Source: an uncultured Fidelibacterota bacterium (lineage in GTDB: Bacteria > Fidelibacterota > Marinisomatia > Marinisomatales > UBA1611). Taken from it: a stretch of DNA of 36,370 bases. The notes beneath the pieces were generated by a model. That model saw only the letters and a program-made list of their open reading frames with translations, ran no database searches and was not told the DNA's origin. Position 1 is the first letter of the stretch. Each line of letters opens with the position of its first letter. Below, piece by piece: positions 1 to 36,370 of this stretch. The position numbers and the translations under genes were made by a program. The stretch is from the NCBI GenBank assembly GCA_913040915.1, contig CAJWHW010000022.1, positions 1 to 36,370 of the forward strand. The letters are read 5' to 3'.

Positions 1-58
1 TGGATAGAGCATCTGCCTTCTAAGCAGAGGGTCACAGGTTCGAATCCTGTCCGGGGTA
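1..58 (+). tRNA. tRNA-Arg(UCU), 5' part cut off by the window edge; CCA not encoded
   Basis: D-arm end TGGATAGAGC; anticodon stem TCTGC/GCAGA (12-16/24-28) with loop CTTCTAA (anticodon TCT at 19-21); T-arm ACAGG-TTCGAAT-CCTGT; acceptor 3' strand CCGGGGT plus A, followed by CT. Confidence 0.95.
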
Positions 59-156
59 CTTTATAGTTTTCCTTCTTTCATTAATAAATAGGTTCAAGTC
101 AGGGTACATACATAATTTTCAATAGATTTACTCAATATAATTTCACAATCTAGTTA

Positions 157-846
157 TTATTTTTTCCCCACAATATCCAACAATTCAACTTCAAAGATTA
201 GAAGGCTCTGAGCAGGGATATTGGGTTTAGGCCTGTTTCCATAGGCAATTTTTGGATGAATAAAGAATTTAAATTTAGAACCCACCTTCATGAGCTGGAG
301 TCCTTCCGTCCAACCTTTTATTACCTGATTAAGTCCAAACTCGGATGGCTCTCCTCTATCAACAGAACTGTCAAATTTAGATCCATCCATAAGAGTTCCT
401 ACATAATGAACCTTCACCCTATCTGTTTGCCCAGGTGATTCACCATTTCCTTCTTTGATAACTCTATATTGGAGACCAGTAGGTGTTTCTTTTATATCAG
501 GCTTTTCCTTATTATTAGCTAAAAATTCTTCAGCAGCTTTTAAATTGACATTTTCTGCTTCTTTTGCCTTACTACGGATATGTTGCTGTAAAGCAACAAT
601 CATTTGCCTTCTTTGTTTTGGATCTAATAAGATCTCATCTGTCTTATGCCCATCTAACAATCCAGCCATAAAGATATCATAATCCAACTCAACATGTTGT
701 TGTTTCAGGTTGGCACCTAGATCTGCACCAAGCGCATAACTGGTTGAGTCTTTGAAATCTGTTAGATTTGTTACAGTCGGATGACTAGTATCTGTACCAC
801 ATCCAAATGTTAAAAGCATTATTAGTAAAAATAATCGGTTTATCAT
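157..846 (-). CDS. FKBP-type peptidyl-prolyl cis-trans isomerase (FkpA/FklB-like), probable lipoprotein
   Basis: SYALG N-domain; TPTGLQY, VKVHYVGTL, FDSS, VIKGWTEGL and LIFEVELL motifs; hydrophobic N-terminus with Cys. Confidence 0.95.
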   Translation of the reverse strand: MINRLFLLIMLLTFGCGTDTSHPTVTNLTDFKDSTSYALGADLGANLKQQHVELDYDIFMAGLLDGHKTDEILLDPKQRRQMIVALQQHIRSKAKEAENVNLKAAEEFLANNKEKPDIKETPTGLQYRVIKEGNGESPGQTDRVKVHYVGTLMDGSKFDSSVDRGEPSEFGLNQVIKGWTEGLQLMKVGSKFKFFIHPKIAYGNRPKPNIPAQSLLIFEVELLDIVGKK

Positions 847-893
847 GTTTTTATCCGTATTGCTTAAATGATTAAAAAAATAATTCGTATGGC

Positions 894-1070
894 TTAATCT
901 GAATCTCGAGATTCAATAACCAACATAAAGCCACCAGCTACAATGGCTATAATTGCCAGCCCAAGAAGTGGGTGATTGCCGATAAATGAAAGAATTATGG
1001 TAACAAATGACAACAAAATAATTGCTAGACCGCCAAAAATAAGATACCATGCTAATTGTCTTCTTTGCAT
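894..1070 (-). CDS. Small two-TM membrane protein (58 aa), absent from the ORF track
   Basis: Manual translation MQRRQLAWYLIFGGLAIILLSFVTIILSFIGNHPLLGLAIIAIVAGGFMLVIESRDSD*; AAGGA Shine-Dalgarno about 10 nt upstream; fills the gap upstream of the FKBP gene. Confidence 0.8.
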   Translation of the reverse strand: MQRRQLAWYLIFGGLAIILLSFVTIILSFIGNHPLLGLAIIAIVAGGFMLVIESRDSD

Positions 1071-1176
1071 GAATAATTGTCCTTTTTATATCCCGATCGA
1101 TTGATTAATGTTTTATTAGTGTTATGTTTACTACATCAAAATTACAGAATTTTAGTGCTGTCATCGGGAAAATTTC

Positions 1177-1836
1177 ATGATACCAACAACCGATTTTTCT
1201 GTTCGCTCTCTGCTGGGTGGATATGACAATAATTTTACCTACCTAATAACCTGTAGCAGAACGGGGGCACAAGTGATTGTGGATGCAGCGGTTGAATTCA
1301 AAAATTTAACTCCATTTTTTCGCGATAAACCTCTGGCACTCTTGATTACACATACTCATGGAGACCACATTGCATATTTGGACCAATACCTGGAAGAATT
1401 TCCTGAAATAGTTGTTCTAGGACACCCAGAAACAAAAATACGAAAAGAGAATCAATTTAAATCCATATCCCATAACCATAATTTTAAAATCGGTGAATTA
1501 CATTTTCTTGCTCTGCATACGCCTGGACACTATTATGACTCTATATGCTATAAATTAGATTCAGTCATTTTCACAGGTGACACTCTCTTTGTCGGTCGGA
1601 CTGGAAGGGTGAAATCTGCTGGAAGTGATATTTCTGATCTTTATGATTCAATTTACAATAAGCTTTTAACACTTCCCGAAAATACAAGAATATATCCTGG
1701 GCATGACTATGGTGACTCACCTACTATCACTATAAAAGATAATATTAAAATCAGTCCCTTATTACAAGCCAGCGACTTAAGCGATTTTCAACAAAAAATG
1801 GAAAATTATGAGCAAAACCGAAAACCGGGCACATAG
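1177..1836 (+). CDS. MBL-fold metallo-hydrolase (hydroxyacylglutathione hydrolase / glyoxalase II family)
   Basis: THTHGDH, HTPGH, FTGDTLF and YPGHDY motifs. Confidence 0.92.
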   Translation: MIPTTDFSVRSLLGGYDNNFTYLITCSRTGAQVIVDAAVEFKNLTPFFRDKPLALLITHTHGDHIAYLDQYLEEFPEIVVLGHPETKIRKENQFKSISHNHNFKIGELHFLALHTPGHYYDSICYKLDSVIFTGDTLFVGRTGRVKSAGSDISDLYDSIYNKLLTLPENTRIYPGHDYGDSPTITIKDNIKISPLLQASDLSDFQQKMENYEQNRKPGT

Positions 1837-1855
1837 TGTTTAAGCAGAAGTACTT

Positions 1856-2119
1856 ATGAAGCAGATATTCAATTTCCTCTTATTATTAATGTTGGCCATC
1901 AGCTGTACTGGTATCAATAAAAATAACAGTTGTACGGAATGCGGTGGTGGATTAGTTGATGGATTTCTATATAAGGAGGTCATTATAGAAGATATGATTG
2001 GTTTGGCCGAAATTGATATAATAACAGATATAGGGAAATGTATTCGTTTTAAACTTGATGGCAGTGATTTTTCTGAAGCCGAAATTGTAGATGATTGCTG
2101 CTGTATTGAATACCAGTAA
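1856..2119 (+). CDS. Hypothetical small Cys-rich lipoprotein
   Basis: Lipobox-like LAISC, CTEC and terminal CCC; tightly packed between + strand genes. Confidence 0.75.
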   Translation: MKQIFNFLLLLMLAISCTGINKNNSCTECGGGLVDGFLYKEVIIEDMIGLAEIDIITDIGKCIRFKLDGSDFSEAEIVDDCCCIEYQ

Positions 2120-2740
2120 ATGATTAATTCTTTCTCTACTGCAACCAGTCCGAAAAGAGCAGTAATCGCTATTCATGGCTGGACTGGAGATATATCTTCT
2201 ATGGAACCGATTGCAAAATCTATAGGTCTTCCTGATACAAAATGGGTCATTCCACAAGCGCCGTATATCTCAGATAAAAAAGGATATACATGGTTTCAAG
2301 GAAACGATAAAATTGGTTGGAAATATGAGAACTCATTTTCGTTATTATCTAAAATAATTTCAGATTTATTGGAAAAAGGTTTTACCCATCAGCAACTTTT
2401 TATGATCGGGTTTTCACAGGGCGCATGTTTTATTATGGAATATATTATTCGTCAGTCTTTTTCTATTGGAGGGATTATTCCAATCGCTGGATTTATAAAA
2501 GATCAGGGACGATTCAGGAAGGACATAACCCCAGAAAGTAAACAGACACGTGTTTTACTTTTACATGGGGATAAAGATGATGTCATTTTTCCGGAGGGCA
2601 GCACAAAAGCCCACAAACTTTTTGAAGAAGCCGGATACAACTCTCAATACCATTTTTTACCAGCAAAACATAAAATCCCAACGAAGGCTATCCCGCTGAT
2701 AAAAACCTTTATTTTATCTGACAAAATAGATTTGATTTAG
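2120..2740 (+). CDS. Phospholipase/carboxylesterase (alpha/beta hydrolase)
   Basis: HGW, GFSQG nucleophile elbow, HGDKDDVI and C-terminal His. Confidence 0.92.
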   Translation: MINSFSTATSPKRAVIAIHGWTGDISSMEPIAKSIGLPDTKWVIPQAPYISDKKGYTWFQGNDKIGWKYENSFSLLSKIISDLLEKGFTHQQLFMIGFSQGACFIMEYIIRQSFSIGGIIPIAGFIKDQGRFRKDITPESKQTRVLLLHGDKDDVIFPEGSTKAHKLFEEAGYNSQYHFLPAKHKIPTKAIPLIKTFILSDKIDLI

Positions 2741-2741
2741 A

Positions 2742-5135
2742 TTATACTTGGAACCAATAGTTTAGTTTCAAAAATATGGAGTTTGAACTATTTGTGCTCC
2801 ATGTTTGGTCTTGATAAGAAAAGTATTTTCTTTCATTATAATTATAAACAATATATGCGGTACTCCCTGGCTTATATTCCCACCGAAGGACAAATGTCCC
2901 TATATTATTATCTAATTTAAAATCAGGATTATCAGAATAAATGAATGGTTCAAGATCTCTAGATTCTTCTCTCAAAAGTCTGTTAAAAGATATATAGTCC
3001 ATATCAACCATAAAAGGTTGCATAAATACTTCTAGTGTTAATTCAGGAGTAAATGTCCAATTAAATCTCAGTTTTAAATCTCTCATAGTAGTTGAAGACT
3101 GTGCATAAATGATATTCTTAACAAGGGAGTCTTCTTCAATTCCCACCCACTCCATGGCATTCCTATCTAAATCTTGGGTGTAGTCCAGTGCGATACTAAT
3201 ATTGTTTAGTGGTTTGTAATTAAGTTTTAAACCAAATTGATTCCCCCATGGGCTATACTCGCCTCTCCCAATTGAAAGACTCGTATTTGCGGTTAATATT
3301 TTTCTTTGGTCCGTCTTTATCCAAATATTAAAATAACCCTTTGTCTCTGATTTATAAACCCAAGCATCTTCATCACGAAATGTGTCATTATCATCAAATG
3401 CAGCAAATTTTATATCTATTTTTGAACCAACGCTCCAATAATTCTTTAAATCATTCTTTTGTTCTATCTCCAATTCTTTATTAGTGATTAACCCATCTCC
3501 GCGGCCTCCAACTTTATACTTAATTTCTAAATCATTTTTTAAAAAGGTCCCCCATGGTTTCTGCTTACGAACTTTTCCCATTGCACCAAAAAACCAATCA
3601 TCATTACGTTTATTAAATCCGAGATCATTAATTTCAAAATTTTTATCTTTATAACCGGTAAAAAATTTTAATTCCCACCATTCTGGATCAAGATATCCAA
3701 TAAAAAGACGTACACCATCACCCGCAGTGCCATCTTTTAAAGAATTTACCATCTGCCCTCTAATTGCAAGAGCATTATTCAAGAATTTAAGATTCCAATC
3801 AAGGCCCAAAACATTTGAATAGCCTACATTATTTCTACGCTGATCAGTAACCATGAGACCAACTGTCGAAAGTGAATTCAATACCGGCTGTTCAACTCTC
3901 CCAATAAAATGATTTGTTCTTGGCTCTAGTAATATTTCTTCTTGAACTAGACTATCGCCAACTTCATGTTCCCAAATCCCATATTCTTCATCTGTAACGG
4001 CTTCGATTATCCCAAATTTTGTTCCCTCTCTTGTTTCTCCTAATAATTTTCCAGCAGCTAAAATTGTTGTCACATTCGGTTTATCTATTATTTCTCCATC
4101 ATCAGGGGTTAAGAGTCCAGGTGCTTTACCAATCCTTCTGGAATAAAATAATTCAGTACGATTTTTAAAAAAATTATTACCTTCTATGAAAAATCGCCTC
4201 TTCTCTTGAAATTGAGTTTCAAAGGCGCTAAGGTTTAATACTGATGGATCTGCCTCTACCTGCCCAAAATCAGGATTAAATGTAAGGTGTAGTGCCGATC
4301 GAGCATTAAAACCATATTTTAAATCTAGGCCGGTAGAGTTGCTATTTAGGTCGTCCGTTTTTCCACTCAATAAATAAGGAACAACTTCTAATTGTTTTGG
4401 TGGTGGGACATCAGATATTCCTTTAAGGACTCCGTAATAAGGTACAAACCCCTCTACTCCAAAAGGTACGCATGGCCATTGTGTCTCTTCTTGTTTATAT
4501 TGAATATGTCGTGCAGCAAAAAAACCCCAGTCTTGATCAGAGTTTGCTTCAAAGGAGAAAATACTAAAAGGAATTCTATATTCGACAGACCAACCATCCT
4601 CATTTAGCGCTGTTTTAAAGTCCCATACAGCGTCCCAGCTTCGATCAAAACCAGCCATACCTGGTCCGGTAAGTGCAACATCCATGCGAGACCCTGCTGG
4701 ATTTACAAAAAAATGGTTTCCTGTTCTGTCATCATTATTTGAGTCAAATGCGACCACGGCCCAATCTGATTTTGGTCCAAGAACTTCAAACCAGTTATCG
4801 CGCCTTCCTAATCTACCAACTATTTTTTCAGGATGGCTCGTGAGACAATTAACTGCTACATAAATATAATCATCATCATATACAATTCGTACCTCTGTTT
4901 TCTCAGCTGGCAATTCTAAATTGTAAGGTTTAAACTGAAGAAATTCTGATTCAGGTACTACATTCTCCCAGACCTCATCATCTAATACTCCATCAAGTAC
5001 TGGAGGAGTCTGAATTCTTGTAGCGTAAATTTCTTTTAAACGTAACTGGTCGGGATCAATCTCTTGTGCGTATATCGATTCAAAAACAATAATCACAAAA
5101 ATTAAAGCTATATTTTTTGGACCATTACTAGGCAT
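2742..5135 (-). CDS. DUF5916-type outer-membrane protein with N-terminal CBM9-like (DOMON-like) domain
   Basis: PVLDGVLDDEVW, TEVRIVYD, WSVEYRIPFS, NPDFGQVEADP, EKRRFFIEG and LFYSRRIG motifs; aromatic C-terminus KLNYWFQV. Confidence 0.85.
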   Translation of the reverse strand: MPSNGPKNIALIFVIIVFESIYAQEIDPDQLRLKEIYATRIQTPPVLDGVLDDEVWENVVPESEFLQFKPYNLELPAEKTEVRIVYDDDYIYVAVNCLTSHPEKIVGRLGRRDNWFEVLGPKSDWAVVAFDSNNDDRTGNHFFVNPAGSRMDVALTGPGMAGFDRSWDAVWDFKTALNEDGWSVEYRIPFSIFSFEANSDQDWGFFAARHIQYKQEETQWPCVPFGVEGFVPYYGVLKGISDVPPPKQLEVVPYLLSGKTDDLNSNSTGLDLKYGFNARSALHLTFNPDFGQVEADPSVLNLSAFETQFQEKRRFFIEGNNFFKNRTELFYSRRIGKAPGLLTPDDGEIIDKPNVTTILAAGKLLGETREGTKFGIIEAVTDEEYGIWEHEVGDSLVQEEILLEPRTNHFIGRVEQPVLNSLSTVGLMVTDQRRNNVGYSNVLGLDWNLKFLNNALAIRGQMVNSLKDGTAGDGVRLFIGYLDPEWWELKFFTGYKDKNFEINDLGFNKRNDDWFFGAMGKVRKQKPWGTFLKNDLEIKYKVGGRGDGLITNKELEIEQKNDLKNYWSVGSKIDIKFAAFDDNDTFRDEDAWVYKSETKGYFNIWIKTDQRKILTANTSLSIGRGEYSPWGNQFGLKLNYKPLNNISIALDYTQDLDRNAMEWVGIEEDSLVKNIIYAQSSTTMRDLKLRFNWTFTPELTLEVFMQPFMVDMDYISFNRLLREESRDLEPFIYSDNPDFKLDNNIGTFVLRWEYKPGSTAYIVYNYNERKYFSYQDQTWSTNSSNSIFLKLNYWFQV

Positions 5136-5185
5136 AATAATTTTGATTTTCTTTTATTTTAATAAAATATATTTATGTATAAAGA

Positions 5186-5205
5186 CTCTTAAATTAAATT
5201 AAGAG
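5186..5205. promoter_or_regulatory. Inverted repeat, possible operator upstream of the DUF5916 gene
   Basis: CTCTTAA-N6-TTAAGAG, 50 bp upstream of the start codon. Confidence 0.3.
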
Positions 5206-5390
5206 ACTAGTAAAAATTATATTATAATTTAATTTTTTTTAGATATTTCCTAAGTTAAAGTAATTCAATTATTTCTATACTAGAAAATTACCTTATTAAA
5301 AATTGTTTAATACAATTATAATCGATTGTTGAATAATAAAACCAAAAATCGAATATTTAAGTGCCTTCAATGAGGATAGATAACGGCCAC

Positions 5391-5594
5391 TTAACCCAAC
5401 TTTACATTAATAGCTTTATCTCCCCTCATTCCAAAATCCACATCAAAAGATACGTTTTGCCCTACTTTTAGACCTTGCGATTTTAAATGCTCTCTTAGGC
5501 CACTCACATGGACAAAATAATCTTCCTTATCTTCCCCAGTTATAAATCCAAAACCTTTGGAAGAATCATATTCTTTAACAATACCCTTTTTCAT
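5391..5594 (-). CDS. Cold-shock protein (CspA family)
   Basis: KGFGFI (RNP1) and YFVHVS (RNP2) motifs; 67 aa. Confidence 0.95.
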   Translation of the reverse strand: MKKGIVKEYDSSKGFGFITGEDKEDYFVHVSGLREHLKSQGLKVGQNVSFDVDFGMRGDKAINVKLG

Positions 5595-5596
5595 AC

Positions 5597-6124
5597 CTAT
5601 TCTTCATTAGGTTTAAAATCCATAGAAATGGAATTAATACAATACCTTAAACCTGTGGGTTCTGGGCCATCCTTGAAAACATGCCCCAAATGTGATTCAC
5701 ACTTACTACATATTATTTCAACTCTATTCATACCATAACTATTGTCTTCTACTTCAACAACTGATTCAGGGATCACTTCATAAAATGCCGGCCAACCACA
5801 CCCGGATCTATATTTGGTATCAGAAGTGAAAAGATCATTATCGCAACCAGCACAAAAATATTTCCCATCTTCAAAAAAGCCATCATATTTTCCGGTAAAT
5901 GCTCGTTCAGTTCCTTTTTCTCTTAAAACGCGGTATTCCTCTTTTGTAAGGATGCGTTTCCATTCTGATTCTGTTCTTTTCATTGGATCTTTATATAACT
6001 GTTGTTTTGAATTTACATTAATTTTTTGAAGAGTTTGATCTTGAGAAACAATTTGTGATGTAAATAAAATTGTAAACAGGAAAAAGCTAAATAAACCAAC
6101 AATTAATTTAACATTGCTCATCAT
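5597..6124 (-). CDS. msrB: Peptide-methionine (R)-S-oxide reductase with N-terminal signal/TM segment
   Basis: [22 protein letters not shown] and RYCINS motifs, two CxxC Zn ligands; start codon uncertain (6121, 6124 or 6130). Confidence 0.95.
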
Positions 6125-6734
6125 TATCAAACACTCCGGAAATAACTAAAGTTCCCGGCTTGCTGCCTTTTACATTAGCACGAAATTTTTCAATATTGCT
6201 GAAGCCATTATTCATAAAGATTGATTCCCATTCTAATTCGCTTAAAAGCGTCATATGTGTATTTAAATCTGTAGGCCACGAATGGCTTGTTTCATTTTCT
6301 TTATAAAAATCTACACCCATAATCATTTTTCCTCCTGGTTTTAACCAGTTTGATTTCATGTGGTGGATTATGTCTGCTGGATTTTCAAAATAATATAAAA
6401 CTTCCATACTATGGATATAATCTACTTTTTCAGTAGGCGTCCAATTAAATAAATCAGCACGGACATAATCGCCTTCAGGATCTATTGATTTGGCATTACG
6501 GATCATATGTTCAGCACCATCTACACCAAGGGCCTTTTGGCACAACCTGTGGGCTCTCATCTCGCGAACTGCCCATCCATTTCCACAGCCTGCATCAATA
6601 AATGTAAATGGACTTAATTGACCTTTTATTAAGTAAGATAGCATTTCTTTAACTGCAGATGCATGATGTTTCCCCATTCCTTCATCTTTACCTACCAATG
6701 CCCATTTATTAAATATATCTGTTGCATGTATCAT
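6108..6734 (-). CDS. Class I SAM-dependent methyltransferase
   Basis: FIDAGCGNG motif I, GVD and LKPGG. Confidence 0.9.
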
Positions 6735-6809
6735 AAAATTTGCACTTGTATTGCTTAATTATTACCCAATTTTTATAGCAAAATTAGTAATCCAATCAAC
6801 AAAGTGTAC

Positions 6810-6980
6810 TTAACGGTAATAATTCAAAACACCTGACACTGCTACTCCAATTGAAATAAAATAAAGTACTCCGGAAACCTCATCCGGCAAATTGAAGAAT
6901 GATGCCGATATAATTACAAGAAATGCAACGATTCCCATCCAAATAAAAACCATCGTAAATTTTTTAATTGGTGAAACCAT
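6810..6980 (-). CDS. Small two-TM membrane protein (56 aa from ATG at 6980; 62 aa from 6998)
   Basis: Two hydrophobic helices; ATG overlaps the stop of an upstream micro-ORF (TAATG). Confidence 0.7.
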   Translation of the reverse strand: MVSPIKKFTMVFIWMGIVAFLVIISASFFNLPDEVSGVLYFISIGVAVSGVLNYYR

Positions 6981-7069
6981 TAAAGATGTGTCGACCATAT
7001 CAATAAATAATAAAAAAGTAGATAACCTAGCATAAGGGTAATAAATATCTTAATTGCAATTTTTTTCAC
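6980..7069 (-). CDS. Possible 29-aa single-TM micropeptide
   Basis: GTG-start MKKIAIKIFITLMLGYLLFYYLLIWSTHL*; TAATG coupling to the next ORF. Confidence 0.4.
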   Translation of the reverse strand: MKKIAIKIFITLMLGYLLFYYLLIWSTHL

Positions 7070-7156
7070 CTCAGAAATTATGCAGGTGGTTAGATACAGG
7101 GAAAAACTTTTACTATATTAAACTACATTTACAATAGAGTTTTTACAAAAATGGTC

Positions 7157-7465
7157 TCAGACTTTGGCCTTTGATGTACAACAAGTTTTGTTATAGCTTG
7201 ATTCGCAGGCAGTCTGCACCTTTTTACAACAATCAGGTTTTGCACATGAACTTGTTTCGCTTTTACAGCTTGATTTTTGCCCGCATCCCGAACAACCTGT
7301 ATTACTATTGCAGGTAGTTTTATTTCCACAACCGCTTTTCCCTTTTTGGCAACTAGATACCAGCTGACATTGTTCAGCTGAAATTGACTGCGGTGTATAT
7401 TTTACAGAAGTGACTGACATTAAAACAATAAAAGATGCCAAGATTCCAATTGTTAATCGACTCAT
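7157..7465 (-). CDS. Small exported Cys/Ser/Lys-rich protein with metallothionein-like composition
   Basis: AAGGAG RBS, N-terminal hydrophobic signal, 13 Cys in the last ~70 aa. Confidence 0.8.
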   Translation of the reverse strand: MSRLTIGILASFIVLMSVTSVKYTPQSISAEQCQLVSSCQKGKSGCGNKTTCNSNTGCSGCGQKSSCKSETSSCAKPDCCKKVQTACESSYNKTCCTSKAKV

Positions 7466-7558
7466 TATAATCTCCTTTAAGCTAAAATATAATCTAAAAT
7501 GTAAGCAGGGAATTTTATTCTTTCAATGACCATAAAACTCAGAATTAAGTTCAAAATA

Positions 7559-8332
7559 TCAAAATTCTATGGATTGGATATCTTTTCGCTGAATTCGCTC
7601 TCTTTTATCTCCTACTCGAATGACACATATGTTTTTAGTCATGCTAAGCACTTCACCTACGATCCTACTTCCATTTTTTAATAATACCGTTGTTTGGGGT
7701 GAAACAGAAGAGCTCCTTTTGCCCATATGCACTATTAATGTTACCTGACCACCAATAAAAGAAGCCAAGGGCACATCCCATGTAACTGTTGCACCAGAGA
7801 TACTGGTTTCACCGATTCCTGCTTCAATATCATGAACATTCATTGGAAGTTTTATTTTATAATGCCAGATAATGTCTCCAATCATATTTTTCATCATTAT
7901 TATATCCTGATCATTATTAGGCTTGGGGGTTTTTGGCTTATTGCCCAATATTTTTGTAAAGGTCAATGTACCATCATTATTATCCGTATAAGTCATTGAA
8001 CCCGTAAATCCTGGGAGCTGATCATTTTTTATATTCCCTAAGCTTTCTAAAGAATTGAAACGAATCGTTGATTTAACCCATTTTGATTCATCTTTAGCAA
8101 AATCATTTACAGAAACAACTGAAATACCCTCTATTTGAGATAGGTCATACCTTACTTTTTCCGCTGTAAAAGACGTATCTCTTTCAACCATTTCCAGAGG
8201 CATTCCGTAGGTCATTGTAATTATTCCGGACCCGTCTTGTTTAATTATAAGATTTTCTTCATATTCAATACATCCGGCAATTAACAAAAGGGTAGTATAA
8301 ATAAATGTCAGTGATCTTTTATTTTTACCCAT
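7559..8332 (-). CDS. Hypothetical lipoprotein, LppM/DUF3153-like, with C-terminal Sm-like small beta domain
   Basis: Lipobox IAGC followed by IEYEENLIIKQDGSG; KLP...VTW pattern; C-terminal VLLKNGSRIVGEVL...IQRKDIQSI; GGAG RBS. Confidence 0.7.
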   Translation of the reverse strand: MGKNKRSLTFIYTTLLLIAGCIEYEENLIIKQDGSGIITMTYGMPLEMVERDTSFTAEKVRYDLSQIEGISVVSVNDFAKDESKWVKSTIRFNSLESLGNIKNDQLPGFTGSMTYTDNNDGTLTFTKILGNKPKTPKPNNDQDIIMMKNMIGDIIWHYKIKLPMNVHDIEAGIGETSISGATVTWDVPLASFIGGQVTLIVHMGKRSSSVSPQTTVLLKNGSRIVGEVLSMTKNICVIRVGDKRERIQRKDIQSIEF

Positions 8333-8345
8333 TATTTCTCCATAT

Positions 8346-8954
8346 TTATGAAAAGAATTTTAAGGATGAATATTCATCGGAATTATTTTGAATCTCCAGC
8401 GGTAATGAATAAAGATTAAATGCTAATGAAATTCTCTCATCATTACTCTTATTTTTCATTACCGAATGTTCCAACGATGAATTGAATAAAATCATTTTTC
8501 CCGATGTAGAGGCAGCTTTGAAATATTGCCAATCGCCATTTTCTTTGAAACGGAATTTGATATCCCCAGATAACTTTGGGACTTTCAAATAATATACAGC
8601 AGAAATAACAGCTTTATCTTTATGATCATGCCAGCCAGTTTTTTCGCCTGGTTTTGCAACATTGAACCAAAATTCATTCACCGGAAATCCTAAACCTTTA
8701 TGAGGAACAACTAGAGGTTTTGAACAGATTCTTGTTGCAGATATTACTGCAACTTTAAAAATATCTTTTAATTCAGGAATATAATTTGGATCCAGATAAA
8801 GATTTTCCCAACGGCCTAGGATATAGTGAGAACGCTCCATTTGAGATGAGTGATCCTTTAATTTTTGTATAATTTGATTTCTGAATATATTCGAATAATC
8901 AGGGTAAAATTCATATATTTGGTGTTGGTGGAAAATAATTGGTTTTTTCACCAT
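8346..8954 (-). CDS. Putative 2OG-Fe(II) oxygenase (TIGR02466-like)
   Basis: WFN, HDH, ISAVYY, LFNSSLEHSV and RISLAFN motifs. Confidence 0.88.
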   Translation of the reverse strand: MVKKPIIFHQHQIYEFYPDYSNIFRNQIIQKLKDHSSQMERSHYILGRWENLYLDPNYIPELKDIFKVAVISATRICSKPLVVPHKGLGFPVNEFWFNVAKPGEKTGWHDHKDKAVISAVYYLKVPKLSGDIKFRFKENGDWQYFKAASTSGKMILFNSSLEHSVMKNKSNDERISLAFNLYSLPLEIQNNSDEYSSLKFFS

Positions 8955-9005
8955 ACAATTTAGGTAAATGTTAAATTATTGTTCATATTTTATATTAATC
9001 TTTAT

Positions 9006-10400
9006 ATGAAATCAAAAGGAATTATACCCATTGCACTAACAGGCCTACTTTGGGCTATAGGTACCCCAGATGGTTTGGATGAAAATGCATATCATCTTTT
9101 TATCGTATTTCTCGCTGTGATTGTTTCCCTTATGATTCGAGTTGTACCCTTGGCTATCAGCGTTTTAACCGGATTAGCCTTTGCGGTTTTAGTACGAATT
9201 TTCCCTTTAAAAAGTGCCTTGTCAGGTTACGGTGACAGTACCACCTGGCTGGTGGTTATTGCTTTCCTCATTTCCGGAGCCGTCATTGATACAGGGTTGG
9301 GAAGGCGAATTTCTTTAATTTGTATAACTGCTCTTGGAAAATCAATTACCGGTTTAGGCTATGCGATTTGTTTAGCTGAATTAATTTTAGGACCGGTTGT
9401 CCCTTCCAATACAGCGAGAGGCGGAGGAATCCTGGCGCCTATCGTAGATTCCATATCCAGAGCTCTTGGATCATTACCCAACGAGAAGCCCGAAAAAGCT
9501 GGGCAATATTTACATCTGGTTGGGGCTCACTCAAATCTAATCACTGCCGCGATGTTCCTTACAGGCATGGCAGCCAACCCTTTGGTTGCAAAAGCTGCCA
9601 TGGGTATCTATGAAATCCAGTTTGACTGGTTCTCCTGGGCAAAAGGTAGTATAATTCCAGGATTAGTTGGGCTCATGGGATTACCAATTTTTATTCGATT
9701 CCTTTCTCCTCCTTCCACAGTATCTATCGAATCAGTTCGAGAAAAAATAGAGCAGGAAATTCTTTCTTTAGGCCCTTGGTCTTTTCGAGAAATTGCAACT
9801 GCATCTATATTAGGGATGATGCTTCTCCTTTGGTCTACAAAACCAATTCATGGTTGGGGAACAACAACTGTAGCGCTTTTAGGATTGGTTGGTCTCCTTC
9901 TTTCCAAAACCATGACTTGGGACCAGTTGGTTAGAAATCATAAAGCCTGGGATACACTGATCTGGTTAGGGGGATTATTAGCTTTAGCTAATGGGCTGAA
10001 AGATGTGGGTTTCATTGGTTGGTTTGGAGACATGATTAAAGAAAGTCTAATTGACTATTCTCCAATAATCCTGCTTCTATGTTTAGCATTAATCTACTTT
10101 TATTCAATGTATTTGTTCTCCATGCTTACCGCGCATATAGCTGCATTGGCTGGGACTATTTTCCTTCTTACTTCCGGTCTGGATTTAAATCCATTTCTTG
10201 TGATAGGTGTAATCGCCTATTTTTCTAATCTCTGCGGCTGCCTAACTAATTACTCTACAGGTCCAGTGATTATCTATTTTGGAAACGGCTATGTACGATC
10301 TCTATCATGGTTTAAAATTGGATTTTTAGTATCATTTTACCATTTAGCCATCTGGCTTGGTATAGGTTCTGTTTGGTGGAAAATGATTGGTTGGTGGTAG
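9006..10400 (+). CDS. DASS family divalent anion (di/tricarboxylate) transporter, CitT/TtdT-like
   Basis: TGLGRRI, PSNTARGGGI, MFLTGMAANPL, WDTLIWLG and WWKMIG motifs; many TM helices; ATG at 9006 preferred to TTG at 8979. Confidence 0.93.
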   Translation: MKSKGIIPIALTGLLWAIGTPDGLDENAYHLFIVFLAVIVSLMIRVVPLAISVLTGLAFAVLVRIFPLKSALSGYGDSTTWLVVIAFLISGAVIDTGLGRRISLICITALGKSITGLGYAICLAELILGPVVPSNTARGGGILAPIVDSISRALGSLPNEKPEKAGQYLHLVGAHSNLITAAMFLTGMAANPLVAKAAMGIYEIQFDWFSWAKGSIIPGLVGLMGLPIFIRFLSPPSTVSIESVREKIEQEILSLGPWSFREIATASILGMMLLLWSTKPIHGWGTTTVALLGLVGLLLSKTMTWDQLVRNHKAWDTLIWLGGLLALANGLKDVGFIGWFGDMIKESLIDYSPIILLLCLALIYFYSMYLFSMLTAHIAALAGTIFLLTSGLDLNPFLVIGVIAYFSNLCGCLTNYSTGPVIIYFGNGYVRSLSWFKIGFLVSFYHLAIWLGIGSVWWKMIGWW

Positions 10401-10410
10401 TTAAAAAATA

Positions 10411-10456
10411 AAAACCCTCCGAAACTAAACTCACATTAGTAAATCGGAGGGTTTTT
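10411..10456. terminator. Bidirectional intrinsic terminator between convergent genes
   Basis: AAAACCCTCCGA...TCGGAGGGTTTT with inner ACTAA/TTAGT pairing; A and T tracts on both sides. Confidence 0.85.
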
Positions 10457-10479
10457 AGATTGCTTCTTTTCAGATAAAC

Positions 10480-13080
10480 TTACTTCAAGAGAACCATTTT
10501 CTGAGTCTTCCGGCTGGAGCCAGAAACAAGTTCAGAAAAATAAATTCCACTGGCAAAGCCTTTAGCATCCCATTGGACTTCATAAGTTCCAGTTTGAAGT
10601 TGTCCATCAATGAGCGTTGCTATACTCCGTCCTGTAATATCATAAATCCGTAGAATCGTATTATTCGCAGTATTTTGTCCAACATCAAACCTGATGGTAG
10701 TAACAGGGTTAAATGGATTAGGATAATTAGCATAAAGATTGAATTCCTTAGGCAAGGTACCATTTTCTGAATCTATTGCCGTATATGAACCAGGTGTAAG
10801 TGTTCTTCCAAAACTTATGCGTAATGATTCAATATCTTCTAATTCATTTAAACCAGCTATTTCATCACTAGCATCTTCTATACATTCTTCAATCGAACCT
10901 TCATCTTCACAAGGATCAAAGGAAGCTTCCATTGCAAGTGTATCTGTTCCATCATTCATGAAATAATAGGCCAATTCAGTCGTATCCGCTTCTTCTTCAT
11001 AGTAATAATCATCATATTCGTGATATAGAAAAAGAGAATCTGATGTAGCATACCACGTAAAGTAGGATGTGTCTGCGTAGGTGCTGTAATAATAATAATC
11101 ATCTTCTTCAACATAAATTTCCATCCCTGTTGAATCATCATAAAATGACATAAAAGCATCCGGAGCATCATCTTCGCCAAACATGTCTTCTAAAAATGGG
11201 TAAGCTGTTTCTTCATTAGCGAGAAAATCAATCCATCCAGGACCAATTGTTCCAGATAATGAGAGAACTACAGCAGATCCATTTTCTTCATATAAATTTA
11301 AGTTGTTAAATGTAAGAGTGTATTGAGTAGTATCTACATTCGTGAGAGTCCCAATTTCAGCTGAATCTGCTACTATTTCCAACATTTCGCCATCAGCAAA
11401 GTATAGCCCTTGAACTTCATCTATAACGATATCACCACTTTCAGTTTGATTTGTAAATACAGCGACTATTACAGGATTTTCTAAACCTAGACTATCGGGA
11501 TCAAGACCAAACATGAGCATAAAAAATTCCATAAAAGAAATGTTCATAATAAAAAGTTCATCTCTTTCATCTTCTTCATCTTCATCATCGTTATAAAGTA
11601 TATAAATAAAGTTCTCAAGTTCATCAAGATCCAGAACACCATCATCATTTTCATCGGACTCATTGAAAGCATACTCTAAGTAATCTTCTTCTTCTTCTGA
11701 CAAGGGTGGATCACCAGATTCAGAGTTGATGTCATTAATACCATTAATAATTTCTTCAAGAGTAAGTACACTGTCACCATTAGCATCGCACCAATCTAAG
11801 AAATCTTCTGGAGTTGGTACTTCGTCATCGTCATCTCCGCCACCATTCCATTCATTTTCCATTTCCATTACAAAACTGGCATAAGTTTGATCTAAATCAC
11901 TGTTATCAAGAAAACATCCAATACTTCCGCCTTCTATTAACACGTATTCAGAAACAAATGAATAAACAGCCATTTTAAATGGATCTTCAGGCCAATTTAT
12001 TTCGCACATCGCTGGGTCATTCCCTCCAAGTCCGCCGGAGACATATTCACCATCTACCACAAGATCAAATTCGGATTCAAGGTCAAAAGCATCTTCACCC
12101 CAATCACTTGAGTTATCATTAACATAATCCTGGGCAAAAGTTAAAGCATCATAATTTCGAGATGTGTCTTCTCTCGGATCATCATCATCTCCATCTCCCC
12201 AATAAAAGTTGTAAGCCTCCATCCAAAAATTTTCATATGATAATTCATAAACAGAACCATCATAAGCAACAGTCATGGCAATATCATCCCCTTCACAGGA
12301 GATAGCATAGATTTCGCCACTATCGTAAACTTCATCATCATTTTCATCAATGAACTGAAAATAATATTCTGAGAATTCATAATTATTTGCCCAATTTTCA
12401 AATTCTGCCGAACTAGCGATATCAAAAGATGTAACTGCATCCATCCCATCAAAATTTCCCATACAGCCATCGCAATCAGCACCTACAGTTTCTAATATGC
12501 TACCATAATTTCCATAAAGGTCGGCAACTGATTCATATTCAAATTCAACTCCATTGGCACCAACACCTTCTTCACAGATTTCATCGATAGGGTAATCTTC
12601 ATGACAGCAATCACAATATTCATCTGAGACATCAATACCATCATCCATATAATCATTATACTCACCCATACAATTCATATCACAATCCGAATCTCCACCA
12701 CCATCTTCATCCATATATGATGTATCTAGGAGATAAGTTAGTTCTGTTTGAAAATCATCGTCAGTTGCAGTAACGCCACCTTCAGCTTCAAGAATTGCCA
12801 TCATAGTATACGGGTTTACAATAGTCTGATCACTTGCAACAGTCACGAATAATTCCATCCATTCTTCTTCCAATTTCCATTCGCCAACCAAATCTTCCAT
12901 ATCTCTGGAAGCTATACGATGGGATGGTTCGGAAAACTTTTTCAGTTTATATAAATCATCCAAAGAATACACTTGATAATTCTTTTGGAGAGTATTTTTT
13001 AAATTTTTGAGATTAGCTGGCAAATTATCAATGCCATAACAAATTGAAAGGGTAAGAAGTCCAATAACAGTTTTCTTCAT
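10480..13080 (-). CDS. Large acidic secreted protein with EF-hand pair and T9SS-type-A-like C-terminal sorting domain
   Basis: Signal peptide; D/E-rich; EF loops DANGDSVLTLEE and DENDDGVLDLDE; C-terminal NYPNPFNP...KMVLLK; AAGGAG RBS. Confidence 0.85.
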   Translation of the reverse strand: MKKTVIGLLTLSICYGIDNLPANLKNLKNTLQKNYQVYSLDDLYKLKKFSEPSHRIASRDMEDLVGEWKLEEEWMELFVTVASDQTIVNPYTMMAILEAEGGVTATDDDFQTELTYLLDTSYMDEDGGGDSDCDMNCMGEYNDYMDDGIDVSDEYCDCCHEDYPIDEICEEGVGANGVEFEYESVADLYGNYGSILETVGADCDGCMGNFDGMDAVTSFDIASSAEFENWANNYEFSEYYFQFIDENDDEVYDSGEIYAISCEGDDIAMTVAYDGSVYELSYENFWMEAYNFYWGDGDDDDPREDTSRNYDALTFAQDYVNDNSSDWGEDAFDLESEFDLVVDGEYVSGGLGGNDPAMCEINWPEDPFKMAVYSFVSEYVLIEGGSIGCFLDNSDLDQTYASFVMEMENEWNGGGDDDDEVPTPEDFLDWCDANGDSVLTLEEIINGINDINSESGDPPLSEEEEDYLEYAFNESDENDDGVLDLDELENFIYILYNDDEDEEDERDELFIMNISFMEFFMLMFGLDPDSLGLENPVIVAVFTNQTESGDIVIDEVQGLYFADGEMLEIVADSAEIGTLTNVDTTQYTLTFNNLNLYEENGSAVVLSLSGTIGPGWIDFLANEETAYPFLEDMFGEDDAPDAFMSFYDDSTGMEIYVEEDDYYYYSTYADTSYFTWYATSDSLFLYHEYDDYYYEEEADTTELAYYFMNDGTDTLAMEASFDPCEDEGSIEECIEDASDEIAGLNELEDIESLRISFGRTLTPGSYTAIDSENGTLPKEFNLYANYPNPFNPVTTIRFDVGQNTANNTILRIYDITGRSIATLIDGQLQTGTYEVQWDAKGFASGIYFSELVSGSSRKTQKMVLLK

Positions 13081-13173
13081 ATTCTATCTCCTTGTATTTT
13101 GGAACGTGAAGTTAAAAATAAAAAGCCGCTTAGTTAGGAATTAAATAATAATTATAAAAAGAAGTGACTTAAA

Positions 13174-13896
13174 TCACTTTTTTAAATAATTGTTTTCTAT
13201 CAAAATTTTGGAAAAACCAAATGTTTGGAAAAAAATAGATGAACAAAATACCACTACGATTAATTTTTGAGTAATAACTTGGAAAACTAAGGCCACTTGG
13301 CTTGATCTCGGCGGTGGCCCAAATTCTAATACTGCAACATAGAGCCCTATCATAATAAAAAAAGCACCGTATCCCAAAGCGTATTTTTTTTCTATTACAT
13401 CAGTTCTGTAAATCACTATAGTATAGCATAATGCAGTAACTAAAAAACAATAAAATATATTATTAGAAAAAAAAATGTGTGGATCTAATACCAGATCGGC
13501 CGGAGTAAGGCCTGTTCCAATGAGACCGATACTACCTCCCATGGAAAAAATTGTCCCAACCACCGCCAATCTGTAGTTAAGAGCATTACTTTTGAAAAAC
13601 TGAGGAAGTGCAAAATAATAGACTGTAAATGTCAATCCGCAAAGTGTTAGTGAAATGATGAAAATTCCCATCGATAAAAAATTTGGTTCACCATTATAGG
13701 CTGTATAGGTACCTAGATCTGAAAAGAAATTTTCTGTAAAAGAATACCCGATAGTATTAGTATTATGAATGGTACCACCCGGATAAAACACCATCCCCAA
13801 AATTTGAAGAATAATAAATGCAGCAACTACTATTCTTGGAGTTATTACCAATAATCCTCGGTTGGCTAAACATTTTATTTTTGGATGTTTAAACAT
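13174..13896 (-). CDS. Multi-pass membrane protein (DUF998-like)
   Basis: About 6 TM segments; YPGG, YSFTENFFSDLG and a conserved His motif. Confidence 0.75.
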   Translation of the reverse strand: MFKHPKIKCLANRGLLVITPRIVVAAFIILQILGMVFYPGGTIHNTNTIGYSFTENFFSDLGTYTAYNGEPNFLSMGIFIISLTLCGLTFTVYYFALPQFFKSNALNYRLAVVGTIFSMGGSIGLIGTGLTPADLVLDPHIFFSNNIFYCFLVTALCYTIVIYRTDVIEKKYALGYGAFFIMIGLYVAVLEFGPPPRSSQVALVFQVITQKLIVVVFCSSIFFQTFGFSKILIENNYLKK

Positions 13897-13981
13897 AGAT
13901 GAAATTTGAAATTAAATAAAAAAATATTACAGAAATTTACAAGGGTTATCCCAATCATGAATACTTTATAGATATTGGTAA

Positions 13982-13997
13982 TGTGATGGTGATCACG
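13982..13997. promoter_or_regulatory. CRP/FNR-family binding site (copy 1)
   Basis: TGTGA-TGGTGA-TCACG, 9/10 match to TGTGA-N6-TCACA; conserved in copy 2. Confidence 0.6.
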
Positions 13998-14047
13998 TGA
14001 AAAAAAATGGGATAAGAAGAAATACAATTTATAACGTATATTAATCA

Positions 14048-14132
14048 AGATGTACCTGGTTGGGTACGTTTGGTATGTAGAGAAAGGGGCATAATTCATT
14101 AGAGGCTTAATGCAAATAATGAGTTGTGCCCC
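14048..14132 (+). ncRNA. Candidate structured small RNA, copy 1
   Basis: Hairpin 14048-57/14062-71, linker GGTATGTAGAGAAA, 16-bp hairpin 14086-14101/14117-14132; all non-WC pairs are G-U on +; homologous to 16256-16340. Confidence 0.55.
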
Positions 14133-14179
14133 GATTACATTTTAGTAATTGACCGGATTCTATACAGTAATTATATAAA

Positions 14180-16045
14180 TTATAAATTTTCCGAAATCAC
14201 TTTATTTAGCCGTTTTACAAATCCTGATGGATCATTGAGTTTAACTCCTTCTTGAATAAGGGCCTGCTCGTAAAGAAGGAAAGCAATATCATCAAAAGCT
14301 TTTTTCCTGGTTATTGATTTCAATTTTTGTACTATCTCATGTTTGGGGTTGATCTCTAGTATGGGTTTTATTTCAGGGAAATCTGTCTGTCCCATTGACC
14401 GTAATATTTCCTGCATTTGTGCTGTTGGATCATTTTCATCTGCTACAATACAAGAAGGAGAATCACTTAATCTGTTGGACACCTTAACTTCTTTTACTCT
14501 TTCACCCAGAACTTTTTTCATTTTTTTCAAAACAGGTTTTGTAGATTTTTCAGAATCTTTATCTGATTCTTCTGAAAAATCGTCAGCTGCTCCGGAGCGA
14601 TTAACTGATTTCAATTCCTTATCATCATATTTTGGTACCGATGTAATGATTATCTCATCAATCTCATCGTCCAAAATGAGGACTTCCAAATTTTTCTTGG
14701 CATACATTTCCAATAATGGTGAACTACGTAATGAAGATTCATTTTGTCCTGTGATATAATAGATCGATTTCTGCTCGCTATCCATTCGATCTACATATTC
14801 TTTAAGAGAAACGAGACCTTCTTCTTTTGTTGACTTAAATCGCAGTAATTCTATCAAAGCATCCTTATGCTCAAAATCTTGATATACACCTTCTTTGATT
14901 AATCGTCCAAACTGGTCATAAAATTGTTCATATTTGTCTTTCTTTTTAGCAATAACATTCAATTTGTCTAAAATCTTTTTTACAGAATTAGATCGGATTT
15001 TTGCCATTATACGATTTTGCTGCAGAATTTCTCGGCTCACATTAAGAGGTAAATCCGATGAATCAATGATACCCTTGACAAATCGTAACCAAAGAGGAAG
15101 TAATTCCTTATCATCGTCGGTAATAAAAACGCGGTTTACATATAGTTTTACACCTGTCTGGTAATCTGTCCTATACAAATCTGGAGAAGCGGTTTTTGGA
15201 ATATAGAATAAAATGTTGAATTCTAAATTTCCTTCTGCCTTATAATGAATCCAATCCAGTGGTTCATCCTGATCATTAGAAAAGGATTTATAAAATTCGA
15301 TATATTCTTTCTTTTTTAATTCAGATTTTGAACGTGTCCAAAATGCTTTGGCATCATTGATTTGTTCGGTTTTGGACGTACGAGATTTTTCTTCACCATC
15401 CTTATCATAATCAATCTCATCGTAAGTGAGTAAGATTGGAAAATCAATGTGATCAGAGTATTTTTTAATTAAACTATCTAATCGCCAGCGACTTGCAAAT
15501 TCTTTCCCCTCTTCATTTAAATGGAGCTTTATCGTTGTTCCGTGGCTTTTCCGAACTTCTTTTTTAATCTGAAATCCTGATTGACCATCACTAGTCCAAA
15601 GATACGCTTCTTCTTCCCCAGCTTTTTTAGTAGAAACATCCACTTTATCCGCTACCATAAAACAGGAATAAAAGCCTACACCAAATTGTCCTATTAATTG
15701 TGAATCTTTTTTATCATCGCCGGAAAGATTATTTAGGAAGTTTTTTGTGCCGGAACGGGCTATAGTTCCAATATTTTCAATCAAATCTTGTTTATTCATT
15801 CCTATGCCTGTATCCGAAATGGTTAATATTGGATTATCACCTTCAATAAATTCAATTTTAATTCCCGGATCAAAGGGAATTACCTTATAGGTTTCATCTG
15901 TGAGATTCAGGTAACGTAATTTGTCTAAGGCGTCAGAAGCATTTGAAATCAATTCTCTTAAGAAAATTTCTTTATTAGCATATAGTGAATGGGTAATGAG
16001 GTGGAGAAGTTGTCCAACCTCTGTCTTGAAAGTTTGTTGAGGCAT
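14180..16045 (-). CDS. htpG: Molecular chaperone HtpG (Hsp90)
   Basis: SLYANKEIFLRELISNASDALDK, DTGIGM, IGQFGVGFYS and DLPLNVSREILQ motifs. Confidence 0.98.
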   Translation of the reverse strand: MPQQTFKTEVGQLLHLITHSLYANKEIFLRELISNASDALDKLRYLNLTDETYKVIPFDPGIKIEFIEGDNPILTISDTGIGMNKQDLIENIGTIARSGTKNFLNNLSGDDKKDSQLIGQFGVGFYSCFMVADKVDVSTKKAGEEEAYLWTSDGQSGFQIKKEVRKSHGTTIKLHLNEEGKEFASRWRLDSLIKKYSDHIDFPILLTYDEIDYDKDGEEKSRTSKTEQINDAKAFWTRSKSELKKKEYIEFYKSFSNDQDEPLDWIHYKAEGNLEFNILFYIPKTASPDLYRTDYQTGVKLYVNRVFITDDDKELLPLWLRFVKGIIDSSDLPLNVSREILQQNRIMAKIRSNSVKKILDKLNVIAKKKDKYEQFYDQFGRLIKEGVYQDFEHKDALIELLRFKSTKEEGLVSLKEYVDRMDSEQKSIYYITGQNESSLRSSPLLEMYAKKNLEVLILDDEIDEIIITSVPKYDDKELKSVNRSGAADDFSEESDKDSEKSTKPVLKKMKKVLGERVKEVKVSNRLSDSPSCIVADENDPTAQMQEILRSMGQTDFPEIKPILEINPKHEIVQKLKSITRKKAFDDIAFLLYEQALIQEGVKLNDPSGFVKRLNKVISENL

Positions 16046-16188
16046 TGATTTTCCTAAGTGTTTACAATTTTAATAAAAAGGGAATACGAACGGCGGGGAA
16101 GTTAAAAATTGTTTATAGAAAAAAACCACCTTGATCATGGAAAAATATATTTTTTTTTATTCCATAAAATTATTGTTGAAAAGAAAAA

Positions 16189-16204
16189 TGTGATGGAGAT
16201 CACT
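16189..16204. promoter_or_regulatory. CRP/FNR-family binding site (copy 2)
   Basis: TGTGA-TGGAGA-TCACT, 9/10 match to TGTGA-N6-TCACA. Confidence 0.6.
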
Positions 16205-16255
16205 GATCTTAAAATGGCCATAGGGAAAGATTAATTTTGATGCGTATATAACTTA

Positions 16256-16340
16256 AGACGCACCTGTTTGGGTGTTGTTTGGTATGTAAAGAAAGGGGCA
16301 TAATTCATTATTTATAACTTACCTCCGTGAGTTATGCCCC
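16256..16340 (+). ncRNA. Candidate structured small RNA, copy 2 (may extend to ~16408)
   Basis: Hairpin 16256-65/16270-80, linker GGTATGTAAAGAAA, hairpin 16295-16308/16327-16340; compensatory changes relative to copy 1; additional G-U-rich hairpin 16363-16408. Confidence 0.55.
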
Positions 16341-16408
16341 GCCCTTTGCTAGGCTAGGATGGAACAAGCCTTTTGTTTTCCCTTATACAGAGAAGACGGA
16401 AGGCTGTT

Positions 16409-18757
16409 TTATTTTAACAGAATTATTTTTTTCGTATCTGAAAAATTTCCAGTCCGAATCCTATAAAAATACATTCCGGCTGATACTGACTCGCCATGTT
16501 GATTTGTACCATCCCATTGAGTAGTAAAGTATCCCGCTTCCTTTTGCGAAAATTCCAAGATTTTCACTTTTTGGCCTAATAGATCATAGACTAAAATTTT
16601 TACATATGCGGCCTCAGGTATGCCATATTCAATTGTTGTAACCGGATTAAAAGGATTTGGATACGCATCTTTTAATTGATAATTGTCGGGAATTAATAGT
16701 TTATCTTTTGTATATAATTCTATTATATCAATTTCAAAATTTTCTATCCAATAATTTTTTTGGTTTGATCCAATGACTGCTTGGAATGGAATAAGTGTTT
16801 GACCATTACAATCATCACCTAAGACTGCAACAAAAATTCCTTGAATTGATACCACCGAATCTCCTGCTCCAATATCCCCTAAATAAACAAAGTTCTGTGA
16901 GTAATTTTCTATACAAGAACTACTGTCAGTAAAAAACAATAAAAAAACATCAGAAACGTCGATAGAATCACTTTGATTTTTGACAGAATACTCTGAAGCC
17001 AAGGTACTACCTGGCTCTCCTGATAATATTTCATTGAATGATATTGTTAATGGGCCAACTGATGTAAAATTTCCTACATCTTCATAAATGATTGTATCGC
17101 CTTCATCATTATTTAATAGTAATATGTCAACGGAAAAAAATGATTCATCCTCCGGGGTAAAATAAGTACGCCAATCCTCTTCCCTTTCAGTTAATTCTTG
17201 TTCATAGGTTACATTACTTAATTCATCATATATCATAGCTTTTATTACAATATCTTCGCTATTTCCAACCATTACCGCTGATATGCTAACGCTATCTGAA
17301 TGAACAGGTACATAGGATGATTCAATATTCAAATTTGTTAACCCAATCCCTGTTATATTAAATAATATAAACGACATTGGCCCTGAAACTCCTCGATCGT
17401 CCACTGCGGAAACACCAATAACATCTGTCCCAACATAATCTGAAGGTGCAGTATAACTGAATTTTCTTCTTCTACCACCATAGACTTCCACAGTTCCTCC
17501 ACTAATAGGATCTGATTCAAGATTAAACCAAAATGCATCTCCATCGTCTTCTATCTCAAATTCACCTGTGATTGTATGTCCTAATTCGACATCGTACTCA
17601 TGAGAAACTACCATAGGTATTTGGTTAGGTTGTGTATCGCAAATGAATGACTTTTGCCCAGATAAGGTACCATTAATAAAAATTCTTTCTTCCCATTCAC
17701 CTACATTTTCATTTAAAGGAGACCAAATATCATTAATCCACCAATATGATGTGGCATAATAAGGCGCACCTTGGTACCACCATTGTGTCTGCCCAGGAAC
17801 AAATGAAAACTGGTCAACAAATGTACCATCTTTATACCATTTCCAAGTTAAAGTATCTTCAGCGTAAAGGTTTCTAACAGCGACTAAGGACATATAACTT
17901 TCACCTGGATTAATACGAGTTAGAGACGGAATATTTTCTGAAACAATATATGAATATTCATCATCATTCTGGGCTGGGTATGCTGTATTCAAATGTCGAA
18001 ATACCCGTTGGGGATAAGCTGAAGAATCACCAATAAATGGAAGCTGCTCCACCCATCGAGTTTCTCCCATGCCACATTCGCCTTCCCAAGGATCAATTAA
18101 ATTCCAATTTTCGGTATTTACTTCAAAATGTAGATGCGGACCATCAGAAAATCCAGAACTACCAATAAAACCCAATGTGTCACCAATCTGAACAGTATCT
18201 CCTAATGACACCGCAACAGAGTTCTTTTTCATATGTAAATAATAAGTTCGAGTCCCATCTGTATGTTGTAACCCAACAGTATTACTGATAGCGTTATTAC
18301 TCCAATAAGTCCAGCGATCAAATTCGCCATCATGGGTATAGATGACAACACCACGAGCAGCGGCAAGGATTGGTGTAGTCATTTCGTCCATATAATAAAA
18401 TCCACTTACAGCAATATCAGTTCCCCAATGCCCATCATAAGTCACAAAATAACAGTTATAGTCTTCTATCCAACCATTTGAAGGATTCTGATCCACATAA
18501 TTTGTGATATAATTTTTATCACCATTCATCATACCTCCATTTCCCACTGGTTGATGGAACATAACAGTATCACGAGAAGTAAATTCAACATCAATAGAAT
18601 TCTCCATAATATGTTGTCTTTCATTTTCGGTAAGGCAATTAGGCAGGTGAGATGGTTGCAAAGGGACTTTACCGCCAACTTGGATATGATCTCTGGCAAA
18701 GGATTTTGGAATTATGAATATAGAAATTATTAGTAATTGAAAAATCTGTTTAACCAT
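16409..18757 (-). CDS. Secreted M23-family (peptidoglycan DD-metalloendopeptidase) protein with Ig-like domains and T9SS/FlgD-like C-terminal domain
   Basis: HWGTD (HxxxD), YLHM and GPHLHFEV motifs; C-terminal YPNPFNP...WDG...KIILLK. Confidence 0.9.
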   Translation of the reverse strand: MVKQIFQLLIISIFIIPKSFARDHIQVGGKVPLQPSHLPNCLTENERQHIMENSIDVEFTSRDTVMFHQPVGNGGMMNGDKNYITNYVDQNPSNGWIEDYNCYFVTYDGHWGTDIAVSGFYYMDEMTTPILAAARGVVIYTHDGEFDRWTYWSNNAISNTVGLQHTDGTRTYYLHMKKNSVAVSLGDTVQIGDTLGFIGSSGFSDGPHLHFEVNTENWNLIDPWEGECGMGETRWVEQLPFIGDSSAYPQRVFRHLNTAYPAQNDDEYSYIVSENIPSLTRINPGESYMSLVAVRNLYAEDTLTWKWYKDGTFVDQFSFVPGQTQWWYQGAPYYATSYWWINDIWSPLNENVGEWEERIFINGTLSGQKSFICDTQPNQIPMVVSHEYDVELGHTITGEFEIEDDGDAFWFNLESDPISGGTVEVYGGRRRKFSYTAPSDYVGTDVIGVSAVDDRGVSGPMSFILFNITGIGLTNLNIESSYVPVHSDSVSISAVMVGNSEDIVIKAMIYDELSNVTYEQELTEREEDWRTYFTPEDESFFSVDILLLNNDEGDTIIYEDVGNFTSVGPLTISFNEILSGEPGSTLASEYSVKNQSDSIDVSDVFLLFFTDSSSCIENYSQNFVYLGDIGAGDSVVSIQGIFVAVLGDDCNGQTLIPFQAVIGSNQKNYWIENFEIDIIELYTKDKLLIPDNYQLKDAYPNPFNPVTTIEYGIPEAAYVKILVYDLLGQKVKILEFSQKEAGYFTTQWDGTNQHGESVSAGMYFYRIRTGNFSDTKKIILLK

Positions 18758-18786
18758 ATTTTTTCTCCCTGTGGATTTATCAAAAC

Positions 18787-19803
18787 TTAATTAGATGGTT
18801 CCGAATCCTGTATCTGGTTGATAACAGATATTTCTCCATTTTCTCCATCAATCTTACAAACATACCAATATCGACCTTCTCCTTCTTCAGGGACTTGCAT
18901 TGAAAGTCCATCACATTCTGGACTATTGTAAATCTGTACAACACCACCAGATTCTTGAAGACTTCCGGATGATGAATATTGGTGAACATAATAGATATAA
19001 TTACCAGTAAAAGACTGCTTTATTGTAATTGTTTCAGGACCAAACCCATCGGTATCATCTATGTCCAGAGTTGTGAAGGGAGCTGCATTGGCGTTACCAC
19101 GGTTACTATAATTTATATGATAGGCTTGTCCATCTATTTCGGGAATTTTGAGATGGGAATCTAAATCTGGTGGAGTCGCACCCCAGTTTAATACTATTCT
19201 AATTTCACCTGGTTCAGGAAATGGGCTCATTGAAAAATTATATTCATATAGAGTTAATGAATTTCCATCCGGGATTTGAAAAGAACTGTTAAATGGACAA
19301 AATGAATCATGTGCCGCATTTACCTGATATTCTCCACTTTGCAGTCCAATATATATTTTATATTCACCATCTTCATTTGTCGTGGCAGTGTTATCAAGGA
19401 TCGTTATTGTAGAATTTGGCACATTTTCTCCGTTTACTGCATTGGTAACTTTTCCTTGAATTACTCCGCCTTCAACACGAATAGTTATACTTGCTCCGTC
19501 AGATGAACCTAAGCCATCACTTACTTTGCACGTAATATGATAATACCCACTCCTACCTGGTGCAATCCACCTAGCAGTATCTTTATCAACAGATAATTCA
19601 CCATCACCCGCTACCCAACTATAGGATATATTATCTCCATCTCCATCCTGGGCTTTACATGCTAATACCACAGTATCACCAGAAAGTGCTACAGAATCAC
19701 TCGCCACTAAAGATAGGAGTTCAACTGATTCATTAGGCATCTCACATCCCAGAATAATAATTAGAATAAATGAAATATAAAGATGAATTTTAAAATATTT
19801 CAT
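18787..19803 (-). CDS. Lipoprotein with PKD/Ig-like, carboxypeptidase-regulatory-like and YfaP/DUF2135-like domains
   Basis: Lipobox ILGC; IQGKVTNA...TTNEDGEY; IVLNWG..PDLDSHL and LDIDDTDGFGPETI motifs. Confidence 0.8.
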   Translation of the reverse strand: MKYFKIHLYISFILIIILGCEMPNESVELLSLVASDSVALSGDTVVLACKAQDGDGDNISYSWVAGDGELSVDKDTARWIAPGRSGYYHITCKVSDGLGSSDGASITIRVEGGVIQGKVTNAVNGENVPNSTITILDNTATTNEDGEYKIYIGLQSGEYQVNAAHDSFCPFNSSFQIPDGNSLTLYEYNFSMSPFPEPGEIRIVLNWGATPPDLDSHLKIPEIDGQAYHINYSNRGNANAAPFTTLDIDDTDGFGPETITIKQSFTGNYIYYVHQYSSSGSLQESGGVVQIYNSPECDGLSMQVPEEGEGRYWYVCKIDGENGEISVINQIQDSEPSN

Positions 19804-20156
19804 TCTACAGCAATGTCAACTGTTGCAATATCCAAACCATTATTTTGATCTGTAACTGTACATGTAATTGAAAATATTCCCGGGATTTCAGGAGCAATCC
19901 AGGTAACGGTATGCTGTTCATTTCCTATTTCGATTTTTCCAAAAGCAGCAAACCAGTTATAGGTTAAGCTTTCATCTCTGAAAATATTTGATTCATCGTC
20001 ATCGCTAGCATTGCAAATCAGAGTAACAACCTCACTAGGGGATACAGGATTCGGGTCTGCGGTGATGGAGCTGATAGTAGGTTCATAGTTGTGGGCACAA
20101 CTTGTTATAAGCAATCCGAAGCAGAATAGAATTCGTAATATGTTTAGTTTTATCAA
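19800..20156 (-). CDS. Small lipoprotein with one PKD/Ig-like domain
   Basis: Lipobox ITSC; similar to the N-terminal domain of the next gene; ATGA overlap; TTG start. Confidence 0.75.
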   Translation of the reverse strand: MIKLNILRILFCFGLLITSCAHNYEPTISSITADPNPVSPSEVVTLICNASDDDESNIFRDESLTYNWFAAFGKIEIGNEQHTVTWIAPEIPGIFSITCTVTDQNNGLDIATVDIAVE

Positions 20157-20208
20157 GATTTAAATTATAAAAATTGTTTAAGCTTAATTTACTGATTATC
20201 CTAAAAAC

Positions 20209-20236
20209 AAAAAACCCCACGAATGTGGGGTTTTTT
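20209..20236 (-). terminator. Intrinsic terminator, repeated family copy A
   Basis: AAAAAACCCCAC-GAAT-GTGGGGTTTTTT, about 30 bp after the stop of 20268..21146. Confidence 0.88.
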
Positions 20237-20267
20237 ATTTACTTTTTAAAATAAATCAAAAAGTAAT

Positions 20268-21146
20268 TTAATCTCTACCTGAAGAACAGTATTGATCTTT
20301 TGCATCAATGTATTCTCCATCACTGTTAATTGTCACAGTGATTTCACCATCATCGACTCGAAAAATTACATCAATTGGATATTGAATTGTTGGCTCACCT
20401 TCATTATCAGGATTGTTTATCTGCCATTCTCTTAGTAAACCGTAATCATCTTCACTTTCAATGGTAATTGTTGAACCATCTGACATATTATATGTTACAG
20501 GAAACACAACTGCCCCGCAATTGGCATCAAAACCATCCTTACGGCAGTATCTATATGCACCTTTCATTTCTTCTTCATTATTAACTGTGATTGTTCTGTC
20601 TTCACCAAATGAAATATCTACCGGGAACTGCAGTGCGGGTCTTTCATCTACATCGGAGTTAGCTTCATACCAGGCCTTAACTTCTTCCCAGCCAGCTTCA
20701 TCATCACTAGCAACTGTTACAATAGAGCTGTCCGGCATTATAAAGGTGACAGGAAGAATCAGATCAAAACATTTCCAGTCTTCTTCACCTTCTCTCTCCC
20801 AATTATCTTTGTCTCTATCTTTACCATAATCATAAGGATCAAGCTTGCGGCCTTCCAGATTAAAATAAAATTCTTTTCTGTCACCTAAGCTGCGCCCACA
20901 ACCAGTAAGATCCACTTCATAGCCCAAGCCGGATGCTTTTTTAGCACCTAGAGCATCATATTCATAATTGCTTTGTAAAATAGTTTGAGATTGTACAGGT
21001 ATTTCACTCAATGCTATATCAATTTTTACTGCATCTATTATTAACTGAATCAATTCTGCATCAGACATTTCTACCGATTCTGTGGGCCCTTTCTGGCAAC
21101 TAAAAACCAGAATTACTATAATTGCCGTTAAGATATGTTTTTTCAT
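20268..21146 (-). CDS. Hypothetical lipoprotein with PepSY-like N-domain and two internal repeats
   Basis: Lipobox VFSC; repeats CFDLILPVTFIMPD...PALQFPVDI and CGAVVFPVTYNMSD...PTIQYPIDV. Confidence 0.75.
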   Translation of the reverse strand: MKKHILTAIIVILVFSCQKGPTESVEMSDAELIQLIIDAVKIDIALSEIPVQSQTILQSNYEYDALGAKKASGLGYEVDLTGCGRSLGDRKEFYFNLEGRKLDPYDYGKDRDKDNWEREGEEDWKCFDLILPVTFIMPDSSIVTVASDDEAGWEEVKAWYEANSDVDERPALQFPVDISFGEDRTITVNNEEEMKGAYRYCRKDGFDANCGAVVFPVTYNMSDGSTITIESEDDYGLLREWQINNPDNEGEPTIQYPIDVIFRVDDGEITVTINSDGEYIDAKDQYCSSGRD

Positions 21147-21281
21147 CTTATAACTTTTTGTTTATTCATTAAAAATTCTTATCAAAAATTAAATTAATAT
21201 TATTACCTATTCTAACATTATGATCAATTTCTCTCCATAAAAAAATATATAGATAAACCTATTGCTCTACAAATAATCATT

Positions 21282-22865
21282 CTAGTCCTTTATTAAATAG
21301 GTCAAATTTTCTTTTAAAATGGCAGAAGCAGTCAAGAGGCCCGAGAAGAGTGCACTAGTTACACCAACTGTTGTGATATCTTGTCCTGTAAAAAATAGAT
21401 TCTTGACATCGGACTTAGGGCGTAACCAACGCTGACGAAAACGCTGGGGGTCATGATTAATCCCATACATTTCCCCTATTTGATAATTGGCTAAATCACG
21501 TACGGTCAAAGGTGTTGAAAGTTCTTTGTAATCTAGAGCTTGATCAATGCCAGGCACATGTTTAAAAACAATATCAAGTATCCTGTTAGATAAACTCTCT
21601 TTTTGATCTTCATAATCATCTCCACGATTTTTCCATGGAAGTTTTTGCCATTTAGTGTACTGTTCCCATGTACTTAGGGTAATGGCTTCCATCGTTGCAA
21701 ACCCAGCATGAGTTTTATCCCAATCAAGATCCTTTGCAGATGGAAAAGAAACATATAAGACCGGAAAATCTGTATTAGGATTCTCAAGATAGGTCTGAAC
21801 ATTCTTATCATGATCATAGTTAGGATAGATCCATAGATTGGTATTACTTATTCCTAAATTTTGTGCGGATTGATTAAGCCCTATATGTAGACAAACATAG
21901 CTTTTTGTTTTTTCAACTTTTTGCAGTTTATTTACTAAATTTCTACCAACTTGTTTATGATCCAATAGTTTTTGAATTGTATTTACCACACCAGCGTTAC
22001 TAACAACAGTATCTGCTTCAATTTCATCTCCATTTTTCATGATCACACCCACTGCTCTACCATTATAAATTTTAATTTGATCTACATCTGCATTTACTGC
22101 AAGAATACCATCCTTTTTTTCAATCATATCAGAAATCCTTTCTCCAATACTCCTTGATGAACCCGTCGGGTAATTACCCCCATCAAGATAATGACGATTA
22201 ACCATTGCATGCATAGCAAAACTGCTCTGCGCAGGAGGCAGACCATGATCTCCCCACTGACCTGTAAGCACACCAATTAATTTCTGATCATCAGTCAGAC
22301 CGGAAAGAACTTCAAGTGTTGTACGATCCGAATAGGATAAGAATTTTCTTGTCATAAATGGATAAGTCAGGTAACCTATTAATTCGGGCAGTGCTTTGTT
22401 ACTAAAATATGACCTAGAACTGTAGGCAACTTCATCCAAGATGTTCATATAAGCCATAATTCCTGATTCTTCCTTCGGAAAATAAGAAATCATATCATCA
22501 ATAAACTGTTCTCGCGGGGCAACAAAATTATATGATTTATCCGGAAAAATAATCCTGTCATAATTCTTATCCATTGGCGACCATTGTAATTTTTCATCTG
22601 TGATAAGATCAAATAGTCTACGTACGGGAGAATTAGGTTTATGAACCTGACCTATATAATGAATTCCCACATCCCATTCATATTTATCTCTGCGAAAGGT
22701 ATGTGTCCAGCCGCCAATCTTAAAATGTTTTTCTAGGACTAATACGCTTTTGCCCTTCAGGCTGAGTAAAGCTGCTGTACACAAACCACCAATTCCAGAC
22801 CCAATAATAATGGCATCAAATTTCTGGTTGGAAATCTCCGTTTTATAACTTTTCCATTTTTTCAT
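21282..22865 (-). CDS. NAD(P)/FAD-dependent oxidoreductase, all-trans-retinol 13,14-reductase / phytoene desaturase family
   Basis: IIIGSGIGG, LEKH..GG..HTF, WDVGIHYIG, STPLT and LFFTGQD motifs. Confidence 0.9.
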   Translation of the reverse strand: MKKWKSYKTEISNQKFDAIIIGSGIGGLCTAALLSLKGKSVLVLEKHFKIGGWTHTFRRDKYEWDVGIHYIGQVHKPNSPVRRLFDLITDEKLQWSPMDKNYDRIIFPDKSYNFVAPREQFIDDMISYFPKEESGIMAYMNILDEVAYSSRSYFSNKALPELIGYLTYPFMTRKFLSYSDRTTLEVLSGLTDDQKLIGVLTGQWGDHGLPPAQSSFAMHAMVNRHYLDGGNYPTGSSRSIGERISDMIEKKDGILAVNADVDQIKIYNGRAVGVIMKNGDEIEADTVVSNAGVVNTIQKLLDHKQVGRNLVNKLQKVEKTKSYVCLHIGLNQSAQNLGISNTNLWIYPNYDHDKNVQTYLENPNTDFPVLYVSFPSAKDLDWDKTHAGFATMEAITLSTWEQYTKWQKLPWKNRGDDYEDQKESLSNRILDIVFKHVPGIDQALDYKELSTPLTVRDLANYQIGEMYGINHDPQRFRQRWLRPKSDVKNLFFTGQDITTVGVTSALFSGLLTASAILKENLTYLIKD

Positions 22866-23136
22866 TTTCTTTTAGTCCCAATGATTGCTTGTCAATTCTG
22901 TAAGGTTCACATTAATATATTTTTCCCTTCTTTATACATGAATCTACACATCTACCTATAAACTAAAAACCCCACAATATCCTTTGAAAAATCATTTTTT
23001 CTTTGTCCTGATTTCAACAGTTGACTTATATATATTAGCGGTTCATATAAATTGTAAATTTAAGGATAATAAAAACTCAATTTACAGATTTGTGTATAAG
23101 GGTAATTCCTAACGCTTAATCAACTAAATTTTTTAT

Positions 23137-23841
23137 ATGATCAAGGATATATTTAATGTAATTGTCTCGCTCCCAAGCCAGCATATTTATTCTGGAATAA
23201 TAAGCAGTATACTTTGTATTGCAGGAACTTGGTTTTATAATAAAAGTACTGGCAGGATTAAATCACTAATAATTCATTTAATTGGATATATTGTAATTCT
23301 CAATGAACTTATGTTTCAAATTTATATGCTTTACTATGGTATTTGGTCTTTACAATCTTCCCTACCCCTAGAAATGTGTTATTTAACAGCATTAGTTATT
23401 CCTTTTTATGCAAAAAACCAGAGTAGCAGGTTATTAAAAACCTGGTTCTTTTTTGCTGGGTTTGGAGGCTCATTGGTTGCATTTATTAATACAAATTTAT
23501 CTGATGTAGAACATATTTGTGCTTTTATCCATTACTTTTTTGCACATGGAATTGTTATTTATGTAATGTTTATTATTGTTGCAGATGGGTATCTGCCTGA
23601 ATGGAAAGATTATTTTCAAGCCATCAAGTGGACAACATATCTTGTCATTTCTGTAATAGTCGTAAACATCATTCTTGGAAGTAATTATATGTTCACATTT
23701 GAAAAACCAAGCGGTACAAATTTTACTCTTCTCATGCCGGACTGGCCTTATTACTTCTTGATTATGCTCTTTATCGGAATCTGTTTATATACATTGATGA
23801 TGTCTATATCGGAACTTGTAAAGATTAAAAAATTATCCTGA
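23137..23841 (+). CDS. YwaF / TIGR02206 (TMEM164-like) integral membrane protein
   Basis: SLPLEMC, YFFAHG, GSNYMF..KP and WPYY motifs; about 6 TM segments. Confidence 0.82.
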   Translation: MIKDIFNVIVSLPSQHIYSGIISSILCIAGTWFYNKSTGRIKSLIIHLIGYIVILNELMFQIYMLYYGIWSLQSSLPLEMCYLTALVIPFYAKNQSSRLLKTWFFFAGFGGSLVAFINTNLSDVEHICAFIHYFFAHGIVIYVMFIIVADGYLPEWKDYFQAIKWTTYLVISVIVVNIILGSNYMFTFEKPSGTNFTLLMPDWPYYFLIMLFIGICLYTLMMSISELVKIKKLS

Positions 23842-23922
23842 CTGATCTTTCCGGAAGCTGGTAAAAAAAACTTCAGGTATAAATCTTGATGTGAGTACCA
23901 TGAAAGGACTTAAATTTATTGA

Positions 23923-25140
23923 ATGAAAAATAATTTAAACTATCTGCTAAACATATCCCTTATCTTATTATCTTCATGCAGCAAAGATTCAAATTCAATA
24001 ACAGTGAAGGGTACCATAACAAATCCGGTCAGCAATATTGTCCTATTTAATTTCCCGGATAGCAGTTATCAGACCGAAGTGGATAGTAAGGGTAATTTTG
24101 AAATAACCTTCAGTGCTGATTCTGCACAATATGTGTCTTTCATTCATGGAGAAAGAACAAGAATGTTTCTTAAACCTAGGGACAAAATTAATATCACCTT
24201 TGATACAAATGAATTCGATGAAACTATGAGTTATAAAAACAGCCCTGAATCATCCTTCCTTGCTTATAAATACATGGCCACCGAAAAAAAGGATTTTTAT
24301 GGAGAGTCTTTGTACCTTAAAAGTGAAGATGAATATGAATCTTATATTGAAGAATATAAAGCTAGGATACTCCAAGAATTAGCAAAGATTGATAATACGT
24401 ATTTTAGGAAGACTGAATTGAAAAATCTGAATAACTCCATAGAGAGGTACTTAAAGCAGAAACAAAATTTTGCAGATCGTTCTAAAGAAGAGTTATTATA
24501 TATGTGGGATGCAAGAAAGCTATCTCTGGAATATAATTTTTACGGGCTGCTTGCATCTTCTGTCAAAAGTGAATTTGAAAACAGCTTAAGCGAATATGAA
24601 CAAAAAATGTTAACTGCACTGGACAGAATAAAGAGTTTAGAAAGGTTTGAAGAAGAAAAAGAAAAGATTTCGAGGATAATTAGTAAATGGAAAGAGCGGA
24701 AAGTAGATTATGACAACATGCCAAAAGATGGAGATATGTCCATAGATTTTTCTTATCCTAATCTACAGGAAGAAATGATTTCATTATCTTCCTTCAAAGG
24801 CAACCTTGTATATATAGATGTCTGGGCTACATGGTGCGGCCCCTGCATCGCTGAAATTCCATCTTTAAAGAAGCTCCAAAAGGATTATGAAGATCAGGAA
24901 ATTGTTTTTCTGAGCGTATCAGTTGATACAGATAAAGATGCCTGGGTGAAAATGTTATCTGATGATGATTTAAGCGGAGTTCAACTATGGGCAGACGGCT
25001 GGAGTGAGATCACAAAATCATATGCCATTTTTGGAATTCCCCGATTTATGCTGATTGATCAAACTGGAAGACTAGTTTCTGTAGATGCACCAAGGCCTTC
25101 ATCCAATGAAATTCGAAAGATAATTGAAGAGAGAATTTGA
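23923..25140 (+). CDS. TlpA-family thiol-disulfide oxidoreductase lipoprotein
   Basis: Lipobox LSSC; YIDVWATWCGPC, IPRFMLID and APRPS motifs. Confidence 0.92.
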   Translation: MKNNLNYLLNISLILLSSCSKDSNSITVKGTITNPVSNIVLFNFPDSSYQTEVDSKGNFEITFSADSAQYVSFIHGERTRMFLKPRDKINITFDTNEFDETMSYKNSPESSFLAYKYMATEKKDFYGESLYLKSEDEYESYIEEYKARILQELAKIDNTYFRKTELKNLNNSIERYLKQKQNFADRSKEELLYMWDARKLSLEYNFYGLLASSVKSEFENSLSEYEQKMLTALDRIKSLERFEEEKEKISRIISKWKERKVDYDNMPKDGDMSIDFSYPNLQEEMISLSSFKGNLVYIDVWATWCGPCIAEIPSLKKLQKDYEDQEIVFLSVSVDTDKDAWVKMLSDDDLSGVQLWADGWSEITKSYAIFGIPRFMLIDQTGRLVSVDAPRPSSNEIRKIIEERI

Positions 25141-25183
25141 ATATATTTCTTTGTTTAATTTCTTGTAAATAATTCTTAAAGTT

Positions 25184-26254
25184 TTACATATCCTGTAAAT
25201 AGTCTGAAAAAAGAAGCAAATCAGAAATATCCACAACTGAATCAAAATTAAAATCTGGTGTATCAATTGCTTCATCATCATGCATTATAAAGGATAATAA
25301 GTTCAATAAATCATTTTCATTGATATTGCCATCACCATTGAGATCATAATTCTGCTCAAAACTAAAAATAAACTTTACTGCAACAGGTCTGTGATCTGAA
25401 ATATTTTGATCATATTCATACCAACCGCCATCCAAATATTCATCAATTTTAATTGTTTGCACCTGCGAATTATTTAAATCATCAAATAATTCATCAGTAA
25501 TCAAAATATGATCAAGATGGGAAGGCCAGTTGGGGTATGACCATTCCGAACTGCTACCCTCTGCAATTTCCAGATCTACAAAGCGGAAGTGAGCGGAATC
25601 ATCCAGAATTTCCTGAAATACATTATTTGGTGATTCTTCAGCAAGATCATCATTTAAATCACCAAGTACAATTACATTGCTGCTCGGAAGATTGGTATCA
25701 ATATATTCTTTCAGCAAGTTCATGGCAATATACCTTCTATTTTCTTCATCAGATGAATCATTGTAATCAAGTATGTTGTCCCCGCAACATTTAAAATGAT
25801 TATTGATCATAAAATAATTTTCATCCATGAAATTAAAATCTATCACCATAGGTGAGCGAGGAAATGCATTCCAATATTCTGAAGTGATATAAATCTCATA
25901 GATATCATTTATTTCTACAGCTTCAGTTTTATAAATATAGGCTAGACCAGCAAACCAGTTTGATTCATAATAACCAGTATATGCCGGTAATAAAGCCAGC
26001 ATCTGGTCAAACATATTGATATCATCTAATTCCTGTATCGCAAGAATATCCAGATCCAATAGTTGAATTATTTCTATGACAAAATCAACTGTGACTTGAT
26101 TATTTTTGGGAAACCACTCGATGTTCCAAGTTGCTATGTCGAGAGAATTATCAGCACCAAAAGATAAATCTTCCAGATCCTGTGCAAACAAAGTCACAGC
26201 CAGTAAATATCCTGCAACCAGAATGTTTTTAAATATTTTTAGATTTTTATACAT
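25184..26254 (-). CDS. Secreted endonuclease/exonuclease/phosphatase (EEP) with C-terminal dockerin-like domain
   Basis: ATWNIE, IQE, NHFK, LGDLND, LDHI and SDHRPV motifs; tandem Ca loops DLNGDGNINENDL and DFNFDSVVDISDL. Confidence 0.9.
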   Translation of the reverse strand: MYKNLKIFKNILVAGYLLAVTLFAQDLEDLSFGADNSLDIATWNIEWFPKNNQVTVDFVIEIIQLLDLDILAIQELDDINMFDQMLALLPAYTGYYESNWFAGLAYIYKTEAVEINDIYEIYITSEYWNAFPRSPMVIDFNFMDENYFMINNHFKCCGDNILDYNDSSDEENRRYIAMNLLKEYIDTNLPSSNVIVLGDLNDDLAEESPNNVFQEILDDSAHFRFVDLEIAEGSSSEWSYPNWPSHLDHILITDELFDDLNNSQVQTIKIDEYLDGGWYEYDQNISDHRPVAVKFIFSFEQNYDLNGDGNINENDLLNLLSFIMHDDEAIDTPDFNFDSVVDISDLLLFSDYLQDM

Positions 26255-26278
26255 AAATATAATTAGAAACCTTATTCT

Positions 26279-26701
26279 TTATGATTCAGGTACAGCACCG
26301 TATTGATTATCATTTATATCCCCTGATTTCGTAAGGTATAATAAAAGCAATAATCCAATGGGAGGTATTAAAAAAGTCAAAGCCCATTTCCCGGTCATAT
26401 TCATATCGTGCAATCTCCTAACAATTACGGCAAGGCTGGGTATAATGGTTAAGGGACGATAAAAAAAGACTAAAACGCCCACTTCAGAATAATATTTTCC
26501 AATTGGTAAATATTCACTATAGGGCAGATCATGAAGACTGATAAAATTATATCCAATCTTCCTGTCAATAAGAATGATGACAAGGTAAACTACTATCCAG
26601 TAAAGCAAAAAGAACCAGAGTTCTGCTCTGCTGGCACGACCTTTGAAATTTGTATAATTTTTAAAACATTTGATAAAGTAGTTGATGCCCATAATTTCCA
26701 T
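26279..26701 (-). CDS. DUF805 family membrane protein
   Basis: YTNFKGRASRAELW, VRRLHD and NQYG motifs. Confidence 0.9.
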   Translation of the reverse strand: MEIMGINYFIKCFKNYTNFKGRASRAELWFFLLYWIVVYLVIILIDRKIGYNFISLHDLPYSEYLPIGKYYSEVGVLVFFYRPLTIIPSLAVIVRRLHDMNMTGKWALTFLIPPIGLLLLLYLTKSGDINDNQYGAVPES

Positions 26702-26820
26702 ATATCTTCATTGATCAGATTATTTCAGAATGTTTATTTGCTTTTATTATTTTTATATAAGTATCAAAGTAATTTCCGTTATATGGTTCAATAGTCATAA
26801 ATAGCTTTGTTGGTGAAAAT

Positions 26821-27303
26821 TTACCGAAGTTCTTTTGGCTTTTTAAAAAAGTTTAGTCTCCCGCAGCCGCTTTTGACTGTCGCCCAGGAATCTTTAACAG
26901 TAATATTTGCCAGGGCGCAGGTAGGAAATTTTGTCAGGTGTTTTGATATTAGATATTCTGTTAGTGAATGCATGGAAGGATTATGTCCCACAAACATGAC
27001 AGATTTTAGGCCAACATCAAGATCGTAAATCTGCTGTAGGATATCCTCCACACTTGCAATATATAAGCTCTTCTCAAAAATAACATCCGGTTTATCTGAT
27101 CCGAAAAAATGTTCGATAGTTTCAGTGGTTCTTTTAGATGGACTTGAGATAACTACATCGAGTTTAATATTTTTGGATTGAAATAATTCTCCCATCAAAC
27201 TGGCATCTCGAATACCTCTGACTGCCAGAGGTCGGTCAAAATCCTGTAATAAGAATTCATCCCAACTTGATTTAGCGTGTCTCAATAAATATAAATTCCG
27301 CAT
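26821..27303 (-). CDS. sixA: Histidine phosphatase, SixA family
   Basis: LLRHAKS, DRPL..RG, SSP..RT and VGHNP motifs. Confidence 0.88.
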   Translation of the reverse strand: MRNLYLLRHAKSSWDEFLLQDFDRPLAVRGIRDASLMGELFQSKNIKLDVVISSPSKRTTETIEHFFGSDKPDVIFEKSLYIASVEDILQQIYDLDVGLKSVMFVGHNPSMHSLTEYLISKHLTKFPTCALANITVKDSWATVKSGCGRLNFFKKPKELR

Positions 27304-27480
27304 TGATTGGTTTTGTTTTGAAGCGGTTGCCTATACTATAGTCTATCAATTTTTAAAAGAAGGATTATGAGCAATCTAATTTTATTCCCTATATTGAAGA
27401 ACAGGACTTGTGGCAATTGAATCAATTTTCAGACTAATGATTTTGTAAAAAATAAATGAAAAACGAACCAGCCTGAGATC

Positions 27481-28266
27481 TTATAATATTTCAGGTACAT
27501 ATTTGTAATTCGATCGGGGCGGACGCTCATAATTCTTTTGCTGAATTCGATCAGGCAGCACAACTTCAGGACATTCTATTTCTTCATAATTTACTATACT
27601 TAGAAAATGGCTAATGCAGTTTACCCTTGCTTTCTTTTTATTATCAGATTCAACTACATACCATGGGCAGAAATGGGTATCCGTATGTTCGAACATATTA
27701 TCCTTTGCTTTTGAGTATTCATCCCAGCGATTCACTGATTCTAGATCCATGGGGCTTAATTTCCAGCCTTTTGTAGGATCTGCGGCACGGGCTTTGAATC
27801 TTTTCATTTGTTCTTCTGCACTAACTGAGAACCAATACTTGATCAACTGAGTGCCTGAGCTAATAACCATTCGTTCGAATTCTGGACAGGTTTGTAAAAA
27901 GTTTACGTACTGTTTTTCTGTACAGAAGCCCATAACCCTTTCAACTCCTCCCCGATTATACCAGCTTCGGTCAAATATAACTATCTCCCCTGCGGCAGGA
28001 AGATGGGTAATATACCTTTGGTAATACCATTGTGTTTTTTCACGTTCTGTAGGTGCAGCAAGAGCTACAATCTTACAATGCCTAGGGTTTAAATGTTCGG
28101 TAATTCGTTTTATGGTACCTCCTTTACCGGCAGCATCGCGTCCCTCAAAAATAATAGCAATTTTTTTACCGGTTTCTATAACCCAATCTTGTAGTTTTAC
28201 CAATTCGATCTGAAGTTCCTGCAGTTGAGTTCCATATCGTTTGTTGAATTCCTTCTTATCACTCAT
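27481..28266 (-). CDS. ppk2: Polyphosphate kinase 2 (class I, single domain)
   Basis: FEGRDAAGKGG, FDRSWYNR.GVE.VMGF and WKLSPMD motifs. Confidence 0.96.
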   Translation of the reverse strand: MSDKKEFNKRYGTQLQELQIELVKLQDWVIETGKKIAIIFEGRDAAGKGGTIKRITEHLNPRHCKIVALAAPTEREKTQWYYQRYITHLPAAGEIVIFDRSWYNRGGVERVMGFCTEKQYVNFLQTCPEFERMVISSGTQLIKYWFSVSAEEQMKRFKARAADPTKGWKLSPMDLESVNRWDEYSKAKDNMFEHTDTHFCPWYVVESDNKKKARVNCISHFLSIVNYEEIECPEVVLPDRIQQKNYERPPRSNYKYVPEIL

Positions 28267-28451
28267 ATAAATATTCTTCTTTTTTTAACTGATGATAAAA
28301 TATCTGTTTAATCTTTTATAAGATTGTCGTAATTAATCTAACGAAATTACTTCAAACAAAAAATACAACTTACATTACACCTAGGATATATAGTATATAA
28401 CCTCGAATGCTTCTGTTAACCAGTCCCATCAAGATATTTAGTAATGAATAG

Positions 28452-29189
28452 CTATTTATTTTTTTCATTATCAATTCTATTTATAATGAACTCAATCATA
28501 CGGTCTTCCCCTTTTTCTGAATTGTATTCTGATCGAAGGTTATGGCCAAAAAGCCTAGCGGCTAACTGCCAAAATCCAGCACTTAAAATATTTCTAAAAT
28601 CTTTTATTATGGTATAAGATGTTCTACTAGTTTCCCTGTCAACTAATCTAATTAATATCCTTCCCTGGCTCTTTGTTAGTTTTCTCATGGAAAGACCATA
28701 TTTTGATATTAATTCTTTTTCAATTTTTGAGAATATTTTTCTCTTTTTCTGATATCTGATTAAACCTGAATACTGATCGAGGCTATCTATTATATTATCA
28801 TATTCAATAAGTAAATTTGATATTTTCTTGGCATAGGGATAAACTTTTCTAACATTTTTTTCTAATCTTATATACCTTTTTCTTGATTTATTATTTTTTC
28901 CTATAACACGAACAAGTTCCATTGGAATTGATTCATTTTCTAAATATACTATTTTCGTTACTTCGCTATATGGTAAAGTGATAACTCTGTAACCAATTAA
29001 TGAAAAAGTAATTCGATCATTCTTTTCAAATATATTCAAATTACAAATGCCGTTATTATCTGTTGTTGCCCCTTTCTGATTAGAATAAACATTAACATTT
29101 TCAAGTGGTTTACTTGTTTGCGCATCTCGTATAATTATTGTTTGTCCCGGAACAACTGAAATGATGAAAAAGAAAATTAAAAGGGACAT
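28452..29189 (-). CDS. DUF4294-like protein with N-terminal carboxypeptidase-regulatory-like domain
   Basis: KVYPYAK, LTKSQGRILIRLVDRET, AGFWQ and EDRMIE motifs. Confidence 0.8.
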   Translation of the reverse strand: MSLLIFFFIISVVPGQTIIIRDAQTSKPLENVNVYSNQKGATTDNNGICNLNIFEKNDRITFSLIGYRVITLPYSEVTKIVYLENESIPMELVRVIGKNNKSRKRYIRLEKNVRKVYPYAKKISNLLIEYDNIIDSLDQYSGLIRYQKKRKIFSKIEKELISKYGLSMRKLTKSQGRILIRLVDRETSRTSYTIIKDFRNILSAGFWQLAARLFGHNLRSEYNSEKGEDRMIEFIINRIDNEKNK

Positions 29190-29265
29190 CTTAGCTAAAA
29201 GGAACAGCTTATTTCTAAATACATTGAGTTAATCTCTTTATTCAATACCCATCAGTCCACAAAGA

Positions 29266-29289
29266 AAAACCCCACAAATGTGGGGTTTT
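29266..29289 (-). terminator. Intrinsic terminator, repeated family copy B
   Basis: AAAACCCCAC-AAAT-GTGGGGTTTT, about 20 bp after the stop of the M12B gene. Confidence 0.88.
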
Positions 29290-29310
29290 ATTATAAATAA
29301 TAAATTAAAC

Positions 29311-32300
29311 CTATTTTAATAAAACCATTTTTCTAACTTTCTCAAAATTACCTGCACGGAGTTTGTAAAAATACATTCCTGTACTCACATCATTACCAAA
29401 TTTATCTGTCCCATTCCAGATAATGGATTTATAACCGGGATCCTGGTATGTATCCACAAGAGTTGCTATTTCATGGCCTAGAATATCATATATAGCTAAA
29501 TGAACCCTCCCAGCGATGGGAATACTGTATTCCAGATAAGTTGATGGATTAAATGGGTTGGGATAGTTTTGACTTAAACTGAATACCAATGGCAGTGCTA
29601 AGTTATCTTTTATAGAAAGAGCTTCATCTACTGTTAAATATAAACTCACTGTATCTTTTTCATCTGTATTCATACTCTGTACTACAACTTTTGATTCATA
29701 AACTGCGGGTTCCAAATCAATGGCATTAATTGAAATATCGAACTCTGATGTTTCCATATAATTAATATACCCGGAACCTTCCGAGCTGATCCATGTTGGT
29801 ATTACTCCTAATCGTATATCGTCCAGAGCTACGCCCGAAGCCCAATTACCATTATCATTGGAATGAAATGCTAAATCAACAATATCACCAGCATATGCAT
29901 TTAAGTTTATTGTCTCTTCTATCCATTCTTCATCATTGCCCTCCCAATAGCCTAGATTTAAGAGTTCAGTTGAAGTCTCCCAATTATCTGTTGTAATTAG
30001 TACATGAAAACTTTGGCTGAAACCCGCTGTGAAGTACCTCAAAAATGATAAACTTATATGCGCATCTGGTAATTGGATAGGACCAGTAAAAAGCATATCA
30101 TTTGAACCATCACTATTGCAGGCATCATCATTCGTAGCAATGTAGTAACCATCACCAGCAGGAATATTGAAATAGGTAGTTGATGCATTATCAGAAATGA
30201 ACCAGCCCGGGTTTTCACAATCGGCGTTTGTAACAGTACTCCAACCAACAGGAAGAAAACCATCATCAAAACCAATATCGAATTGAAAATCAGTTCCCAT
30301 ATACGACTGGTAACTAAGTACAGAACCTTCTTCACCGTTATTGGTTATACCGATAGAAATCGTTGACAAACTATCATTAGGCAAATTCATTTCAATCATT
30401 TCATCTGATAGTAAGATAGAAGGTACATTTGCATTTTGAATATTTATTTTTCCATTATTGATATCAAAAAATATATTATCTGATGCACGAATCATTAATC
30501 TGGTAGAATCTGTAGGTATAGTTGGTGGAATCGTAAAAGTGTATGATCCGGTATTTGGGATAGATTCAGCGATAATAAAATTAAAATTTCCATCCCCATT
30601 TAAAGAAAGTAAAATATCAACAGCTTGGCAGTTTACGCCATTAGGATTATCTGTATTAGCAACATCCCATGTTATAGTCTCATCCGAGCCAACTTCCCAT
30701 ACAGTAGAGTCTGATTGTGATGTTATTCTAAATGGTCCTGCTGTGCCATCAACGAAAAATTTAAGATTTTTATGATTTAGAGTGCCTGCAAAAGGATCAT
30801 TTGTTCTCACAACAAGTCGCATATTCATTTCTCTTGTTGCAAAAGGTAGTTTTTCTACAATCTGATTTATACCCGTGTATATATCAATACCATATTTTTC
30901 ATATTCATTATCTAATAATACTTCCATATCTGGGAAAACTCTTTTATATCCATTAGAGTGAGGGGTAATTGGTGTGGATAATGCACCTTGGTCTGGTAAG
31001 AGGAATGGAACATCAGTACTGTTTGGATCTGCCGAATAAGGTTCATCAGCGCTGTCATTGGATTCCCAGTTATATGTATAGCTATCATCGATGGGCTCAC
31101 TGCTACCCTCTAATATATAAGGGGTTTCAATGGGTATAGTAAAACCGCTCGCAGGTAACAAAAGTTCTGGAATGATATTGTTTGTTAATTCTTCGCTGTA
31201 GCCATTATGGTACCACCAATTACCGTAAGGCCCAGTGGTCTCCTGATAATTCAAGGCATATTCTGTGCTATGAGTGGAGAACATATTAAAAGTTTCATTG
31301 ACCCTGTGAGCCATAATTGTACCGCCAATTGATGTTCGAATTCCACCTTCACCACAATAATTGTGAGGGGAACCAAAATTGTGCATGACCTCATGAGAGA
31401 AAACCCACATGTCCGGTACCTGTGCAGAAGTTGGGCCAGGACAATATGCAAGGCCACCAGGGTGTCCATTATCAAATAATGCGCCATAATCCCACACTCT
31501 CACTTCATCTTCTGCATTCCAACCACCAGGGCCAATCCTTGCATCCAGTACTGAATCGACCACATTAAGTTCACAGCCAAGTGTTTCCCATGGGCCACCA
31601 CAATCTTGATTAAAAACGTCAGGTGCAGGGTTATTATCAGTGAAAATCAATTCATCGTTATTCTCAACTATTTGTAATTGAAAAGTCACATCACGTATAT
31701 ACATTGCATTTACATAGGCTACAGAACCAACCAGCCATGTTAATCCACCTTCTACGGTGCCATCAGCGTCTGAATTATTAACAGATTCAGTTATCATGGC
31801 TGCAAATCTGTAAGTTACTAGTTCTACCCCGGCAGGATAACACGGATCTTCGGTACCAAGACATTCTGGAAACTCCCTAGATTGATTTAATTGATTATTA
31901 AATGGCTTACAAAGAAGATCCTGAGAGTTTTTTGTTTCGCTGTACACAAGCAATTCATTGTTTTCAGAAAATAGATTAAATGATTTGAAATGTGATGTTC
32001 CATCATCAGATTCTACTGAACCTATAATTATATCATCATTTATTACAATTGTAGCTCTATAAGCAGGGTTTTCAACACCTACGCCCACAAAAGTACCTAT
32101 ATTGGGGTAGCGTTTAGCCAGATTAGGATGCATTATACTATTCTTATAAAATGTAAATTTGGTTTTTTCCCCTGAAAAAGTTGGCATAACCAAAATACTT
32201 TTTGAAGTTACCCTTTCAGACGTTTGCGGTGCAAAATTCAAAACTTCTAAAAGGTTCTCAAGTTCCAGCCTGTAGATTGCACCATCTTCATTTACCCCTT

Positions 32301-32400
32301 TTGAAGACCAGTAATCCTGGTAAAGAGGTTCTGCAAATAATTGCGAAAAAACTAAAATTGTATAAAATAATGTATTTAATAAAATGGTTCTAAAATTCAT
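29311..32400 (-). CDS. Secreted reprolysin-like (M12B) zinc metallopeptidase with cleaved-adhesin-like domain and T9SS/FlgD-like C-terminal domain
   Basis: HEVMHNFGSPH zinc motif, TIM Met-turn, AGPFRITS, WDVANT and NIFFDI motifs, ALDDI adhesin end, NYPNPFNP...KMVLLK; ATG at 32400 has GGAG upstream. Confidence 0.9.
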   Translation of the reverse strand: MNFRTILLNTLFYTILVFSQLFAEPLYQDYWSSKGVNEDGAIYRLELENLLEVLNFAPQTSERVTSKSILVMPTFSGEKTKFTFYKNSIMHPNLAKRYPNIGTFVGVGVENPAYRATIVINDDIIIGSVESDDGTSHFKSFNLFSENNELLVYSETKNSQDLLCKPFNNQLNQSREFPECLGTEDPCYPAGVELVTYRFAAMITESVNNSDADGTVEGGLTWLVGSVAYVNAMYIRDVTFQLQIVENNDELIFTDNNPAPDVFNQDCGGPWETLGCELNVVDSVLDARIGPGGWNAEDEVRVWDYGALFDNGHPGGLAYCPGPTSAQVPDMWVFSHEVMHNFGSPHNYCGEGGIRTSIGGTIMAHRVNETFNMFSTHSTEYALNYQETTGPYGNWWYHNGYSEELTNNIIPELLLPASGFTIPIETPYILEGSSEPIDDSYTYNWESNDSADEPYSADPNSTDVPFLLPDQGALSTPITPHSNGYKRVFPDMEVLLDNEYEKYGIDIYTGINQIVEKLPFATREMNMRLVVRTNDPFAGTLNHKNLKFFVDGTAGPFRITSQSDSTVWEVGSDETITWDVANTDNPNGVNCQAVDILLSLNGDGNFNFIIAESIPNTGSYTFTIPPTIPTDSTRLMIRASDNIFFDINNGKINIQNANVPSILLSDEMIEMNLPNDSLSTISIGITNNGEEGSVLSYQSYMGTDFQFDIGFDDGFLPVGWSTVTNADCENPGWFISDNASTTYFNIPAGDGYYIATNDDACNSDGSNDMLFTGPIQLPDAHISLSFLRYFTAGFSQSFHVLITTDNWETSTELLNLGYWEGNDEEWIEETINLNAYAGDIVDLAFHSNDNGNWASGVALDDIRLGVIPTWISSEGSGYINYMETSEFDISINAIDLEPAVYESKVVVQSMNTDEKDTVSLYLTVDEALSIKDNLALPLVFSLSQNYPNPFNPSTYLEYSIPIAGRVHLAIYDILGHEIATLVDTYQDPGYKSIIWNGTDKFGNDVSTGMYFYKLRAGNFEKVRKMVLLK

Positions 32401-32483
32401 TGTTTTGATTATCTCCAAATAATTTTTGACCTTTAAATGTAATCAATTCAACCAGTTAATATTTTATTGATTGTTCGCATTAT

Positions 32484-32858
32484 TTAACCCAATGCAGAAT
32501 AATAAGCTATAATAGTAAGAAATAAAAAGATAACCATGGGCGGGATTGGTAGTTCATTGCTAAACCCTCTCAGTTTTCCAGATATTAAAGATAGATTTAC
32601 TATGATGAATCCTGTACCCAGAGACAACAAAACTGTACTGGAATATTCCGGTGGCAAGTTTCTGCAGTAAATTGCTACCATACCTAAGGCTAACCCTAGA
32701 CCACCATTGGCTGAACGGAATAAAGCTGAAATATTAACTGCTTCTGTTGGTAGGTCATTCATAGTTTTCTCATTAACAACTTTTGGTATTACTATAAAAA
32801 TCACCCCGATTAAGGATAATACAGATCCAATAATTGTTAATGCTAAACTAGTATCCAT
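32484..32858 (-). CDS. Hypothetical four-TM membrane protein
   Basis: 124 aa, four hydrophobic segments, GGAG RBS. Confidence 0.75.
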   Translation of the reverse strand: MDTSLALTIIGSVLSLIGVIFIVIPKVVNEKTMNDLPTEAVNISALFRSANGGLGLALGMVAIYCRNLPPEYSSTVLLSLGTGFIIVNLSLISGKLRGFSNELPIPPMVIFLFLTIIAYYSALG

Positions 32859-32906
32859 TCTTTGACTCCATATTTATATATGTATATAAAATTATCATAC
32901 AAACAA

Positions 32907-32930
32907 AAAACCCCACAAATGTAGGGTTTT
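32907..32930 (-). terminator. Intrinsic terminator, repeated family copy C
   Basis: AAAACCCCAC-AAAT-GTAGGGTTTT; the single variant is a G-U pair on the minus strand. Confidence 0.82.
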
Positions 32931-32955
32931 AAGATTTATTATATTGATTATAAAG

Positions 32956-33252
32956 TTAGATCGATTCAACTTTTTTTTCTGTTTGAATTTCAACTTTATA
33001 AGAAGTTTTCTTCTTCAAAACAGCGACAATTTCTTTGGAGTTTAATTTCTTATCATCAAAAACGATAGTAGCGGTGTTATTTGCAAAATCAACTTCACAA
33101 TCTTTAACACCTTTTATATTTTCGACTACTTTTGTTACTTTATCAGCACAAGAATATGCGCACTGCATACCTGCAATTTTTAGATTTACTTTATCATCTT
33201 TTGCGATTACAAAAGATAATAATGCAACAAATATGAAAGTGATTTTATTCAT
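32956..33252 (-). CDS. Exported heavy-metal-associated (HMA) domain protein, MerP/CopZ-like
   Basis: Signal peptide; LKIAGMQCAYSC and IKGVKDCEVDF motifs; AAGGA RBS. Confidence 0.88.
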   Translation of the reverse strand: MNKITFIFVALLSFVIAKDDKVNLKIAGMQCAYSCADKVTKVVENIKGVKDCEVDFANNTATIVFDDKKLNSKEIVAVLKKKTSYKVEIQTEKKVESI

Positions 33253-33364
33253 TTTATTAAATCCTTACATTAGGTTAGAAAAGAATATAGCCATACTGAG
33301 TTTCTTAGTGCCAACAGTTTAAAAATAATTATTGAATTTTTTTAACCATTACTTTTAATTCAAT

Positions 33365-33847
33365 CTAAAAATACTCCCATTGAACAATTTTACCATCCCT
33401 GAAAACCTTTTCATACATTTTTTGTCCATTTCTATACCAACCAGTCCACTTCCCATCCTGTTTCCCATCTTTAAATCTTCCTTCATACATTTTTTGTCCA
33501 TCTTTATACCAATAAGTTGCCATCCCATTTTTGTACTCACCAGTATATTTTGTTCCATCCGGAAAAATAATTCTGATCTCGCCTTCTGGTATCCCATTTT
33601 TGTACTCACCAGTATATTTTGTTCCATCTGGAAAAGTAATTTTAGCTTGTCCATAAGGTAATCCATCTTTGAATTGCCCTTCCCATTTTTGACCATTTGA
33701 GATAGAAATTAGTCCTTTTCCGTCATAATTGCCTTCTTGATTTTTTTCACCATCATAGGTTAATTCTGGAGCAGATGAACAACTTATTAAGAATAAGTTA
33801 ATTAACATAAGACATCTAACTATTATTAAATAAATGTTGATTTCCAT
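33365..33847 (-). CDS. MORN-repeat (YwqK-like) lipoprotein
   Basis: Repeats FPDGTKYTGEYKNG x2 and W.Y..GQKMYE x2; lipobox LISC (true start may be a later Met). Confidence 0.85.
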   Translation of the reverse strand: MEINIYLIIVRCLMLINLFLISCSSAPELTYDGEKNQEGNYDGKGLISISNGQKWEGQFKDGLPYGQAKITFPDGTKYTGEYKNGIPEGEIRIIFPDGTKYTGEYKNGMATYWYKDGQKMYEGRFKDGKQDGKWTGWYRNGQKMYEKVFRDGKIVQWEYF

Positions 33848-33981
33848 TTTATAATTTAAAAAATGATATAAATACTCTATTAATCTTTCTATATATTTAG
33901 AATTATAGACTTCTTATCACAAACCCAAGGAAAGGTGAAAAAATAACCATACTTAAATTTAGCCATCATCCAACAAATAAA

Positions 33982-34023
33982 AAACTCCACGAATCTGCTT
34001 AAAGCGGAAATGGTCTGGAGTTT
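33982..34023 (-). terminator. Probable terminator downstream of the sulfatase (diverged family member)
   Basis: AAACTCCA...TGGAGTTT with inner TCTGC/GCGGA stem; A-tract on the left. Confidence 0.55.
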
Positions 34024-34062
34024 AATGTTCTAAATAGGGTAAAGCTCTTAGATAAAAACCAT

Positions 34063-35712
34063 TTACTTTACACTCATCATTTGTGCAGAAGTCTCTCTCC
34101 GCCATTCTTTTAGTAAAGAAAGCAATTCAGCAGCTTTTTCAGGCTCTGATTTGGATAAATCATTTTGTTCGCCAATATCATCTTTAAGATTAAATAGTTG
34201 AATACTATTATTTTCAAAATATTCGATTAATTTATAATCTCCAAGCCTGATTGCTCCACCGGGACTTTGCATGCCATGATTACTGTAGTGCGGAAAATGC
34301 CAATAAATTGCACCACGATTATATTGTTTATTATCTAAAGCATTTACAAAACTCTTGCCATCAATATTTTCTAAAGAATTAGATTCTAAACCGAGCATTT
34401 CTAAAATAGTAGGATAAAAATCTGTGCTAATCACTTGTTTTTCACTGATATGGCCTCTTTTTACTCTTCCAGGCCATTTTACAATTAATGGTACCCTGAT
34501 ACCTCCCTCATAAAGCCAGCCTTTTGCACCTCGCAGCGGCAAATTTGAAGTAGAAAAAGCTTTATCTAATTGAGTCGGAGAAATCTGTCGTGTTGGTCTG
34601 CCAAAATTTGCTGCTGACATTCCTCCATTATCAGAAAAAAATATTATGATTGTATTTTCATCTAGATCTAATGCTTCTAATTTTTTTATTACACGTCCAA
34701 GATTTTCATCCACTGCTTCTACCATGGCTGCAAAATGAACATTGTCCTGCCTTTGTTTTATTTTTACTGTTCGCTGCGGTAAAACCTTAAAATCTTTATG
34801 GGATGGTTGCTTGATTAAATTATCTAATTCACTTTTGGACAATGGATTTGGATCATCGGGATTACCTTCAAGAATGAAATCAGGATTATTTGGTGTAGAT
34901 TGTTTATCTAATTTTTTCTGATATTTTTCAACTAAATCTTTTCTTCCCTGAATAGGATCATGAACCGAAAAAAGAGAGAGATAAAGGAAAAAAGGTTCTT
35001 TTGTATTTTGGTCAATAAACTTTAATGCTTCATCGGTCAAACGATCGGTTAAATACCCATCCTTCCCATCATTATCATTAATCCCATCTAATTTAAAAGG
35101 CGCATAATATCCTGCTTTAGGCCAACCCTTACCCCACCCTTTTGGAATATGTAAATCAAAACCATGTGAAAGGGGACCTGATGGATCTTCTCCTAAATAA
35201 TCCATGGACCAATTATTCTTGGTCCATTGATCCTCTCCTAAATGCCATTTCCCAAATATAGCGGTTTTGTAACCATTTGATTTTAATTCTTCCGCTATAG
35301 TTATCTCTTCAAAAGGTAGATGCTGATAAAATTTTGCACTTTTTAACTTTTCATAATCATATTCTGTCCGAGGTAGAAGCCAACTCCTACCCGGCAACCA
35401 ATCTGTGAGTTGTAACCGAGCTGGATATTTACCTGTTAAAATGCTTGCTCTTGTAGGAGAACAAACATGGGAAGCCGCATAAGCTTGGGTAAACCTTACC
35501 CCATCTTTGGCTAATTGATCTATATTTGGTGTCTCATAATAACTACTGCCATAGATTGCTACATCACTCCAACCTAAGTCATCTACCAAAAAAAGGATAA
35601 TATTCGGTTGCTTTTTATCGCCACTACAGCTTATCAAGACAATCGATGAAAATAATAAAATTTTAATAAGGCAATTTATTTTGCTATTGCTGAAACTACT
35701 AGTAAGTAACAT
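34063..35712 (-). CDS. Sulfatase (S1, Cys-type), probable lipoprotein
   Basis: PNIILFLVDDLG, CSPTRASILTG, GKWHLG, SDNGG and LYEGGIRVP motifs. Confidence 0.96.
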   Translation of the reverse strand: MLLTSSFSNSKINCLIKILLFSSIVLISCSGDKKQPNIILFLVDDLGWSDVAIYGSSYYETPNIDQLAKDGVRFTQAYAASHVCSPTRASILTGKYPARLQLTDWLPGRSWLLPRTEYDYEKLKSAKFYQHLPFEEITIAEELKSNGYKTAIFGKWHLGEDQWTKNNWSMDYLGEDPSGPLSHGFDLHIPKGWGKGWPKAGYYAPFKLDGINDNDGKDGYLTDRLTDEALKFIDQNTKEPFFLYLSLFSVHDPIQGRKDLVEKYQKKLDKQSTPNNPDFILEGNPDDPNPLSKSELDNLIKQPSHKDFKVLPQRTVKIKQRQDNVHFAAMVEAVDENLGRVIKKLEALDLDENTIIIFFSDNGGMSAANFGRPTRQISPTQLDKAFSTSNLPLRGAKGWLYEGGIRVPLIVKWPGRVKRGHISEKQVISTDFYPTILEMLGLESNSLENIDGKSFVNALDNKQYNRGAIYWHFPHYSNHGMQSPGGAIRLGDYKLIEYFENNSIQLFNLKDDIGEQNDLSKSEPEKAAELLSLLKEWRRETSAQMMSVK

Positions 35713-35808
35713 CGAGATAAAATTCTTTTAATGCTTGATTTTTAAAACTATACTAAAATGATTGAAATAATCTTTAGTTATTTAATATTGGTTTAAAGTA
35801 AAAAGCGT

Positions 35809-36370
35809 TTATTCACAATTATCAGTGTCTTGAACCCCTAAGTATTCTTCAATGCAGGTTGGATATGGGGAACAGAGCTTATTGTTAGATAAGTTGAAAA
35901 TCAATGAATCGCCCCAATCAAAATTCAGATCGCACAGGGAAGATTCTATTTCTCCTGTAACTGTATTATAAGCTTCAGGTACGCCTGTGAATTGATTATC
36001 ATTTAAATGTAGTTTAGTTAAATAATTGAGGTTTCCTATCTCTGGTGGTATATCTCCTGTGAACTGGTTATGGTCCAGGTAAATATTGATTAAATTGCTT
36101 ATATCACCTAACCCAGGTCCAGGTTCGGCTCCTCCATCTTCATCACCTTTTGGAATCTCACCAGTGATTTGATTGTGCGATAAATCTAAATGAATTAAAC
36201 TCGCTAAGCGCCACATCAGAACATCAATTTCTCCAGAAAGTTGGTTATGTGATAAATCTAAATGAGTCAGTTTATACATACCAGTCTCTAATGCTACGTC
36301 CGAACGAAAACCTATTGTGAATGGGATCTGTCCTGTAAGATTATTATCAGATAAAGTTAAATGGGTTAGA
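35809..36370 (-). CDS. Leucine-rich repeat protein (plant-specific-type LRR), 5' part beyond the window
   Basis: LxxLxLxxNxLxGxIP repeats; the frame stays open to the window end (LTHLTLSDNNLTGQIPF... upstream of the Met at 36279); C-cap NNKLCSPYPTC. Confidence 0.88.
   Translation of the reverse strand, partial: LTHLTLSDNNLTGQIPFTIGFRSDVALETGMYKLTHLDLSHNQLSGEIDVLMWRLASLIHLDLSHNQITGEIPKGDEDGGAEPGPGLGDISNLINIYLDHNQFTGDIPPEIGNLNYLTKLHLNDNQFTGVPEAYNTVTGEIESSLCDLNFDWGDSLIFNLSNNKLCSPYPTCIEEYLGVQDTDNCE

Follow-up and report, generated by a model that had tools for sequence, protein, structure and literature searches.

The window, i.e., the whole stretch of 36,370 nucleotides analyzed here, contains two copies of a repeat unit in direct orientation, at 13982-14132 and 16189-16340. 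The placement and orientation that the initial annotation gave to these copies are borne out by the sequence, and its count of 49 identical positions among the 56 aligned columns of the core (14047-14101 versus 16255-16310) is exact. The units and the genes around them comprise the following features:

13174..13896, minus strand: gene for a DUF998-like membrane protein (Pfam DUF998, subthreshold at 25.5 bits, cut-off 30)
13982..13997, no strand assigned: CRP-type box of copy 1 (TGTGATGGTGATCACG), with one mismatch to TGTGA-N6-TCACA
14037..14042, plus strand: inferred -10 hexamer TATATT of copy 1, within the conserved block CGTATATT, from homolog comparison
14048..14146, plus strand: putative small RNA copy 1 (type A), ends inferred, from fold, covariance model and covariation; hairpin 1 at 14048-14071, linker GGUAUGUAGAGAAA at 14072-14085, hairpin 2 at 14086-14132, tail GAUUACAUUUUAGU
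14180..16045, minus strand: htpG (Hsp90; Pfam HSP90, E 1.8e-132)
16189..16204, no strand assigned: CRP-type box of copy 2 (TGTGATGGAGATCACT), at the same box-RNA spacing as in copy 1
16245..16250, plus strand: inferred -10 hexamer TATATA of copy 2, from the sequence and the position of a conserved CGTATAT block
16256..16354, plus strand: putative small RNA copy 2 (type B), from fold and covariance model; hairpin 1 at 16256-16280 with one bulge, linker GGUAUGUAAAGAAA at 16281-16294, hairpin 2 at 16295-16340 with the loop motif CUUACCUCC, weak U-tract GCCCUUUGCUAGG
16355..16416 (approximate), no strand assigned, U-run on the plus strand: second long hairpin and U-run, from the fold of 16254-16424

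The htpG gene is divergent from copy 2 and convergent with copy 1. The long hairpin at 16355..16416 overlaps the stop of the convergent gene for an M23 peptidase. It is likely a two-way terminator and may possibly mark where a longer transcript of copy 2 ends; folds show a hairpin of this kind downstream of the type-B RNA in the genomes G005, G019 and G021, the one in G021 being weaker. The window ORF list contains no plus-strand gene downstream of either copy, and a 74-codon minus-strand ORF that covers copy 1 has no match in Pfam and no equivalent over copy 2.

Globally aligned over the entire unit, the two copies are identical at 113 of 156 columns, and their 100-nt flanks, aligned by the identical method, at 55 of 110 and 50 of 109. 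The 28-mer GGTATGTAGAGAAAGGGGCATAATTCAT, searched with up to three mismatches, has two matches in the window (with zero and one mismatch) and none in 100 dinucleotide-preserving shuffles. Both units have the same layout. The palindrome-like box TGTGA-N6-TCAC, which the initial annotation had not singled out, forms the 5' end and is followed by a weak -35 element, the -10 element TATAT(T/A), hairpin 1 with its linker, and a terminator-like hairpin. Hairpin 1 is a 10-bp 5' hairpin, after which comes the almost invariant linker (GGUAUGUAGAGAA / UUGGUAUGUAGAGAA) of both copies, and hairpin 2 is GC-rich, 12-16 bp long and terminator-like, and would serve as the RNA's own terminator. Both hairpins are present in the minimum-free-energy folds of the plus strand (copy 1, -42.2 kcal/mol, z -7.2; copy 2, -36.4 kcal/mol, z -4.5). 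The folds of the minus strand are 13-17 kcal/mol poorer (-25.2 kcal/mol, z -4.5, and -23.8 kcal/mol, z -2.0, respectively). That each copy has five non-Watson-Crick stem pairs, all of them G-U on the plus strand, had been read by eye and is confirmed by the computed folds. The covariance model matches copy 1 with 87.7 bits (14046-14146) and copy 2 with 85.6 bits (16254-16354).

Thirty full-length homologs occur in 28 genomes of a single taxonomic family, all of which keep the five-part layout, and the RNA family has so far been found only in uncultured marine Marinimicrobia. In an alignment of these homologs to covariance model R1, which is fitted to the model and hence leans towards structure, 92.4% of 658 stem cells are paired, versus 39-50% after a shift of the 3' partners by 1-3 columns, and compensatory changes are seen in 16 of the 22 stem pairs overall and in 9 of the 10 pairs of hairpin 1. 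None of 500 shuffles reaches any of five structure measures. By type, the stem cells comprise 518 Watson-Crick pairs, 90 G-U pairs, 6 A-C or C-A combinations and 44 others, and the ratio of 90 G-U to 6 A-C argues for an RNA transcribed from the plus strand. A GC-rich stem is present at the 3' end of the RNA in all 30 homologs; within the 8 nt after hairpin 2, a U-tract of at least five U is found in 21 of 30 homologs on the plus strand versus 12 of 30 on the minus strand. The U-tracts of the window copies are weak (five U in 8 nt in copy 1 and four in copy 2), as are those of the type-B orthologs. The hairpin-2 loops, which had been described as unrelated, are so only in part: copy 2 carries the recurrent motif CUUACCUC, found with small variants in 23 of 30 homologs (counted by eye from the alignment), and copy 1 has lost it. 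Across the 30-homolog alignment, conservation of the linker and of the loop motif does not depend on the neighboring genes.

Within the 1.86-Mb genome, a DNA search returns two significant matches and the covariance model three. Copy 1 and copy 2 are old paralogs, since each is nearer in sequence to orthologs in other genera than to its sister copy, and the RNA positions are syntenic across eight genera. Type A is always divergent from the DUF998-like gene, which adjoins the RNA in 20 of 30 loci (tblastn), and type B is divergent from htpG, as seen in G000, G005, G019, G021, G023 and G027. The upstream divergent neighbor is fixed among genomes while the downstream neighbor varies (htpG, a DoxX-like gene, PPK2 or an amidohydrolase). 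The emphasis initially laid on the flanking of htpG turns out to be incidental, copy 1 belonging to the intergenic region of the DUF998-like gene and copy 2 to the upstream region of htpG. In genera without the boxed RNA, homologs of the DUF998-like protein are 31-34% identical, lie in other contexts and have no box, and they are too distant to decide whether the box arrived with the RNA. The third covariance-model match is a more distant, box-free paralog of 95-96 nt with the same plan of hairpin, linker and hairpin, a terminator of 7-8 U and a strong consensus promoter (CTTGACT-N17-TACTTT). It occurs once per genome, about 80 nt after tRNA-Leu(CAA), and is widespread in the order and among Marinimicrobia genome records. 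This paralog was also considered as the bacterial small SRP RNA (RF00169) and rejected, the SRP RNA being located elsewhere (G000:C24:9441-9541, 58.2 bits).

The box TGTGA-N6-TCACA, with at most one mismatch, is present in all 30 homologous loci and starts 62-66 nt upstream of model position 1 in 29 of them. TATATT lies 7-10 nt upstream of the same position in 18 of the 30 homologs, with near variants in the remainder. It is on this -10 hexamer, read from the sequence, that the start sites at 14048 and 16256 and the box position of about -60 rest; if transcription starts 6-8 nt past the inferred -10, the box is centered at approximately -59.5 to -61.5. Class-I CRP sites have their center at around -61.5 or farther upstream by one or more whole turns of the helix. 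The distance from box to RNA is identical in type A and type B. The divergent ATG, in contrast, is 137-149 nt from the box in type-B loci, 50-66 nt in the majority of type-A loci and over 500 nt in two genomes. Because the first spacing is constant and the second variable, the box appears to travel with the RNA. As the type-A box is only 50-66 nt from the divergent ATG, it may regulate the divergent gene too or instead; htpG has its own conserved promoter-like block nearer its ATG than the box.

A search with the HTH_Crp_2 profile finds a single protein above the cut-off in the genome, which is 238 amino acids long (L186:1468-2184(-)) and consists of a cNMP_binding and an HTH_Crp_2 domain. Its best NCBIfam match is the cAMP-activated CRP (109.5 bits, short of the equivalog cut-off, 266). 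A recognition helix with SRETVSR (R-E-x-x-x-R) is of the type that reads TGTGA. The CRP-like protein carries it as GTSRETVSR, which is identical, when aligned, to the helix of the Crp-family regulator of PDB entry 4ev0. The genome also encodes six class-III cyclase domains, and orthologs of the CRP-like protein are present in all eight genera with the boxed RNA and in five genera where the boxed RNA was not found. Seven perfect TGTGA-N6-TCACA sites occur in the genome versus about two estimated from base composition, two of the seven being intergenic; with up to one mismatch, a crude ORF test places 10 of 51 sites, these two among them, between genes, and the contexts of the intergenic sites have no common theme. 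In this genome TGTGA-N6-TCACA is not clearly a regulon motif. In a simple promoter and terminator scan, promoter-like sites are no commoner than in shuffles, and the terminator part, limited to loops of 3-8 nt, is blind to hairpin 2.

That the repeats do not belong to a known Rfam family, as had been suspected, agrees with a search of Rfam 15, in which no family reaches its gathering score. Over the entire window only a tRNA fragment at 1-58 is found, in the region 13850-16450 no match to any family, CyaR and Spot 42 included, overlaps either copy with E up to 10, and tRNAs are all that is matched at the loci of the box-free paralog. The initial proposal of paralogous, undescribed small RNA genes on the plus strand is thus supported by covariation, G-U bias, promoter layout, U-tracts and the Rfam result.

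On sequence grounds, each repeat very probably is a structured RNA gene read from the plus strand, and the two together are probably paralogous small RNA genes of about 90-100 nt, each with its own CRP-type box and acting in trans. As the genome contains one CRP-type regulator with the RETVSR helix, the pair can be read as cAMP/CRP-activated trans-acting small RNAs. Transcription would start close to hairpin 1 and end after hairpin 2, and the box TGTGA-N6-TCAC, whose center is some 60 bp upstream of the presumed start, would act as operator. The single CRP-family regulator, with a cyclic nucleotide bound, would occupy it in a class-I-like position and activate the weak promoter. The balance tips slightly towards such CRP-type control of the RNA pair. 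Once made, the RNA would target mRNAs or a protein partner in trans via the linker and/or the hairpin-2 loop, which in copy 2 and most relatives would present an anti-Shine-Dalgarno-like motif (CUUACCUC). For base-pairing in trans as the mode of action the chances appear about even. The mechanism is not of a new kind.

The same arrangement could also be explained through DNA or in cis. It is very unlikely that no stable plus-strand RNA is made and that the unit is regulatory DNA of the minus strand, in which hairpin 2 terminates the minus-strand gene upstream and the box, together with adjacent conserved bases, is operator and promoter of the minus-strand gene downstream (the DUF998-like gene or htpG). 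Both window copies do lie between a minus-strand stop and a minus-strand start, and the box is palindromic and, in most type-A loci, 50-66 nt from the divergent ATG. On the minus strand, UUUCUCU comes after the hairpin-2 complement, and hairpin 2 of copy 1 lies 48 nt past the htpG stop; copy 1 may therefore also terminate htpG. However, this explanation gives no role to hairpin 1, nine of whose ten pairs have compensatory changes, and runs against the predominance of G-U over A-C (90 versus 6) and the minus-strand folds poorer by 13-17 kcal/mol. Nor does it fit a box at fixed spacing from the RNA but 50 to 149 nt from the ATG and, in two genomes, over 500 nt away from it. At copy 2 and at the orthologous loci of G005 and G019, another long hairpin is so located that it could end transcription of the convergent gene. 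In addition, a conserved block resembling a promoter of htpG itself lies nearer to the htpG ATG, and the box-free paralog has a clear plus-strand promoter and terminator.

It is also unlikely that a plus-strand RNA is made and works in cis, either by read-through into the convergent gene as antisense or interference (the 3' end of htpG for copy 1 and that of the M23 peptidase gene for copy 2), or by divergent transcription that tunes the neighboring promoter. Read-through would agree with the weak U-tracts of the window copies and type-B orthologs and with the second terminator 25-70 nt further downstream in type-B loci, but good U-tracts follow the RNA in 21 of 30 homologs and the convergent neighbor varies among htpG, the DoxX-like gene, PPK2 and the amidohydrolase. 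The tight linkage of the RNA gene to its divergent neighbor would suit tuning of that promoter, yet there is no overlap between the RNA and that neighbor, and linker and loop motif are conserved independently of the neighbors. Direct repeats with strong hairpins could finally suggest a mobile or repeated DNA element that landed twice near htpG, either REP- or MITE-like or, as proposed initially, a hairpin site in single-stranded DNA. Elements of the REP and MITE type are present in many dispersed copies, whereas here the genome holds two close copies and one distant paralog in conserved synteny across eight genera. Terminal inverted repeats and target-site duplications were not seen, the annotated neighbors include no transposase, and each copy, as an old paralog, is nearer to its orthologs in other genera. 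An origin as such an element is extremely improbable.

For the preferred reading, as trans-acting small RNAs, expression data and target searches were consulted. Three marine metatranscriptomes share 6-9% of sampled words with the region, and the six short metatranscriptome contigs that map to 13900-16400 are all htpG-coding, none covering the copies, which bears neither way on the small RNAs. Genes for Hfq (PF17209) and CsrA were not found in the genome, which is 85% complete, so that the absence of Hfq is not proven. Duplex energies of linker and loops, computed for 4,874 candidate start regions of the source genome, led to no target being drawn; the best loop match involved loop bases that are not conserved, and the majority of the other high-ranking matches fell at unlikely internal starts. 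The exact complement of the linker (TCTCTACATACC) has 16 non-self matches in 54 genomes versus 14 for the reversed control, i.e., no enrichment, and neither search yielded a target conserved across genomes. Complementarity to the start region of murE is strong only in four genomes from two genera, and this match is only a lead, not evidence.

A more speculative and rather doubtful idea is that the three RNA classes form one Marinimicrobia-specific system, in which cAMP-induced siblings displace or complement a constitutive RNA on a shared platform. The box-free RNA beside tRNA-Leu would be an always-on master RNA, and the siblings induced by cyclic nucleotide and CRP would keep its almost invariant 5' module with a different loop. 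The shared module (hairpin 1 and GGUAUGU) would dock on one partner, a protein other than Hfq or CsrA or a common RNA site, and rising cAMP would produce a signal-driven swap of RNAs instead of ordinary independent seed pairing.

Marinimicrobia (SAR406) are abundant, uncultured bacteria of the dark ocean and oxygen-minimum zones. No relevant publication on their small RNAs was found in a search of one open-access library, as judged from title and start of abstract. The locus described here provides an RNA family in three classes that can be modeled, together with a connection to one cyclic-nucleotide regulator that can be tested. Through both, post-transcriptional control and control of the cAMP type can be approached in a phylum accessible through sequence data only. 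The covariance model is directly applicable to stranded metatranscriptomes.

Among known RNAs, BTnc201 (RF04177) of Bacteroides thetaiotaomicron is the sole Rfam model with any weak signal, and this for the box-free paralog only (22.4 bits, E 0.063, gathering score 105), the window copies giving no match. BTnc201 shares with this paralog the plan of a 5' hairpin, a U/G-rich single strand and a terminator hairpin, but its 5' hairpin aligns in a different register, and the resemblance is likely one of architecture, not homology. Regulation of small RNAs by cAMP-CRP is known for Spot 42, which is repressed, and CyaR, which is activated, according to a paper that also defines class I and class II activation (PMC8916003). 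Like the genes proposed here, CyaR of Escherichia coli and Salmonella, which is CRP-activated and binds Hfq, and the CRP-repressed Spot 42 are stand-alone small RNA genes with a cAMP-CRP site in the promoter, and all share the common plan of stem-loop, single-stranded region and terminator. In contrast to CyaR and Spot 42, the Marinimicrobia RNAs belong to another phylum and to a genome in which no Hfq gene was found, match neither in sequence nor in structure, and comprise two boxed paralogs, under putative CRP control, and a box-free one. Sibling small RNAs such as OmrA/OmrB, Qrr1-4 and RyhB/Prr have a shared conserved module together with diverging variable parts and promoters. In the Marinimicrobia set, the shared module is the 5' hairpin with the linker, and, as a difference from those sets, one sibling has a consensus promoter without operator while the others combine a weak promoter with a CRP-type box.

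The repeated unit on either side of htpG belongs to a real, previously uncatalogued family of predicted small RNAs in Marinimicrobia. In this genome the family comprises two paralogs next to htpG that carry a TGTGA-N6-TCAC box (boxed) and a third without it (box-free), located on a different contig. As reported in the initial annotation, the two repeats are present at 13982-14132 (copy 1) and 16189-16340 (copy 2) in direct orientation, and the match of their cores in 49 of 56 columns is exact. Across the whole units 113 of 156 columns are identical, while the 100-nt flanks agree under alignment at only 55 of 110 and 50 of 109. The central 28-mer has two matches in the window at up to three mismatches, and none in 100 dinucleotide-preserving shuffles. 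All genes neighbouring both copies lie on the minus strand, and the stretch contains the following features:

1-58: tRNA gene truncated by the window start, 3' part only
10480-13080, minus strand: T9SS-tailed protein
13174-13896, minus strand: DUF998-like membrane protein (Pfam score below threshold)
14180-16045, minus strand: htpG
16088-16113, minus strand: block AACAATTTTTAACTTCCCCGCCGTTC upstream of htpG, kept in six genomes about 60-75 nt before the ATG
16355-16416: long hairpin between an A-rich stretch and a T-run, overlapping the M23 peptidase stop
16409-18757, minus strand: M23 peptidase with a T9SS tail

The claim that the repeats match no known Rfam family is borne out by the Rfam scan, in which the Rfam 15 gathering score was reached in the window only by the tRNA fragment (1-58), and a permissive scan of 13850-16450 gave zero matches over copy 1 or copy 2. 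DNA searches returned only these two copies in the 1.86-Mb, 85%-complete genome, and matches in 26 of 54 genomes of the same taxonomic family. A covariance model built from 18 well-aligned copies, R1, identified 30 full-length high-scoring loci in 28 genomes from 8 of 15 genera, plus one copy truncated by a contig end (the genomes compared are all metagenome-assembled and related, and homolog counts are not counts of independent events). The parts and their order are shared by every high-scoring locus:

box TGTGA-N6-TCAC
A-rich stretch and a TAGGGA/TAAGGG-like block at the -35 place
block CGTATATT
10-bp hairpin (hairpin 1)
linker GGTATGTAGAGAA, the most conserved stretch of the unit
GC-rich hairpin of 12-16 bp with a large loop (hairpin 2)
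usually, a T-run

The two-hairpin fold proposed earlier is recovered for the plus-strand RNA, at -42.2 kcal/mol for copy 1 and -36.4 kcal/mol for copy 2 (z -7.2 and -4.5, respectively); the minus strand folds at only -25.2 and -23.8 kcal/mol. In the 30-sequence alignment, which was fitted to R1 and is hence biased towards the structure, 92.4% of 658 stem cells pair, compared with 39-50% when partners are slid by 1-3 columns. Compensatory changes occur in 16 of 22 pairs (9 of 10 in hairpin 1), and the observed values were reached by none of 500 shuffles. Stem cells comprise 518 Watson-Crick, 90 G-U, 6 A-C or C-A and 44 other combinations. Selection on the plus strand, originally argued from ten pairs, is thereby extended to 30 homologs (90 G-U against 6 A-C or C-A), because a G-U pair on the plus strand would be an A-C mismatch on the minus strand. 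At least five U in the 8 nt after hairpin 2 are found in 21 of 30 homologs on the plus strand and in 12 of 30 on the minus strand, the window copies, with 5 and 4 U, being among the weaker. The comparison of homologs shows a conserved, plus-strand-biased, covarying two-hairpin unit, predicted to act as RNA. Coverage in the public RNA runs found is confined to the htpG coding sequence.

Two contexts account for most loci. In type A, which includes copy 1, the RNA is divergent from the DUF998-like gene (20 of 30 loci, most genera); in type B it is divergent from htpG (6 of 30: copy 2 and one locus each in the family relatives G005, G019, G021, G023 and G027). The other four have a different or unresolved context, three coming from one genus and one lying at a contig start. 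The convergent neighbour of the RNA varies: it is htpG in the window, and other genomes have a DoxX-like gene, PPK2 or an amidohydrolase there. In G005, a sister genome, 4.4 kb separates the two RNA genes, and another gene adjoins type A. The position of the pair around htpG is incidental: htpG is a bystander, type A pairing with the DUF998-like gene and type B with htpG. A poorly resolved maximum-likelihood tree of the ~100-nt RNAs contains one clade (support 86/87) that joins all type B with the type A of the same two genera, and pairs copy 2 with its G005 ortholog (support 99/96). The two copies are, judged from this tree, old paralogs, the grouping placing their duplication before the split of those two genera.

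The aligned loci show a fixed architecture of box and predicted promoter. All 30 loci contain the 16-bp box, with no more than one mismatch to TGTGA-N6-TCACA, and in 29 of them it starts 62-66 nt upstream of model position 1; TATATT lies 7-10 nt upstream of the RNA in 18. If transcription begins 6-8 nt past this hexamer, the box would be centred near -60. This is the class-I CRP activation position. PMC8916003 places class-I sites only as upstream of the promoter. The box-to-RNA distance is identical for types A and B. The distance from box to divergent ATG varies: most type-A loci have 50-66 nt, the window has 85 nt, type B has 137-149 nt, and two genomes with a small inserted ORF have more than 500 nt. 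Since only the first distance is fixed, the box travels with the RNA rather than with the neighbouring gene. The inserted ORF (about 55-60 codons, MSKTN... start, lysine/alanine-rich) is confined to loci L048 (G005) and L055 (in another relative, G020), where it separates the DUF998-like gene from the box.

Closer to its ATG than the box, htpG has its own conserved promoter-like block (16088-16113), a candidate alternative-sigma (heat-shock or ECF-type) promoter by its likeness. An extra GTGA-N6-TCAC palindrome (GTGACTTAAATCAC) at 13164-13177, in a short gap past the DUF998-like gene stop, may be due to chance, its 8-base core having a genome-wide frequency near the base-composition expectation. 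Only two perfect TGTGA-N6-TCACA sites occur in intergenic DNA genome-wide (G000:C45:1705-1720 and G000:C3:69586-69601), 80 and 44 nt, respectively, from minus-strand gene starts; they are candidate further members of the boxed-RNA regulon.

The genome encodes one CRP-type regulator, the only protein above the HTH_Crp_2 cut-off (238 aa; cNMP_binding and HTH_Crp_2 domains). Among NCBIfam models cAMP-activated CRP matches it best, below the equivalog cut-off, and the protein's closest solved relatives are 4ev0, 3r6s and 3i54 (deposited as Crp or Crp/Fnr-family) and 1cgp (catabolite gene activator protein). Its recognition helix, GTSRETVSR, shows no difference from the 4ev0 helix in the printed alignment. 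Helices of the R-E-x-x-x-R pattern read TGTGA. The genome also codes for six class-III cyclase domains. All 8 genera with boxed RNA have an ortholog of this CRP, as do 5 in which no boxed RNA turned up, and 2 genera lack one; this distribution is compatible with, and not a strong test of, dependence of the RNA on CRP.

A purely minus-strand unit, consisting of a terminator plus an operator, is contradicted by the G-U bias, the covariation of hairpin 1, the fixed spacing of box and RNA and a distinct long hairpin of terminator type lying between the M23 gene and copy 2, even if hairpin 2 of copy 1 may double as the htpG terminator. That separate hairpin (16355-16416) is likely a two-way terminator, and similar ones follow the type-B RNA in G005 and G019, with a weaker one in G021. 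A cis-antisense role of the RNA is weakened by convergent neighbours that change between genomes, and a mobile repeat is excluded by copy number and synteny.

With scores of 30-49 bits, R1 further picks out a single 95-96-nt locus in almost all genomes of the family; here it is:

G000:C24:134-228 (locus L070:134-228), plus strand: box-free paralog

This class has a consensus-like promoter (CTTGACT-N17-TACTTT) without the box. It keeps the 5' hairpin of the boxed RNAs, has the linker GGUAUGUGGAA and a terminator hairpin that leads into 7-8 U, and lies about 80 nt past tRNA-Leu(CAA). It occurs once per genome across the window's family and much of the order; with stricter filters and sampled genomes, the order-wide search found it in several other genomes besides 24 of the 26 from a second family, and boxed-class-level scores only in the window's own family. 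Covariation is seen in 5 of the 12 pairs of its terminator hairpin; the 5' half is almost invariant, the loci having been picked by exact core. The 19-nt core gives 92 stretches in the species-representative genome collection, and the titles of 80 of these are mostly Marinimicrobia, Neomarinimicrobiota or Fidelibacterota, which supports the phylum guessed in the initial annotation; some read just 'uncultured bacterium' or 'bacterium', and one contig (L159) is labelled Dehalococcoidia, probably a binning error given its Marinimicrobia-type core. SRP RNA was rejected as an identity, as it sits elsewhere in the genome. The box-free class is older than the boxed classes.

In the proposed model, the regulator with bound cyclic nucleotide would activate the poor -35 promoter of the boxed RNAs, the box-free sibling would be made constitutively, and the RNAs would act in trans via the invariant linker and/or the hairpin-2 loop. 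The hairpin-2 loops, initially described as unrelated, do differ in copy 1, which has diverged to CUUAAUGCA, but the copy 2 loop, CUUACCUC(A/C) or a near variant, recurs in 23 of 30 homologs counted by eye. This motif is complementary to GAGGUAAG-type ribosome-binding sites, and AGGA lies 7-10 nt upstream of the ATG at htpG and murE in this genome. Neither an Hfq nor a CsrA gene was found in the 85%-complete genome, and a chaperone, if there is one, would thus have to be something else. No convincing target set came out of a duplex scan over the whole genome, and the exact linker complement was no commoner than the reversed control. One match lies in murE, whose start and the stop of the PBP gene before it overlap in an ATGA:

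G000:C9:17666-17677 (L193:667-678): perfect 12-nt linker complement in murE codons 4-7

Pairing with the linker is perfect there over 12-13 nt in this genome and in the relatives G019 and G020, while the G005 pairing includes one G-U. The duplex energy is about -21 kcal/mol; it weakens to about -14 to -15 in the remaining genomes of that genus, and elsewhere the match disappears. Because the linker is conserved far more widely, this match is unable to explain its conservation, and murE may be a lineage-specific target or a chance match.

The sole Rfam echo is that of the box-free class with Bacteroides BTnc201, which is sub-threshold (22.4 bits versus 105). Sibling sRNAs under transcription-factor control are a kind already known; what is new here, against the open-access literature searched, is the family, its phylum and the three-class layout.
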